Virus record (IMG/VR): IMGVR_UViG_2541047807_000012
Source of the DNA: a virus
Taxonomy: Duplodnaviria > Heunggongvirae > Uroviricota > Caudoviricetes
DNA: 43,752 bases
Strand: one strand, 5' to 3'
In this document: piece after piece, positions 1 to 43,752 of the stretch
Layout: every line of letters starts with the position of its first letter
Numbering within the stretch: position 1 is the first letter of the stretch
Program-made: the position numbers and the translations under genes
Notes under the pieces: model-generated
Databases searched by the model: none
Told to the model about the DNA's origin: nothing
Seen by the model: only the letters and a program-made list of their open reading frames with translations

Positions 1-90
1 TTGCCTCCCCCCCGTTGATGGGTAAAATAGCCGCAATTTTTCGTTTTCAACAAGCGCGGCGCGATGCCGCTTACTCAAGAAGAAAGAATT

Positions 91-165
91 ATGACGTTGT
101 CTCCTTATTTGCAAGAGGTGGCGAAGCGCCGCACTTTTGCCATTATTTCTCACCCCAATAATTAA
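91..165 (+). pseudogene. prfC: Truncated 5' fragment of peptide chain release factor 3 gene (first ~22 codons, then divergence and stop)
   Basis: Translation [22 protein letters not shown] matches the recalled N-terminus of RF3, then reads NN-stop instead of the P-loop DAGKTT. Consistent with an attL junction inside prfC. Confidence 0.6.
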
Positions 166-319
166 GCCCAAATTAAAGCTCTTTCAATCTTTCAAAATCC
201 TTTCAGTTAATTGAGGTTGAGCTATATAAATCATTTAAATACATTTGGTTATGTGACTTCTTTAATTGAAAATTCTTTCATGTAACTTTAAATCGATCAG
301 GTTGCTTTCATCAAAAATC

Positions 320-376
320 TGTACATATGCTTGTACATAATGTACAAAGCAGCAAAGGTGTTTTGCGATTTGTACA
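320..376. promoter_or_regulatory. Cluster of four TGTACA hexamers directly upstream of int start
   Basis: TGTACA at 320, 332, 341 and 371, all within 70 bp of the int ATG at 386. Candidate arm-type or regulator binding sites. Confidence 0.35.
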
Positions 377-385
377 AGGTGAGTA

Positions 386-1609
386 ATGGCGCTGTCTGAT
401 GCGTGGTTGCGTTCAGTCGTTGGAAAGGAACGTGATAAGGTTTTGGTTAAATCCGATCGTGATGGTCTGTCTGTCAGAGTATCACCGAAAGGTCGCGTAG
501 TGTTCCAATATCGTTATCAATGGGCGGGGAAAGGTGAGCGTCTTGATATCGGAACTTACCCGGCAACTGGATTAAAAGAGGCCAGAGAAGAAGTTATCCG
601 TCTCCGTGGTGAACTCGAGTCAAACCGTAATCCACGATTGGTCAAGCAGGCTGAAAAACGAAAAGCTACTGAAGCCATGACGGTAGAGTCTGTGATCCGT
701 GCCTGGTATGAAGCATATTGTGTAAAAAATAAAAAAGGTTCTGAACAGATACTCCGCTCGTTTGAGCTGCACCTGTTCTCTAAAATCGGGAATATCCCTC
801 ACGATGCAGCTACATTGCATGATTGGTTAGAAGTCCTGGAGCCTCTTAGCACTAAGACTCCAGCAATAGCAGACCGATTGCTAATTAACGCAAAGCAGGC
901 CCATGTCTGGGCGTATAAGAGAAAGCTCATTGAAACTCGCCCGCTGTCGGATATCACGGGTAAAGATATGGATATCCGTAAAGGTCAGAAGAAACGGTTT
1001 CTGACACATGATGAAATTAAAATCCTTTATGCTGCGATCGATGGTTCTCGAATGGTTCCTAAATACCGGGCCTTCATTAAACTATTGCTGCATTTTGGCT
1101 GCCGTAGTTCAGAGCTAATTACCGCTAGGGTGGACGATTTTGATTTCATTAATAAAGTATGGACTGTACCACCAGAACGACATAAGACTGGGGAGATAAC
1201 AGGCGAACCGCTAAAGCGGCCCATTATTGAACCGGTTGAAGAGCTTATAAAGTACGCTATTTCTATGAACAATGGTTCCGATATGCTTTTTACTAAGGAA
1301 GGAAGCAGGGAACCCGTTGGTCGGACATCATTGCAGTCGCTGCCTTACAATTTAATGCAGTACGCATGGCGGCGTTTGGGGTATCAATTCCCTCATTGGT
1401 CTCTTCATGATTTGAGGCGAACAGCACGAACAAACTTTTCTGATCTTACTGCGCCTCATATTGCAGAAATAATGCTAGGTCATAAACTGCCAGGGGTATG
1501 GCAAGTTTATGACAAGAGCGATTATCTAGAAGAACAGCGTAAAGCCTACCAGGCATGGTGGGAGAGAGTTGAATCGATCGTTACTTGTACTAATTCAGAC
1601 ACCAACTGA
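386..1609 (+). CDS. int: Phage tyrosine integrase (site-specific recombinase)
   Basis: 407 aa ORF. N-terminal arm-binding-like region and C-terminal catalytic region with the HxxR...Y-type pattern (HDLRRTARTNF...WQVY). Sits next to the att junction. Confidence 0.9.
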   Translation: MALSDAWLRSVVGKERDKVLVKSDRDGLSVRVSPKGRVVFQYRYQWAGKGERLDIGTYPATGLKEAREEVIRLRGELESNRNPRLVKQAEKRKATEAMTVESVIRAWYEAYCVKNKKGSEQILRSFELHLFSKIGNIPHDAATLHDWLEVLEPLSTKTPAIADRLLINAKQAHVWAYKRKLIETRPLSDITGKDMDIRKGQKKRFLTHDEIKILYAAIDGSRMVPKYRAFIKLLLHFGCRSSELITARVDDFDFINKVWTVPPERHKTGEITGEPLKRPIIEPVEELIKYAISMNNGSDMLFTKEGSREPVGRTSLQSLPYNLMQYAWRRLGYQFPHWSLHDLRRTARTNFSDLTAPHIAEIMLGHKLPGVWQVYDKSDYLEEQRKAYQAWWERVESIVTCTNSDTN

Positions 1610-1796
1610 TAGTTCGCTCTGAGCTAGGAACGGATATTCTTATACAAACGGTGTTGCCAGATTGCAGTAAAACTATTGATTGATAAGTGAGCAGACACAG
1701 ATAAGCAGTCAATGAAACCAAAACTTCGCCAGCGATGACATTATCTGCAAGTCCTTTACTACAAACCTCCCATTTAGCTCTAATGTAAGGAATGCT

Positions 1797-2348
1797 ATGC
1801 ACCATCCAATACCCGCACAGTTAGATACGCCTGAAACCCTGAATTTTTGTCTGCAAGTTGTTCCTGATGCTCATGCTGTATTGATTAAAAATGAACCTTT
1901 CTCGGGAGCGGAAGTTATGGACTGCTTTTCGAATGTTGAAATGGTGATTGAACAGAATGGCGGAAGAGCTGTTTACGGTTGGGCTATCTGGCAGGTACCG
2001 GGAGTTTATATTGAAGCTGAGTTCCACTGTATTTGGGAGAATGATGCTGGAGAAATGCTGGATATCACGCCATATCCTTATCGTACGGAAAATATTTTAT
2101 TTCTACCTGATAGTACGCGGATTTATAGGGGGCAGCAGGTAGACAATATCCGCCAGGCTCTTGTAAATGATCCTGATGTGATCAGATGGTTGTATCTTGC
2201 TAGAAAACGTTTTGAAATATTAAATACTGGTGACCTAGCGAACCAGCATGGGCATATTGAATTGCCACCCAAATTAGCCAAAGAGTTTAGCAAAGTTGTC
2301 GATGAGATAGAAAGGCTGTATTCCCGACTAAATCTCCGATATTCATGA
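1797..2348 (+). CDS. Hypothetical protein (int-proximal cargo)
   Basis: 183 aa ORF with an AAGGA Shine-Dalgarno 5-6 nt before the ATG. No family recognised. Confidence 0.5.
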   Translation: MHHPIPAQLDTPETLNFCLQVVPDAHAVLIKNEPFSGAEVMDCFSNVEMVIEQNGGRAVYGWAIWQVPGVYIEAEFHCIWENDAGEMLDITPYPYRTENILFLPDSTRIYRGQQVDNIRQALVNDPDVIRWLYLARKRFEILNTGDLANQHGHIELPPKLAKEFSKVVDEIERLYSRLNLRYS

Positions 2349-2452
2349 CGAGAGGGTATTGCTATACCCACTGACCATTGAAGATAACGCCTACGGCAGG
2401 CTGTTCGAGTTAGTTGTATTATGGCGGCATATGCCGCCAGTTTTAATCAGTA

Positions 2453-2656
2453 TTAGCACAGCCACGAGGTCATACCTGTAATTACGGCTTTAGTTAATGC
2501 AATTAACTCCTTGTCAGAAAGTTCTTCTAGTTCCTTTCCAGGAAATAGGCCTGGTAACATGTCATTAGCAATATGTTCCAGCTCAATATATTTTCCTAAA
2601 AGTAAGGAGTCTTTGTATAGTTCAATCAGTTCTTCTTTCATCGATAAATCCCTCAT
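2453..2656 (-). CDS. Small acidic hypothetical protein (likely starts at internal Met, ~62 aa)
   Basis: 67 aa ORF; GAGGGA Shine-Dalgarno precedes the second ATG (MKEELIELYK...). Convergent with the 183 aa ORF. Confidence 0.4.
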   Translation of the reverse strand: MRDLSMKEELIELYKDSLLLGKYIELEHIANDMLPGLFPGKELEELSDKELIALTKAVITGMTSWLC

Positions 2657-2963
2657 TCTACGCTAGAAAAAACAATCAGTTAACGTTATATAACTAGGCG
2701 ATACTCCCAGAATTCAATTCACAATAGTGCGCACTTATTGTGAAAAGTCGGTCGTGATATGTTTTGCAGATTGTCTAAAGTGACAGTATCTTGCAGCGCG
2801 TACATCAAGAATCACCGCCGGGCGCACCAGCTGACTGACCTGTTCCCCGTTGTTCAAGGATAGCGTTGCATCGACCCGTTGAACTCACAGCATAGCGCAA
2901 GCTGTCAGATTAGGTTTGGCTCTATGCCATAGATGTGTCAGCTCCCATCTGAGATAATACACG

Positions 2964-3158
2964 TTACTCAATAACTCCAGCAAACCTGTATATCTTGCGT
3001 GATGCCCATTTATTTGGGCAGGATTTAATATCAGGATCTGGAAAGTCAGGCCTGTATTTCTGGCCAGTTCTCCTGTTTACGCTGTTCCAGCGAAGAACAG
3101 TCGATACTGAAACGCCACAGAATTCGGCAACTTGTTTTGTTGTCATTAAGTTGTTCAT
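2964..3158 (-). CDS. xis: Excisionase / AlpA-TorI-like small DNA-binding protein
   Basis: 64 aa with an HTH motif (TTKQVAEFCGVSVSTVLRW). Position and size match TorI/Xis of KplE1-type prophages. Confidence 0.7.
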   Translation of the reverse strand: MNNLMTTKQVAEFCGVSVSTVLRWNSVNRRTGQKYRPDFPDPDIKSCPNKWASRKIYRFAGVIE

Positions 3159-3778
3159 TACTTCACCTCCTGCGGCGGCTCCGGTAGCGGCATCCAGTGG
3201 GTTACTTTCGATGCCGGTTCTTCCCCATTGTCAGTAACTGCCCACCATTTGTTTCTCGAACAATCGTAATACCCTTCGAAGGTATCGCACTCAGTCCAGC
3301 CGTAAGACTTACCCCAACACCAAACATACTGTTTATCGTTCGGCATTCGCTCACTACAGCTTATCCAACCATCCGGAGTTACCGGAGAGTTGCCCGACAG
3401 CTTGTTCAACTTGTAAGTCTGGCTTACAGGTTTGACACCATGAAGCATGGTGGCGCGGCAGGCGTTCCAGCCTTCATCAAAACCGACTATGCCATTATTT
3501 AAAAACGGACGAGCATCTGGCACCACCAGTACTGGCTTGGCTATATATAGCGGCTGAACATACCAGCCCTTTGATAACCAACTGTCAGCAATGTTTTTGC
3601 TCCTGGTTATTGCCGGAATACCTAAGCCATTGTCTGAATGCAGCCATGCCACCGGCTCCTCTTCCAGCGATGCCAGAGCAATTTCATAAGCACGGCGCTC
3701 AATATCGTCTCGAACCTCTAGGCTGCTGATTCGTTCTTTGATTTCTTTAATCAGTTCTTTATTGGTAAATGTGGTCAT
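3158..3778 (-). CDS. DUF551-family prophage protein
   Basis: 206 aa; Cys/Trp-rich C-terminal region ending in the WMPLPEPP-type motif typical of DUF551 early-region proteins. Confidence 0.7.
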   Translation of the reverse strand: MTTFTNKELIKEIKERISSLEVRDDIERRAYEIALASLEEEPVAWLHSDNGLGIPAITRSKNIADSWLSKGWYVQPLYIAKPVLVVPDARPFLNNGIVGFDEGWNACRATMLHGVKPVSQTYKLNKLSGNSPVTPDGWISCSERMPNDKQYVWCWGKSYGWTECDTFEGYYDCSRNKWWAVTDNGEEPASKVTHWMPLPEPPQEVK

Positions 3779-4140
3779 TATGCTCCAGCCTCCGGCGCTT
3801 TTGGCATTACTGCCCAGTGAGTGATATTGAAGTTTTCAAGGTCCCCGACCTGAAATGTCCACTGCCATTCTTCGGTTTCTTTTTGTCCCCAGGTGTACCA
3901 GAGAGAACGCCAGCCAATCAGCCAGCCTTCTCCGTTAGCATCAAATAACAGAACACTTTCATTTGCTGGTGGCAGTTCAGCTGACACTGGTATTATTTTG
4001 TTTTCCAGTGCCGCACATTTAGCTTCAAGCGCGTCGAATTTACGTACCAGGTACCCAGCATTTGTTTCGTTCACTTTCAGATCTCGCGGTACACATTTCC
4101 CGCGAAGAAACCCTTCCATTTCGAAAACATTCATGCGCAT
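3778..4140 (-). CDS. Hypothetical early protein (YfdS-like by position and size)
   Basis: 120 aa ORF, translationally coupled to neighbours in the leftward operon. Confidence 0.5.
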   Translation of the reverse strand: MRMNVFEMEGFLRGKCVPRDLKVNETNAGYLVRKFDALEAKCAALENKIIPVSAELPPANESVLLFDANGEGWLIGWRSLWYTWGQKETEEWQWTFQVGDLENFNITHWAVMPKAPEAGA

Positions 4141-4667
4141 TTGCGTAACTCCGATAACTCGTTAAAACGTTCCATAAACATCCCGTAGGCATGGCTAGGT
4201 GCCAGTGGAATCACGTTGAACATCTCTGTTGCCGGGATACCTTCCAGTACAGGCCAGAAAGAGCCATCATCAAGCCCGAGATCGCGGCGTTCGGTTGCCA
4301 GCATGATGAGATCGGCATATTTCACGGGCGTACTCATAACTGGGGGTAACCCGTATTTCTCACGGATTACGGCATCTATTTTTTCTTCCATCCGTTTATA
4401 GTCAGGAAGAAGGCGTTTCAGTGGCGCGGGAATGTCCTGACAATACGCTTCTGTTGCATCATGCATTAACGCTTCAAAAGCAAATTCCTGCGGTACCAGC
4501 TGGCTGCAAAGCACCGCATGTTGGGCGACGCTGTAGAAGTGTGAAAGATGTCCTGCAAAGCGACAGATATTTGAAAGGGAAACCGCGATATCGTTAATAA
4601 CGATGTCATCTTTATTTATCTTGTCATAATAAAAATGCTTCCCGGAAAAAGTTTTAATAAATGACAT
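4131..4667 (-). CDS. HD-domain phosphohydrolase (YfdR-like 5'-deoxynucleotidase family)
   Basis: HD-type metal-binding residues (H...HD...ALMHDATE). Start set at MSFIKTF, giving ~178 aa. Confidence 0.75.
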   Translation of the reverse strand: MSFIKTFSGKHFYYDKINKDDIVINDIAVSLSNICRFAGHLSHFYSVAQHAVLCSQLVPQEFAFEALMHDATEAYCQDIPAPLKRLLPDYKRMEEKIDAVIREKYGLPPVMSTPVKYADLIMLATERRDLGLDDGSFWPVLEGIPATEMFNVIPLAPSHAYGMFMERFNELSELRKCA

Positions 4668-4794
4668 TTTGTTCTCCACGTATATGCGCTGCACCGCGCT
4701 GAATTTGGGTAAAAGGAAGCCCTCACCATCCGGTGATTATTGAGTTAATTACGTTTCCATAAATGCCCCCGCAGGGGCATTTGCAGTAATGAAA

Positions 4795-5619
4795 TCAGGC
4801 GGTGAAAGTACCAATAAAGGTTTCTACTTTGCTGTCTCTGAATTTCTCAACAAGCAGATCACGAAATTCGTTAGCCATATCTTCCTGCACCGCTTCCAGC
4901 TGAATAATGCGCAGAACCAGTACAGGACGATCGCCAGTGATAATGCTGAGGCGTAATTTAAACGGACGTTCTTTCAGGCCTTCAAACGGAACGCATTTAA
5001 ATTCAAATGCCACTGGCATAATGTCTTTGGTTTTCGCTTCGACAGATTCCATCAGGGAGCGTTTGCCGCTGAAGTCATTATCTTCAAAATCAGCGGTCTG
5101 GTTTGCTTCAATCGTGATTTTACGGATTGCCGCAGCCGCTTTTGTTGCCTGAATGGCGTCACCATTAGCATCAAAGCCCACAAGGTAGTCGGCCCAGTCT
5201 TCAATCCATTCTGCCAGTGACTTCTGGGAGTTACGCTCGCCGTTAACAGACAACAGTGCAGAGAACGGTGCTGTCTTTTTCAGTTTGAGAGTGGCGGTGT
5301 TATCTGCGTGACCTGGTTCATTAATAGTACCCAGGTTAAGCACACTGACGGCACGCATATTATCAGCATCGATAAAGCAGCGGGTGCCTTCATCTGCAAG
5401 ATCTTTAGAATAACGGGTAAAGTCATCGATGCTGGCAGTGGAAAGCGCACCACGGAAACGGAAGCGATTTAAATTAAATTTTTCCAGATCATGAATGCGG
5501 AAATTCTCAGGCAATGCCACAGCATCGGCACCAATCTTACTGATAATTTCATTAACACCCTGAGCAGAAATAAGGGCATGGATTTGATTAATTGCGGTTG
5601 CGTCTAAGTTCTGAGACAT
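4795..5619 (-). CDS. YfdQ-family (DUF2303) prophage protein
   Basis: 274 aa, matching the size and recalled N-terminus of YfdQ-like proteins. Confidence 0.65.
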
Positions 5620-5684
5620 AATAAGTCCTCACTATATTAAGATATTCAGTGATGAGATAAATAATCAGTTAATTAAGAACGATA

Positions 5685-6047
5685 TTAATGACCTGCTGCG
5701 CGGAGTTTTCCGTCAGGCTCACCGGCAAGAGTCAGTAATTGTCCCTGGTCTTCCTGCAGAATAGTCAGGCGACCACCGCGATTGACATACATCGGCGTTT
5801 CGGTGGTGTCTTCTTCGGAAATTTTCCCGCGGTTAGTCGGGCGAACATATGAGAGTTTGTGTTTGATTTTCACACGGTTCTCATCAAATGGTTCGATTTC
5901 CAGGTTGAGTGAGACCTTACCTTTGGTTTTCGTGTTCATCACACCTGAAGCGACTTCACTGAGAACTGCGCCGATTTTGGTTTCAAATACGCCGCCGTCC
6001 AGCTCCCCGATAAATGCCTGCACATCAGTACTGCGTTCGCTAGCCAT
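5685..6047 (-). CDS. Hypothetical early-left protein (YfdP-like by position), first gene after the pL leader
   Basis: Start set at MASERS, which has a GAGGAG Shine-Dalgarno 7 nt upstream; gives 120 aa. The longer ORF-track start lacks an RBS. Confidence 0.5.
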   Translation of the reverse strand: MASERSTDVQAFIGELDGGVFETKIGAVLSEVASGVMNTKTKGKVSLNLEIEPFDENRVKIKHKLSYVRPTNRGKISEEDTTETPMYVNRGGRLTILQEDQGQLLTLAGEPDGKLRAAGH

Positions 6048-6095
6048 TTTGCTGCTCCTCATCATATCGGCCCTGCAAGGCCGATTAGTTTCTCC

Positions 6096-6184
6096 ACAAA
6101 ACAGAGAAGAACACCTGTGGTGGCAGCCGCCCGGATGGATTGGGTTATGAGCCTGTCGTCCGGTGATGCTCTTCTCTGTTTTGT
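6096..6184 (-). other. Large imperfect inverted repeat (18 bp arms, ~52 nt loop) in the pL leader
   Basis: ACAAAACAGAGAAGAaCA at 6096-6113 pairs with TGCTCTTCTCTGTTTTGT at 6167-6184 with one mismatch. Confidence 0.6.
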
Positions 6185-6230
6185 AAAAAGAGCGGTACCA
6201 GCCGGAAGCAAGGGTACAAGCTGGTACCGC
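6184..6230 (-). terminator. Candidate intrinsic terminator within the leftward leader
   Basis: Perfect 11 bp GC-rich stem (GCGGTACCAGC / GCTGGTACCGC) followed on the minus strand by UCUUUUUA. Confidence 0.5.
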
Positions 6231-6654
6231 CAAAGCAGTGGCTGTTGTGGTGGGGTTGTCACTCAGGCGTATGGTCAACCTGACAATCCGGTGTCCTCAA
6301 CGGGGAAAGAGTAACCCCGCCATACTTACCGCCGCGCCATTTCGCGGATTACCACAACGCTGAGAGCACTTAGCCAGTTACGGCACCACACTTTGTCGCG
6401 GCTCCATAAATGCCCTCATCGTTGCACCCTGGTCTCTTCCCAGGCGTCAAACCGGATCGCCACGCTGGTTAGGCGTCTTATCAGCATCATCATTGACTTG
6501 CACATTCCGGCTACCTGGTTTGTTTGCCCGAGCAAGGAGTGGATTGTCCCCTTTAACGTCCCCAGACCGCTAACGACGCATGTGCCATACGCCGTGTTAC
6601 AACCAAATTTTGTTAGTACCTTGTTTGTTGGTCTGGAAAGAAAGATAAAATGAA

Positions 6655-6693
6655 GTTGCGCATTATGCAAGTGTTTTTATTGCGAGATGTGCA
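6655..6693. promoter_or_regulatory. oL-like operator pair / pL region
   Basis: Two 15 bp sites TTGCGCATTATGCAA and TTGCGAGATGTGCAA share the pattern TTGCG-N5-(T/A)GCAA with a site in the cI-cro intergenic region. Confidence 0.55.
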
Positions 6694-6708
6694 ATTTTGT
6701 GGGTAATG

Positions 6709-6729
6709 AAAAGCCACCTTCGGGTGGCT
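6709..6729 (-). terminator. Intrinsic terminator downstream of cI
   Basis: Hairpin AGCCACC-ttcg-GGTGGCT followed by a T-run on the minus strand, just 3' of the cI stop. Confidence 0.6.
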
Positions 6730-6749
6730 AATTGATGAGGAGGTAAGGG

Positions 6750-7442
6750 TTAATTGTGTCGCTTAAGGGTTTGTGACTGGCTGATTAAGACCTTTCCAAA
6801 GACCATAAACCGGTGTTCATTTTCGCTGGTAATTCCCCATTCACGGTAAATCTGGTTATCAGAAATCACCAGTAGTTTGTCAGGTATCATTTGCAGTCGT
6901 TTGACATAAATTTTATCATCAAAACCAAATACATAGATACCATCCCCATCAAACTGATTGATACTTACATCAACGAAGATGAGATCTCCTGGCTCAATGG
7001 TTGGACACATACTGTCCCCACGAACGTTGATAACTTTAATGTGATTGGCTGGCCGTCCGCCAAACATCGATACAGCATTATCAGTTCTGTATTCAATGGC
7101 ATGAATCACATCAATGACATCACCGCCTTGGATAAGGCCATTTCCCGCACTGGCACTGACATCCAGCATTTCAATACGGAATACATCCTTCACCTGCGCA
7201 ACATCCTCACTAATACTGTTTTTATATACAGTATTACTTTTGAGGTCTGAGGTAAAGAGATCAGCAATATCAACACCTAAGCTCCTGGCAATATTACTCA
7301 GGGCTTGTTCAGTGAATTGTTTCTGCTTACCTGTTTCCAGGCGTGAGATATTCGCCGCATCCACTCCTATTGCTTCAGCGAGATCGGCGATTTTCATGTT
7401 CTTCGCCTGGCGAAGTTGTCTGACTCGATTTCCTATGTTCAT
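6750..7442 (-). CDS. cI: CI-like prophage repressor (HTH_XRE + S24 LexA-like peptidase)
   Basis: 230 aa. N-terminal HTH (QAKNMKIADLAEAIGVDAANISRLETGK) and a C-terminal S24 domain with the Ser (GDSM) and Lys (KRL) catalytic pattern. Divergent from cro. Confidence 0.9.
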   Translation of the reverse strand: MNIGNRVRQLRQAKNMKIADLAEAIGVDAANISRLETGKQKQFTEQALSNIARSLGVDIADLFTSDLKSNTVYKNSISEDVAQVKDVFRIEMLDVSASAGNGLIQGGDVIDVIHAIEYRTDNAVSMFGGRPANHIKVINVRGDSMCPTIEPGDLIFVDVSINQFDGDGIYVFGFDDKIYVKRLQMIPDKLLVISDNQIYREWGITSENEHRFMVFGKVLISQSQTLKRHN

Positions 7443-7539
7443 GCGTTTATTACATTTCTTTATTGCGCGTTAAGCAAATCAACTTGCGCAAAATATTTGC
7501 GTGAAATAATATGCTTCTCACGCAATATGTGGAGGTTAT
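7443..7539. promoter_or_regulatory. oR / pR-pRM divergent promoter-operator region
   Basis: Contains TTGCGCGTTAAGCAA (7463-7477), the palindrome CGCAAAATATTTGCG (7487-7501) and the inverted pair TTGCGTGA...TCACGCAA. Confidence 0.6.
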
Positions 7540-7800
7540 ATGCAATCACCATTACGAAATGTGCGTAAGGCGCACGGATTTACTTTGCAGCATGTTGCTG
7601 CGGGCGTTCAGGTCAATCCAGCGACGCTGAGTCGTATTGAAAGACTGGAACAAATTCCATCTATCGATCTTGCAGAACGTCTAGCCAATTTTTTTAAGGG
7701 TGAAATCAGCGAAATGCAGATTCTTTATCCGGCACGTTTTCAATCTAGCCAAAACCAGAATGGGTTTAAACCACAGGAACAGGAGGTAAGCCGTGGGTAA
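7540..7800 (+). CDS. cro: Cro-like HTH regulator
   Basis: 86 aa with an HTH (FTLQHVAAGVQVNPATLSRIE), transcribed divergently from cI. Confidence 0.8.
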   Translation: MQSPLRNVRKAHGFTLQHVAAGVQVNPATLSRIERLEQIPSIDLAERLANFFKGEISEMQILYPARFQSSQNQNGFKPQEQEVSRG

Positions 7801-8344
7801 GCATCACTGGAAAGTGGAAAAACAACCTGACTGGTACGTGAAAGCTGTCAGAAAAACTATCGCGGCATTGCCAGGTGGTTACGCTGAAGCTGCTGACTGG
7901 CTGGATGTAACAGAGAACGCTTTATTCAACCGCCTTCGTGCAGATGGCGATCAGATTTTCCCGCTGGGATGGGCAATGATTTTACAGCGCGCGGCTGGCA
8001 CTCACTACATTGCGGATGCTGTCGCACAGTCTGCTGGTGGGGTGTTTGTATCACTTCCTGAAATTGAGGAGGTAGAGAACGCTGATATCAACCAACGCCT
8101 GCTGGAAGTCATTGAACAGATCGGGAGTTACTCAAAGCAGATTCGTTCGGCAATCGAAGATGGGGTAGTGGAGCCACACGAACAAACAGCAATTAATGAT
8201 GAGTTGTATCTGTCGATTTCGAAGCTCCAGGAGCATGCGGCACTGGTCTACAAAATTTTCTGCGTTCCAGAAAAGAGTGACGCCCGCGAGTGTGCAGCTC
8301 CGGGCGTCGTGGCGTTTTGTGTCTGTGGAGAAACTAACGCATGA
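7793..8344 (+). CDS. CII-like / YdaT-like phage regulatory protein
   Basis: 183 aa; GTG start with an AGGAGG Shine-Dalgarno. Position after cro. Family assignment is from recall only. Confidence 0.45.
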   Translation: MGKHHWKVEKQPDWYVKAVRKTIAALPGGYAEAADWLDVTENALFNRLRADGDQIFPLGWAMILQRAAGTHYIADAVAQSAGGVFVSLPEIEEVENADINQRLLEVIEQIGSYSKQIRSAIEDGVVEPHEQTAINDELYLSISKLQEHAALVYKIFCVPEKSDARECAAPGVVAFCVCGETNA

Positions 8345-18697: not shown

Positions 18698-18913
18698 ATG
18701 ATGTCTAACAAAATGACTGGTTTAGTGAAATGGTTTAACCCTGAAAAAGGTTTTGGTTTCATCACGCCGAAAGATGGTAGCAAAGATGTGTTTGTCCATT
18801 TCTCAGTTATTCAGAGCAACGATTTCAAAACGTTAACTGAGAATCAGGAAGTCGAATTTGGTATTGAGAACGGACCTAAAGGCCCCGCGGCTGTTCATGT
18901 AGTGGCACTTTGA
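18698..18913 (+). CDS. cspI: Cold-shock protein CspI-like
   Basis: [35 protein letters not shown]...[13 protein letters not shown]. Confidence 0.9.
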
Positions 18914-19116
18914 GGTAGAAAATATTACAAACCATATTCACTTTAGATGCCCGTGTTGCCATGGTTCTCAGTATAGAACATCATCTTTTGATGTTTCTGA
19001 CAGGAATCCTTTCGGGGCAAAATGTATCTTTTGTAAATCAATGATGATTACATTTGATAATATTTCACAATACTTAAATGTTAGCCGTCTGTCGTTAGAT
19101 TTAAGAAAGTGAAAAT

Positions 19117-19139
19117 GAAGGCTCCTTCGGGAGCTTTTT
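19117..19139 (+). terminator. Intrinsic terminator
   Basis: Hairpin GGCTCCttcgGGAGCT followed by TTTTTTG. Confidence 0.65.
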
Positions 19140-19184
19140 TGCTTAGTGTCTAGTCGATGGATACTCACATATTACGGTAACATT

Positions 19185-19415
19185 ATGAAAAAAATAATAG
19201 TTTTTTTTAACTCTGAACCAGCAATGGTAGTGCCAGTGATGACCGGAGTTAACACCATCATGCGTGAATATCCAAATGGCGAAACAACACACCTCACTGT
19301 AATGGCTGCAGGGTTTCCATCTCTGACCGGAGATCATAAAGTCATTTATGTAGCAGCGGATCGACATGTAACTTCAGAAGAAATTCTGGAAGCAGCAATG
19401 AGACTCTTGAATTGA
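19185..19415 (+). CDS. Small hypothetical protein
   Basis: 76 aa from MKKIIVFF. No family recognised. Confidence 0.4.
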   Translation: MKKIIVFFNSEPAMVVPVMTGVNTIMREYPNGETTHLTVMAAGFPSLTGDHKVIYVAADRHVTSEEILEAAMRLLN

Positions 19416-19581
19416 TTTGATTCTAATGCATTGATAATAAATGATAATCATCTTTATCTGTTTGTGTGAAATTTAGACCGTCGTATGTTGATTATTGCGA
19501 TGTTTCATCTTATCTTTTATACGTTTGCTCCATATAATTGACACTACTGTGTACCAGGAAAGTCATAACAGACTAAAAGAG

Positions 19582-19761
19582 GAAATGATGAACATTGAAG
19601 AGTTAAAAACAAAAACAGAAGCAGATATTTCTGAATATATAACAAAAAAAATCATTGAGCTTAAGAAAAAGACCGGGAAAGAAGTTACCAGTATCCAGTT
19701 TACTGCACGGGAAAAAATGACTGGTCTTGAAAGCTATGATATCAAGATTGATTTAATCTAG
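19582..19761 (+). CDS. gnsB: GnsA/GnsB-family small protein
   Basis: MNIEELKTKTEADISEYITKKIIELKKKTGKEVTSIQFTAREKMTGLESYDIKIDLI resembles the recalled GnsA/GnsB sequence. Confidence 0.75.
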   Translation, partial: EMMNIEELKTKTEADISEYITKKIIELKKKTGKEVTSIQFTAREKMTGLESYDIKIDLI

Positions 19762-20056
19762 TATGTTTATAGTATTAGCATCAATTTCTCATCAGATGCT
19801 ATTCAACAATACAAATTACCCATAAACCTCGTTTTTACGGGGTTTTGTTATATTTAAACATTACCGAATAGATATAAATCTCGATTGTCGATGGTATTGG
19901 TTGTGTGACAATACCTAGTCTTTCCGGTATGCCTGAAGAGAATACAAACGACAGATTATGTAAGGGAAACGCGCTGAAACTTTCACTCTTTCATGCTGAG
20001 TGATTTGACGTTATATTTTTAGCCGCAAGTGAAGAGCAAACGCATGGAGCGACAAA

Positions 20057-20263
20057 ATGCATAAAGATCAATACACTGATGCCCCCTCCCAGGAGCAGGT
20101 TCGTGTAAAAACTATGCTTAATAGCACCATTTCGATGGGTTACCCGGATGTTGTAATTGCATGTATAGAACATCAAGTATCTCTGGAAGCATTCAGGGCA
20201 ATTGAGGCCGCGTTAGTAAAGCACGATAAGAATACGAAGGATTATTCCCTGGTGGTTGACTGA
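20057..20263 (+). CDS. Small hypothetical protein
   Basis: 68 aa ORF upstream of cos. No family recognised. Confidence 0.3.
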
Positions 20264-20619
20264 TCACCATAACTGCTAACCATTCTGACCATTTCACAAG
20301 TGACAGAGTCAATATCGTATTCTGTCACTGTCAGGCTAATACAGTACTGCAATTCAACTACAGCAATGCCTCGTATTTAGGTGAATTTACAATATCGTCC
20401 AGTTCGGATGCCGGCTGCATTTCTGAAGATAAGGCATTTCGGTTCGCGTATTTTCCCCTCATGCTCGTCAGTCCTGCGCGTAGTAAGAAACAGGACACTC
20501 ACACTAATTTGTGTGGGCATGCTGTGATGTCCTTCTGAATTATCCCCACGCCATTATGTAAAGCTCTGTTTCAGATGCTCGTCACGGTTGTCAGGCTGTC
20601 GGGTCCTCCCTGTGGGGGG

Positions 20620-20650
20620 CCCTGCCACGGGGCGGGAGCGTCGCGGAAAA
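20620..20650. other. Candidate cos site (cosN-like)
   Basis: CACGGGGCGGGAGCGTCGCGG resembles the recalled lambda cosN context (ACGGGGCGGCGACCTCGCGGG), about 170-190 bp upstream of the small terminase gene. Confidence 0.5.
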
Positions 20651-20813
20651 AGACTAGTTTTTGCATTTCCATGGCGGCGGCAGCATGTTTGGTAATTTAT
20701 TGATAATTAAAAGTTATTTCTCTTTTCACCTGTACAATATTTTTTTCTCCCTGTCATTAGACCAGTTTGCAATTAATTGAAATATATAAATAAACCTGAT
20801 TTTCACCTGCCAG

Positions 20814-21353
20814 ATGGAGTTGCTTATGTCAAATGTGAGCGGGATCGGTGATGCTTATTACTGGAGTGTTTTTAAAATCGCCGAGGCCTTTGGGCTTCAC
20901 CGGGACACAGTAAAAAAACGGCTCCTCGCGGCCAACACTCCTGTGGCTGCGACTGTCAGGGGGAACCCCGTTTACGCCCTGCAGCATGTCGGGCCCGCCC
21001 TGTTTAGTGTGAAGCATGAGGCAGCAGACTCTGTTCATGATCCATCCCGTATGGAGCCGAAAGAGAGAAAGGACTGGTACCAGTCTGAAAATGAAAGGAT
21101 CAAGCTGGAAAAGGAGCAGCGAAAACTCATCCCAGTTGATGAAGTAGTCATCGTCTATTCGTCCATGAGAAAGGCTGTCGTCCAGGTTCTGGAGACAATT
21201 CCGGATGTTCTTGAACGCGATTGCGCCCTGACTCCTCAGGCCGTCGGCGTTGTACAGCAGGCCATTGATGACCTGCGATACACTCTTCAGGAAAAATCCT
21301 ACGAGGCTTGTGCTGCTGAATTAATTCCTGATGAGGAAGGAGAGAGTCTCTAG
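20814..21353 (+). CDS. nu1: Terminase small subunit (Nu1-like)
   Basis: 179 aa, directly upstream of and nearly abutting the large terminase; N-terminal HTH-like region. Confidence 0.75.
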   Translation: MELLMSNVSGIGDAYYWSVFKIAEAFGLHRDTVKKRLLAANTPVAATVRGNPVYALQHVGPALFSVKHEAADSVHDPSRMEPKERKDWYQSENERIKLEKEQRKLIPVDEVVIVYSSMRKAVVQVLETIPDVLERDCALTPQAVGVVQQAIDDLRYTLQEKSYEACAAELIPDEEGESL

Positions 21354-21361
21354 GAGGAATA

Positions 21362-23461
21362 ATGGGTTTTTCATCAGCCCGAAATTTGGGAAGGGACATA
21401 TCGGCAGGATTTTCCCCACCACGTCGCATGCCGATTTCGGAGGCTGTTAAAAAATTCATGCGTGTTCCCAAGGGGGCTGGTAACTCGGTGCCATGGGATC
21501 CTGAACTGACACCCTACATCATTGAGCCCATGAACTGCCTGGCATCGCGTGAATACGATGCGGTGATTTTTGTTGGTCCTGCGCGAACAGGGAAGACCAT
21601 TGGTCTGATCGATGGATGGATTGTCTATACCATCGTTTGCGATCCTTCGGACATGCTCGTTGTGCAGATGACCGAAGATAAGGCCCGCGAGCATTCTAAA
21701 AAGCGCCTCGACAGAACGTTCAGAAGCAGTGCGGCGGTAAAGAAAAGAATGAGTCCACGTCGTAACGACAATAATGTCCATGATAAGACGTTCAGGGATG
21801 GCTCGTTCCTTAAAATTGGTTGGCCCTCGGTCAACATTATGTCGTCGTCGGATTACCGGTTTGTCGCCTTAACCGATTACGACCGTTTTCCGGAGAATAT
21901 CGACAGCGAGGGTGATGGTTTCTCCCTGGCCTCAAAACGTACCACCACATTTATGTCCGCCGGGATGACTCTGGTGGAGAGCTCGCCGGGACGTGACATC
22001 TGCGACAGCAAATGGCGACGTAAGTCGCCTCATGAAGCGCCACCGACGACTGGTATTCTTTCCCTTTACAATCGTGGTGACCGCCGCCGCTGGTACTGGC
22101 CATGTCCGCACTGCGGTGAATATTTTCAGCCAGCTATGGATGCCATGACCGGCTACCGTAATGAACCGGATCCCTTTAAAGCCAGTGAGGCGGCGTATCT
22201 ACTTTGCCCGCACTGCAGCGGCATTATCACTGCGGAGAAAAAGCGTGAGCTCAATAGTGCAGGAGTCTGGTTGCGTGAAGGTCAGGTCATTGATCGTAAC
22301 GGCAACGTTTCCGGTGAACCGCGCCGCTCCCGTATCGCCAGTTTCTGGATGGAAGGGCCAGCTGCTGCGTATCAGACCTGGGCGCAACTGGTTTACAAAT
22401 TACTGACTGCAGAACAGGAGTATGAAGCGACAGGAAGCGAAGAAACACTCAGGGCGGTTATCAACACCGACTGGGGATTGCCTTATCTTCCTCGTGCCAG
22501 CATGGAGCAACGAAAAAGTGAACTGCTTGAGCAGCGGGCAGAGCCAGTTCCTTCCCGCAGTGTTCCGGATGGCGTTAATTTCCTTGTGGCGACAGTGGAT
22601 GTGCAGGCGGGACGTCATCGCCGTTTTGTGGTTCAGGTAACGGGCTATGGCAGCCGTGGCGAACGCTGGATTATTGATCGTTACAACATCACGCAGTCAT
22701 TGCGCAGTGACTGCGACGGGGAGAGCCAGCGAATTGATCCGGCCAGCTATCCGGAAGACTGGGATGTCCTGCTGACGGATGTTTTTCATAAAAGCTGGCC
22801 GCTGGCCTCCGATCCTTCTCAACAAATGCGACTGATGGCAATGGCGGTGGACTCCGGCGGTGAAGACGGGGTCACTGATAATGCCTATAAATTCTGGCGT
22901 CGTTGCCGTCGTGATGGCCTTGGTAAACGTATTTACCTGTTTAAGGGCGACAGCATCCGGCGCGCAAAACTGATCAGCCGTACATTCCCTGATAACACCG
23001 GACGAACGGGCCGCCGGGCGCAGGCCGCAGGTGATGTGCCGCTCTGGCTTCTTCAGACGGATGCCCTGAAAGACCGGGTGAATAACGCGTTATGGCGTGA
23101 CTCGCCAGGTCCAGGCTATGTGCATTTCCCTGACTGGCTGGGGAGCTGGTTTTACGACGAACTGACGTATGAAGAGCGGAGCAGTGACGGGAAATGGAGT
23201 AAGCCGGGTCGCGGTGCCAACGAAGCTTTTGACCTGATGGTGTATGCCGAGGCGCTGGTCATTCTGCATGGATACGAAAAGATCCGCTGGCCGGATGCAC
23301 CGGAGTGGGCGAGCCGGGAAACCTGGCTGGAGTGTGTCCCGGACAGTACCGAACCGTCACCCTCACCGGAACCGGTACCCACGCCTGTTAAAAAACAAAA
23401 ACGGAAGAAAACAGTAACTGACGATGTTAACCCCTGGCTGACTTCCGGAGGATGGTTATGA
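21362..23461 (+). CDS. A: Terminase large subunit (lambda gpA family)
   Basis: 699 aa; Walker A-like motif (FVGPARTGKT), Cys-rich motif (CPHCGEYF...CPHCSG) and a C-terminal nuclease region. Confidence 0.95.
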   Translation: MGFSSARNLGRDISAGFSPPRRMPISEAVKKFMRVPKGAGNSVPWDPELTPYIIEPMNCLASREYDAVIFVGPARTGKTIGLIDGWIVYTIVCDPSDMLVVQMTEDKAREHSKKRLDRTFRSSAAVKKRMSPRRNDNNVHDKTFRDGSFLKIGWPSVNIMSSSDYRFVALTDYDRFPENIDSEGDGFSLASKRTTTFMSAGMTLVESSPGRDICDSKWRRKSPHEAPPTTGILSLYNRGDRRRWYWPCPHCGEYFQPAMDAMTGYRNEPDPFKASEAAYLLCPHCSGIITAEKKRELNSAGVWLREGQVIDRNGNVSGEPRRSRIASFWMEGPAAAYQTWAQLVYKLLTAEQEYEATGSEETLRAVINTDWGLPYLPRASMEQRKSELLEQRAEPVPSRSVPDGVNFLVATVDVQAGRHRRFVVQVTGYGSRGERWIIDRYNITQSLRSDCDGESQRIDPASYPEDWDVLLTDVFHKSWPLASDPSQQMRLMAMAVDSGGEDGVTDNAYKFWRRCRRDGLGKRIYLFKGDSIRRAKLISRTFPDNTGRTGRRAQAAGDVPLWLLQTDALKDRVNNALWRDSPGPGYVHFPDWLGSWFYDELTYEERSSDGKWSKPGRGANEAFDLMVYAEALVILHGYEKIRWPDAPEWASRETWLECVPDSTEPSPSPEPVPTPVKKQKRKKTVTDDVNPWLTSGGWL

Positions 23462-23670
23462 ATCAGAATGATATTGAAGCCATGATTCAGCGTTATACGG
23501 AAGCTGAAATGGCGGTGCTGGACGGAAAATCCGTCACTTTTAATGGTCAGCAGATGACCATGGAAAACTTATCTGAGATCCGGCAGGGACGGCAGGAGTG
23601 GGAGCGCCGCCTTGCGGCTCTGATTACACGACGACGGGGGCATCCCGGGTACCGGCTGGCGAGGTTCTGA
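23458..23670 (+). CDS. W: Head-tail joining protein W-like
   Basis: ~70 aa between terminase and portal; C-terminal RRRGHPGYRL resembles gpW (QRRRGPAGF). Confidence 0.7.
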   Translation: MNQNDIEAMIQRYTEAEMAVLDGKSVTFNGQQMTMENLSEIRQGRQEWERRLAALITRRRGHPGYRLARF

Positions 23671-25178
23671 TGGCAATTCTTGATGATGTGATTGGCGTTT
23701 TTTCACCAGGATGGAAAGCGGCAAGGCTGCGTTCCCGTGCGGTGATCCAGGCTTATGAGGCCGTAAAAACGACGCGGACACACAAAGCCCGGCGGGAAAA
23801 CCGAACTGCCGACCAGTTAAGCCAGTACGGGGCCGTGTCGTTACGTGAGCAGGCCCGTTACCTTGATAACAACCACGATCTGGTTATTGGTGTATTTGAC
23901 AAGCTGGAAGAACGGGTGGTGGGGAAAAACGGGATTATTGTCGAGCCACATCCGGTATTACGCAATGGGGCCATTGCCCGTGATCTGGCAGCGGAGATTC
24001 GCACCCGATGGAGTGAATGGTCTGTCAGCCCGGAAGTCACCGGGCAGTTTACCCGTCCGATGCTGGAACGTCTGATGCTGCGTACCTGGCTGCGCGATGG
24101 TGAGGTGTTTGCCCAGATGGTTTCCGGGCGCATAAACAGCCTGACGCCTTCTGCCGGTGTTCATTTCTGGCTGGAGGCGCTCGAGCCAGACTTTATTCCC
24201 ATGACCAGTGATGAGAGCAACAGGCTGAATCAGGGCGTGTTTGTTGATGACTGGGGGCGTCCCGAAAAATATCTGGTGTATAAAAGCCGTCCCGTATCCG
24301 GACGGCAGATGGAAACCAAAGAAGTGGATGCAGAGCGAATGCTGCATCTTAAATTTGTTCGCCGTCTGCACCAGATGCGCGGGACGTCTTTGTTGTCCGG
24401 TGTGCTGATCCGCCTCAGTGCCCTGAAAGAGTATGAAGATTCTGAGCTGACTGCAGCAAGGATCGCCGCTGCTCTGGGGATGTACATCCGCAAAGGCGAC
24501 GGGCAGAGCTATGAACCGGATGGTAATGGCAGCAAGGATAAAGAACGCGAGCTTACCATTCAGCCAGGCATTATTTACGACGATCTGAAACCCGGCGAAG
24601 AAATTGGAATGGTGAAGTCGGATCGCCCCAATCCTAATCTTGAAACTTTTCGTAATGGTCAGTTGCGTGCAGTGGCGGCTGGCAGTCGTCTGAGTTTTTC
24701 CAGTACAGCGCGCAACTATAACGGCACTTACAGCGCCCAGCGTCAGGAGCTGGTTGAGTCTACTGATGGCTACCTGATCCTGCAGGACTGGTTTATTGGT
24801 GCCGTCACCCGCCCGATGTATCGTGCATGGCTGAAACAGGCTGTGGCATCCGGTGTTATCAGGTTACCCCGCGATCTTGACCGTTCTTCACTGTATACCG
24901 CGGTGTATTCCGGACCAGTGATGCCGTGGATTGACCCTGTTAAGGAGGCTGAGGCCTGGAAAATCCAGATTCGTGGTGGAGCGGCGACAGAATCAGACTG
25001 GGTACGTGCTGGTGGTCGTAATCCGGATGATGTCAAACGTCGGCGCAAGGCCGAAATTGATGAAAACCGCAAGCTGGATCTGGTATTTGATACCGATCCG
25101 GCCAGTGATAAAGGAGGCAGCAGTGCCGCAACGAAACGACAGGAGCCGCAGCACACCGACGACCAGTCCGAAGAATAA
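23670..25178 (+). CDS. B: Portal protein (lambda gpB family)
   Basis: Start at MAILDDVIGVFSPGWKA gives ~502 aa; position and similarity to lambda B. Confidence 0.9.
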   Translation: MAILDDVIGVFSPGWKAARLRSRAVIQAYEAVKTTRTHKARRENRTADQLSQYGAVSLREQARYLDNNHDLVIGVFDKLEERVVGKNGIIVEPHPVLRNGAIARDLAAEIRTRWSEWSVSPEVTGQFTRPMLERLMLRTWLRDGEVFAQMVSGRINSLTPSAGVHFWLEALEPDFIPMTSDESNRLNQGVFVDDWGRPEKYLVYKSRPVSGRQMETKEVDAERMLHLKFVRRLHQMRGTSLLSGVLIRLSALKEYEDSELTAARIAAALGMYIRKGDGQSYEPDGNGSKDKERELTIQPGIIYDDLKPGEEIGMVKSDRPNPNLETFRNGQLRAVAAGSRLSFSSTARNYNGTYSAQRQELVESTDGYLILQDWFIGAVTRPMYRAWLKQAVASGVIRLPRDLDRSSLYTAVYSGPVMPWIDPVKEAEAWKIQIRGGAATESDWVRAGGRNPDDVKRRRKAEIDENRKLDLVFDTDPASDKGGSSAATKRQEPQHTDDQSEE

Positions 25179-25191
25179 TTCCTGGTTCAGG

Positions 25192-27150
25192 ATGCAGGCT
25201 GGTCACCAGAGTGACGCGGATATTTATATTTATGACGAGATTGGTTTCTGGGGTGTTACAGCGAAGCAGTTTATCAGTGATCTGAATGCACTGGGCGATA
25301 TCACCCACATTAATCTCCATATTAATTCACCGGGTGGCGATGTCTTTGAAGGCATCGCCATTTTTAATGCGCTGAAAACACATGGTGCGTCCATTACCGT
25401 TTATGTCGACGGTATGGCGGCGTCAATGGCGTCGGTCATTGCGATGGTGGGAAACCCGGTCATTATGCCGGAAAACACCTTCATGATGATTCATAAACCA
25501 TTTGGCTTTACGGGCGGTAATGCGGAGGACATGCGCACCTATGCCGACCTGCTCGATAAAGTTGAGGCGGTTCTGTTACCCGCTTATGCACAGAAAACCG
25601 GGAAAACCACCGATGAAATTGCTGCCATGCTGGCGGATGAGACCTGGATGTCCGGTGCCGAATGTCTGGCACATGGATTTGCTGATCAGGTAACGCCAGC
25701 CGTTAAGGCAATGGCATGTATTCAGTCAAAACGTACAGAGGAATTTAAAAAGATGCCGGAATCCATTCGAAACATGATTACTCCGCCACGCAACAGTGCT
25801 CCACGCGTACAGGATGATGAACCTGCAGCCTCCCGGACGCCAGTGCAGGCAGCAGCACCCGTGGTGGATGAAAACAGCATCCGTGCGCAGGTCCTGGCAG
25901 AGCAAAAAGCGCGTGTAAACGGTATTAATGATCTGTTTGCCATGTTTGGCGGGCGTTATCAGTCGCTGCAGGCTCAGTGTCTTGCCGATCCTGAATGTTC
26001 GCTGGAGCAGGCCCGCGAAAAGCTGTTGAACGAGATGGGGCGCGAGTCCACGCCATCCAATAAAAATACCCCGGCTCATATTTATGCCGGTAACGGTAAT
26101 TTTGTGGGGGACGGGATCCGCCAGGCGCTGATGGCGCGTGCCGGATTTGAAAAAACCGAACGTGATAATGTCTACAACGGGATGACCCTGCGTGAATATG
26201 CCCGTATGTCACTGACTGAACGGGGTATTGGGGTTTCCAGTTATAACCCGATGCAGATGGTCGGTGCGGCGTTCACACACAGTACGTCTGACTTCGGTAA
26301 TATTCTGCTGGATGTTGCGAACAAAGCCATTCTGCAGGGCTGGGAAGATGCCCCTGAAACCTATGAACAGTGGACGCGGAAAGGTCAGTTGTCTGATTTT
26401 AAAATTGCCCATCGTGTGGGTATGGGGGGCTTCAGTGCTCTGCGTCAGGTGCGTGAAGGGGCGGAATATAAATACGTCACCACCGGAGATAAACAGGCCA
26501 CTATTGCACTGGCGACCTATGGCGAGCTGTTCAGTATCACCCGTCAGGCCATTATCAATGATGATCTGAATATGCTGACCGATGTCCCGATGAAACTGGG
26601 CCGTGCGGCGAAATCCACTATTGCCGATCTGGTTTATGCCATTCTGACGTCTAACCCGAAAATCTCCACAGATAATGTAAATCTGTTCGATAAAGCGAAA
26701 CATGCAAACGTACTGGAGAGCGCTGCAATGGACGTGGCATCGCTGGATAAAGCCCGCCAGTTGATGCGCGTTCAGAAAGAGGGGGAGCGTCATCTGAATA
26801 TTCGTCCTGCGTTCGTACTGGTACCGACGGCGATGGAGTCTGTTGCTAACCAGGTCATTCGCTCCTCAAGTGTCAAGGGGGCTGACATTAACGCCGGTAT
26901 TATTAACCCGGTGAAAGATTTTGCGACCGTTATTGCAGAGCCTCGTCTTGATGATAACAGCCAGACCACCTTCTACCTGGCTGCGTCAAAAGGCTCCGAT
27001 ACGATTGAAGTGGCTTATCTCAACGGTGTGGATACGCCATATATTGATCAGATGGAGGGCTTCAGTGTGGATGGCGTGACAACGAAAGTGCGTATTGACG
27101 CCGGTGTCGCGCCAGTTGATCACCGCGGTCTGGTGAAATGTACGGCGTAA
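25192..27150 (+). CDS. Fused prohead protease (ClpP/S49-like) - scaffold - HK97-fold major capsid protein
   Basis: N-terminal ClpP-like protease motifs (INSPGGDVFEG...MAASMAS...HKP), a Pro/Ala-rich linker, and a C-terminal ~350 aa capsid-like domain, all in one 653 aa ORF. Confidence 0.85.
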   Translation: MQAGHQSDADIYIYDEIGFWGVTAKQFISDLNALGDITHINLHINSPGGDVFEGIAIFNALKTHGASITVYVDGMAASMASVIAMVGNPVIMPENTFMMIHKPFGFTGGNAEDMRTYADLLDKVEAVLLPAYAQKTGKTTDEIAAMLADETWMSGAECLAHGFADQVTPAVKAMACIQSKRTEEFKKMPESIRNMITPPRNSAPRVQDDEPAASRTPVQAAAPVVDENSIRAQVLAEQKARVNGINDLFAMFGGRYQSLQAQCLADPECSLEQAREKLLNEMGRESTPSNKNTPAHIYAGNGNFVGDGIRQALMARAGFEKTERDNVYNGMTLREYARMSLTERGIGVSSYNPMQMVGAAFTHSTSDFGNILLDVANKAILQGWEDAPETYEQWTRKGQLSDFKIAHRVGMGGFSALRQVREGAEYKYVTTGDKQATIALATYGELFSITRQAIINDDLNMLTDVPMKLGRAAKSTIADLVYAILTSNPKISTDNVNLFDKAKHANVLESAAMDVASLDKARQLMRVQKEGERHLNIRPAFVLVPTAMESVANQVIRSSSVKGADINAGIINPVKDFATVIAEPRLDDNSQTTFYLAASKGSDTIEVAYLNGVDTPYIDQMEGFSVDGVTTKVRIDAGVAPVDHRGLVKCTA

Positions 27151-27173
27151 ACGTCGCAGACAACAACTCTGAT

Positions 27174-27195
27174 GGCCCGTAAGGGCTTTTTTTGT
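27174..27195 (+). terminator. Intrinsic terminator after the capsid gene
   Basis: Hairpin GCCCgtaaGGGC followed by TTTTTTT. Confidence 0.6.
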
Positions 27196-27236
27196 ACCTG
27201 AAATCAGCCCCTGAACGGGGCTGTGCGGAGACAGTT

Positions 27237-27560
27237 ATGGCAAAAAATTTTGTAGAAGAAGGAAAAACGGTGGCGATTGTTGCCAGTGCAGCCATCAGCA
27301 GCGGAGATCTGGTGCAGGTGGGTGATGTTTTTGCGGTGGCGCTGACCGATATTCCACAGGGTGAAACAGGCGACGGCATGACCGAAGGTGTGTTTATGCT
27401 GCCTAAGCTGAAAACGGATGACATGAAAACGGGTAAGAAGGTTTATCTGAAGTCCGGAAAAGTTCAGCTGACTAACAGCGGCTCTGATCCGCTGGTCGGG
27501 GTTGTCTGGGCAGATGCCGGAACCAGTGCAGAAGAAGTGCCGGTAAAACTCAATGTCTGA
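27237..27560 (+). CDS. Small capsid-associated protein (DUF2190-like; decoration/cement candidate)
   Basis: 107 aa immediately after the capsid gene. Confidence 0.5.
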   Translation: MAKNFVEEGKTVAIVASAAISSGDLVQVGDVFAVALTDIPQGETGDGMTEGVFMLPKLKTDDMKTGKKVYLKSGKVQLTNSGSDPLVGVVWADAGTSAEEVPVKLNV

Positions 27561-27828
27561 TCCCTTTTCCCGGCTGGTAGCGCGTATGGATGCGATCACG
27601 GTCAGAAAGATGGGAAAGACAGCCTCGATTAATGATGTCGATATGACTGTGATCCCGGGAGAAACACTGGCAGAGCTGAATGCTCTGTCCGGACCTGCGG
27701 TCTCTCTGGTGGTGTTTTCTTCGGGATACCGCCCACGGCGCGGGGATCGCGTTGTTTATGACGGACAACAATGGACGGTCACACGGCATGAACGCTTTAA
27801 CGGTAAGCCAATGATCTTTATTGAGTAA
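27553..27828 (+). CDS. Head-tail connector / joining protein (FII-like position)
   Basis: 91 aa, between the capsid module and the Z-like gene. Confidence 0.5.
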   Translation: MSDPFSRLVARMDAITVRKMGKTASINDVDMTVIPGETLAELNALSGPAVSLVVFSSGYRPRRGDRVVYDGQQWTVTRHERFNGKPMIFIE

Positions 27829-27839
27829 AGAGGTATGGG

Positions 27840-28430
27840 ATGAAGGGGCTTGAGAATGCCATCCGCAATCTGAACAGCCTTGATACCCGTATGGTGCCAC
27901 AGGCCAGCGCATGGGCGATAAACCGTGTGGCACAGAAAGCGGTCTCGGTTGCCACCCGGCAGGTTGCCGGGAATACCGTTGCGGGAGATAACCAGGTGAA
28001 AGGGATCCCCCTGAAACTGGTACGTCAGCGTGTCCGGGTGTTTAAAGCCAGTCCGTCAGGAAAAATGACGGCCAGGATCCGCGTTAACCGGGGCAATCTG
28101 CCCGCCATCAAACTGAACACAACACGGCGGCGTGCTGGTGAAGGACTGAGAGTGGGAAAATACTTTTTCCGGGGGGCATTTGTTCAGCAACTGGCGAATG
28201 GCCGCTGGCATGTTCTGAGGCGTCTTCCTGAAGCGCGTTTTGCAACAGGGCATGACCATCAGGGCAGGCCAAGAAAAAATCGTCTTCCTGTGGAGGTAGT
28301 GAAAATCCCGCTGTCCGGACCGCTGACACAGGCATTTGAAGATGCCCGCGACCGCATCATTGCTGCGGAAATGCCGAAACAGCTGGGGTATGCACTGAAA
28401 CAACAACTGAGGTTATGGCTGACCCGATGA
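27840..28430 (+). CDS. Z: Tail completion protein Z-like
   Basis: 196 aa; size and position match lambda Z (192 aa). Confidence 0.75.
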   Translation: MKGLENAIRNLNSLDTRMVPQASAWAINRVAQKAVSVATRQVAGNTVAGDNQVKGIPLKLVRQRVRVFKASPSGKMTARIRVNRGNLPAIKLNTTRRRAGEGLRVGKYFFRGAFVQQLANGRWHVLRRLPEARFATGHDHQGRPRKNRLPVEVVKIPLSGPLTQAFEDARDRIIAAEMPKQLGYALKQQLRLWLTR

Positions 28431-28828
28431 ACCGACATACACAAATCCGCCAGGTCGTACTGGCACGCCTTCGGGAACAGTGTGGAGACAGCGCCACGTT
28501 TTTTGACGGGCTTCCGGCATTTGTTGATGCGCAGGAACTGCCTGCCGTGGCGGTGTGGCTGAGTGATGCTCAGTACACCGGAAAAATGACGGATGAAGAT
28601 GACTGGCAGGCTGTTCTGCATATTGCTGTCTTCATCCGGGCACAGGCACCGGATTCAGAGCTGGATATGTGGATGGAGAGCACCATTTTCCCGGCCCTGA
28701 ATGATGTACCGGCACTTTCCGGACTCATCGACACCCTGATCCCACTCGGTTTTAACTATCAACGTGATAATGAGATGGCCACCTGGGCGATGGCGGAAAT
28801 CACGTACCAGATCACGTACACGAATTAA
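28427..28828 (+). CDS. U: Tail terminator protein U
   Basis: Similar to lambda gpU (ATFFDG.PA..D....PAVAV.L....YTG...D...WQA.LHI.VF..AQ.PDSELD.WMES). Confidence 0.8.
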   Translation: MNRHTQIRQVVLARLREQCGDSATFFDGLPAFVDAQELPAVAVWLSDAQYTGKMTDEDDWQAVLHIAVFIRAQAPDSELDMWMESTIFPALNDVPALSGLIDTLIPLGFNYQRDNEMATWAMAEITYQITYTN

Positions 28829-28838
28829 GGAGGTGGCA

Positions 28839-29582
28839 ATGACCACACCAAATCCACTGGCAAAGACGAAAGGTGCGGGGACGACGTTCTGGATGTATAC
28901 CGGCAACGGCGACGCATTTGCGAACCCTTTGTCGGACACTGACTGGCTGCGTCTTGCGATGGTGAAGGATCTGCAACCTGGCGAAATGACCGCTGATGCA
29001 GAAGATGATACTTATCTCGATGATGAAGATGCAGACTGGAAAACGACAACCCAGGGGCAGAAATCCGTCGGTGATACTTCGGCGACGCTGGCCTGGCGTC
29101 CGGGTGACAGCGGGCAGAAAAAACTGGTTCAGTTGTTCGACTCCGGTGAAGTCTGCGCGTTTCGTATCAAATATCCCAACGGTACTGTTGATGTTTTCCG
29201 TGGCTGGCTGAGTTCACTGGGTAAAACCATTGCCTCAAAAGACGTGATGACCCGCACCGTGAAAATCAGCGGTGTGGGGCGTCCATATCTGGCAGAGGAG
29301 GGCACTGAAACCGTGGGCGTTACCGGGCTGACGGTGGCACCGGCATCCGCCAGTGTCAATGTGGGAGCAACCACCACGCTGACCTTTACAGTAAAACCTG
29401 ACGGAGCCAGTGACAAAGCGATCAGTGTGCATTCGACAGATCCACAGACTGCCACGGTGACCCTGAACGGGCTTGTGGCCACGGTGAAAGGCGTGAAGCA
29501 GGGCAGTGTCAGCATTGTGGGCATGACTTCTGACGGCGATTTTGTGGCAGTGGCTACGGTGGCTGTCAGCGCCGCAGGTTAA
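28839..29582 (+). CDS. V: Major tail tube protein V with C-terminal Ig-like (Big_2) domain
   Basis: Start at MTTPNPLAKTKGAGTTFWMY; C-terminal Ig-like repeat region as in lambda gpV. Confidence 0.85.
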   Translation: MTTPNPLAKTKGAGTTFWMYTGNGDAFANPLSDTDWLRLAMVKDLQPGEMTADAEDDTYLDDEDADWKTTTQGQKSVGDTSATLAWRPGDSGQKKLVQLFDSGEVCAFRIKYPNGTVDVFRGWLSSLGKTIASKDVMTRTVKISGVGRPYLAEEGTETVGVTGLTVAPASASVNVGATTTLTFTVKPDGASDKAISVHSTDPQTATVTLNGLVATVKGVKQGSVSIVGMTSDGDFVAVATVAVSAAG

Positions 29583-29602
29583 CAGGACGATACTCATCAT
29601 TT

Positions 29603-29626
29603 GCCCCGGTTATCCGGGGCTTTTTT
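29603..29626 (+). terminator. Terminator-like hairpin after V
   Basis: Hairpin GCCCCGGttatCCGGGGC followed by TTTTTTG. Confidence 0.55.
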
Positions 29627-29639
29627 GCAGGTGGAGAAC

Positions 29640-30029
29640 ATGATGTTTCTGAAACAGGGCACGTTTAATTATGAAAAGCAGTCCGTGGTGCTCAGTGAGC
29701 TGTCCGGGCTGCAGAGAATTGAATATCTGGCGTTTGTTCAGCAGCGAACGGCAAAGTTTGATGCCGAAGAGGGAGAACTGCCGGAGGCTGAACGACAGAT
29801 TGCTTTTCTGCGGATGGGGATGGATATCAATGCCTGGCTGGTTTCCCGCTCACTGTGGAATGCGGAACAGTCTCAGGATGTTGAGACGCTTTGCGCATCC
29901 GTTATTACAACATGGTCGTATGATGCCCTGGGAGCGGGGGCGGAGATGGTTCTGTCGCTGAGCGGTATGGGAGCCATTGAGAATGCCGGGGATTTGGAGC
30001 ATGAGGTGCTGACGCCGGAAAAGTCCTGA
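29640..30029 (+). CDS. G: Tail assembly chaperone G
   Basis: MMFLKQGTFNYEKQSVVLSELSGLQRIEYLAF resembles lambda G (MFLKTESFEHNGVTVTLSELSALQRIEHLA). Confidence 0.8.
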   Translation: MMFLKQGTFNYEKQSVVLSELSGLQRIEYLAFVQQRTAKFDAEEGELPEAERQIAFLRMGMDINAWLVSRSLWNAEQSQDVETLCASVITTWSYDALGAGAEMVLSLSGMGAIENAGDLEHEVLTPEKS

Positions 30030-30037
30030 CGCGGGAA

Positions 30038-30367
30038 ATGCAGTTTGTCATGCGGCTTGCCCGGGAGTTCCGGCGGGCAGACTGGCGGCGGATGCTGTCG
30101 GAAATGTCGGCCACTGAGCTTGGTGAGTGGGGCGATTATTTCCGGATGCAGAGTTTCAGTGATGTGTGGATGGATGCGCAGTTTGCCTCGCTGAAGGCAT
30201 TGATCGTGAGAATGGTGTCCGGCAGCAGTGATGCTGCGGTGGCTGATTTCAGCCTTTTACCGGAAGAGAACGGGATACCGGAGCGAACGGACGAAGAACT
30301 GATGCATCTTGGGGAAGGTATTTCCGGAGGTGTGCGTTATGGACCAGATAGCCAACCTGGTCATTGA
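30038..30367 (+). CDS. T: Tail assembly chaperone T segment (expressed as G-T fusion by -1 frameshift)
   Basis: ORF in the -1 frame relative to G, open from 30005; slippery-like CGGAAAAG at 30016-30023 near the G stop, analogous to lambda GGGAAAG. Confidence 0.7.
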   Translation: MQFVMRLAREFRRADWRRMLSEMSATELGEWGDYFRMQSFSDVWMDAQFASLKALIVRMVSGSSDAAVADFSLLPEENGIPERTDEELMHLGEGISGGVRYGPDSQPGH

Positions 30368-33300
30368 TTTGGGGATTGATGCGGCAGAGTTTAAAAATGA
30401 AATTCCCCGTATCAAAAACCTTCTGAATGGTGCAGCCAGCGATGCAGAAAGGTCTTCTGCCCGTATGCAGCGTTTTATGGAGCGTCAGACTCAGGCTGCC
30501 CGGCAGACAATGCAGGCGGCTTCTTCGGCTGCAACAGCCGCATCCGTCCATGCGCAGACGGTGGAGAAGAGCGCACAGGCTCATGAACGCATGGCCCGCG
30601 AGGTGGAGCAAACCCGCCAGCGTATGGAGGCACTGAGCCAGAAAATGCGCGAGGAACAGGCGCAGGCCATGGCTCTGGCGGAGGCTCAGGATAAAGCGGC
30701 TGCCGCGTTTTATCGTCAGATTGACAGTGTGAAACAGGCCAGTGCGGGGCTGCAGGAATTACAGCGTATTCAGCAGCAGATCCGACAGGCCAGAAACAGT
30801 GGCGGGATTGGTCAGCAGGATTATCTGGCGCTGATTTCTGAGGTTACGGCGAAAACCCGTGTTCTTACGCAGGCTGAGGCAGAGGCTACCCGACAGAAAG
30901 TGGCGTTTATCCGTCAGCTTAAAGAGCAGGCAACCCGCCAGAATCTTTCTTCTTCTGAGTTGCTTCGTGCTAAGGCTGCCCAGCTGGGGGTAAGCAGTGC
31001 TGCAGAAGTGTATATCCGCAAAATGGAGCAGGCAGGAAAAGCCACGCATTCGCTGGGTCTGAAAAGTGCAGCGGCCCGCCAGGAGATAGGCGTTCTGATA
31101 GGTGAACTGGCTCGCGGCAATTTAGGGGCGCTGAGGGGATCCGGGATAACGCTGGCTAACCGTGCCGGATGGATAGACACACTGATGTCACCGAAAGGCA
31201 TGATGCTGGGCGGGGTTATTGGCGGTATTGCCGCGGCTGTCTATGGTCTGGGTAAAGCCTGGTATGACGGTCAGAAGGAGGGGGAAGAATTTAACCGCCA
31301 GCTGTCGCTGACGGGGCATTATGCCGGAGTCACTGCCGGGCAGCTGTGGACGCTCAGTCGTGCTATTTCCGGGAATGGTATCACGCAACATGCTGCAGCC
31401 GGTGCGCTGGCTCAGGTGGTGGGGAGTGGTGCATTTCGTGGAAACGATATCGGTATGGTGGCGAGAGCTGCCGCACAGATGGAGCGATCGGTTGGTCAGT
31501 CGGTCAGCGATACCATAAGTCAGTTTAAGCGGCTGAAGGATGATCCTGTAAATGCCGCGAAGGCTCTGGACAATGAGCTGCATTTTCTTACTGCCACTCA
31601 GCTTGAGCAGATACGCGTCCTTGGGGAACAGGGGCGGTCCAGTGATGCGGCACGGATAGCCATGTCTGCACTGGCAGAGGAAACCGGTCGGCGTACTGCG
31701 GATATTGATAATAACCTCAATGCGCTGGGTAGTACGCTGCAAACCTTGTCTGACTGGTGGAAGCAGTTCTGGGATGCGGCCATGAATATTGGTCGTGAAG
31801 ATTCGCTGGATGCGCAGATTGCCACTTTGCAGGAGAAAGTGTCGCGGGCGAAAAGACTCCCCTGGACGGCATCATCTTCTCAGGTTGAATACGATCAGCA
31901 GCGTCTTAACGATCTTCAGGAGAAAAAACGCCAGAAGGATTTGCAGGATGCAAAAGAGCAGGCAGAGCGGAATTATCAGGAGCAACAGAAACGCCGTAAT
32001 GCTGAAAATGCTGCACTGAATCGGATGAATGAAACGGAAGCTGCACGACATCAGCGTGAAATTGCGCGTATTAATGCCATGCAGTACGCCGATCAGGCTG
32101 TCAGGGATGCTGCGATACAACGTGAAAATGAACGTTACGAGAAAGCCCTGGCATCCGGTAAGAAAAAAACACGCGAAACCCGTAATGATGAGGCCACCCG
32201 GTTATTGCTGCAGTACAGCCAGCAACAGGCACAGGTGGAAGGACAGATTGCTGCTGCAAGACAGTCAGCAGGCATTGCCACTGACAGGATGACAGAAGCG
32301 CATAAACAGCTTCTGGCTCTGCAGCAGCGCATCAGCGATCTGGACGGGAAAAAACTGACGGCAGATGAAAAGAGTGTGCTGGCCCGTAAAGATGAACTGA
32401 TTCAGGCACTGACGCTGCTGGATGTAAAACAGCAGGAGCTTCAGAAACAGACGGCACTCAACGATCTGAAGAAAAAAACAATTCAGCTGACCAGTCAACT
32501 GGCTGAAGAAGAGCGCGCTCAGCGTCAGCAACATGACCTGGATATCGCCACGGTGGGTATGGGTGATCAGCAGCGGCAGCGATATCAGGTACAACTGAGT
32601 CTTCGCCAGAAATACCAGCAACAGCTGGAGCAGTTGAGGCGGGATAGTGAGCAGAAAGGGACATATAACACGGATGACTACAGAAAGGCCGAGCAGGCGC
32701 TGACGGAGAGCCTGAACCGACAACTGAATGAGAATCGCCGTTACTGGCAACAGCTTGAAATTGCTCAGGGTGACTGGAAAAACGGAGTCCTGCGTGCACT
32801 CCAGAATGTCACTGAGAATGCGGATAACACAGCCGGGACAGTGGAACAGTTGTTCACGTCTGCGTTCAGTAGCATGAGTGACTGGCTGGCGACATTCTGT
32901 ACTACAGGCAAACTCAATTTCAAATCCTTCACCTCTTCTGTGCTGTCAGATATGTCCAGAATCATGGCTCAGATAGCTTTAATGAAAGCGGTAAAAGGCA
33001 TTGCTTCCGCGCTGCCTTTTGATTTTGTAGCTAATGCTGATGGCGGTGTTTATCAGTCGGCTGATTTGAGTCGCTACAGTGGCACGGTGGTTAACCGTCC
33101 GACGTTTTTTGCTTTTGCAAAAGGCGCGGGTGTGATGGGGGAAGCTGGGCCTGAAGCCATTCTACCACTGCGTCGTGGTGCTGACGGTAAGCTGGGGGTT
33201 GTGGCGGATATTGGTGGTTCAGGTATGGCGATGTTTGCCCCGCAGTACAACATCGAGATCAATAACGATGGCACGAACGGGCAGATAGGTCCGGCTGCCC

Positions 33301-33395
33301 TGAAGGTGGTTTATGACCTTGGGAAAAAAGCGGCAGCGGACTTTATGCAACAGCAGGCCCGTGATGGTGGTCGGTTAAGTGGAGCATATCGGTAA
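30339..33395 (+). CDS. H: Tail tape measure protein H
   Basis: 1019 aa; N-terminus (LVIDLGIDAAEF) and C-terminus (NNDGTNGQIGPAALKVVYD...RDGG) resemble lambda gpH; long coiled-coil middle. Confidence 0.9.
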   Translation: MDQIANLVIDLGIDAAEFKNEIPRIKNLLNGAASDAERSSARMQRFMERQTQAARQTMQAASSAATAASVHAQTVEKSAQAHERMAREVEQTRQRMEALSQKMREEQAQAMALAEAQDKAAAAFYRQIDSVKQASAGLQELQRIQQQIRQARNSGGIGQQDYLALISEVTAKTRVLTQAEAEATRQKVAFIRQLKEQATRQNLSSSELLRAKAAQLGVSSAAEVYIRKMEQAGKATHSLGLKSAAARQEIGVLIGELARGNLGALRGSGITLANRAGWIDTLMSPKGMMLGGVIGGIAAAVYGLGKAWYDGQKEGEEFNRQLSLTGHYAGVTAGQLWTLSRAISGNGITQHAAAGALAQVVGSGAFRGNDIGMVARAAAQMERSVGQSVSDTISQFKRLKDDPVNAAKALDNELHFLTATQLEQIRVLGEQGRSSDAARIAMSALAEETGRRTADIDNNLNALGSTLQTLSDWWKQFWDAAMNIGREDSLDAQIATLQEKVSRAKRLPWTASSSQVEYDQQRLNDLQEKKRQKDLQDAKEQAERNYQEQQKRRNAENAALNRMNETEAARHQREIARINAMQYADQAVRDAAIQRENERYEKALASGKKKTRETRNDEATRLLLQYSQQQAQVEGQIAAARQSAGIATDRMTEAHKQLLALQQRISDLDGKKLTADEKSVLARKDELIQALTLLDVKQQELQKQTALNDLKKKTIQLTSQLAEEERAQRQQHDLDIATVGMGDQQRQRYQVQLSLRQKYQQQLEQLRRDSEQKGTYNTDDYRKAEQALTESLNRQLNENRRYWQQLEIAQGDWKNGVLRALQNVTENADNTAGTVEQLFTSAFSSMSDWLATFCTTGKLNFKSFTSSVLSDMSRIMAQIALMKAVKGIASALPFDFVANADGGVYQSADLSRYSGTVVNRPTFFAFAKGAGVMGEAGPEAILPLRRGADGKLGVVADIGGSGMAMFAPQYNIEINNDGTNGQIGPAALKVVYDLGKKAAADFMQQQARDGGRLSGAYR

Positions 33396-33724
33396 TGGAG
33401 ACGTTTCACTGGAAAGTGCGCCCGGATATGAATGTGGTATCAGAGCCGAAAGTGGTGACAGTGAAGCTGGGCGATGGTTATGAACAGCGTCGTGCGGCGG
33501 GACTGAATAACCAGTTGTCGACTTACAGCGTGACGATACGTGTTCGTAAATGTGAACACCCATCTTTAAAAGCCTTTCTGGAACGGCACGGTGGCGTCCG
33601 CGCATTTCAGTGGACGCCACCTTATGACTGGAAGCCGATCAGGGTGGTTTGTCGTAAATGGTCGGCAAGCGTGGGGGCGCTGTGGGTAACCATAACGGCA
33701 GATTTTGAACAGGTCGTGGCATAG
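33395..33724 (+). CDS. M: Minor tail protein M
   Basis: 109 aa; position and size match lambda gpM. Confidence 0.85.
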   Translation: METFHWKVRPDMNVVSEPKVVTVKLGDGYEQRRAAGLNNQLSTYSVTIRVRKCEHPSLKAFLERHGGVRAFQWTPPYDWKPIRVVCRKWSASVGALWVTITADFEQVVA

Positions 33725-33733
33725 GAGGCCCTG

Positions 33734-34432
33734 ATGCAGGATATTCCACAGGAAACACATCATGAGACGACACGCCTTACTCAGTCAGCCCAGGTGGTGC
33801 TCTGGGAAATCGATCTGACAGAGGTCGGTGGTGAACGTTATTTTTTCTGTAATGAGCAGAACGAAAAAGGTGAGCCGGTCACCTGGCAGGGGCGGCAGTA
33901 TCAGGTATACCCTATTCAGGGGACGGGATTTGAACTGAACGGTAAGGGTAGTGCTGCCCGTCCGACACTGACGGTCTCTAACCTGCACGGCATGGTCACC
34001 GGGATGGTGGAAGACCTGCAGAGTCTGGTCGGCGGAACGGTGGTCAGGCGTAAGGTTTACGCCCGTTTTCTGGATGCGGTGAACTTCGTCAACGGAAACA
34101 GCGACGCCGATCCGGAGCAGGAGGTGATCAGCCGCTGGCGCATCGAGCAGTGCAGCGAACTGAGTGCGGTCAGTGCCTCCTTTGTGCTCTCCACACCGAC
34201 GGAAACGGATGGTGCTGTTTTTCCGGGGCGCATCATGCTGGCCAACACCTGCACCTGGACCTATCGCGGTGATGAGTGCGGTTATCATGGTCCGGCTGTC
34301 GCGGATGAATATGACCAGCCGACGTCCGATATCACGAAGGATAAATGCAGCAAATGCCTGAGCGGCTGTAAGTTTCGCAATAACGTCGGCAACTTTGGCG
34401 GCTTCCTTTCCATTAACAAACTTTCGCAGTAA
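33734..34432 (+). CDS. L: Minor tail protein L
   Basis: 232 aa with high similarity to recalled lambda gpL (VVLWEIDLTEVGGERYFFCNEQNEKGEPVTWQGRQYQ...). Confidence 0.9.
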   Translation: MQDIPQETHHETTRLTQSAQVVLWEIDLTEVGGERYFFCNEQNEKGEPVTWQGRQYQVYPIQGTGFELNGKGSAARPTLTVSNLHGMVTGMVEDLQSLVGGTVVRRKVYARFLDAVNFVNGNSDADPEQEVISRWRIEQCSELSAVSASFVLSTPTETDGAVFPGRIMLANTCTWTYRGDECGYHGPAVADEYDQPTSDITKDKCSKCLSGCKFRNNVGNFGGFLSINKLSQ

Positions 34433-34436
34433 TCCC

Positions 34437-35180
34437 ATGACACAGACAGAATCAGCGATTCTGGCGCACGCCCGGCGATGTGCGCCAGCGGAGTCGTGCG
34501 GCTTCGTGGTGAGAACGCCGGAAGGGGAAAGATATTTTCCCTGCGTGAATATCTCCGGTGAGCCGGAGGCGTATTTCCGGATGTCGCCGGAGGACTGGCT
34601 GCGGGCAGAGATGCAGGGTGAGATTGTGGCGCTGGTCCACAGCCACCCCGGTGGCCTGCCCTGGCTGAGTGAGGCTGACAGGCGGCTGCAGGTGCAGAGC
34701 GATTTGCCTTGGTGGCTGGTCTGCCGGGGTGAGATTCATAAATTCCGCTGTGTGCCGCATCTTACCGGGCGGCGCTTTGAGCACGGGGCGACGGACTGTT
34801 ACACGCTGTTCCGGGATGCTTATCATCTGGCGGGGATTGAGATGCCGGACTTTCATCGTGAGGATGACTGGTGGTGTAACGGCCAGAATCTCTATCTGGA
34901 TAATCTGGAGGCCACAGGGCTGTATCAGGTGCCGTTGTCAGCGGCGCAGCCGGGCGATGTGCTGCTGTGCTGTTTTGGTTCATCGGTGCCGAATCATGCC
35001 GCCATTTACTGCGGCGACGGTGAGCTGTTGCACCATATTCCTGAACAACTGAGCAAACGAGAGAGGTATACCGACAAATGGCAGCGACGCACACACTCCC
35101 TCTGGCGTCACCGGGCATGGCACGCATCTGCCTTTACGGGGATTTACAACGATTTGGCCGCCGCATCGACCTTCGTGTAA
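34437..35180 (+). CDS. K: Tail assembly protein K (JAB/MPN + NlpC/P60)
   Basis: Start at MTQTESAILAHARR; HSHP motif and Cys/His residues as in lambda gpK. Confidence 0.9.
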   Translation: MTQTESAILAHARRCAPAESCGFVVRTPEGERYFPCVNISGEPEAYFRMSPEDWLRAEMQGEIVALVHSHPGGLPWLSEADRRLQVQSDLPWWLVCRGEIHKFRCVPHLTGRRFEHGATDCYTLFRDAYHLAGIEMPDFHREDDWWCNGQNLYLDNLEATGLYQVPLSAAQPGDVLLCCFGSSVPNHAAIYCGDGELLHHIPEQLSKRERYTDKWQRRTHSLWRHRAWHASAFTGIYNDLAAASTFV

Positions 35181-35725
35181 AAACGGGGGCTGAAGCCATC
35201 CGGGCGTTGTCCACACAGCTCCCGGCGTTTCGTCAGAAACTGAATGACGGCTGGTATCAGGTGCGCATTGCCGGGCGTGATGCAGGTGAAACCGAATTAT
35301 CTGCCCGTCTTAATGAGCCGCTGGCAAATGGTGCCGTGATCCACATCGTGCCGCGTCTGGCGGGAGCTAAAAGTGGCGGTGTGTTTCAGGTGGTGCTGGG
35401 GGCGGCGCTGATTGCGGTGGCATGGTGGAACCCTGTGGGCTGGCTGGGTGCCGCGGCTGTATCGGGCATGTATGCGGCAGGGGCCAGTATGATCCTGGGT
35501 GGTGTGGCCCAGATGCTGGCACCGAAAGCCCGGACGCCCACAGCGACCAGCACGGATAACGGTAAGCAGAACACCTATTTCTCATCACTGGATAACATGG
35601 TTGCCCAGGGCAATGTTCTGCCTGTTCTGTACGGTGAAATGCGCGTGGGGTCTCGTGTGGTTTCTCAGGAGATCAGCACGGCAGATGAAGGGGACGGTGG
35701 TCAGGTTGTGGTGATTGGCCGCTGA
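35078..35725 (+). CDS. I: Tail assembly protein I
   Basis: MAATHTLPLASPGMARICLYGDLQRFGRRIDL... and C-terminus ...TADEGDGGQVVVIGR match recalled lambda gpI. Confidence 0.85.
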   Translation: MAATHTLPLASPGMARICLYGDLQRFGRRIDLRVKTGAEAIRALSTQLPAFRQKLNDGWYQVRIAGRDAGETELSARLNEPLANGAVIHIVPRLAGAKSGGVFQVVLGAALIAVAWWNPVGWLGAAAVSGMYAAGASMILGGVAQMLAPKARTPTATSTDNGKQNTYFSSLDNMVAQGNVLPVLYGEMRVGSRVVSQEISTADEGDGGQVVVIGR

Positions 35726-35785
35726 TGCAAAATATTTCATGTGAAACCGCCTCCGGGCGGTTTTGTCGTTTATGGAGTATGACGA

Positions 35786-38700
35786 ATGGGCAAAGGAAGC
35801 AGTAAGGGGCATACCCCGCGCGAAGCGAAGGACAACCTGAAGTCCACGCAACTGCTGAGTGTGATTGATGCCATCAGCGAAGGGCCGATTGAAGGTCCGG
35901 TGGATGGATTAAAAAGCGTGCTGCTGAACAGTACGCCAGTGCTGGACACTGAGGGGAATACCAACATCTCCGGCGTCACGGTGGTGTTCCGGGCCGGTGA
36001 GCAGGAGCAGACACCGCCGGAGGGATTTGAATCCTCCGGCTCCGAGACGGTGCTGGGTACGGAAGTGAAATACGACACGCCGATCACCCGGACCATCACG
36101 TCGGCAAACATTGACCGACTGCGTTTTACCTTCGGCGTGCAGGCACTGGTGGAAACCACCTCAAAGGGGGACCGGAATCCGTCGGAAGTCCGCCTGCTGG
36201 TTCAGATACAGCGTAATGGTGGCTGGGTGACGGAAAAAGACATCACCATTAAGGGCAAAACCACCTCGCAGTACCTGGCCTCGGTGGTGGTGGATAACCT
36301 GCCTCCGCGCCCGTTCAATATCCGGATGCGCAGGATGACACCGGACAGCACTACAGACCAGCTGCAGAACAAAACGCTCTGGTCGTCATACACCGAAATC
36401 ATCGATGTGAAACAGTGCTACCCGAACACGGCACTGGTCGGCGTACAGGTGGACTCGGAGCAGTTCGGCAGCCAGCAGGTGAGCCGTAATTATCATCTTC
36501 GCGGGCGCATTCTGCAGGTGCCGTCGAACTATAACCCGCAGACGCGACAATACAGCGGTATCTGGGACGGAACGTTTAAGCCAGCATACAGCAACAACAT
36601 GGCCTGGTGTCTGTGGGATATGCTGACCCACCCGCGCTACGGCATGGGGAAACGTCTTGGTGCGGCGGATGTGGACAAATGGGCGCTGTATGTCATCGGC
36701 CAGAATTGCGACCAGTCGGTGCCGGACGGCTTTGGCGGCACGGAGCCGCGCATCACCTGTAACGCTTACCTGACCACACAACGTAAGGCGTGGGATGTGC
36801 TCAGTGATTTCTGCTCGGCGATGCGCTGTATGCCGGTATGGAACGGGCAGACGCTGACGTTCGTGCAGGACCGGCTGTCGGATAAGGTGTGGACCTATAA
36901 CCGCAGTAATGTGGTGATGCCGGATGATGGCGCGCCGTTCCGCTACAGCTTCAGCGCCCTGAAGGACCGCCATAATGCCGTTGAGGTGAACTGGATTGAC
37001 CCGGATAACGGCCAGGAGACGGCGACAGAGCTTGTGGAGGACACGCAGGCCATTGCCCGTTACGGTCGTAACGTCACGAAGATGGATGCTTTTGGCTGTA
37101 CCAGCCGGGGGCAGGCACACCGCGCCGGGCTGTGGCTGATTAAAACGGAGCTGCTGGAAACGCAGACCGTGGACTTCAGCGTGGGCGCAGAAGGGCTTCG
37201 CCATGTGCCGGGTGATGTTATTGAAATCTGCGATGATGACTATGCGGGGATCAGCATCGGCGGGCGCGTGCTGGCGGTGAACAGCCAGACCCGGACGCTG
37301 ACGCTCGACCGTGAAATCACGCTGCCATCCTCCGGTACCACGCTGATAAGCCTGGTTGACGGAAGTGGTAATCCGGTCAGCGTGGAGGTTCAGTCCGTCA
37401 CCGACGGACTTAAGGTGAAAGTGAACCGGGTTCCTGACGGCGTTGCAGAATACAGTGTGTGGGGGCTGAAGTTGCCGACGTTGCGTCAGCGCCTGTTCCG
37501 CTGTGTGAGTATCCGTGAGAACGATGACGGCACGTATGCCATCACTGCCGTGCAGCATGTACCGGAGAAAGAAGCCATCGTGGATAACGGGGCGCACTTT
37601 GACGGTGACCAGAGCGGCACGGTGAATGGTGTCACGCCGCCAGCAGTGCAGCACCTGACTGCCGAAGTCACCGCAGACAGCGGGGAGTATCAGGTACTGG
37701 CCCGCTGGGACACGCCGAAGGTGGTGAAGGGCGTGAGTTTCATGCTTCGCCTGACCGTGGCAGCGGACGATGGCAGTGAGCGGCTGGTCAGCACAGCCCG
37801 GACGACGGAAACCACATACCGCTTCACGCAACTGGCGCTGGGGAACTACAGGCTGACAGTCCGGGCGGTAAATGCGTGGGGGCAGCAGGGCGATCCGGCG
37901 TCGGTATCGTTCCGGATTGCCGCACCGGCAGCACCGTCGAGGATTGAGCTGACGCTGGGCTATTTTCAGATAACCGCCACGCCGCATCTTGCGGTTTATG
38001 ACCCGACGGTACAGTTTGAGTTCTGGTTCTCGGAAAGGCGGATTACCGATATCAGGCAGGTTGAAACCACAGCACGCTATCTTGGCATGGCGCTGTGCTG
38101 GATAGCCGCCAGTATCAATATCAAACCGGGCCATGATTATTACTTTTATATCCGCAGTGTGAACACCGTTGGCAAATCGGCATTCGTGGAGGCTGTTGGT
38201 CAGCCGAGTGATGATGCATCCGGCTATCTGGATTTTTTCAAAGGCGAGATAGGGAAAACCCATCTGGCTCAGGAGCTGTGGACGCAGATTGATAACAGTC
38301 AGCTTGCGTCTGACCTGGCTGAAATCAGGACGTCCATTACAGATGTCAGTAATGAAATCACGCAGACCGTCAATAAGAATCTGGAAGACCAGAGTGCAGC
38401 GATCCAGCAGATACAGAAGGTTCAGGTTGATACAAATAATAACCTGAACAGCATGTGGGCAGTGAAGCTGCAGCAGATGCAGGACGGACGCCTTTATATT
38501 GCGGGTATCGGTGCCGGTATTGAGAACACCCCCGACGGCATGCAGAGTCAGGTGCTGCTGGCGGCGGACCGTGTGGCTTTTATTAACCCGGCGAACGGAA
38601 ACACCACCCCTGCACTGGTCACACAGGGTGGACAGACGTTCATCAATGAGGCGCTGATTAAGTACCTTACAGCTCCCACCATTACCAGCGGCGGCAATCC

Positions 38701-39268
38701 TCCTGTATTTTCCCTGACACCGGACGGGCGGCTGACGGCGAAAAATGCCGATATCAGCGGTAACGTGAATGCGAACTCCGGGACGCTCAACAACGTCACG
38801 ATTAATGAGAACTGTCAGATTAAGGGGAAACTGTCAGCCAATCAGATTGAAGGCGATATTGTCAAAACGGTCAGCAAGTCTTTCCCCCGCACGAACAGTT
38901 ATGCCAGTGGCACCATCACGGTAAGAATCAGTGATGATCAGAAGTTTGACCGGCAGGTCATGATACCTCCAGTGTTATTCCGCGGTGGTAAGCATGAGAA
39001 TTTCAACAGTAATAACCAACAGTCATACTGGTATTCAACCTGCCGGTTAAGAGTGACCCGCAATGGTCAGGAGATTTTTAATCAGTCCACGACGGATGCT
39101 CAGGGCGTATTTTCCTCAGTTATAGATATGCCTGCCGGACAGGGGACGCTGACACTGACATTCACCGTATCTTCATCAGGAGCGAATAACTGGACACCAA
39201 CAACCAGTATCAGCGATCTGCTGGTTGTGGTGATGAAGAAATCAACAGCAGGTATCAGTATCAGCTGA
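35786..39268 (+). CDS. J: Host specificity protein J (central tail fiber / tip attachment)
   Basis: 1160 aa; N-terminal and central regions lambda J-like, including fibronectin III-like repeats; distal C-terminus divergent. Confidence 0.95.
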
Positions 39269-39282
39269 ATTTTATAACCCAG

Positions 39283-39310
39283 AACGGGCGTCAGAAATGA
39301 CGCCTTTTTT
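39283..39310 (+). terminator. Intrinsic terminator after J
   Basis: Hairpin GGCGTCAgaaaTGACGCC followed by TTTTTTATT. Confidence 0.65.
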
Positions 39311-39334
39311 ATTGCAGAAAAGCGAGAGGTAATT

Positions 39335-39934
39335 ATGCGTAAACTTTATGCCGCCATTTTGTCCGCAGCCATTTGTCTGGCCGTATCCGGTGCGCCTGCA
39401 TGGGCGTCTGAACATCAGTCCACGCTGAGCGCGGGGTATCTTCATGCCTCGACGAACGTTCCCGGCAGCGATGATCTGAACGGGATTAACGTGAAATACC
39501 GTTATGAGTTTACGGACACACTGGGGCTGGTGACGTCATTCAGCTATGCAGGAGACAAGAATCGCCAGATTACCCGTTACAGCGATACCCGCTGGCATGA
39601 AGATTCAGTGCGTAACCGCTGGTTCAGCGTGATGGCGGGGCCGTCTGTACGCGTGAATGAATGGTTCAGTGCTTATGCGATGGCGGGTGTGGCTTACAGC
39701 CGTGTTTCGACGTTCTCCGGGGATTATCTCCGCGTAACTGACAACAAGGGGAAAACGCACGATGTGCTGACCGGAAGTGATGACGGTCGCCACAGCGACA
39801 CGTCTCTGGCATGGGGGGCTGGCGTGCAGTTTAACCCGACCGAATCCGTGGCCATTGATATTGCTTATGAAGGTTCCGGCAGTGGTGACTGGCGCACTGA
39901 CGGTTTCATCGTGGGTGTCGGTTATAAATTCTGA
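39335..39934 (+). CDS. lom: Lom-like outer membrane protein (Ail/OmpX family)
   Basis: 199 aa; signal peptide and beta-barrel pattern ending in the aromatic residue F; lambda Lom-like position after J. Confidence 0.85.
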
Positions 39935-39960
39935 TTAGCCAGGTAACACAGTGTTATGAC

Positions 39961-39988
39961 AGCCCGCCGGTTCAGGCGGGCTTTTTTG
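39961..39988 (+). terminator. Intrinsic terminator after lom
   Basis: Hairpin AGCCCGCCggttcaGGCGGGCT followed by TTTTTTG. Confidence 0.65.
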
Positions 39989-39992
39989 TGGA

Positions 39993-41741
39993 GTGGATAT
40001 GGCAGCAGTAAAAATCTCAGGTGTGCTGAAAGATGGTGCGGGAAAACCAATACAGAACTGCACTATTCAACTGAAGGCAAAGCGTAACAGCACCACGGTA
40101 CTGGTCAACACAGTGGCCTCTGAAAATCCGGATGAAGCCGGGCGTTACAGCATGGATGTTGAGTATGGACAGTACAGCGTCACCCTGCTGGTTGAAGGTT
40201 TTCCGCCTTCACATGCCGGGACCATTACCGTCTATGAAGGTTCCAGTCCGGGGACGCTGAATGATTTTCTCGGTGCCATGACGGAAGATGATGTCATGCC
40301 GGAGGCATTGCGCCGTTTTCAGGAAATGGTGGAAGAAGCGGCACGCAACGCTGAAGCCGCCTCTCAGAGCGCAGCGGCGGCAAAGAAATCCGAAACTGCA
40401 GCTGCAACACGTTCGGAAGCGGCTGCAGACCGTGCAGAAGCCGCAGCGGAAGTGACGGCAGAGCCTTATGCGAATATAGTGCCGCCGCTGCCTGATGTGT
40501 GGATACCGTTTAACGATTCACTGGATATGATTACGGGATTTTCGCCATCATATAAAAAGATTGTTATTGGTGACGATGAAATAACAATGCCAGGCGACAA
40601 GATTGTTAAGTTTAAACGTGCTTCAACAGCAACGTATATTAATAAGTCCGGCCAACTCAAGCTTGCTGAAGTTGACGAACCGCGATTTGAGCGCGATGGC
40701 TTATTGATTGAAGGACAGAGGACAAATTATCTGAGGAACTCAAATAAACCAGACTCATGGACTATTCATTCCGCACTGAATAAAACATTTGGCACTGATA
40801 AACAGGGGTTCAATTATGCCACGGTGACACCCACGGAAAGTATAGTGGGAACAACAGGTGGCTATACTGTTCATGGTGTGGTTGCAGCAGACAGATTCCC
40901 GCTGGCAAGTGGTGAATGTTTCACTTTTTCGTGCCGGGTTAAAGGCGCTAAAGCACGATGCAGGTTAAGAGTTTCAGTTATTATTGGTGGAACAGATACC
41001 TTCTCTGCTGACTCTTATCTTGATCTGGATACCCGGATCGCAACAGTAAGCGGTAATACATCCCTTATAACGGCCAAAGCTGAACAACAGGGTGAGTGGA
41101 CTTACTATGAGGCCACTTATACAGCTAATACGGATATTGATACCGTTAACTGTGCTTTTTATATGACAAACAAAATAAGTAATGAGCCATTCTATGATGA
41201 CTCAACATTAACCATGACGACGCCGCAAATTGAACTGGGCAATACGGCATCGTCATTTATTGTAACTACAATGCCAACAACACGCGCAAGTGATGTAGTT
41301 ACTATCCCATCGCAGAATAACCTGTCAACACGGCCTTTTACGGTATTGTGCGAAGTAAGCAGGAACTGGAGTACACCGCCCAATGTTGCTCCAAGGATAT
41401 TTGATGTTGGAGGGCACAGTATTGATGATAATTATTTATCGCTGGGGTTTGTTTCAACAGGAAAGATAAGCGCCAACGTAGGAATGGTTCAGCCACAAAT
41501 TGCCTCAGATGGAGAAAGGTTCATTGTGGGTGTGAGAGCTAAATCTGATTTATCAGTAAATGCAATATGCAATGGTAATTATACAACAAACCTTAATGGT
41601 AAAATATTTGGAATTACAGCAACATCGTACCGGTTTGGTGGGCAGACCGCAACAGGAACGCGTCATTTGTTTGGACACATCAGAAATTTCAGAGTCTGGT
41701 TTAAAGAATTAAATGACAGGCAAATCAAGGAGGCAGTATGA
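39993..41741 (+). CDS. stf: Side tail fiber protein (lambda Stf-like N-terminus, divergent lectin-like C-terminal region)
   Basis: N-terminal ~150 aa match the recalled lambda Stf start (AVKISGVLKDG.GKP.QNCTIQLKA.RNSTTV...). C-terminus ends in a LamG/ConA-like pattern (RFGGQTATGTRHLFGHIRNFRVW). Confidence 0.8.
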   Translation: MDMAAVKISGVLKDGAGKPIQNCTIQLKAKRNSTTVLVNTVASENPDEAGRYSMDVEYGQYSVTLLVEGFPPSHAGTITVYEGSSPGTLNDFLGAMTEDDVMPEALRRFQEMVEEAARNAEAASQSAAAAKKSETAAATRSEAAADRAEAAAEVTAEPYANIVPPLPDVWIPFNDSLDMITGFSPSYKKIVIGDDEITMPGDKIVKFKRASTATYINKSGQLKLAEVDEPRFERDGLLIEGQRTNYLRNSNKPDSWTIHSALNKTFGTDKQGFNYATVTPTESIVGTTGGYTVHGVVAADRFPLASGECFTFSCRVKGAKARCRLRVSVIIGGTDTFSADSYLDLDTRIATVSGNTSLITAKAEQQGEWTYYEATYTANTDIDTVNCAFYMTNKISNEPFYDDSTLTMTTPQIELGNTASSFIVTTMPTTRASDVVTIPSQNNLSTRPFTVLCEVSRNWSTPPNVAPRIFDVGGHSIDDNYLSLGFVSTGKISANVGMVQPQIASDGERFIVGVRAKSDLSVNAICNGNYTTNLNGKIFGITATSYRFGGQTATGTRHLFGHIRNFRVWFKELNDRQIKEAV

Positions 41742-42016
41742 AAGATTTAACTTTGAAATTTCCTGGTAACAGAGAGTTTAAATCCTTCCTGTCATCTCTT
41801 GACTGGGAGGAGGATGAAGACCTCCAGAATAAACTGTTAGTCGATGAAATTGGTTTCACCTACACAGAAACAGGGGTAACAGAAGAGGGAGAACCTGTCT
41901 GTGTCCGGAATGACGGTTATTTTGTCAACATTCGCATTCTTGATGACTTGTTTGATGTTTCTGTATTCTCTGATTATGTCGTGGAGCTGGAAACACCGCT
42001 TCGGGAATGGAGCTGA
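41738..42016 (+). CDS. Small acidic hypothetical protein, translationally coupled to stf
   Basis: 92 aa; ATGA overlap with the stf stop. No Tfa similarity. Confidence 0.45.
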   Translation: MKDLTLKFPGNREFKSFLSSLDWEEDEDLQNKLLVDEIGFTYTETGVTEEGEPVCVRNDGYFVNIRILDDLFDVSVFSDYVVELETPLREWS

Positions 42017-42028
42017 AAGGAGGAAATA

Positions 42029-42322
42029 ATGGATATAAGCCCCTTACTTCATGCACTTTGTGCTGTGGCTGCGCAGATACTGGTTGGTCTTTTTACCGGA
42101 AACTGGGCTTACGGAGCGATAGCCGGTTGTACGTTCTTCATTGCGCGGGAACACACCCAGGCAGAATATCGCTGGATTGAAATGTTCGGGCATGGCAAGC
42201 GAATGAATATGCCGTGGTGGGGCGGTTTTGATCCGCGAGTTTGGGATGTGGCAAGCCTGATAGATTTTGCTGTGCCGGTGGTGGCGTGTCTGCTGGTCTG
42301 GCTGTTGGTTAATCGTGGGTGA
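42029..42322 (+). CDS. Small predicted membrane protein (two hydrophobic segments)
   Basis: 97 aa with a strong AAAGGAGG Shine-Dalgarno; hydrophobic N- and C-terminal segments. Confidence 0.45.
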   Translation: MDISPLLHALCAVAAQILVGLFTGNWAYGAIAGCTFFIAREHTQAEYRWIEMFGHGKRMNMPWWGGFDPRVWDVASLIDFAVPVVACLLVWLLVNRG

Positions 42323-42332
42323 AAAAAGGTGA

Positions 42333-42450
42333 GCTGTATATGCAACGGAGGAAGAAACCCCGTTGCTGGAAGCCTGGAAAAAGTATCGGGTGTTGCTGAA
42401 CCGTGTTGATACGTCAACTGCACAGGATATTGAATGGCCAGCACTGCCGT
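42333..42450 (+). pseudogene. tfa: 3' remnant of a tail fiber assembly gene (tfa)
   Basis: Reads [39 protein letters not shown], matching the recalled conserved lambda Tfa C-terminus; no upstream coding continuity or start. Confidence 0.6.
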
Positions 42451-42548
42451 AGGGTAAAACATATAAATTCTATAATTAGATGTATCTTTCCATTTACGGC
42501 AAGGAAGGGGGCTTGGAAGACGTAAAGCATCTCACACCGAGATTATTT

Positions 42549-43139
42549 TTATATGTCAGGTGTCTGAAGTTTTGCTTTGGCTCTTAAAATGGTTTGCCGC
42601 GAGGTTTTGAATTCCCGGGCAATGGCACTTATACTTACACCTGACTTAATTCGTTCGAATACCACCTGTTTCTGTTCTTCATTTAACACAGGTGGTCGAC
42701 CAAAACGTTTCCCTGCGCCCCGGGCTCTTACTATCCCGGAATGAGTGCGTTCAAGTAAAAGGTCTCGTTCAAATTCAGCGACTGCTGAAATTACTTGCAT
42801 CATCATTTTTCCTGTTGGACTGGTCAGGTCAATGCCCCCCAATGCTAAGCAATGCACTCTGATACCTGTTTCGGTCAGTTGTTCCACTGTTTTCCTGATA
42901 TCCATTGCATTACAACCAAGGCGATCCAGTTTTGTCACAATCAATTGATCACCACATTTCAGGCGAGCAAGCAACCGGTTAAAACCAGGACGCTCACTGG
43001 TTGCTGCTGAGCCGCTAATGTGTTCTTCGATTATTTGCTGAGGTTTGATTTTAAAACCTGCACTTTCGATTTCCCGGCGTTGATTTTCGGTGGTCTGATC
43101 CAGAGTTGATATCCGACAGTAAGCAAAAATTCGAGACAT
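42549..43139 (-). CDS. pin: Serine recombinase (resolvase/invertase family; PinQ/PinR-like)
   Basis: 196 aa; N-terminal catalytic motif ([11 protein letters not shown], Ser nucleophile) and C-terminal HTH. Confidence 0.85.
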
Positions 43140-43518
43140 AGTGAGACTCTATACGAAATTGGTGTACATATCATAATGCATATCCAAAAATTATTTCGCT
43201 TATTATTGCACATATTTGTATGTATACGTTCGAAAATAAACAAATTCGGATGCAGTCCCGTAATTTTGGTGTAACCCAAAATCGATTTTTTGAAAAATGG
43301 CTTTAACTCGGTTTGTTTTTCGAACTCCGGGCGGACTCGAGAAAGACGAATAATAGTGTTGTATGTTGTTTTAGCCAGATTTCAATTTGTTTGGTCTTGG
43401 AAAAGTGAAGCAAAAAGTTGTTAAAGTGGAAAAATGGTAAAAAAGTAGGTTGTTGCGGCATAACGTAGTTGTTGATATTTTTTAATGCATTGAAAAATTA
43501 TTTTTCAGGGGGTGTTTA

Positions 43519-43752
43519 TTACACTTTACCATTTAAATTTTGGTTGTCTTTAAGAACTGATATCGCTGTTTGTAATAATTCTTTGTTATCCAGCCATGAC
43601 TTTTTCTTTATGTTTCCTTCAATGTAATCAAGCAATGTTCTGGTATTGATAGGTCTTCCCTGTTTTGCCACTTCCACGACAGCATCTCCCAGGATAATTC
43701 TGACTTCAGGAAGCTGCGCGGGGAACCACTTTAGGGTGTCTTTTGATTTCAT
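43519..43752 (-). CDS. YdfK/YnaE-like small prophage protein (start codon at window edge)
   Basis: 77 aa ORF whose ATG is the last three bases of the window; gene order after pin matches Qin/Rac. Confidence 0.55.
   Translation of the reverse strand: MKSKDTLKWFPAQLPEVRIILGDAVVEVAKQGRPINTRTLLDYIEGNIKKKSWLDNKELLQTAISVLKDNQNLNGKV

What the first reader, a model, noticed from the sequence alone, without database searches (positions are those of the whole stretch)
1610..2963. Int-xis intergenic cargo: convergent pair of unknown ORFs plus a 25 bp palindrome
The int-proximal region is a recognised accessory hotspot in temperate phages. It holds a 183 aa ORF with a good RBS (1797..2348, +) and a small acidic ORF (2453..2656, -), neither recognisable. 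A near-perfect palindrome TCACAATA-GTGCGCAC-TTATTGTGA lies at 2719..2743 in the putative promoter region of the small gene, suggesting control by a dimeric regulator. Small acidic proteins at this position are sometimes anti-restriction DNA mimics.
Basis: partly seen in the sequence, partly recalled or inferred. Interest (0 to 1): 0.55.

Follow-up and report, generated by a model that had tools for sequence, protein, structure and literature searches.

The report
Two orphan genes in prophage defence slot
The stretch between the integrase and excisionase genes of this E. coli prophage is a swappable cargo slot that holds known anti-phage genes in related prophages; here it holds two unrelated genes of unknown function, one from a very large, enzyme-like, uncharacterised family, which makes that gene a reasonable but unproven candidate for a new phage-defence gene.

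Summary
The features exist. Integrase (386-1609) and excisionase (2964-3158) flank about 1.29 kb of cargo (about 1612-2901). It is present in only 4 of 5,426 complete E. coli genomes, although the integrase occurs in 701.

In nine other prophages sampled, the same slot holds AbiU, Dsr1, an anti-phage dCTP deaminase, a CHAT protein and PDC-S59, so it is a defence hotspot.

The two ORFs are real genes (dN/dS about 0.04-0.22). They are not a pair: each occurs alone in unrelated mobile elements, and each has its own terminator here.

ORF183 belongs to a family of at least 3,141 clusters with no Pfam, NCBIfam or PADLOC model and no significant PDB fold match. Half of its relatives end in a SEC-C zinc knuckle. 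Near-invariant Cys43, His77 and Asp89, plus Glu73, Glu75 and Asp105, suggest an enzyme. The arrangement fits a papain/transglutaminase-like core, but sequence and fold tests do not confirm that.

The small gene most likely starts at 2641 (62 aa, pI 4.5) and is restricted to Enterobacterales. The DNA-mimic idea has no support.

The palindrome (2718-2744) is unique and is the best in the window, but only marginally non-random (4 of 60 shuffles match it). It is unrelated to the cI/Cro operators and is not conserved elsewhere. All functions remain inferred.

The parts
386..1609 (+). Tyrosine integrase. It forms the left backbone border of the cargo slot. The prophage is inserted in prfC; window 64-165 is the prfC 5' remnant.
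   Evidence: Pfam Phage_integrase, Arm-DNA-bind_3 and Phage_int_M. Present in 701 of 5,426 E. coli genomes. Backbone homology ends at about 1611-1612.
1612..2901 (.). Exchangeable cargo segment of about 1.29 kb between the int and xis backbone.
   Evidence: Backbone junctions come from blastn against prophages that share the integrase (L013-L015). The full cargo is found in only 4 of 5,426 genomes. GC is 38-43%, against 47-49% in the adjacent early-left operon.
1797..2348 (+). ORF183: a 183-aa cytoplasmic acidic protein (pI 5.0). It has an N-terminal alpha/beta domain (1-125) carrying near-invariant Cys43, Glu73, Glu75, His77, Asp89, Asp105, Asn117 and Arg119, and a C-terminal helical hairpin (126-181). 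It is a candidate stand-alone effector enzyme.
   Evidence: ORF and Shine-Dalgarno. 104 homologue clusters and 3,141 clusters by profile search. dN/dS 0.12-0.22. AF2 model pLDDT 94. Residue conservation over 237 members. The mobile module 1726-2438 is 87% identical to L026.
2422..2439 (.). GC-rich hairpin TGGCGGCATATGCCGCCA between the two convergent genes. It is followed by GTTTTAAT on the + strand and is the likely terminator of ORF183.
   Evidence: Terminator scan. RNA folds. It lies inside the ORF183 module shared with L026.
2389..2401 (-). Second, weaker terminator-like hairpin downstream of the small gene on the - strand.
   Evidence: Terminator scan. The - strand fold of 2380-2452 has z = -2.7.
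2453..2641 (-). The protein has pI 4.5 and net charge -6, with an invariant KAVITGMTSW block near the C-terminus. The family is restricted to Enterobacterales. Function unknown.
   Evidence: Start and conservation. 28 clusters, all about 62 aa and without a Pfam domain. dN/dS 0.04-0.18. Found in unrelated contexts.
2652..2843 (.). Orphan non-coding DNA upstream of the small gene. It presumably carries that gene's promoter and contains the palindrome.
   Evidence: It matches only the four E. coli genomes with the same cargo. No Rfam hit. The only consensus-like promoter is TTAACT-17-TAGAAT at 2683-2655. SNP density is higher than in the coding parts.
2718..2744 (.). Near-perfect palindrome TTCACAATA-GTGC|GCAC-T-TATTGTGAA: 13 pairs with one bulge. 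It lies 77-103 nt upstream of the ATG at 2641, and its ATG-proximal arm contains a -35-like TTGTGA on the - strand.
   Evidence: A G2729A change in its centre occurs in two of the four related genomes.
2964..3158 (-). Excisionase. It forms the right backbone border of the slot. The conserved backbone begins at about 2902, or at about 2844 in some phages.
   Evidence: phrog_1553 excisionase at 1e-35. HTH_17. Backbone homology.

Best explanation
The int-xis interval of this prfC-integrated lambdoid prophage is an exchangeable defence-gene slot. Here it holds two unrelated, separately mobile single-gene cassettes placed tail to tail.

ORF183:
- It is co-oriented with int, so it can plausibly be expressed in the lysogen.
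- It most likely encodes a stand-alone cytoplasmic enzyme that protects the lysogen against other phages, by superinfection exclusion or abortive infection, through modifying or cleaving a protein target.
- The near-invariant Cys43 (N-terminus of helix 43-54), His77 (strand 71-81) and Asp89 (strand 87-89) are proposed to form a papain/transglutaminase-type thiol catalytic centre.
- The C-terminal helical hairpin, which is followed by a SEC-C zinc knuckle in about half of the family, is proposed to bind the target or mediate oligomerisation.

The 62-aa acidic protein is an independent hitch-hiking accessory gene with its own promoter. The palindrome overlaps that promoter's -35-like hexamer. 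It is a local regulatory or insulating element of that cassette, not a phage operator.

Shown: slot variability, the defence content of the slot in relatives, independence of the two genes, purifying selection, family size and the conserved residues.
Inferred: the defence function, the catalytic mechanism and the role of the palindrome.
For: Slot:
- The integrase is present in 701 genomes but this cargo in only 4.
- Of nine other prophages sampled, five carry a known or candidate defence gene in the slot: AbiU/AIPR (L014), PDC-S59 (L013), a CHAT protein (L048), Dsr1 (L049) and anti-phage dCTP deaminase (L050).

Independence of the two genes:
- ORF183 relatives occur alone in Klebsiella and Pseudomonas prophages, a Dickeya island, plasmids and IS-rich islands.
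- The small gene occurs alone at a P2-like prophage end, in an ICE and in chromosomal intergenic sites.
- Module boundaries are 1726-2438 and 2443-2651, and each gene has its own terminator.

Association with defence genes:
- ORF183 relatives sit next to Gabija GajA/GajB, DarT-NADAR and PDC-S52.
- 18 of 33 IMG/VR contigs carry the relative within 4 kb of a contig end.

Enzyme-like character:
- Conservation over 237 members (median 36% identity to the query): C43 98%, H77 99.6%, D89 93%, E73 96%, E75 97%, D105 96%.
- The AF2 model has pLDDT 94.
- The order of secondary-structure elements matches the papain-like core as defined in PMC10318531: Cys at the helix N-terminus, His on strand 2, a polar residue on strand 3.

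Purifying selection.
Against: - There is no functional evidence of any kind.
- PADLOC has no model matching either protein.
- Four of the nine sampled slots hold other unknown genes, so the slot is not exclusively defensive.
- No convincing sigma-70 promoter was found for either gene.
- The palindrome is only marginally non-random and is not conserved with the small gene.
Confidence: 0.45

Rival explanations
1. One or both genes are counter-defence factors that help the phage or mobile element establish itself. This is the first reader's idea that the small acidic protein is an anti-restriction DNA mimic. It would equally cover ORF183 as an enzyme that inactivates a host immune protein or signal.
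For: Both genes travel on many kinds of mobile element: prophages, ICEs and conjugative plasmids. The small protein is acidic (pI 4.5, net -6). It lies in the same orientation as the early-left operon, downstream of xis, so it could be read through during induction. ORF183 relatives sit beside defence systems such as Gabija and DarTG, where anti-defence genes also occur.
Against: There is no homology to Ocr, ArdA, ArdB or any anti-defence PHROG or Pfam family. The charge is modest for a DNA mimic. The small protein's best-conserved block (KAVITGMTSW) is uncharged and largely hydrophobic, and only three acidic positions are invariant. In sister prophages the slot carries defence genes, not anti-defence genes. 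The small gene also sits in ordinary chromosomal intergenic sites, such as after livF and between kdgR and yobH.
Confidence: 0.15
2. The two genes and the palindrome form one functional unit, for example a toxin/antitoxin or an effector plus modulator, controlled by a dimeric regulator at the palindrome.
For: They are adjacent in all four genomes that carry the cargo. The palindrome lies upstream of the small gene.
Against: Outside this cargo, none of the ORF183-relative contexts examined in detail carries a small-gene homologue, and none of the small-gene contexts carries an ORF183 relative. The genes are convergent and have separate terminators. The cargo contains no regulator gene. The palindrome does not travel with either gene.
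Confidence: 0.05
3. The cargo genes are lysogenic-conversion or host-fitness factors unrelated to phage conflict, or selfish passengers with no benefit. ORF183 would be a housekeeping-type enzyme that happens to ride on mobile elements.
For: Four of the nine sampled slots hold unknown or non-defence genes, for example an flxA-like gene. ORF183 relatives are very widespread (3,141 clusters) across Proteobacteria and beyond. SEC-C motifs are known from SecA, YecA and YchJ, which are not immune proteins (my own knowledge).
Against: The location is consistently on mobile elements and variable islands rather than in conserved operons. The distribution is patchy, at 4 of 5,426 E. coli genomes. Defence genes are neighbours in three contexts examined outside E. 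coli.
Confidence: 0.25
4. The palindrome is not a protein operator. It is either a chance inverted repeat, or an RNA/DNA hairpin that dampens read-through from the xis operon into the small gene.
For: The whole 27 nt is self-complementary, including the centre, which is more typical of a hairpin than of a two-half-site operator. 4 of 60 shuffles give an equally good palindrome. On the - strand it folds to -12.9 kcal/mol. Upstream of the small-gene homologues in L003 and L006 lie the terminators of the preceding genes (ogr and kdgR), so the gene is shielded from upstream transcription in those contexts as well. The only SNP in the palindrome falls in the would-be loop.
Against: There is no U-tract (the stem is followed by UUGAAUUCU). 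The fold z-score is only -1.6. An inverted repeat of different sequence occupies the same position in L006, and its ATG-proximal arm is the -35 hexamer TTGTCA. That fits promoter-linked regulation.
Confidence: 0.4

Closest known systems
Defence-gene hotspots of temperate phages and satellites (for example the P2/P4 hotspots, and int- or att-proximal 'moron' slots of lambdoid and P22-like prophages)
   Same: A fixed position between conserved backbone genes (int and xis) carries cargo that differs between otherwise related prophages. Sister prophages carry AbiU, Dsr1, dCTP deaminase, a CHAT protein and PDC-S59 there. The cargo has lower GC and its own terminators. Relatives of both genes also sit at P2-like prophage cargo sites.
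   Different: I found no description of this particular prfC-prophage slot in the papers searched. The two occupants have no known defence homologue and no phenotype.
Papain-like / transglutaminase-like cysteine enzymes (Pfam clan Peptidase_CA; for example Transglut_core, DUF2026/PDB 2HLY, PeiW, TglA)
SEC-C motif proteins (SecA C-terminal metal-binding domain, YecA, YchJ)
   Same: 15 of 55 close and 76 of 146 diverse family members end in a Pfam SEC-C zinc knuckle. NCBI names those members 'SEC-C domain-containing protein'.
   Different: The window protein and its enterobacterial and Pseudomonas clade lack the motif. The remainder of the protein is unrelated to SecA, YecA or YchJ: no other Pfam hit recurs across the members scanned.
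DNA-mimic anti-restriction proteins (Ocr, ArdA)
   Same: The 62-aa protein is small, acidic and carried on mobile elements.
   Different: There is no homology. Net charge is only -6. The best-conserved block is uncharged and largely hydrophobic. The gene also occurs in non-mobile chromosomal sites.

Membership tests
Prophage defence-hotspot cargo (moron) | Lies between conserved backbone genes, with content that varies among related prophages | tested here: met
   The integrase is in 701 genomes and this cargo in 4. Nine other prophages sampled carry nine different cargos. Junctions are at about 1612 and about 2902.
Prophage defence-hotspot cargo (moron) | Alternative occupants of the same slot are known defence systems | tested here: met
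   AbiU (2.6e-111) and PDC-S59 (3e-72) by PADLOC. Dsr1, anti-phage dCTP deaminase and a CHAT protein by RefSeq annotation.
Prophage defence-hotspot cargo (moron) | Autonomous expression signals and atypical composition | tested here: inconclusive
   Terminators are found for both genes and GC is 38-43% against 47-49%. No convincing sigma-70 promoter was found for either gene.
Prophage defence-hotspot cargo (moron) | Confers resistance to phage infection | not testable with these tools
   Needs plating assays.
Papain/transglutaminase-like cysteine enzymes | Catalytic Cys at the N-terminus of the core helix, His on strand 2 and a polar residue on strand 3 of the following antiparallel sheet | tested here: met
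   C43 is the first residue of helix 43-54, H77 lies in strand 71-81 and D89 in strand 87-89. They are conserved at 98%, 99.6% and 93% over 237 members. The core definition comes from PMC10318531. The strand order in the sheet (43215) was not checked.
Papain/transglutaminase-like cysteine enzymes | Significant sequence or profile similarity to a clan member | tested here: not met
   No Peptidase_CA family recurs in 55 + 146 members at E <= 10. The PDB profile search finds nothing. hhalign against the TG2 core gives probability 0.2%.
Papain/transglutaminase-like cysteine enzymes | Significant structural similarity of the core | tested here: inconclusive
Papain/transglutaminase-like cysteine enzymes | Cys-His-Asp side chains within catalytic distance in a pocket | not testable with these tools
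SEC-C motif proteins | C-terminal CxC...C(H/C) zinc knuckle (PF02810) | tested here: not met
   Absent from the window protein. Present in 15 of 55 and 76 of 146 relatives.
DNA-mimic anti-restriction proteins (Ocr/ArdA type) | Homology to a known anti-restriction family | tested here: not met
   There are no Pfam, PHROG or NCBIfam hits for the small protein.
DNA-mimic anti-restriction proteins (Ocr/ArdA type) | Strongly acidic surface that imitates the DNA backbone | tested here: inconclusive
   12 acidic residues of 62, net -6, pI 4.5.
Operator of the phage cI/Cro switch | Same half-site as the immunity-region operators, in several copies | tested here: not met
   The operators at 7461-7527 are TTGCGYG-type. 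The palindrome is single-copy, and its half-site TCACAATA occurs only once elsewhere, at 19065.
Intrinsic terminator (for the palindrome) | GC-rich stem followed by a U-tract | tested here: not met
   It is not called by the scan. The stem is AU-rich, the tail is UUGAAUUCU and the fold z-score is -1.6.
Two-gene toxin-antitoxin or effector-partner system | Conserved co-occurrence and adjacency of the two genes | tested here: not met
   There is no co-occurrence outside the four E. coli prophages with this cargo and their IMG/VR copies.

The most novel reading that the evidence does not exclude
ORF183 founds a large (more than 3,000 clusters), so far unnamed family of mobile-element-borne thiol enzymes with a minimal papain/transglutaminase-like core. 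Its ancestral form carries a SEC-C zinc knuckle. This motif is known from SecA and YecA, where it binds the ribosome or SecB (my own knowledge). The family would then be a new single-gene abortive-infection system that docks on the translation or secretion machinery and cleaves, deamidates or cross-links a host or phage protein on infection.
Probability: 0.12. Interest if true: 0.75.

Novelty: new member of a known kind. Interest (0 to 1): 0.45.

Why it matters
If ORF183 is protective, it would add a widespread single-gene family to the catalogue of anti-phage systems. The family spans Proteobacteria and is found on plasmids, ICEs and prophages. At present it is annotated only as 'hypothetical' or 'SEC-C domain-containing protein'. 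It would also give a function to a confidently predicted domain that has no significant structural match in the PDB.

The survey also identifies the int-xis interval of prfC-integrating E. coli prophages (about 13% of complete genomes) as a compact, easily mined defence hotspot. Its remaining unknown occupants, seen in L015, L045, L046 and L047, are further candidates.

If ORF183 is not protective, the locus is ordinary prophage cargo.

Tried and rejected
1. Known-family assignment. Pfam, NCBIfam, PADLOC and PHROGs gave nothing useful for either protein. Scans of 55 and 146 family members at E <= 10 returned only SEC-C.
3. Transglutaminase homology. The family HMM and hhalign against the verified human TG2 core gave no signal. 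One member's Pfam hit to DUF2026 (E = 0.26) did not recur.
4. The Klebsiella 184-aa upstream neighbour as a diverged paralogue. This was rejected: the family HMM scores it at -2.9 bits.
5. The palindrome as a repeated operator, Rfam element or conserved element. There is no second copy and no Rfam hit. It is absent from the representative genomes of 185,579 species. A loose pattern gave only chance hits in AT-rich unrelated taxa. The surrounding 206 nt have no match in plasmids or phages.
6. Recall of E. coli transcription-factor consensus sites (CRP, LacI, LexA, Fur, 434-type and others, from my own knowledge) found no convincing match. This is memory only, not a test.
7. Literature. The protein accessions and the prfC hotspot were not found.
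8. The 71-aa ORF at 1590-1805 (-) and the 31-40-aa ORFs in 2735-2900 have no homologues or family hits and are treated as spurious.
Full report
**1. What is in the sequence**

The window starts in a 5' fragment of prfC: ATG at 64, [31 protein letters not shown]. Sister genomes place the element after yjjG and before an intact prfC.

- The integrase at 386-1609 (+) has Phage_integrase, Arm-DNA-bind_3 and Phage_int_M domains.
- The 64-aa gene at 2964-3158 (-) is an excisionase (phrog_1553, 1e-35). It heads a leftward operon containing DUF551, yfdR, yfdQ and yfdP-like genes.
- Between them lie the 183-aa ORF at 1797-2348 (+), with AAGGA 5 nt before its ATG, the small ORF at 2453-2656 (-), and the palindrome TCACAATAGTGCGCACTTATTGTGA at 2719-2743.

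Three corrections follow in sections 3, 5 and 6.

**2. The interval is an exchangeable cargo slot and a defence hotspot**

The integrase region is present at 95% identity or more in about 700 of 5,426 complete E. coli genomes. The cargo occurs full-length in only four, and in no INPHARED phage record.

blastn against prophages that share the integrase places the backbone junctions at about 1612 and about 2902. A 48-nt piece, 2844-2891, is also shared with about 530 genomes. Cargo GC is 38-43%, against 47-49% in the neighbouring operon.

I sampled nine other prophages with this integrase. Their slot contents were:

| Locus | Slot content | Source |
|---|---|---|
| L014 | AIPR protein that is AbiU by PADLOC (2.6e-111), plus an IS | |
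| L013 | PDC-S59 candidate (3e-72) | |
| L048 | CHAT-domain protein | |
| L049 | Dsr1 | |
| L050 | Anti-phage dCTP deaminase | |
| L015, L045, L046, L047 | Different unknown genes | |

Five of nine slots hold known or candidate defence genes.

**3. The two genes are real but are not a pair**

Pairwise dN/dS is 0.12-0.22 for ORF183 and 0.04-0.18 for the small gene, with differences concentrated at third codon positions.

ORF183 relatives occur alone in many settings:
- at the end of Klebsiella prophages, after an invertase and next to int or gtrABC;
- in a Dickeya island;
- between csrA and gpD of a Pseudomonas P2-like prophage;
- in a chromosomal locus between a TetR gene and a DUF5677 gene, flanked by PA-IL lectin genes;
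- next to a YagK/YfjJ gene;
- on a Mesorhizobium replicon beside DarT-NADAR;
- in an IS-rich island beside a PDC-S52 protein;
- on 53 plasmids, including Xanthomonas plasmids where it lies between kfrA and Gabija gajA/gajB.

33 IMG/VR contigs carry a relative, and 18 of these lie within 4 kb of a contig end.

The small gene also occurs alone:
- after ogr at the end of a Citrobacter P2-like prophage;
- between kdgR and a 495-aa unknown gene in E. coli;
- inside an ICE type IV secretion cluster;
- after livF in Erwinia;
- beside an Hcp-Tlde1 islet.

Neither gene accompanies the other outside this cargo. Homology to other loci is confined to 1726-2438 (the ORF183 module, 87% identical to L026) and 2443-2651 (the small-gene module).

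The genes end tail to tail. A GC hairpin at 2422-2439 and a second hairpin at 2389-2401 lie between them.

The Klebsiella 184-aa neighbour that gave a short BLASTP match is not a family member.

**4. ORF183**

There is no Pfam, NCBIfam or PADLOC hit, and only phrog_37148, which has no known function.

The family is very large. The word-indexed search found 104 clusters. The profile search of 50%-identity representatives found 3,141 clusters at E <= 1e-3 and 786 at E <= 1e-30, and all listed hits are 145-271 aa. The only recurrent Pfam domain is a C-terminal SEC-C zinc knuckle, present in 15 of 55 close and 76 of 146 diverse members. The 183-aa enterobacterial and Pseudomonas clade lacks it.

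AlphaFold2 with a 55-sequence alignment gives a confident model: pLDDT 94, pTM 0.88. It has an alpha/beta domain (1-125; H12-21, E28-32, H43-54, E57-67, E71-81, E87-89, E99-104, E118-121) and a helical hairpin (126-181).

Conservation over 237 members, with median 36% identity to the query:

| Residue(s) | Conservation |
|---|---|
| G56, G61, F102 | 100% |
| H77 | 99.6% |
| W62 | 99% |
| C43 | 98% |
| E75 | 97% |
| E73, D105 | 96% |
| D89 | 93% (otherwise mostly N or C) |
| R119 | 93% |
| N117 | 92% |

Such a set of conserved polar residues points to an enzyme.

Cys43 is the first residue of a helix, His77 sits on the second following strand and Asp89 on the third. This is the layout of the papain-like core as summarised in PMC10318531. 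The motifs FHCIWE and D-I-T-P also resemble FHCWVE and DPTP around His335 and Asp358 of human TG2. I recalled that sequence and then verified it against the PDB; the triad numbering is from my own knowledge.

However, every formal test is negative or weak:
- Foldseek against PDB and a PDB sequence-profile search find nothing.
- hhalign against the TG2 core gives probability 0.2%.

I therefore treat 'papain/transglutaminase-like thiol enzyme' as the best mechanistic lead, at roughly 0.3, and not as a family assignment.

Taken together, the slot, the neighbours of relatives (Gabija, DarTG, PDC-S52) and the exclusively mobile-element distribution suggest a stand-alone anti-phage effector expressed in the lysogen. 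That is the most likely role, but it is inferred.

**5. The small gene**

Conservation, a Shine-Dalgarno sequence and the length of all homologues place the start at 2641, giving 62 aa.

The protein has pI 4.5 and net charge -6. The KAVITGMTSW block near its C-terminus is invariant. The family has 28 clusters, all from Enterobacterales where a source names the organism, and none has a Pfam domain. Only five IMG/VR contigs carry it.

Nothing supports a DNA-mimic role beyond the modest acidity. Its function remains unknown. A small protein-binding modulator is my guess.

**6. The palindrome**

It extends to 2718-2744, with 13 pairs and one bulged T. It is the best palindrome in the window, but 4 of 60 dinucleotide shuffles produce an equal one.

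- It is single-copy.
- It lies in 190 nt of orphan DNA that matches only the four genomes with the same cargo.
- It is absent from the representative genomes of 185,579 species.
- It has no Rfam match.
- It is unrelated to the TTGCGYG-type operators between the cI-like and cro-like genes at 7461-7527.

It sits 77-103 nt before the ATG at 2641. On the - strand its ATG-proximal arm contains TTGTGA. That hexamer aligns with the -35 hexamer TTGTCA of a good TTGTCA-N17-CATTAT promoter upstream of the E. coli kdgR-locus homologue. There, an inverted repeat of different sequence (TCTGACAA...TTGTCAGA) occupies the same position. The Citrobacter, ICE, Erwinia and Hcp-islet homologues have no equivalent.

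As RNA the - strand hairpin is weak (-12.9 kcal/mol, z = -1.6) and has no U-tract. Among the four related genomes, one SNP (G2729A) falls in its centre. The surrounding non-coding DNA varies more than the coding parts.

The palindrome may be an operator or an insulating hairpin linked to the promoter of the small gene. The data do not discriminate between these, and chance is not excluded.

**7. Verdict**

The finding is a correct identification of accessory cargo in what turns out to be a genuine defence hotspot.

- ORF183 is the most valuable element. It is a confident, enzyme-like member of a very large family with no functional annotation and no significant structural match in the PDB.
- The pairing of the two genes, the DNA-mimic suggestion and the cI/Cro-operator suggestion are not supported.
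- The locus is a new member of a known kind (hotspot-borne candidate defence genes), with moderate interest.

Noticed in passing
window 320-377: Four TGTACA hexamers (320-325, 332-337, 341-346, 371-376) lie within 57 nt directly upstream of the integrase start codon at 386. Four of the six TTGTACA matches in the whole window are here. This is possibly a binding array that controls int expression, or part of the attL arm.
   Followed up: no
window 1-165: This is a 5' fragment of prfC (…[22 protein letters not shown], then divergence). In a sister lysogen an intact prfC is annotated at the far end of the prophage. Integration therefore seems to replace the 5' end of prfC with a phage-borne copy.
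   Followed up: partly
window 2844-2891: A 48-nt non-coding segment downstream of xis is 88-94% identical in about 530 E. coli genomes, including six plasmid records. No feature is annotated there. It could be a conserved terminator or small RNA of the early-left operon.
   Followed up: no
window 7461-7527: The immunity region lies between the cI-like gene (6750-7442, -) and the cro-like gene (7540-7800, +). It carries inverted repeats with the half-site TTGCGYG, for example TTGCGTGA-N13-TCACGCAA.
   Followed up: partly
window 13545-43752 compared with L034: The window and the closest same-cargo lysogen (TUM12357) are collinear only for window 40-13544, with a short break at 8969-9541. The late region differs, so the cargo sits on mosaic phages.
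   Followed up: no
L015 6081-7629; L045 5595-6836; L046 5511-6487; L047 5671-6481: These are other occupants of the same int-proximal slot. They are annotated as hypothetical, apart from an FlxA-like gene in L047. The two L015 proteins gave no PADLOC or Pfam hit; the others were not scanned. They are further candidate defence genes.
   Followed up: partly
L006 5700-7187 (also L007-L009): In E. coli chromosomes the small-gene homologue sits between kdgR and a 459-495-aa protein that has no Pfam or PADLOC hit. This appears to be a small variable islet next to yobH and mgrB.
   Followed up: no
L016-L020 4817-6552: Klebsiella prophages carry a fixed trio of a Hin-type invertase, a 184-aa unknown gene and the ORF183 homologue. 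The trio sits beside variable tail-fibre or depolymerase genes at the prophage end. The 184-aa protein is not a paralogue of ORF183.
   Followed up: partly
L059 1968-2077: A Bacteroidetes MAG has three tandem copies, 41 nt apart, of a TTCACAATA...TATTGTGAA palindrome. It was found by the loose pattern scan. It is unrelated in taxon and is probably a local repeat array.
   Followed up: no

Follow-up and report, generated by a model that had tools for sequence, protein, structure and literature searches.

The window analysed here, the whole 43,752-nt stretch of a Caudoviricetes virus (IMG/VR record IMGVR_UViG_2541047807_000012), raises the question of what occupies the long interval between the leftward promoter pL and the first leftward gene. 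This yfdP-like gene (phrog_204, E = 1e-49) opens a left operon of yfdP, yfdQ, yfdR, two unknowns, and xis. The initial annotation had described the interval as ORF-poor and as holding or adjoining terminators, operators, repeats, and hairpins; all of these features lie where it had placed them or close by (Table 1). Between pL and the yfdP-like ATG there is no credible ORF, those on either strand being short and lacking a Shine-Dalgarno sequence. None matches Pfam, and their only PHROG matches are to two families of unknown function, one through a minus-strand ORF and one through a plus-strand ORF. Database ORFs lie on both strands of the leader (mEp460_036 and mEp460_037; phrog_33599 and phrog_3651). 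We interpret the matching PHROG families as annotation artefacts and flag them as spurious "hypothetical protein" families built on leader RNA. In addition, domain b contains indels of 1 to 2 nt within its conserved blocks that would break any reading frame.

Transcription from pL, whose −35 element is overlapped by OL1, probably starts near position 6635, which sets the leader length at about 590 nt. The interval most likely serves as the leader of the pL transcript and is non-coding. Its modules follow one another in the order b, Hx1, c, T1, Hx2, and a small hairpin, after which come the ribosome-binding site and the yfdP-like gene itself, and the fold of the whole leader has a z score of −3.3. 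The same leader is found in phage mEp460 at 89% identity. It also occurs in the cdtI and Stx2c phages, where its first 567 nt are about 98% identical, and in part in SfII, which has at least the terminator and the long hairpin. The synteny of repressor, leader, yfdP, yfdQ, and yfdR extends to Erwinia and Izhakiella prophages.

Table 1. Features of the pL leader and its surroundings, in the direction of leftward transcription (positions are those of the window).
Feature	Position	Strand	Details and basis
cI-end intrinsic terminator hairpin	6712..6729	-	Terminator scan
Two OL operators	6656-6670 and 6680-6694		Exact TTGCRN6GCAA; same pattern as OR site 7463-7477
pL promoter	6642..6670	-	-35 TTGCAT 6665-6670, 17-nt spacer, -10 TATCTT 6642-6647; read from sequence
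Domain b	6400..6607	-	Structured RNA of ~210 nt, pseudoknotted; 47 distinct homologues, covariation
b helix H1	6574-6594	-	
b helix H2	6562-6570 with 6509-6518	-	
b invariant motif	6497-6515	-	GGUAGCCGGAAUGUGCAAG
b helix H4	6462-6476	-	Loop pseudoknots with 6446-6455
b helix H5	6428-6444	-	GAAGAGA loop
Helix Hx1	6362..6417	-	GAGGGCAUUU 6408-6417 pairs with "joint" AAGUGCUCUC 6362-6371; variable insert between
Domain c	6244..6358	-	Structured RNA of ~115 nt; 41 distinct homologues, covariation
c helix P1	6351-6358 with 6244-6251	-	
c helix P2	6332-6347	-	
c helices P3 and P3b	6289-6331	-	
c helix P4	6254-6289	-	
c pseudoknot		-	GUAUGG with CCAUAC
T1 intrinsic terminator hairpin	6184..6236	-	Stem 6191-6202 with 6220-6231 (12 pairs), U-tract 6185-6189
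Hx2 long hairpin	6096..6184	-	18-bp arms, 6167-6184 and 6096-6113; RNase III substrate type
Conserved loop of Hx2 inner hairpin	6137-6153	-	GGCUCAUAACCCAAUCC
Small hairpin beside ribosome-binding site	6066..6085	-	Hairpin scan and folding
Start of yfdP-like gene, first of left operon	6045..6060	-	Shine-Dalgarno GAGGAG 6055-6060, ATG at 6047; ORF list

The earlier view of the interval as structured, non-coding, and conserved stands, on the combined weight of the ORF list, the Pfam and PHROG searches, the frame-breaking indels, and the compensatory changes given below; what it had overlooked is that the region is a chain of two widespread domains and repeated helix units. A lack of sequence and structure conservation in related phages, which would have spoken against that view, was not seen: covariance analysis across relatives, proposed at that stage, yields compensatory changes in b, c, and Hx2, and all three are conserved. 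They are real RNA structures of the minus strand, because their many G-U pairs would become A-C mismatches on the opposite strand. The proposed Rfam search returned no family for the leader domains: with Rfam 15 at the gathering threshold and E ≤ 10, the window and 13 related loci gave no match on a leader and otherwise only tRNAs and one STnc150, the latter in locus L257 far from its leader.

Domain b begins about 25 to 30 nt past the inferred pL start. Across its 47 distinct homologues, 94.6% of cells are paired and 108 cells are changed on both sides, compared with 35 ± 5 in shuffles, none of 500 of which scored as high. It is present in 1832 of 5426 complete E. coli genomes (34%), annotated in none of them, and also in P1 and in phiV10/epsilon15-like phages. 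In mEp390 the domain lies just after the repressor gene and in P1 it lies 2.3 kb from the promoter, while elsewhere it stands in front of a tRNA-Arg within a stand-alone unit inside late operons; some short stand-alone b units end in two tandem terminators. A same-strand tRNA directly adjoins b in about 12 of the 47 loci. The invariant motif occurs once in the window, and no second copy of b was found there, including after pR.

Domain c shows compensatory change at 12 pairs (4.4 ± 1.3 when shuffled, 0 of 500 shuffles as high), and six of the eight P4 pairs covary. Its covariance model matches the window only at 6239-6374, with no second copy, including after pR. In the E. coli K-12 prophage Qin, a segment 93% identical to the domain lies immediately 5′ of DicF. 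The domain also overlaps a stretch of P1 that carries the annotation "dicF-like region" and follows closely on Pban, a promoter controlled by C1. Most listed variants carry a terminator-type hairpin after c, far more variable in sequence than c itself and separated from it by a spacer of about 9 to more than 60 nt. As P1 illustrates, b and c are found apart from each other, and both also occur outside a pL context in unrelated phage types and positions. In the annotated examples, b/c units always lie upstream of co-directional genes; a script that scored the direction of the next ORF downstream of b/c was uninformative, spurious ORFs in the GC-rich RNA dominating its output. We found no description of b or c in the literature. 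As a candidate tRNA or tmRNA, c was rejected, since ARAGORN reported neither in the window and c is no recognisable tRNA.

Between the two domains, the joint strand of Hx1 runs into the GUUGUGG stem of c. Covarying versions of this helix, recognised by eye rather than by formal count, number three among relatives: GAGAGCAUUG/CAGUGCUCUU, GAGAGCGCACUUC/GGAGUGCGCUCCC, and, in Qin, AAGCGCAUGG/CCGUGCGCUU. The joint motif recurs at module borders, and a tRNA-Arg(UCU) fills the same GUUGUGG...CCACAAC socket as domain c. Considered as an rrn boxA, the joint matched a median of 6 of 13 positions and was discarded for want of conservation.

The inverted repeat with 18-bp arms noted initially is Hx2, which resembles the Hx1 helix-plus-joint unit in sequence and folds with −40.5 kcal/mol (z = −5.8). 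Among 12 sequences, 4 of 17 pairs are compensatory, with a covariation score of 0.170 against 0.090 ± 0.015 and none of 500 shuffles as high. Its duplex, kept by this compensatory change, falls within the uninterrupted length of about 18 to 22 bp of RNase III-type substrates, and cleavage here is a prediction. One of the further small hairpins mentioned earlier lies beside the ribosome-binding site; it is kept in relatives with changed stems (CGGCC/GGCCG, CGACC/GGUCG, and GCGGC/GCCGC).

The internal hairpin with its U-tract is confirmed as an intrinsic-terminator-type element ahead of the left operon, T1, whose 12-pair stem is directly followed by CUUUUUA (6184-6190) with its run of five U. 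It folds with −23.7 kcal/mol (z = −5.2), and none of 200 shuffles was as stable. A simple terminator scan missed T1, which we attribute to its loop of 15 to 17 nt being longer than the scan allows. The promoter scan gave no minus-strand promoter-like site between T1 and the yfdP-like gene, so this gene appears to depend on read-through.

The position of T1 corresponds to that of DicF in Qin (dicBF operon, RF00039), making it a positional homologue and the initial suggestion of an sRNA a reasonable one. Both loci share the order Hx helix, joint, c, linker, hairpin with U-tract, and early genes; both lie within a repressor-controlled early operon, have UUUGGCGGUAYCAG at the hairpin base, and present an RNase III-suited duplex 3′ of the terminator. 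The Qin/P1 alignment and the variant survey likewise place a hairpin with U-tract directly 3′ of conserved domain c in a repressor-controlled early operon. By this shared layout, c together with T1 makes up the very unit in which DicF lies in Qin. The surroundings differ: in the window a pL leader with domain b lies ahead and yfdP, yfdQ, and yfdR follow, whereas the Qin unit comes after ydfABC and is followed by dicB.

The RNAs themselves also differ. Relative to DicF, a 19-nt deletion in T1 takes out the 5′ end with the seed UUUCUGGUGAC, which DicF uses for xylR and pykA (PMC5069750), and the hairpin loop is different and lacks the match to the ftsZ ribosome-binding site. In a crude whole-molecule test of duplex energy against ftsZ, the window hairpin scored z = +0.64, whereas most canonical DicF variants fell between −1.7 and −2.9 and the variant L033 at −2.07. 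The Rfam DicF model, with which the same tool gives Qin DicF 76.7 bits, found nothing in the window, whether at the gathering threshold or at E ≤ 10. With both of the known seeds gone, the T1 RNA does not qualify as a functional DicF. The sRNA DicF has long been under study. Its 3′ end arises by termination or RNase III cleavage and its 5′ end by RNase E, and a 2016 study found no relatives in phage genome databases (PMC5069750). The DicF-type locus architecture is nevertheless present in early leaders of functional phages, namely mEp460, the cdtI and Stx2c phages, and P1, with at least the terminator and long hairpin in SfII; its best-conserved part is the pseudoknotted domain in front, not DicF. 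The Pas sRNAs (described in a preprint) were considered as b/c-type loci and set apart by their neighbours (Q, RusA, lysis, and structural genes), apparently being different.

How might such a leader work? Our leading explanation, which we regard as evenly poised between right and wrong, is that transcription of the left operon is attenuated at T1 and that the early leader, itself non-coding, yields a structured RNA or the precursor of an sRNA. Once pL is derepressed, RNA polymerase would transcribe b and c, and a large share of transcripts would stop at T1, attenuating the left operon and releasing a structured RNA of about 450 nt. This RNA would have the DicF-like hairpin at its 3′ end, and trimming of the kind that RNase E performs on DicF may turn that hairpin into an sRNA. 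Transcripts that read through would include Hx2, whose long duplex suits RNase III; its cleavage would part the RNA portion from the mRNA and, with the small hairpin, would set yfdP translation. Such cleavage would parallel the RNase III site of the lambda N leader and the 72-nt form of DicF. The lambda leader likewise places a long hairpin, with a possible RNase III site modulating translation, between an early promoter and the first left-operon gene. However, lambda encodes N and has, besides nutL, a hairpin sensitive to RNase III ahead of the ribosome-binding site of N, whereas the window has no N, no conserved boxA/boxB, and a yfdP-like first gene.

Some observations bear against attenuation, or against a plain attenuator. 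The loop of T1 could make the terminator leaky. The depth of b/c conservation, the invariant junctions, and the pseudoknots exceed the needs of a simple attenuator, and b and c are apart in P1, with b before tRNA-Arg in stand-alone late-operon units. That b and c are strongly conserved in other contexts too implies that they also serve some function of their own, and their occurrence in separate contexts indicates that this function is context-independent.

Another reading is that b and c are stable trans-acting RNAs, cut from the early transcript and working on a host or phage protein. They would resemble the large tRNA-associated phage RNAs GOLLD and ROOL and could, for instance, serve host takeover or anti-defence, with the pL leader as one of several expression sites. 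We consider this unlikely, although several features are in keeping with it: the independent occurrence of b and c across unrelated types of phage and in different positions, the tRNAs beside b and in the socket of c, the tandem terminators that close some units as in stand-alone RNA genes, and invariant junctions and pseudoknots typical of partner-binding RNAs. P4 CI, P1/P7 C4, GOLLD, and ROOL offer likenesses as non-coding RNAs from phage early leaders, with tRNA association and, putatively, tRNA-type processing, and in their modular, ornate architecture in prophages. Yet no sequence or model match links them to the window, and their host range differs (Enterobacterales); the Rfam models of GOLLD and ROOL gave no match, leaving only prophage location and tRNA adjacency in common. 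The absence of any other Rfam match weighs against a trans-acting role, and the constant placement of annotated units upstream of co-directional genes fits a leader role as well.

Processive antitermination by the nascent RNA, in the style of HK022 put or Bacillus EAR, would have b and/or c bind the transcribing polymerase, possibly together with host Nus factors, and help it past T1 and subsequent terminators in place of the missing N. The initial annotation had found no Arg-rich N-like ORF, and this holds for the leader and the left operon: Pfam and PHROG identified no N-like protein among leader ORFs or left-operon proteins, no conserved small gene with an N-type motif turned up among the leader ORFs, and none was seen among the listed right-operon ORFs, which were covered by inspection rather than profile search. 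The leader also lacks a conserved boxA (CGCUCUUA) with a boxB hairpin. The boxA-like string CGCUCUUUUUA singled out earlier does exist, but it is the 3′ arm of T1 plus its U-tract, and because the corresponding positions vary among close relatives (GCU, GUC, GCC, and GAC), it is not under selection as a boxA.

Besides the absence of N, antitermination is favoured by the placement of b just past the inferred pL start, as putL in HK022, by c just after Pban in P1, and by the way b follows closely on the repressor gene of mEp390. Expression of ban and dicB through the terminator that follows c also counts for it. HK022 and the window share a structured RNA just past pL, the absence of N, a lambdoid phage background, and terminators downstream. 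The put-like mechanism suggested initially nevertheless found no backing, since the leader has no similarity to the HK022 putL/putR immunity region beyond chance words of 9 to 10 nt. The put RNA is about 70 nt long with two stems and has copies after pL and pR, whereas the window's domains, of 115 and about 210 nt with pseudoknots, are each single and absent after pR. Antitermination by put is factor-independent, acting via the β′ zinc-binding domain, and does not need Nus factors. We take the mEp collection to include the relatives mEp460 and mEp390. The mEp phages were collected as Nus-dependent (PMC11893012), which speaks for antitermination and yet sets these relatives apart from put. The distance of b from the promoter in P1, the short stand-alone units with two tandem terminators, and the unexpected retention of a terminator immediately 3′ of an antiterminator RNA are further difficulties, and overall we rate antitermination as rather improbable.

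A riboswitch-like attenuator, in which c (or b and c) senses a metabolite, ion, tRNA, or protein and decides between termination at T1 and read-through, would match the usual pattern of a conserved aptamer followed by an expression platform of variable sequence. We think it very unlikely: inspection by eye revealed no convincing pairing of c with T1 that is conserved and mutually exclusive with the terminator fold, the c-T1 spacer varies widely in length, and a tRNA can stand in for c before the same type of terminator. Least credible, and largely refuted, is that small protein genes or sites acting as DNA (recombination boundaries or protein-binding sites, for example), rather than RNA, account for the conservation; the database ORFs on both strands, the repeated joint motif, and the inversion of Hx2 seen in Serratia symbiotica could be read that way, but compensatory changes, minus-strand-specific G-U asymmetry, frame-breaking indels, and family matches confined to PHROGs of unknown function on both strands, read as artefacts, contradict it.

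Tentatively, and with more doubt than attaches to attenuation at T1, b, c, and the helix-and-joint units, with interchangeable cargo (c, tRNA-Arg, and other domains on the same closing stem), may form a class of large, modular RNAs, previously undescribed, that temperate enterobacterial phages make early. In this view DicF is the 3′-terminal piece of one member, and the class would have a biochemical function of its own in N-less phages, such as the modification of RNA polymerase or of termination, or the binding of a host factor. Domain b, the larger of the two, occurs in one third of complete E. coli genomes and in several phage families; it is unannotated there and absent from Rfam. If b and c control termination, left-operon expression in N-less lambdoid phages would be explained; if they act in trans, they would be new phage RNAs. 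The T1 loop of some relatives contains both a Shine-Dalgarno sequence and a start codon; the window's loop has neither, and control at T1 may therefore differ between lineages.

A lambdoid prophage of SfV / SfII / mEp460 / cdtI type makes up the window, and its left operon holds, besides the yfdP-, yfdQ- and yfdR-like genes, two unknowns and xis. Two exact TTGCRN6GCAA operators (6656-6670 and 6680-6694), the same as the OR site, accompany pL, and because transcription is inferred to start near 6635, the leader is about 590 nt long. A fourth exact operator-type palindrome (TTGCACAGGCCGCAA, 9129-9143) lies within the Rha-like gene, distant from OL and OR.

Positions of the features discussed
Feature	Position	Strand	Remark
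cI	6750-7442	-	
cro	7540-7800	+	
CII (CP76) homologue	7793-8344	+	
yfdP-like gene	5685-6047		left operon
yfdQ-like gene	4795-5619		left operon
yfdR-like gene	4131-4694		left operon
cI terminator	6712-6729		
pL	6665-6670 and 6642-6647		TTGCAT-17-TATCTT, read from sequence
Domain b	6400-6607	-	
Hx1	6408-6417 with 6362-6371		helix
Domain c	6244-6358	-	
T1	6191-6231	-	hairpin, then U5
Hx2	6096-6113 with 6167-6184	-	18-bp inverted repeat
cspA thermoregulator 5' UTR	15088-15527	+	full length; cold-shock gene 15249-15464
cspA thermoregulator 5' UTR	18554-18959	+	full length; cold-shock gene 18698-18913
Third csp-like ORF	14736-14948	-	

The leader is non-coding and carries conserved RNA folds on its transcribed strand. 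As the initial annotation had it, there is no convincing ORF in the interval: those present are short, lack a Shine-Dalgarno sequence, occur on both strands and match nothing in Pfam, and their only PHROG matches are to 'unknown function' families (one minus-strand and one plus-strand ORF), a pattern that we take to mark annotation artefacts. These families, phrog_33599 (minus strand) and phrog_3651 (plus strand), are translations of the leader (window 6062-6314), as are the 'hypothetical proteins' annotated in mEp460 (mEp460_036, mEp460_037) and other phages; all are probably spurious. Nor is an N-like protein, whose gene had also been reported missing, encoded among the leader ORFs or in the left operon, and none is seen in a listing of the right-operon ORFs.

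The leader as a whole folds with z = -3.3, and both of the prominent hairpins noted initially are real: the GC-rich, U-tract-bearing T1 reaches -23.7 kcal/mol (z = -5.2) and the long hairpin Hx2 -40.5 kcal/mol (z = -5.8). Covariance analysis across homologues, which the initial annotation had proposed, places domains b and c and Hx2 above shuffled alignments, none of 500 scoring as high in each case. Domain c was examined in 41 distinct sequences, including Citrobacter, Serratia, Trabulsiella, Erwinia, Izhakiella and phage P1. Its model, consisting of a closing stem P1, hairpin P2, P3/P3b, P4 and a GUAUGG/CCAUAC pseudoknot, has 94.6% of cells paired, with 12 pairs showing compensatory change (six of the eight in P4 covary) against 4.4 +/- 1.3 in shuffles and 0-6 in controls whose partners were slid by 1-3 columns. 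Domain c is thus a structured RNA, present once in the window by covariance model, and its frequent G-U pairs place it on the pL-transcribed strand. Among 102 distinct viral copies it is far better conserved than the hairpin 3' of it, which comes in five sequence types or more, the majority with a U-tract at the end.

Domain b is the second structured RNA of the leader. Five helices, including a pseudoknot, are supported across 47 distinct sequences: a change on both sides is seen in 108 cells, compared with 35 +/- 5 in shuffles, and covariation scores 0.257 compared with 0.118. Conservation of GGUAGCCGGAAUGUGCAAG has to be read with the knowledge that this stretch contains the 17-nt pattern by which the loci were retrieved. 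Other junction sequences are near-invariant, and indels of 1-2 nt within conserved blocks exclude coding. Domain b occurs once in the window and in 1832 of 5426 complete E. coli genomes, annotated in none. Matches to window 6352-6600 are found in P1, in the interval from tRNA-Ile to ban; in mEp390, where the repressor gene immediately precedes the match; in phiV10/epsilon15-like phages, where a tRNA-Arg(UCU) follows directly and the terminase and portal genes lie on either side; and in Klebsiella and Enterobacter phages. In about 12 of the 47 loci, a same-strand tRNA adjoins domain b. In phiV10, SPN1S and related Uetakevirus (L002 / L006 / L261) the unit stands alone on the opposite strand in the terminase-portal gap, with tRNA-Arg(UCU) directly 3' in L002 and L006, the two loci checked for it. 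Immediately 5' of b, L002, L006 and related viral contigs have an inverted repeat, TTATTACC...GGTAA.

Hx2, whose sequence is similar to the Hx units, shows compensatory change at 4 of 17 pairs among 12 sequences (covariation score 0.170 against 0.090), and a small hairpin adjoining the ribosome-binding site keeps its shape across relatives with differing stems. In a Serratia symbiotica locus (L244 6335-6664, minus strand) the entire Hx2 lies in the opposite orientation to its flanks, with the conserved loop motif as the reverse complement GGGUUGGGUUAUGAGCCC, which reflects either inverted-repeat-mediated inversion or a dispensable loop sequence.

Many loci share one order of modules, starting from an operator-flanked promoter followed by domain b, the Hx helix (covariation seen by eye), which has the joint AGUGCKCUY..CGUUGUGG as its 3' strand, a domain with GUUGUGG...CCACAAC as closing stem (c, tRNA-Arg or other folds), a terminator at the DicF position, and further hairpins or a second terminator. 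The leaders of mEp460, cdtI, 2H10 and Stx2c phages are 89-98% identical to that of the window, and the synteny of repressor, leader, yfdP, yfdQ and yfdR is kept in Erwinia and Izhakiella prophages.

Part of the leader is found in 4768 of 5426 complete E. coli genomes. The K-12 match (window 6252-6358) lies in the ydfC-dicB interval of prophage Qin, immediately 5' of DicF, and aligns over about 110 nt at 93% identity; 3' of this block, a 19-nt deletion in the window takes out the DicF 5' end, after which both share UUUGGCGGUAYCAG before the hairpin body differs. By this alignment, the leader is homologous to the dicF locus. The Qin spacer (L001 3740-4330, minus strand) contains, along with the joint, domain c and DicF, an Hx helix formed by AAGCGCAUGG and CCGUGCGCUU; the sequence 3' of DicF (GUGGUGAAUGCGGCUGAGCGC) is similar to the opening part of a further domain type of phage leaders. 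In P1 the element matched in K-12 recurs just after the C1-controlled Pban promoter and is annotated 'dicF-like region', so the similarity to the dicF flank had already been noticed. As RNA structures, b and c are undescribed in Rfam 15 and the searchable literature, a scope outside which the 1994 dicF-homologue and P1 genome papers fall; an earlier description may exist.

We rejected the window hairpin as a working DicF: the 5' seed is absent, and the hairpin pairs with the ftsZ ribosome-binding site no better than expected by chance (z = +0.64, against -1.7 to -2.9 for most canonical DicF variants). In another locus (L033 5437-5652, minus strand) the loop of the DicF-position hairpin, AGUUUCUCUCC, is a perfect 11-nt complement of that site (GGAGAGAAACU), by eye a longer uninterrupted match to E. 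coli ftsZ than canonical DicF's. Relatives from Erwinia (L256), Izhakiella (L257), Trabulsiella (L254) and Serratia (L244), as well as L140 and L047, have a mini-ORF (MFYR, MFCR or MFWL...) whose Shine-Dalgarno sequence and AUG or GUG start codon sit in the loop of the DicF-position terminator, and whose initial codons make up the terminator's 3' arm. This arrangement suggests a translation-sensitive attenuator in those relatives; the window is without these elements.

T1 is a stable terminator-type hairpin 5' of the left operon, and no promoter-like site was found between it and the operon. In the reading we favour, T1 would attenuate the operon, stopping at T1 would free a structured RNA or sRNA precursor, and read-through transcripts would be cut by RNase III at Hx2, as the lambda N leader is. 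RNase III cleavage has been described for the 72-nt form of DicF (PMC5069750). Domains b and c both occur independently in other phage contexts, which argues that they do more than simple attenuation. Less likely rival readings are processive antitermination mediated by the RNA, stable RNAs acting in trans, and a riboswitch-like sensor. The string first taken for boxA, CGCUCUUUUUA, was rejected, as it belongs to the terminator's 3' arm and differs among relatives; the joint motif bears only a weak resemblance to boxA. An Rfam search, also proposed initially, matched no family to the leader in the window or 13 related loci. Put-type mechanisms are not known to need Nus factors. The HK022 put-like RNA initially suggested is a poor fit with the mEp phages, a collection assembled as Nus-dependent (PMC11893012), and the put region of HK022 shows no similarity with the leader.

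Elsewhere in the window, Rfam matches to isrK (8701-8777, plus strand, 63.7 bits) and C4 antisense RNA (8802-8889, plus strand, 82.8 bits) fall within the 382-aa 'Rha' ORF (8341-9489). A Pfam Phage_ASH match (residues 117-212) overlies both RNA genes, and the N-terminal half of this ORF is therefore probably not coding; the antirepressor is likely controlled by a P1/P7-type C4 RNA. The cspA-type 5' UTR/cold-shock loci and the third csp-like ORF flank the prophage lysis genes.

Follow-up and report, generated by a model that had tools for sequence, protein, structure and literature searches.

The apparently start-less zinc-ribbon-like frame behind cspI is ynfQ, a catalogued gene with a probable AUU start

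The cspI-ynfQ locus and its neighbourhood

The window, by which we mean the whole stretch of 43,752 nucleotides that was analysed, carries on its plus strand the cold shock gene cspI at 18701-18913, annotated as such in RefSeq and matched by NCBIfam CspG/CspA (E = 1e-36 to 1e-40), with its TGA stop at 18911-18913. Behind cspI lies an open frame which the original prediction had described as a CxxC...CxxC frame without ATG, GTG or TTG before the motif, and which is real according to its translation, the list of open reading frames and the Pfam match given below (PF23641, E = 6.3e-33). Translation of 18903-19112 (+) yields 69 residues, ...FRCPCCHGSQYR...GAKCIFCK..., opening after a TAG at 18900-18902 and ending at a TGA at 19110-19112, and no ATG, GTG or TTG occurs upstream of the CPCC motif anywhere in this frame. 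Because a canonical start is absent before CPCC, the program-made list contains just a 23-aa tail at 19041-19112, beginning at an internal ATG at 19041. The position assigned to the frame, between cspI (18701-18913) and a terminator-like hairpin (19120-19140), is also correct as judged from annotation and RNA folding.

The annotated coding sequence, ynfQ, occupies 18924-19112 (+) and encodes a YmcF-like cold-shock small protein of 62 aa, an assignment that draws on Pfam, on identity with the K-12 protein and on the codon-position entropy. In RefSeq the CDS is exactly 18924-19112 with an ATT start and 62 aa (WP_071528545.1), the gene being labelled ynfQ or ymcF and the product "cold shock small protein YmcF" or "cold-shock protein". 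The interval first proposed, 18930-19110, covered the right frame and was slightly short, since the annotated CDS starts six bases earlier. The RefSeq annotation was taken from NZ_CP027544.1, which is colinear with the window only over 11985-20669 (99.5%) and was used for that stretch alone. The Pfam family PF23641 (YmcF-like) matches with 113.2 bits, the gathering score being 27 (E = 6.3e-33), residues 1-61 aligning to profile positions 1-61 of 62, i.e. over the full length, and the motifs of this family, HFRCPCCHGSQYR and GAKCIFCK, which hold four Cys in two knuckles, are all present in the protein of the window. A 731-nt query around the frame had matches in 2,147 of the 5,426 complete genomes of E. 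coli, with an identity of at least 99% in 529 records. The frame is ynfQ, a paralogue of ymcF, and is a named, curated and already known gene. What appeared as a frame without a start is a catalogued gene with a rare one, and nothing new is decaying or emerging at this position. The name has been used in two ways: in VanOrsdel 2018 "ynfQ" designates another ORF, of 37 aa and situated between ydfJ and ydfK, and the ORF adjacent to cspI is called "ynfR" (PMC6001520). The current K-12 record settles this, b4724 ynfQ being the 62-aa gene and b4749 ynfR the 21-aa ORF after ynfQ.

Comparison with intact homologues bears out the reading frame, which is conserved in the Qin ynfQ of K-12 and in lambdoid phage genomes. 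In the Qin prophage of K-12, ynfQ (b4724) is found in the same order as in the window, namely the cspI stop, 10 nt, ATT, 62 codons, ynfR/terminator, ynfN and gnsB. The K-12 YnfQ is identical to the protein of the window at 59/62 residues (95%), with the start codon and the Shine-Dalgarno sequence in common. The differences between the window and K-12 are the substitutions M27R, A53V and K61R and one base of the spacer, A for C at -4; furthermore, the downstream ynfR is truncated in the window, and as a lambdoid element the host prophage is more complete than the cryptic Qin. The paralogous block of K-12 reads cspG-ymcF-ymcE-gnsA as compared with cspI-ynfQ-ynfN-gnsB. Its YmcF (b4723) resembles the YnfQ of the window in having an ATT 10 nt after the csp (cspG) stop and in sharing the Cys pattern, whereas the identity is 68%, the C-terminal tail is divergent, the csp stop is TAA and the Shine-Dalgarno sequence is AAGGT. 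The ymcF gene of K-12 lies at a chromosomal locus without an annotated prophage. Further downstream in the window, ynfN (19185-19415, +) is annotated with 76 aa (MKKIIVFF...), compared with 51 aa (MREYPNGE...) in K-12.

The Rfam cspA thermoregulator (RF01766) matches the cspI leader and coding region at 18554-18959 (+), with a score of 116.8 bits (gathering score 78; E = 2e-29). Beyond ynfQ, at 19120-19140 (+), lies a hairpin resembling an intrinsic terminator, GGCTCC-TTCG-GGAGC followed by TTTTTT, and the RNA fold of 19100-19150 has an energy of -14.8 kcal/mol with z = -2.3. A scan for the consensus terminator pattern reported the same stem on the minus strand only, the plus-strand hairpin being given by folding. 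Since the thermoregulator covers cspI and the next terminator-like hairpin is located 3' of ynfQ, we infer co-transcription of ynfQ with cspI as the simplest reading of this arrangement. In the literature ynfQ is described as "Qin prophage, cold shock induced" with a transcript that changes in step with that of cspI (PMC11228462), and ymcF and ynfQ are co-regulated with cspG, cspH and cspI in a published transcriptome (PMC11728337). A second Rfam match to the cspA thermoregulator was observed on cspB at 15088-15527 (+); a YmcF-like ORF follows cspI only.

The hairpin is overlapped by a truncated remnant of ynfR (19115-19153, +), which starts 2 nt after the ynfQ stop, extends through the hairpin and is marked in RefSeq as a pseudogene that is "too short". 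It has 12 codons, compared with 21 aa in K-12, where ynfR encodes a cold-shock-induced small protein of 21 aa (PMC6001520). The K-12 protein is MKAPSGAFLLGVYSMDTHILR, and the window encodes MKAPSGAFLLSV and then a stop, the shortening being due to a TAT-to-TAG change.

Start codon, coding constraint and Shine-Dalgarno element

The initiation codon of ynfQ is assigned to the ATT at 18924-18926 (+) by RefSeq, by the K-12 annotation of both ynfQ and ymcF, and by comparison of species. For this comparison 80 loci (75 distinct sequences), out of 277 found, from one-genome-per-species GTDB collections were aligned by their Cys motif. At the position of 18924-18926, 60 loci have ATT, 16 ATG and 4 ATC, with the first two bases invariant, and no codon other than ATN was found at this position among the 80 species loci. 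In-frame stops occur 4-16 codons upstream of the ynfQ start in many species, and a canonical start is absent from the whole open frame in 23 of the 80 loci and in the window itself. A second ATT in the N-terminus of the window protein, codon 5, corresponds to Ile or Leu across species, and is therefore not a conserved ATN. Initiation at the codon at 18924 is, on this comparative evidence, the only reading that fits all loci. The suggestion that the frame may use a non-canonical start has thus turned out to be right, the ATT being annotated by RefSeq/PGAP as well as by the curated K-12 record and the homologous codon being always ATN. In three loci of Atlantibacter the sequence at the start is ATT ATG. 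D'Lima et al., in 2017, reportedly detected YmcF and YnfQ by low-temperature proteomics and mapped their ATT starts by mutagenesis. This article (D'Lima et al. 2017, J Proteome Res 16:3722), which is cited elsewhere for AUU starts, is the primary report.

Comparable AUU-initiated genes are pcnB and infC, which has a conserved AUU or AUC in every species of bacterium (PMC5499595); ynfQ and ymcF likewise alternate between ATT and ATC, but differ from infC in having ATG in some genera and in starting 10 nt past the stop codon of another gene.

The variation within the frame is that of a coding sequence under constraint. For codons 2-45 the entropy at codon positions one, two and three is 0.36, 0.23 and 1.20 bits (75 distinct sequences), which indicates purifying selection on the ynfQ frame, and neither frameshifts nor internal stops were found in these codons at the ATT/ATC loci. 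For the 20 codons preceding the start, read in the same frame, the values are 1.12, 1.62 and 1.28 bits, a pattern that fits the csp frame instead.

An SD-like GAGGT at 18912-18916 (+), identified from the sequence and its conservation, overlaps the cspI stop and ends 7 nt before the ATT. The window thus reads TGAGGT at 18911-18916, with 10 nt from the cspI stop to the ATT. Across species the start is preceded at 9-11 nt by an AGG that consists of the last base of the csp stop plus GG (TAAGG or TGAGG), and the 5-mers seen over stop and GG are AAGGT, AAGGA, GAGGT, GAGGG, GAGGA and AAGGC. The bases homologous to 18913 and 18915 are invariant and the middle G at 18914 has 0.49 bits, compared with 1.1-2.0 bits for the neighbouring bases (75 sequences from 80 loci). 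Judged by conservation and position, the AGG represents a Shine-Dalgarno element at normal spacing.

Most loci with ATT or ATC share this junction: a stop codon plus GG is present 9-10 nt upstream in 56/64, and 53 of these were found to have an intact csp at that place. All 16 ATG loci (Klebsiella/Raoultella, C. sedlakii, Silvania) lack an intact adjacent csp, as opposed to its presence at 53/64 ATT/ATC loci, an association counted over 80 species loci which are not phylogenetically independent. Eight loci of the Pseudescherichia group retain ATT without csp, and in the more distant copy of Morganella phage IME1369_01 the homologous codon is an ATG that lies 9 nt behind a csp TAA, with the first Cys following eight codons later. 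Coupling to csp is therefore not obligatory. In Klebsiella/Raoultella the YmcF-like gene is solitary, starting at ATG behind an AGAGG or AAAGG SD of its own, and csp is 450-550 nt upstream or absent. Just upstream of the gene in these genera, …AATGTTGTAGCA… looks like a relic of a csp 3'-end.

Taken together, we consider it very probable that ynfQ is intact, has its AUU start at 18924, is carried on the cspI mRNA and encodes a two-knuckle product that is likely to bind one zinc. A different view, also raised in the original prediction, is that of a decayed gene which once was initiated at ATG, lost this start and now persists as an untranslated remnant. The absence of a canonical start from the open frame would agree with decay, as would the genuine truncation of the neighbouring ynfR in the strain of the window, and ATG at the homologous codon in 16/80 species means that the ATT could be a mutated ATG. 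Nevertheless, ATT or ATC is the majority state (64/80 species loci, in many genera and in both E. coli paralogues), the ATT/ATC loci are themselves under strong purifying selection, with 0.23-0.36 bits at positions 1-2 versus 1.2 at position 3, and the same allele is present in sequenced lambdoid phage genomes. Decay is thereby made extremely unlikely, and the idea of a decayed small gene was wrong for this locus, where 62 intact codons, 95% identical to K-12 YnfQ, belong to a gene under strong purifying selection across Enterobacteriaceae.

It has also been considered that the zinc-ribbon frame is made only as a C-terminal extension of CspI, by a +1 frameshift at CUU UGA G or by readthrough. 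The end of cspI, GCA CUU UGA GGU, invites this reading, as the ynfQ frame is the +1 frame, is open from 18903, and would be entered directly by a CUU-to-UUU slip. CTT TGA was, however, found at just 8 of the 57 junctions with stop plus GG, the others having CTC TAA, CGC TAA, GTA TAA and so on, and the frame relation is itself variable, the spacer being 9 nt, and thus in frame with the csp stop, in 8 loci and 10 nt in most. Many loci retain the gene without an upstream csp, 16 species have ATG at the equivalent codon, and the SD of the prfB type, 3 nt upstream of CUU, is absent in the window; all in all, a fusion to CspI appears very unlikely. That the conservation might instead reflect an RNA element, i.e. 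the cspI 3' UTR or terminator, or a gene on the opposite strand, is brought to mind by the Rfam cspA model, which reaches 18959, and by a 66-aa ORF with a GTG start at 18968-19168 (-) in the program-made listing. We give this a negligible probability: the three-base periodicity of the variation is tied to the frame on the plus strand, the residues that never vary are Cys, Pro and Gly of the motif, the match to the protein profile has E = 6e-33, and the overlap with the Rfam model comprises the first 12 codons only. Apart from these considerations, CUU UGA at the 3' end of cspI is the motif of the prfB +1 frameshift site, a similarity that is probably coincidental (8/57 junctions).

Motifs and predicted fold of YnfQ

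The first predicted metal knuckle, C9-P-C11-C12, is encoded at 18948-18959 (+), and the second, C34-I-F-C37, at 19023-19034 (+). In the first, C9, P10 and C12 are invariant and C11 is conserved to at least 90% (30 homologues; 75 sequences). In the second, C37 is invariant and C34 is conserved to at least 90% among the 30 homologues, and neither varies among the 75 distinct species sequences. The residues that are invariant in the 30 diverse homologues further include F7, G14, S15, Q16, R18, S20, D23, P29, G31, F36, K38 and M41, in addition to C9, P10, C12 and C37, while C11, H13, C34, H6 and others are near-invariant and the last ~15 C-terminal residues are variable.

The model obtained from AlphaFold2 with the homologue alignment has a mean pLDDT of 72, with ~87 for residues 11-40, which form short strands, and a disordered tail. 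When this model was compared with the PDB by Foldseek, the top neighbours were zinc ribbons (TFIIE-alpha, PolD, large-subunit ribosomal proteins and TFIIB), the best of them having E = 0.58, which is not significant. Sequence comparison with the PDB gave no significant relative of YnfQ, nothing falling below E 0.04. A 2026 review presents YnfQ as modelled with rubredoxin topology (PMC13348028). The predicted arrangement is like that in zinc-ribbon miniproteins and domains such as the TFIIE-alpha finger, the TFIIB ribbon, the ribosomal ribbons and rubredoxin-like knuckles, in which two knuckles of the CxxC type are ~21 residues apart and combined with short beta-strands; YnfQ differs from these in the additional conserved C11, H13 and H6 and in a GSQYR motif, and the structural matches are non-significant (Foldseek E = 0.58). 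From the model and the motifs, YnfQ is most likely a stand-alone zinc ribbon with one predicted zinc bound through C9/C12 and C34/C37. The description of the frame as zinc-ribbon-like was reasonable, its basis being the Cys pattern and a model of medium confidence. A plain Cys4 zinc site leaves the conserved C11, H13 and H6 unexplained.

A profile search of 1.84 billion representative proteins gave 42 matches, all but one marginal match being stand-alone proteins or fragments of 16-95 aa. As the matches are so few and almost all stand-alone, the YmcF-like family is narrow and offers no clue to its function from domain fusions or characterised members. In a separate homologue search the named matches were nearly all from Enterobacteriaceae.

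Two other relationships were considered. The stretch FRCPCCHGSQY (residues 7-17, 18942-18974) resembles box II of Rieske proteins (F-x-CPCHGSQY) over 12-15 residues with E = 0.046-1.3. Membership among the Rieske [2Fe-2S] proteins was rejected because box I (C-x-H-x-G-C) is absent from the 62 residues; in addition, the box II-like stretch carries an extra Cys. The window also encodes YnfU at 15828-15998 (-), a Cys-rich putative zinc-binding small protein in the same prophage (NF038384, E = 8e-23). A relationship of YnfQ to this protein was rejected as well, BLASTP of YnfQ against the YnfU of the window giving no alignment. Against NF047912, a different CxxC family, YnfQ scores 17.6 bits, below the cut-off of 37.

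The AUU start, cold shock and occurrence in phages

The probable mode of expression of such a gene can be outlined. The cspI and ynfQ genes would be carried together on the cold-inducible cspI mRNA, ending at the hairpin at 19120-19140, and ribosomes would begin at the AUU at 18924, 10 nt past the cspI stop, with the last bases of the stop plus GG (UGAGGU) serving as Shine-Dalgarno element. A weak AUU, discriminated against by IF3, may hold YnfQ low at 37 °C, as a small fraction of the abundant CspI. The AUU may then be relatively better used in the cold, or by ribosomes that have just terminated on csp. Guessing from the context, YnfQ might work beside the Csp proteins on RNA or other nucleic acid, or on the translation machinery, in the cold.

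In reporters, initiation at AUU amounts to 1-2% of that at AUG, and infC and pcnB were for long the sole confirmed AUU genes of E. coli (bioRxiv 10.1101/063800). IF3 discriminates against AUU, its fidelity function being reported as temperature-sensitive, and mRNAs with AUU are less competitive in vitro at low temperature (PMC5499595). Because such mRNAs compete poorly in the cold in vitro, the AUU itself is disfavoured as a cold-specific enhancer. A tentative and rather doubtful explanation for the maintenance of AUU is that most ribosomes translating ynfQ come straight from termination on the csp ORF 9-10 nt upstream, itself very highly translated, the csp stop codon supplying part of the SD; together with the temperature-sensitive discrimination of IF3 against AUU, this would make the output of ynfQ a fixed, cold-gated fraction of Csp. 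If this were true, lineages that lost csp (Klebsiella/Raoultella, Silvania) would have had to switch to ATG and an SD of their own. The distribution of adjacent csp genes (0/16 ATG versus 53/64 ATT/ATC loci) fits this reinitiation reading, with the Pseudescherichia group and a Morganella phage as exceptions.

Genes for YmcF and YnfQ are found within cold-shock operons, both in E. coli and in its phages. Seven Escherichia phage records, 2H10, mEp460_ev081, PhiR63_1, HannyBb and Tritos among them, contain the ynfQ ORF with 95-100% identity; the lysis genes and a csp gene precede it there, and ynfN-like and gnsB genes follow. The ORF is unannotated in 6/9 phage GenBank records with a match, which shows the ATT start defeating gene callers. 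ORF rules, like many annotation pipelines, systematically overlook genes initiated at ATT.

Morganella phage IME1369_01 has a 47-aa version of the YmcF-like protein. Public assemblies that bear the labels Veillonella parvula MAG, Mucilaginibacter MAG and Chryseobacterium sp. also contain ynfQ/ymcF loci resembling those of E. coli or Scandinavium, most likely through contamination or mis-binning. In another part of the window, the early/regulatory region of the prophage, Rfam identified isrK, an Hfq-binding sRNA, at 8701-8777 (+) and, adjacent to it, the C4 antisense RNA at 8802-8889 (+).

Follow-up and report, generated by a model that had tools for sequence, protein, structure and literature searches.

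A probable lambda-type G/G-T programmed −1 frameshift site with an N15-type heptamer in the tail genes of a lambdoid Escherichia coli phage or prophage

Introduction

The tail genes G and T of phage lambda are joined by a low-level frameshift that yields G and GT at a ratio of 30:1, is critical to the assembly of the tail and is widely conserved (PMC5009743). The tape measure protein is bound by G itself and, within GT, by the G portion; the T portion attaches to the major tail protein (PMC5009743). Work on the lambda G/G-T system includes Levin, Hendrix and Casjens (1993) and Xu, Hendrix and Duda (2004, 2013, 2014), with a review in PMC5009743. Two further loci carry annotations of the same event. 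In phage N15, the sequence GGAAAAG is labeled in GenBank with the misc_feature 'slippery sequence for -1 translational frameshift', and the Gifsy-2 record describes its T ORF as 'part of G+G' frameshift hybrid protein; Lambda gpT homolog'. The N15 site stands as an annotation, a measured event not having been found in the literature. Literature searches on N15 and frameshifting and on mEp460 yielded nothing about this site, and a direct measurement was not found for the phage described here or for any G-T site of the GGAAAAG type.

The heptamer itself lies outside the usual definition. In a systematic study in which slippery sequences were defined as X_XXZ_ZZN and 64 heptamers were analyzed, GGAAAAG falls outside the definition (PMC4066793). 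Peng et al. (2019) included G GAA AAG as a 'less slippery' control in a reconstituted E. coli system, where it gave mainly the 0-frame product (PMC6924986), and the re-pairing of tRNA-Glu from GAA to GGA carries a second-position mismatch (PMC6924986). Here, a copy of such a site between the G and T genes of an E. coli phage or prophage is analyzed by sequence comparison. Our analysis confirms the site and supports its reading as the already known lambda-type G/G-T −1 programmed frameshift with an N15-type heptamer, a genuine feature but an ordinary one.

Results

The tail module

The window, by which we mean the whole stretch of 43,752 nucleotides that was analyzed, is identified by DNA comparison as a lambdoid E. 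coli phage or prophage, with a DNA identity of 98–99.6% to the Escherichia phages phi458, Ayreon, cdtI and mEp460. The module is found in 1848 of 5426 complete E. coli genomes. Its tail genes run in the order V-like, G, T frame and H-like, followed by M-like and L-like genes, and two small ORFs lie downstream of the major tail gene and ahead of the tape measure gene, as expected for the family. The following features make up the module around G and T.

28839..29582, + strand: lambda V-like gene for the major tail tube, carrying a Big_2 Ig domain at the C terminus (Pfam Phage_TTP_12 223 bits, Big_2 44 bits)
29603..29626, + strand: intrinsic terminator-like hairpin and T-run between V and G (7 G-C pairs, 4-nt loop, T6)
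29643..30029, + strand: gene G, tail assembly chaperone, 128 aa when counted from the second ATG (TIGR01674, PF06894)
30023..30367, + strand: T segment in the −1 frame, 114 aa and stop (TIGR01715, PF06223)
30339..33395, + strand: tape measure gene, lambda H-like (Pfam TMP_2 168 bits, Tape_meas_lam_C 82 bits)

The V-like gene is the upstream neighbor that defines the tail module, and the position of its ATG was inferred from the ORF translation and from the 744-nt V genes of Ayreon and mEp460. The records of Ayreon, mEp460 and N15 label the hairpin that separates V from G as a terminator.

Both small reading frames belong to the lambda families. G is a lambda gpG equivalog, which matches TIGR01674 (phage_lambda_G) with 190.7 bits (cut-off 74.45), PF06894 (Pfam Phage_TAC_2) with 134.9 bits and phrog_42 with E = 1e-51. 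Similarly, T is a lambda gpT equivalog with 136.5 bits to TIGR01715 (phage_lam_T, cut-off 77.35) and 56 bits to PF06223 (Pfam Phage_tail_T). The PHROG profile phrog_32165, which derives from fused GT proteins, hits the two halves in their order. The second ATG, 29643, is the most likely start of G, because the homologues all begin with MFLK, PGAP places the start there in a 99.9% identical copy of the region, and the Shine-Dalgarno (SD) spacing fits, with GGAG about 5–6 nt before 29643 and an anti-SD pairing of −6.4 kcal/mol at 5 nt; the first ATG, 29640, is a less likely candidate. G ends at the stop TGA 30027..30029, and the T frame ends with TGA 30365..30367. The H-like gene overlaps the end of T by 29 nt and is preceded by a strong SD, GGAGGTG, 6 nt upstream, with an anti-SD pairing of −10.8 kcal/mol.

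The G/T overlap and its heptamer

The ORF downstream of G, listed as 30038..30367, lies in the −1 frame relative to G. A TGA at 30002..30004 interrupts this frame, which is open from 30005, before the G stop, as the first-pass annotation had claimed. Since the −1 frame opens at 30005 and G stops at 30029, any join of G to T must occur within these 25 nt.

30005..30029, + strand: G/T overlap of 25 nt, from the opening of the −1 frame to the G stop
30017..30023, + strand: slippery heptamer G GAA AAG, with a P-site Glu and an A-site Lys codon in the G frame

The G-frame reading at the site is GAG GTG CTG ACG CCG GAA AAG TCC TGA, and the −1 frame translation at the junction is ...LTPEK-VLTREMQFVMRLAREFRRADWRRML... 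(the hyphen marks the change of frame). G GAA AAG is the sole in-frame heptamer of the overlap that permits re-pairing. The other in-frame heptamers, GGTGCTG, GCTGACG, GACGCCG and GCCGGAA, were rejected as candidates, re-pairing being impossible in each. The first-pass annotation had described an 8-mer, CGGAAAAG, as the slippery sequence at 30016..30023; the position is correct and the site is there, but the functional unit is GGAAAAG at 30017..30023, with C30016 outside it. The analogy that it drew to lambda GGGAAAG is borne out column for column by the alignment with lambda G GGA AAG, and the site is identical to that of N15. It is also correct in having tRNA-Lys slip from AAG to AAA, and its assignment of the locus as the −1 frameshift site of a G-T tail chaperone is supported by the gpG and gpT equivalogs, the position in the tail module and the alignment of the motif.

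As a bare word, GGAAAAG is not significantly enriched in the window (11 copies, 6.9 expected). The word count being unremarkable, it is the position and phase of the heptamer, and not the word itself, that count as evidence. At the in-frame positions of the long ORFs in the window, N NNA AAG has a frequency of 0.36% and the three heptamers used by the family have one of 0.025%. For an overlap of 5–6 codons, the chance of an in-frame N NNA AAG is about 2%, and that of one of the three family heptamers is about 0.15%.

Conservation of the heptamer across homologous loci

Homologous loci were gathered from 13 annotated phages, together with 69 from one-genome-per-species bacterial contigs and 80 viral contigs. 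Conservation counts refer to the loci with a complete G (n = 157), which were collapsed in two ways, into 55 distinct 67-nt contexts and into 30 clusters at about 85% protein similarity. The host genera include Escherichia, Salmonella, Proteus, Providencia, Xenorhabdus, Serratia, Edwardsiella, Erwinia, Enterobacter, Kosakonia, Phytobacter and Kluyvera. The script that collected the loci required an in-frame A AAG, so the presence of AAG in 55 of 55 contexts means that it was always found and is not an independent statistic; the script imposed neither the conserved heptamer base 1 nor the conserved P-site codon.

A heptamer of the family occupies the homologous site in all 157 loci, with GGAAAAG in 133, the lambda form GGGAAAG in 23 and AAAAAAG in 1. 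The corresponding counts are 45, 9 and 1 in the 55 contexts and 25, 4 and 1 in the 30 clusters. The label 'near-canonical' in the first-pass annotation needs correcting, in that GGAAAAG is the majority form of the family and yet formally non-canonical: its P-site tRNA-Glu has to re-pair from GAA to GGA with a G.U at the second position (PMC6924986), and with G, G and A as bases 1–3 it falls outside X_XXZ_ZZN. It would work like a tandem site although it is not a formal member of that class. The junction Lys codon falls in a column of the G alignment that never varies and lines up with the AAG of lambda G GGA AAG. In some of the homologous loci, the overlap is as short as 16 nt.

The synonymous positions of the heptamer are frozen. 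Codon −1, which precedes the P-site codon, specifies Pro, Ala, Leu or Ser, each from a four-fold degenerate box; base 1 of the heptamer is the wobble base of this codon, and 29 of 30 clusters have G there. The sole exception is an A, and it belongs to the AAAAAAG variant, where it again matches the logic of the heptamer. In the 55 contexts, a P-site Glu is always GAA (45 of 45) and a P-site Gly always GGA (9 of 9). Codons −2 to −6, by comparison, have any of the four bases at their wobble positions; the Thr of codon −2, for example, is encoded by ACG, ACT, ACC or ACA. Within the clade of the window, the flanks vary (GTG or GCG at codon −4, the linker further upstream, TCC or TCA downstream) while the heptamer is invariant. 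Frozen synonymous sites of this kind are the signature that would be expected of a nucleotide-level signal with re-pairing in both the P site and the A site.

Proposed mechanism

A programmed −1 ribosomal frameshift at G GAA AAG near the end of G, yielding a G-T fusion, is the reading that we consider very probable. We infer the slippage itself, its efficiency and the roles of both products as follows. Most ribosomes would read GAA-AAG-TCC-stop and release G, a protein of 128 aa. A small fraction would slip back by one base with tRNA-Glu on GAA in the P site and tRNA-Lys on AAG in the A site, so that tRNA-Lys would come to lie on AAA with perfect pairing and tRNA-Glu on GGA with a G.U at the middle position. 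The next codon would be GTC (30023..30025), and the T frame would then be read to 30367. The predicted product is a 241-aa G-T fusion, join(29643..30023,30023..30367), with the junction ...LTPEK-VLTREMQF.... The junction residue being Lys, trypsin and Lys-C would be unsuitable for mass spectrometry of the junction peptide. By homology with lambda, the G part would bind the tape measure protein and the T part would recruit the major tail protein, and for tails to assemble correctly the GT:G ratio would have to be low and fixed. A product that is needed at only a few percent is compatible with a weak heptamer. For lambda, Levin et al. in 1993 reportedly found the frameshift to be about 4% efficient, with no stimulatory structure required.

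Stimulatory elements

A downstream stem-loop or pseudoknot was not found at this site. The segment 30024..30110 folds no better than its shuffles (z = 0.08; 101 of 200 shuffles as good), and an Rfam scan of 29500..30500 gave no match save a meaningless lncRNA hit with E = 0.99. A downstream stimulatory structure is rejected on these two grounds. Upstream of the heptamer, one SD-like element is present.

30003..30008, + strand: SD-like GAGGTG, 6 bp to the 16S 3′ end, −6.9 kcal/mol, 8 nt upstream of the heptamer

GAGGTG is a candidate frameshift stimulator, possible but unproven. In a reading modeled on dnaX, it would pair with 16S rRNA and boost slippage on a weak heptamer, a role that we hold tentatively and regard as unlikely. 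The anti-SD pairing of −6.9 kcal/mol is as strong as that of G's own ribosome-binding site, the spacing of 8–10 nt falls within the experimental stimulatory range of 6–17 nt (PMC4066793), and the heptamer alone is weak in vitro. In 7 of 30 clusters, GAGG recurs upstream of the heptamer at a distance of exactly 10 nt, and in about 10 of the 30 an SD-like 4-mer lies at 9–11 nt, but GAG is at the same time a conserved Glu codon, and protein homology largely explains its fixed position. Codon choice points the same way: among the cluster contexts, GAG is used over GAA in 7 of 10 cases when the next codon starts with G and in 6 of 11 when it starts with C, which is no difference. The mEp460/cdtI variant of the element, GAGGCG, provides only 4 bp, N15 and lambda are without such an element altogether, and the downstream hairpin is absent (z = 0.08).

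A broader and equally speculative proposal, which we consider doubtful, is that the strict conservation of a heptamer that slips poorly in vitro, its four-fold degenerate base 1 included, means that tRNA-Glu tolerates the middle G.U in tandem slippage in vivo and that the upstream GAGG(TG), perhaps with the nearby stop, tunes the yield in the cdtI/Gifsy-2 clade. The site would then be a distinct, weakly stimulated variant of the G-T frameshift, with a GT:G ratio unlike that of lambda.

Which tRNAs slip

The frameshift could be real and yet involve tRNA-Lys only, which would slip on A AAG in the A site or, one step later, in the P site, with the preceding GGA irrelevant. The protein product would be identical. 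Such a single-tRNA slip would avoid the second-position mismatch of the GAA to GGA re-pairing, it accords with the in vitro data in which G GAA AAG acts like a one-tRNA site (PMC6924986), and Z_ZZN tetramers are a recognized class of −1 motif in E. coli (PMC4066793). The codon usage of the homologous loci makes it improbable nonetheless, because the G at heptamer base 1 in 29 of 30 clusters, with the A of AAAAAAG as the remaining case, is kept despite four-fold degeneracy and is what P-site re-pairing requires, and because the P-site codon is only ever GAA, GGA or AAA. The conserved base 1 thus argues that P-site re-pairing by tRNA-Glu still matters in vivo, as tandem slippage on the whole heptamer would predict.

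T as a probable part of a fusion

T is most likely made solely as the C-terminal portion of the 241-aa G-T fusion. Beginning with the junction Lys, the T-frame sequences of 20 diverse homologues can be aligned free of gaps, with the consensus K-[VA]-[LFVYC]-x-x-[EQA]-x-x-F-x-x-x-L-[AS]-[RH]-E-[FM]-x-R-x-D-W-R. Public annotation instead starts T at an ATG beyond the G stop.

30038..30040, + strand: 'T start' ATG of public annotation, 9 nt after the G stop, in the T frame

If this ATG were used, T would be independently translated, and the overlap and the heptamer would be incidental. The ATG is in frame 9 nt past the G stop, translational coupling after that stop is conceivable, and a 109-aa T CDS from ATG 30038 appears in the PGAP, mEp460, cdtI and Tritos records. 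The codon is not conserved, however: its column holds M, L, R, H or V in the homologues, and the first Met of the T frame varies from residue 6 to residue 52, in many homologues inside or beyond LAREFRRPDWR, the most conserved motif. A usable SD was not found before ATG 30038, the best anti-SD pairing being −4.3 kcal/mol at 0-nt spacing, compared with −10.8 kcal/mol for H. Conserved T-frame residues (V, L/F and E) already lie upstream of the ATG, and independent translation leaves the frozen synonymous sites of the heptamer unexplained. Moreover, the functional species in lambda is G-T (PMC5009743). ATG 30038 is probably not an initiation codon, and we judge independent translation of T to be very unlikely.

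The fusion is absent from the annotations that we inspected. A joined G-T CDS was not found in the Ayreon, mEp460, Tritos or PGAP-annotated E. coli chromosome records; the checked public records list G and T separately, with the T CDS starting at ATG 30038 or a later one. Fusions of G and T at the DNA level occur in the protein database only as four singletons, each with 8–28 aa deleted around the junction. These four proteins are probably decayed prophages or assembly errors, uninformative on the mechanism of the G-T frameshift.

Transcriptional slippage, in which an A would be gained or lost within the A4 run by RNA polymerase, can be set aside as extremely unlikely: a one-base deletion in the mRNA would bring T in frame and an A run is present, but the run has four A only and three in the lambda form GGGAAAG, the known runs with productive slippage are far longer than four A, and the conservation extends to the flanking G and to codon phase, a pattern that suits tRNA re-pairing. 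The lambda event, too, is described as ribosomal frameshifting (PMC5009743).

Discussion

The G-T frameshift is a textbook recoding event, which this copy follows closely, and the scientific weight of the locus is small. Its practical value lies in annotation, in that the checked public records of a very common E. coli prophage module omit the fusion product. Furthermore, GGAAAAG is the dominant heptamer of the family and lies outside X_XXZ_ZZN, and predictors built on that definition are expected to miss such sites.

Comparison with known systems

The E. coli dnaX site (A AAA AAG) shares the A-site re-pairing of tRNA-Lys from AAG to AAA and an SD-like element about 10 nt upstream. It differs in its P-site codon and in its downstream hairpin, which has no counterpart here. 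The frameshift here would extend the protein, whereas that of dnaX truncates it, and a low efficiency is expected here.

In lambda, the order V-G-T-H, the G and T families and the −1 frame of T are the same, and the shift site lies in the same alignment column with the same AAG Lys codon at its end. The lambda heptamer is G GGA AAG, in contrast to G GAA AAG here, where tRNA-Glu occupies the P site and a middle G.U follows the shift. Past the heptamer, the G tail has five codons in lambda and one here, and the overlap measures 64 nt in lambda and 25 nt here. The proteins are about 33–36% identical, with a T part of 144 aa in lambda as opposed to 114 aa.

N15 is closer at the site itself. Its gp14/gene 15 junction (AF064539) has an identical GGAAAAG in the same frame and the same column and a T part of 115 aa, although its proteins are about 34–36% identical to those of the window, its G tail has five codons and it lacks an upstream SD-like GAGG.

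Among annotated relatives from beyond the E. coli clade, Gifsy-2 (STM1039/STM1041.1n) is the nearest, at 54% identity. Its linker differs, there is no ATG near its junction, and its first T-frame Met is at residue 24. The two sites share CCG GAA AAG TCC TGA, a one-codon G tail and GAGG 10 nt upstream.

Ends of the G and T genes

The 5′ end of G, the lambda gpG-like tail assembly chaperone gene, carries two adjacent ATG codons (29640..29645). The second, opening MFLK..., is the start used by the homologues and by the PGAP annotation of an E. coli chromosome, and the first is the annotated start in some phage records, among them those of Ayreon and mEp460 (390-nt CDS). Downstream of the heptamer proposed as the −1 frameshift site joining G to T (G GAA AAG, 30017..30023), the G tail of the homologues falls into three classes of 0, 1 or 5 codons, and that of the window is in the 1-codon class. 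In the Proteus/Providencia homologues (L025-L029 and L032), the G stop lies immediately 3′ of the heptamer (G GAA AAG TAG), and the G/T overlap shrinks to as little as 16 nt in some cases. At its 3′ end T overlaps the tape measure gene H by 29 nt, and the strong ribosome-binding site of H falls within the stretch that codes for T's conserved C-terminal motif, GGVRYG.

30322..30341, ribosome-binding site of H: GGAGGTG, −10.8 kcal/mol, 6 nt 5′ of the ATG at 30339

Other G/T database matches

G and T share one ORF in P0001, P0002, P0003 and P0019, rare proteins 212-233 aa long, each a singleton in the database, in which the fusion comes about by loss of 8-28 residues around the G-T junction; prophage decay or assembly errors probably account for them. 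Genome contig matches L061-L074, found in the assemblies of unrelated organisms such as Kitasatospora, Paenibacillus, Pseudoxanthomonas, Psychrobacter, Leeuwenhoekiella and Shewanella, have a G/T overlap identical to that of phage lambda, with coverage of ~1x per the contig names for most of them; these look like lambda DNA contamination. Separately, a locus labelled 'Bacillota MAG' (L016) holds an E. coli prophage G gene, 99% identical.

Features upstream of G

25189..27147 (listed ORF 24931..27150), protease-capsid fusion gene of the head module
29603..29626, intrinsic terminator-like hairpin between the major tail gene V and G: GCCCCGG-TTAT-CCGGGGC, then T6

The head-module gene is a fusion of protease and capsid genes, its one long ORF combining the domains of a ClpP-type protease (PF00574, 126 bits) and of a phage major capsid protein (PF25209, 186 bits). 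The hairpin may lower G-T-H transcription relative to V, and its counterpart is labelled a terminator in the records of Ayreon, mEp460 and N15.

Follow-up and report, generated by a model that had tools for sequence, protein, structure and literature searches.

The DNA analyzed here (the window) is 43,752 nucleotides long, and toward its right end the plus strand carries, in this order, the side tail fibre gene stf, two small genes that we call orf92 and orf97 after the lengths of their products, and a startless stub of the gene tfa. The features of the locus are:

39961..39982, plus strand: intrinsic-terminator-like hairpin in the gap between lom and stf (8-bp stem with 7 GC pairs, then a run of T)
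39999..41741, plus strand: stf, the side tail fibre gene (the mechanical ORF, 39993-41741, encodes 582 aa from a GTG)
40005..40394, plus strand: lambda-type Stf N-terminal (tail-attachment) domain, recognized by PF08400 and by DNA identity to lambda
40352..40448, plus strand: shortened Ala-rich shaft, with the cassette's left breakpoint relative to lambda (lambda homology ends at 40351)
40449..40703, plus strand: conserved adaptor segment of the distal module (motifs PDVWxPxxD ... ATYIxKSGxL ... EPRFE ... GLLxEGxxTN)
40704..41288, plus strand: variable beta-sandwich domain related to the RcGTA head spike fibre (NF048003 and the A5 profile)
41289..41738, plus strand: C-terminal ConA/LamG-like lectin domain, ending in a conserved HIRNFRxW...L..Q motif
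41738..42016, plus strand: orf92, encoding an acidic 92-aa protein of PHROG 1361; its ATG overlaps the stf TGA (ATGA)
42029..42322, plus strand: orf97, encoding a small, predicted three-helix membrane protein of PHROG 1443, with AAGGAGG as ribosome-binding site in the gap ahead of the ATG
42333..42452, plus strand: tfa 3' remnant (pseudogene; partial PF02413, startless), the putative right homology arm of the cassette
42549..43139, minus strand: orphan pin-type serine DNA invertase (PF00239 and HTH_7), given as context and lying outside the cassette's function

The real start of stf is likely the ATG at 39999, which has GGAG ahead of it at 39990-39993 and is also the RefSeq start in E. coli B. 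The gene product matches PF08400 (prophage tail fibre N-terminal) over residues 5-134 with an E value of 3.7e-66 and 221.7 bits, far above the gathering cut-off of 26.6, and the gene follows J and lom in a locus that is syntenic with those of lambda and phage 21; it is by these measures a lambda-type side tail fibre gene. Alignment to lambda stf-tfa, which had been proposed as a check, gives 83% DNA identity up to 40351 (approximately codon 120), where similarity ends, no homology from 40351 to 42341, and a return of homology at 42341-42442, which is the last 102 bp of lambda tfa; this places the breakpoints at 40351 on the left and 42341 on the right. An earlier reading made from the sequence alone had described a lambda-like N-terminus followed by about 400 foreign amino acids; the N-terminus is indeed lambda-like, and the foreign part is lengthened here to about 460 aa, of which about 430 constitute the distal module. 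These C-terminal ~430 aa are 97-99% identical to the 673/674-aa allele of E. coli B. The shaft has suffered a 276-bp in-frame deletion at a 6-bp overlap (40401-40406), so that 92 codons present in REL606 and phage 21 are absent from the window.

The lambda stf-tfa locus and the Rac and Qin stfR-tfaR-pinR loci likewise lie after J and lom, have a PF08400 anchor and the Ala-rich type of shaft, and continue with the tfa 3' end (92% DNA identity), an orphan pin invertase and ydfK. They differ in that, relative to lambda, the distal ~460 aa of the window's Stf are unrelated, tfa is reduced to a 39-codon stub, and two unrelated small genes are present instead. Gene order and stub junction are as in the window in phage 21 (CPT_21_22/23/24) and in the Rac remnant of E. 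coli B REL606 (ECB_RS07130-07145), where orf92 is 91-98% and orf97 about 98% identical; the window differs in its missing shaft residues, and phage 21 has another binding core (about 29-30% identical, with 40730-41629 not alignable in DNA). The junction between orf97 and the tfa stub is found in 1739 of 5426 complete E. coli genomes (approximately one third, E. coli B included), and 513 of the same 5426 hold at least 80% of 39993-42600. Twelve phage records also cover 80% or more of the region, and the version in phage 21 has a divergent core. The two small genes had been called novel, and this description must be withdrawn: they belong to PHROG 1361 and PHROG 1443, are present in phage 21, E. 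coli B and hundreds to thousands of genomes, and the locus is already annotated, with both listed as hypothetical proteins. The cassette is real but ordinary, few tip types are commoner in E. coli prophages, and it is a known kind of mosaic that includes two uncharacterised accessory families (orf92 and orf97). On balance we favor the view that the locus is a common, modular side-tail-fibre host-range cassette within a complete lambdoid prophage.

A consensus scan of 39300-43300 found 8 promoter-like sites where 6.1 are expected by chance; it found none on the plus strand between 40817 and 42607, and no terminator 3' of orf97. Since a terminator-like hairpin lies 5' of stf and promoter-like sites do not exceed chance, stf, orf92 and orf97 are probably read only from the antiterminated late transcript.

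The distal module of Stf is built of three parts. In its adaptor segment the motif columns do not vary in an alignment (A5) that takes in 16 fibres of lambdoid, T5-like and metagenomic phages, and mean pairwise identity among 50 non-redundant fibres is 67%. The following beta-sandwich, Stf residues 238-432, belongs to the NCBIfam family NF048003 (GTA_spike_fiber; E 5.3e-18, 66.2 bits against a cut-off of 36), and it is probable that this variable domain is the main specificity determinant. When searched against the PDB, the A5 profile matched the sequence of the RcGTA head spike fibre Rcc01080 (GhsB; 6tb9_F3, E 1e-30), whose central beta-sandwich is homologous to that of Stf, and tail fibre gp17 (9occ_C, E 3.6e-12); the Rcc01080 match stops at position 275 of 432, and the deposited structures of that protein show only residues 2-10, not the region homologous to Stf. 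Each RcGTA head spike, on the capsid pentons, has one fibre subunit, which binds capsular polysaccharide (PMC7296036, PMC10218006). Rcc01080 is unlike Stf in its location on capsid pentons and in having no fibre shaft.

The C-terminal domain, Stf residues 433-579, aligns end to end with Pfam Laminin_G_3 (PF13385; profile positions 4-151 of 151, E 1.2e-3), at 19.5 bits against a gathering score of 27.6, so that it falls outside the Pfam family as formally defined; a Pfam CBM_4_9 match is also found among the Stf tip domains. A profile made from the last 165 aa of Stf (A7) matches the lectin domain of NanA (4c1w) with an E value of 3.6e-5 over positions 21-158 of 161, and more weakly (E 0.13-0.4) botulinum neurotoxin chains and C-reactive protein, all of which we take to be ConA-like jelly-roll folds. 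A search of the PDB with the single Stf tip sequence gave no match. By profile similarity, the C-terminal domain is a member of the Concanavalin A-like lectin/glucanase superfamily fold. A further relative is found in the lateral tail fibre locus Gp22-Gp23-Gp24 of the T5-like phage IrisVonRoten (Bas32), where Gp22 has a distal module that shares 43% identity with Stf residues 121-582; Gp22 was described from an AlphaFold model as a proximal fibre with a protruding galectin-like C-terminal domain (PMC11990801). The original suggestion of a lectin-like tip is borne out by NF048003, by the A5 and A7 profile matches and by this homologue. The tip would probably have a globular lectin head on each chain, and not the form of an intertwined trimeric needle. 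Such a tip would not need a Tfa chaperone, and this would explain how tfa was lost.

The protein encoded by orf92 has a pI of 4.05 and, with its start codon overlapping the stf stop, is acidic and translationally coupled as first read. Its family is a small one, with 77 representatives in a set of 1.84 billion proteins, and it is closely tied to this type of fibre: in 77 of 80 distant viral loci the same tip type lies directly 5' of orf92, in 77 of 80 the orf92 start overlaps the upstream stop codon, and the linkage spans lambdoid, T5-like, Mu-like and uncultured phages, while the gene 3' of orf92 varies. IrisVonRoten has a 92-aa homologue (47% identity), also with an overlapping start, after Gp22; that locus is unlike the window in its T5-type N-terminal anchor, its T-shaped second fibre Gp24 and its lack of orf97 and of a tfa stub. 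The near-obligate linkage and the start-stop overlap suggest that orf92 is probably a dedicated tip assembly or accessory protein, and together with the lack of Tfa similarity they strengthen the earlier idea of a non-canonical fibre partner. No PF02413 (Caudo_TAP) match was found in orf92, and hhalign to lambda Tfa gave a probability of 0.05%. AlphaFold2 modelling of orf92 alone, another of the proposed checks, gave a confident alpha/beta model (pLDDT 90) that has no known fold and no PDB or BFVD match of known function; profile searches of the PDB returned chance-level matches or none, PHROGs only the unknown-function families 1361 and 18574, and PADLOC no match. Made in step with Stf, orf92 would probably help the tip to fold or assemble, or stay bound to its conserved parts. 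The window and phage 21 share orf92 at 93% identity, so that a single orf92 allele would serve tips with binding cores of only about 30% identity; across loci, orf92 identity follows the identity of the fibre C-terminal end (rho 0.61), a correlation that is confounded by physical linkage. A Chelativorans prophage has a fibre of the PHROG 5939/1419 type followed directly by an orf97 homologue, with orf92 not detectable, and therefore orf92 may not be universally required. The fibres of DT57C have intramolecular chaperone domains, a different solution.

Alternatively, orf92 could be a structural component of the fibre and not a chaperone, a small adaptor or hinge at the lectin-tipped end of the proximal fibre that serves as docking site for a second, distal fibre; where no second fibre is present, as in the window, it would have been lost. 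The genes found 3' of orf92 lend this some weight. They are a 574-aa T-shaped fibre gene in IrisVonRoten, where the 92-aa product is annotated 'tail fiber protein' and the T-shaped fibre has been proposed to attach to the Gp22 proximal fibre (PMC11990801), a 332-aa fibre with a Peptidase_S74 chaperone domain in many IMG/VR loci, a gp53-like fibre plus full tfa in one locus (L027), and, in Escherichia variants, a 346- or 234-aa fibre gene between orf92 and orf97. Since orf92 precedes a second fibre gene in many loci, an adaptor role is as plausible as a chaperone role. Against it, orf92 is under purifying selection (dN/dS 0.27-0.41) in the window, phage 21 and Lambda_2E9, which have no second fibre, Mu-like loci retain orf92 with a baseplate hub gene and not a second fibre 3' of it, and orf92 has no structural similarity to known fibre connectors. 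We regard the adaptor role as a possibility of some substance, on the unlikely side.

The AlphaFold2 model of orf97 (pLDDT 90.6) has helices at residues 4-23, 26-53 and 74-96, so that the 97-aa product, correctly read as a membrane protein, is predicted to have three segments and not two. The family has an invariant core, AREHTQAEYRWI...MPWWGGFD; we found 568 homologues, and loci in gamma-, beta- and alpha-proteobacteria and Desulfovibrio. orf97 moves independently of this fibre type: it is present in 1 of 80 orf92 loci, and orf92 in only 4 of 70 orf97 loci. Phages carry it as the final gene of the operon for their receptor-binding proteins, regardless of fibre or spike type, where it follows unrelated fibres and tailspikes of sipho-, myo- and podoviruses (a P22-like tailspike, a myovirus tfa, a J-like protein and other tailspikes), and it also follows chromosomal genes. 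Chromosomal homologues lie beside pirin and RIO1 kinase genes in Aeromonas, with lipid A acyltransferase genes nearby, and beside ligA in Sphingomonas. Among neighbors of a Comamonas homologue, a 72-aa ORF 5' of it is not a relative of orf92, a 2520-aa J-like protein is without the tip module, and the genes 3' of it gave no lysis-gene match, so that a holin reading of orf97 gained no support.

The proposal that orf97 is an immunity or superinfection-exclusion factor gained no direct support. It is independent of fibre type, and it has no PF02413 match, no enzyme-like fold or family match and no PDB relative (profile searches gave chance-level matches or none); PADLOC gave no match, PHROGs only the unknown-function families 1443 and 34165, and in PADLOC, PHROGs and the PDB neither orf92 nor orf97 resembles a known superinfection-exclusion or anti-phage defence protein. 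By the consensus scan it has no promoter and terminator of its own, and it is therefore not a classical prophage-expressed moron. HK97 gp15, a small inner-membrane superinfection-exclusion moron with chromosomal YebO homologues (PMC3594210), is likewise a small membrane protein among tail genes whose family has non-prophage chromosomal members; the two are not known to be related in sequence, and orf97 differs from gp15 in having no promoter or terminator of its own, in its far greater conservation and in its broader taxonomic range. Probably co-transcribed late with stf, orf97 would act at the inner membrane, where its likeliest roles would be the blocking of superinfection or DNA entry, or the alteration of envelope glycans; this is the weakest step of the proposed mechanism. 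Literature on DT57C LtfA/LtfB, BF23, the BASEL collection, the phage 21 genome, the Eligo chimeras and reviews of superinfection exclusion contained no functional study of orf92 or orf97.

Might orf97 instead have nothing to do with phage entry? It could be a lysogenic-conversion or host-fitness gene of cellular origin, for example one that modulates an envelope biosynthetic enzyme, riding in a permissive slot after receptor-binding genes. The stand-alone chromosomal homologues of Aeromonas and Sphingomonas are as might be expected from such an origin, and a core that is near-invariant across proteobacterial classes, together with chromosomal copies by housekeeping genes, suggests a conserved role in the cell more than it does a fast-evolving exclusion factor. 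The P22-like phage JEP4 has its orf97 homologue between the tailspike and int genes, a position where O-antigen conversion genes (gtrABC or oac, for example) lie. Expression argues the other way: the terminator 5' of stf and the lack of above-chance promoter-like sites upstream favor late lytic over prophage expression, as do the orf97 starts of JEP4 and phiHAP-1, which overlap the upstream late gene, and the lack of any enzyme-like fold or family match also speaks against such a role. Such a conversion or fitness role is conceivable, and we lean against it. A bolder reading has two parts. In the first, orf92 would be the founder of a novel kind of accessory protein for tail fibres, without kinship to Tfa, gp38, gp57A or intramolecular chaperones, and would serve specifically the lectin-headed tips (GTA-spike-fibre plus LamG) of sipho- and myoviruses. 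In the second, orf97 would be an inner-membrane factor, broadly conserved and expressed late, whose gene stands right after the receptor-binding gene in many unrelated phages and which acts on the envelope or on DNA entry, for example by stopping progeny from wasting, or competitors from achieving, injection. That both parts are correct together is a speculative and rather improbable conjunction.

The pin gene lies 100 bp downstream on the opposite strand (its relatives are annotated pinR or pinQ), and the adjoining pin-family invertase raises the idea that the locus is a Pin-mediated invertible host-range switch like Mu G, P1 C and e14 P, with the tfa fragment as part of an alternative tip set. 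We consider this very improbable and effectively refuted as an invertible segment of the Gin/Cin/Pin kind: the minus strand has no inverted alternative tip or tfa, the best inverted repeat (25 nt at 76%) is below crossover-site quality, the AAACCNNGGTTT crossover core is absent within the locus, and in E. coli B, as in many other genomes, the stub and pin are fixed in one orientation with respect to the cassette.

The tfa stub begins after an in-frame TGA (42330-42332) and has 39 sense codons (42333-42449) before a TAG (42450-42452). Its frame has no ATG or GTG, and the only TTGs in frame are those for the conserved Leu-Leu pair of the Tfa motif. In PF02413 the stub covers positions 95-130 of 131 (36 positions; E 4.8e-16, far beyond chance), and over 42341-42442 its DNA shares 92% identity with lambda tfa. 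It is the sole PF02413 match anywhere 3' of stf, where no full-length, intact Tfa/Caudo_TAP gene was found. RefSeq calls it a pseudogene in REL606 ('incomplete; missing N-terminus') and a 'tail fiber assembly protein' in other genomes listed. The startless Tfa C-terminal fragment first reported as about 35 codons is therefore confirmed, at 39. Although this frame is open and well conserved throughout, it is scarcely credible that it is an intact gene with an unrecognised start, given the TGA at 42330, the missing start codons, the short Pfam match, the RefSeq flag and a second truncation after about 65 bp in phage 21 (there by sitABCD genes) and Lambda_2E9, or that orf92 and orf97 are divergent Tfa chaperones, given the hhalign result for orf92 and the lack of a Caudo_TAP match in either.

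The module swap first envisaged is real, as the loss of lambda homology between 40351 and 42341 shows, and recombination agrees with the nature of the flanks: in experiments, lambda recombined with the Rac and Qin prophages through stf 5' and tfa 3' homologies (PMC3945230). That the junction is a recent, local scar does not hold, as the left junction between orf97 and the stub is identical in all four aligned carriers (the window, REL606, phage 21 and Lambda_2E9). The cassette would spread by homologous recombination, with the conserved stf 5' region or the tip adaptor segment as left arm and the conserved block of stf end, orf92, orf97 and tfa stub as right arm, and the variable core would be swapped between them.

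The surface glycans open to a lambdoid phage are determined by its side tail fibres, and Stf chimeras are now engineered for use in targeted delivery vectors (PMC11338833). The tip described here appears to need orf92 rather than Tfa, and if so, transplanting such tips would require moving orf92 too. The conserved flanks (stf 5' region or adaptor on one side; stf end, orf92, orf97 and tfa stub on the other) are natural exchange points for the variable core. Finally, the orf97 family, well conserved, without annotated function and found repeatedly after receptor-binding genes, is a candidate for a new function in exclusion or envelope modification that lends itself to cheap tests.

The sequence-only reading of the right end of this prophage had proposed a tail-fibre module swap that left behind a remnant of the fibre chaperone gene tfa, and that observation is correct, with four small corrections that are made below. 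The window is a complete-looking lambdoid prophage with early genes, a lysis region, terminase, portal, tape measure and J, and its right end is laid out as follows.

39335-39934: lom (PF06316, E 2e-120)
39961-39982: strong terminator-like hairpin between lom and stf
39993-41741: stf open reading frame; probable start ATG at 39999, with GGAG at 39990-39993 upstream
41738-42016: orf92, its ATG overlapping the stf TGA
42029-42322: orf97, with AAGGAGG upstream
42333-42452: tfa stub, a 39-codon open frame without a start codon, after a TGA at 42330
42549-43139, minus strand: pin-type serine invertase (Pin family), downstream of the tfa stub
43519-43752, minus strand: ydfK-like open reading frame (77 aa as listed) that runs into the window end

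The probable stf start is the counterpart of the RefSeq start in E. coli B. In the E. coli B Rac end the counterpart of the 43519-43752 product is annotated as cold-shock protein YdfK, and this match at the window edge suggests that the prophage sits at, or has its right end in common with, a Rac/Qin-type locus. A 19-codon ATG open reading frame in another frame (42340-42399, plus strand) spans the start of the tfa stub and is probably meaningless.

Alignment with lambda stf-tfa, the check that had been proposed for the breakpoints, does map them. DNA similarity to lambda runs at 83% identity from the end of lom to position 40351 (stf codon ~120), is absent over the next 1989 bp, and returns at 42341-42442, which is 92% identical to the last 102 bp of lambda tfa. 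The lambda-like N-terminus and different C-terminal part claimed for Stf therefore stand, but the start of stf and the extent of the non-lambda part had to be corrected. Relative to the common 673/674-aa allele of E. coli B and phage Lambda_2E9, the window Stf lacks 92 Ala/Ser-rich shaft residues through an in-frame deletion of 276 bp at a 6-bp overlap (40401-40406). Other E. coli encode proteins of 581/582 aa whose tips are 99-100% identical to it (one of these entries is flagged as partial), which is consistent with the same short stf allele. Comparison with phage 21 gives a mosaic: the adaptor segment of the tip aligns at 78% in DNA, 40730-41629 is unalignable, and 41630-42398 (the end of stf, orf92, orf97 and the start of the stub) is 94% identical. 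The J gene (35786-39268) is 94% identical to lambda J until 38282, 72% identical over 38452-38826 and unalignable thereafter, and its 3' end (38283-39268) is 91% identical to phage 21 J; thus the receptor-binding end of the central fibre is also non-lambda and phage 21-like.

The fragment described earlier as a startless Tfa C-terminus of about 35 codons is indeed that, although it is 39 sense codons long and about 36 of them match Tfa. The TGA at 42330, the lack of a start codon, a match to the Tfa family (PF02413, E 4.8e-16) that is limited to the last 36 family positions, and a second cut in two phages rule out an intact tfa whose start has been overlooked. In phage 21 (L002, 5731-8715) and Lambda_2E9 (L004, 5692-8676) the second cut falls after ~65 bp of the stub, and an inverted sitABCD iron/manganese transporter operon begins there. 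All four carriers compared (the window, E. coli B, phage 21, Lambda_2E9) share one left stub junction, so the scar marks a single old event that is now carried along with the cassette. An invertible switch operated by Pin is excluded as well: there are no crossover cores, adequate inverted repeats or inverted second tip, and the invertase is an orphan, as at the ends of the Rac and Qin prophages. Lambda recombines with Rac and Qin within stf and tfa homologies, and in one third of Rac recombinants the crossover lies in a 95%-identical tfa segment (PMC3945230). The window's architecture is in keeping with homologous recombination of this kind: its variable core lies between two conserved flanks, a left arm and a right block, and the right block ends in the tfa stub.

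Gene orders in related loci bear on where the stub came from. A metagenomic phage (L027, 6294-7438) has a tip fibre, orf92, a gp53-like fibre and a full-length Tfa in succession, an order that may resemble the ancestral arrangement behind the stub. Escherichia ruysiae (L093, 3918-4958) carries a 346-aa fibre of PHROG 4563 between orf92 and orf97 and keeps the tfa stub, and another Escherichia sp. (L094, 4286-4990) has a 234-aa short tail-fibre gene in the same place, with no tfa stub detected. The L027 order, with its full tfa, and the L093 order, with orf97 and the stub, suggest a history in which the ancestral tfa would have worked for a second fibre, and this fibre was afterwards lost or replaced.

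The fibre tip itself has recognisable relatives. Stf residues 238-432 pass the NCBIfam GTA head spike fibre model (66 bits against a cut-off of 36), and a profile built from 16 diverse tips and run against PDB sequences matched RcGTA Rcc01080 (E 1e-30), a gp17 tail fibre (E 3.6e-12) and, at about E 3-4e-10, two other phage structural proteins, the baseplate wedge 2 protein gp46 and the triplex protein gp45. Rcc01080, present as one chain per RcGTA head spike, binds capsular polysaccharide (PMC7296036, PMC10218006); its structure resolves the first ten residues only, so the match is to its sequence and not to a fold that has been seen. The last ~150 residues of Stf match Laminin_G_3 end to end below threshold. 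A profile of the C-terminal region matches the pneumococcal NanA lectin domain (E 3.6e-5) and, more weakly, botulinum neurotoxin chains and C-reactive protein, domains which we take to be ConA-like jelly-roll folds. Finally, Stf 121-582 shares 43% identity with Gp22 of the T5-like phage IrisVonRoten, the AlphaFold-Multimer model of which has been described as a proximal fibre with a protruding galectin-like domain, possibly an extra receptor-binding domain (PMC11990801). As the Laminin_G_3, NanA and Gp22 evidence agree, the LamG/ConA-like character first noticed at the Stf C-terminus holds at the superfamily level. We infer from these matches that the tip bears per-chain lectin heads on a coiled-coil shaft, and a tip so built plausibly needs no Tfa chaperone.

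Neither of the two small genes is Tfa-like; both lack a PF02413 match, and hhalign of orf92 against lambda Tfa gave a probability of 0.05%. The orf92 product is acidic (pI 4.05), and its AF2 model is a confident alpha/beta fold (pLDDT 90) that found only uncharacterised phage proteins and no significant match in BFVD. A PDB profile search gave chance-level matches only, and Pfam, NCBIfam and PADLOC gave nothing. The family is small: all 45 word-indexed matches come from Escherichia or Shigella, and a profile search of 1.84 billion proteins yielded 77 representatives. The decisive evidence on orf92 is its genomic context. Among 80 IMG/VR loci with distant relatives (26-45% identical to the window orf92), the tip adaptor segment was matched immediately upstream in 77; of the three exceptions, one is L022, and in the other two the upstream sequence is too short. 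The orf92 start overlaps the upstream stop in 77 of the 80 as well (TAATG or TGATG in 68, ATGA in 9). The gene on its 3' side is variable: a short fibre with a Peptidase_S74 chaperone domain, a Mu GpP-like baseplate hub, the gp53-like fibre with full-length tfa of L027, a T-shaped fibre (IrisVonRoten), or the 346- or 234-aa fibres of the Escherichia variants. A further exception to the pairing is Chelativorans sp. (L114, 3526-5285), in which a PHROG 5939/1419-type fibre overlaps the orf97 homologue directly behind it by 4 nt and no orf92 is detectable. We conclude from gene order that orf92 probably encodes a dedicated partner of the GTA-spike/LamG tip type. The window and phage 21 versions of its product share 93% identity, although the binding cores are ~30% identical, so its role would involve those portions of the tip that are conserved; action as a chaperone or in assembly seems somewhat more likely than that of a structural adaptor.

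The 97-aa product is a membrane protein, as had been thought, but AF2 gives it three helices (pLDDT 90.6) rather than two segments; the fold search was uninformative and a PDB search found no relative. Its family is large (568 matches) and strikingly conserved, the core AREHTQAEYRWI...MPWWGGFD being invariant or nearly so and R40, E41, Q44, E46 and D68 being invariant residues, with homologues in Escherichia, Leclercia, Aeromonas, Comamonas, Sphingomonas, Chelativorans and Desulfovibrio. It is not bound to the GTA-spike/LamG fibre, since orf97 is present in one of 80 orf92 loci and orf92 is detectable in just four of 70 orf97 loci. In phages it lies directly after the receptor-binding gene, whatever that gene's type: after the tailspike of P22-like JEP4, with an overlapping start and just ahead of int; after the gene for tail fibre assembly in the myovirus phiHAP-1; in Comamonas, downstream of a J-like protein of 2520 aa, with a 72-aa open reading frame between; after tailspikes or fibres in Leclercia and Desulfovibrio; and after a PHROG 5939-type fibre in Chelativorans. 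Outside prophages, homologues stand alone on the Aeromonas rivipollensis chromosome between pirin and RIO1-kinase genes (L006, 8001-8309) and 1 nt after ligA in Sphingomonas arvum (L154, 2933-5270), contexts that hint at a cellular origin or function of the family. In the window, orf97 lacks both a promoter-like site and a terminator of its own, which makes late expression together with stf probable. O-antigen conversion genes usually occupy the slot after a P22-like tailspike. Small inner-membrane proteins with chromosomal homologues can act in exclusion, as HK97 gp15 does (PMC3594210). Because of this precedent and that slot, our best guess, held with low confidence, is that orf97 encodes an exclusion or envelope-modifying factor.

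The cassette sequence is already in databases and the scar already annotated as a pseudogene: in RefSeq the stub is listed as a tail fibre assembly gene that is incomplete, and orf92 and orf97 as hypothetical; these two genes fall in PHROG 1361 and PHROG 1443, respectively, existing families of unknown function. We found three things nowhere in the literature searched: that orf92 accompanies lectin-type tips almost obligatorily across phage families, that the conserved orf97 family recurs behind receptor-binding genes, and where the exchange points of the cassette map. At least 80% of 39993-42600 is present in 513 of 5426 complete E. coli genomes, and the 131-bp orf97-to-stub junction in 1739 of them; among deposited phage genomes, 12 contain at least 80% of the region, and classical phage 21 has a version with a divergent core. 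The locus is a host-range cassette of a known kind that is real, well delimited and very common.
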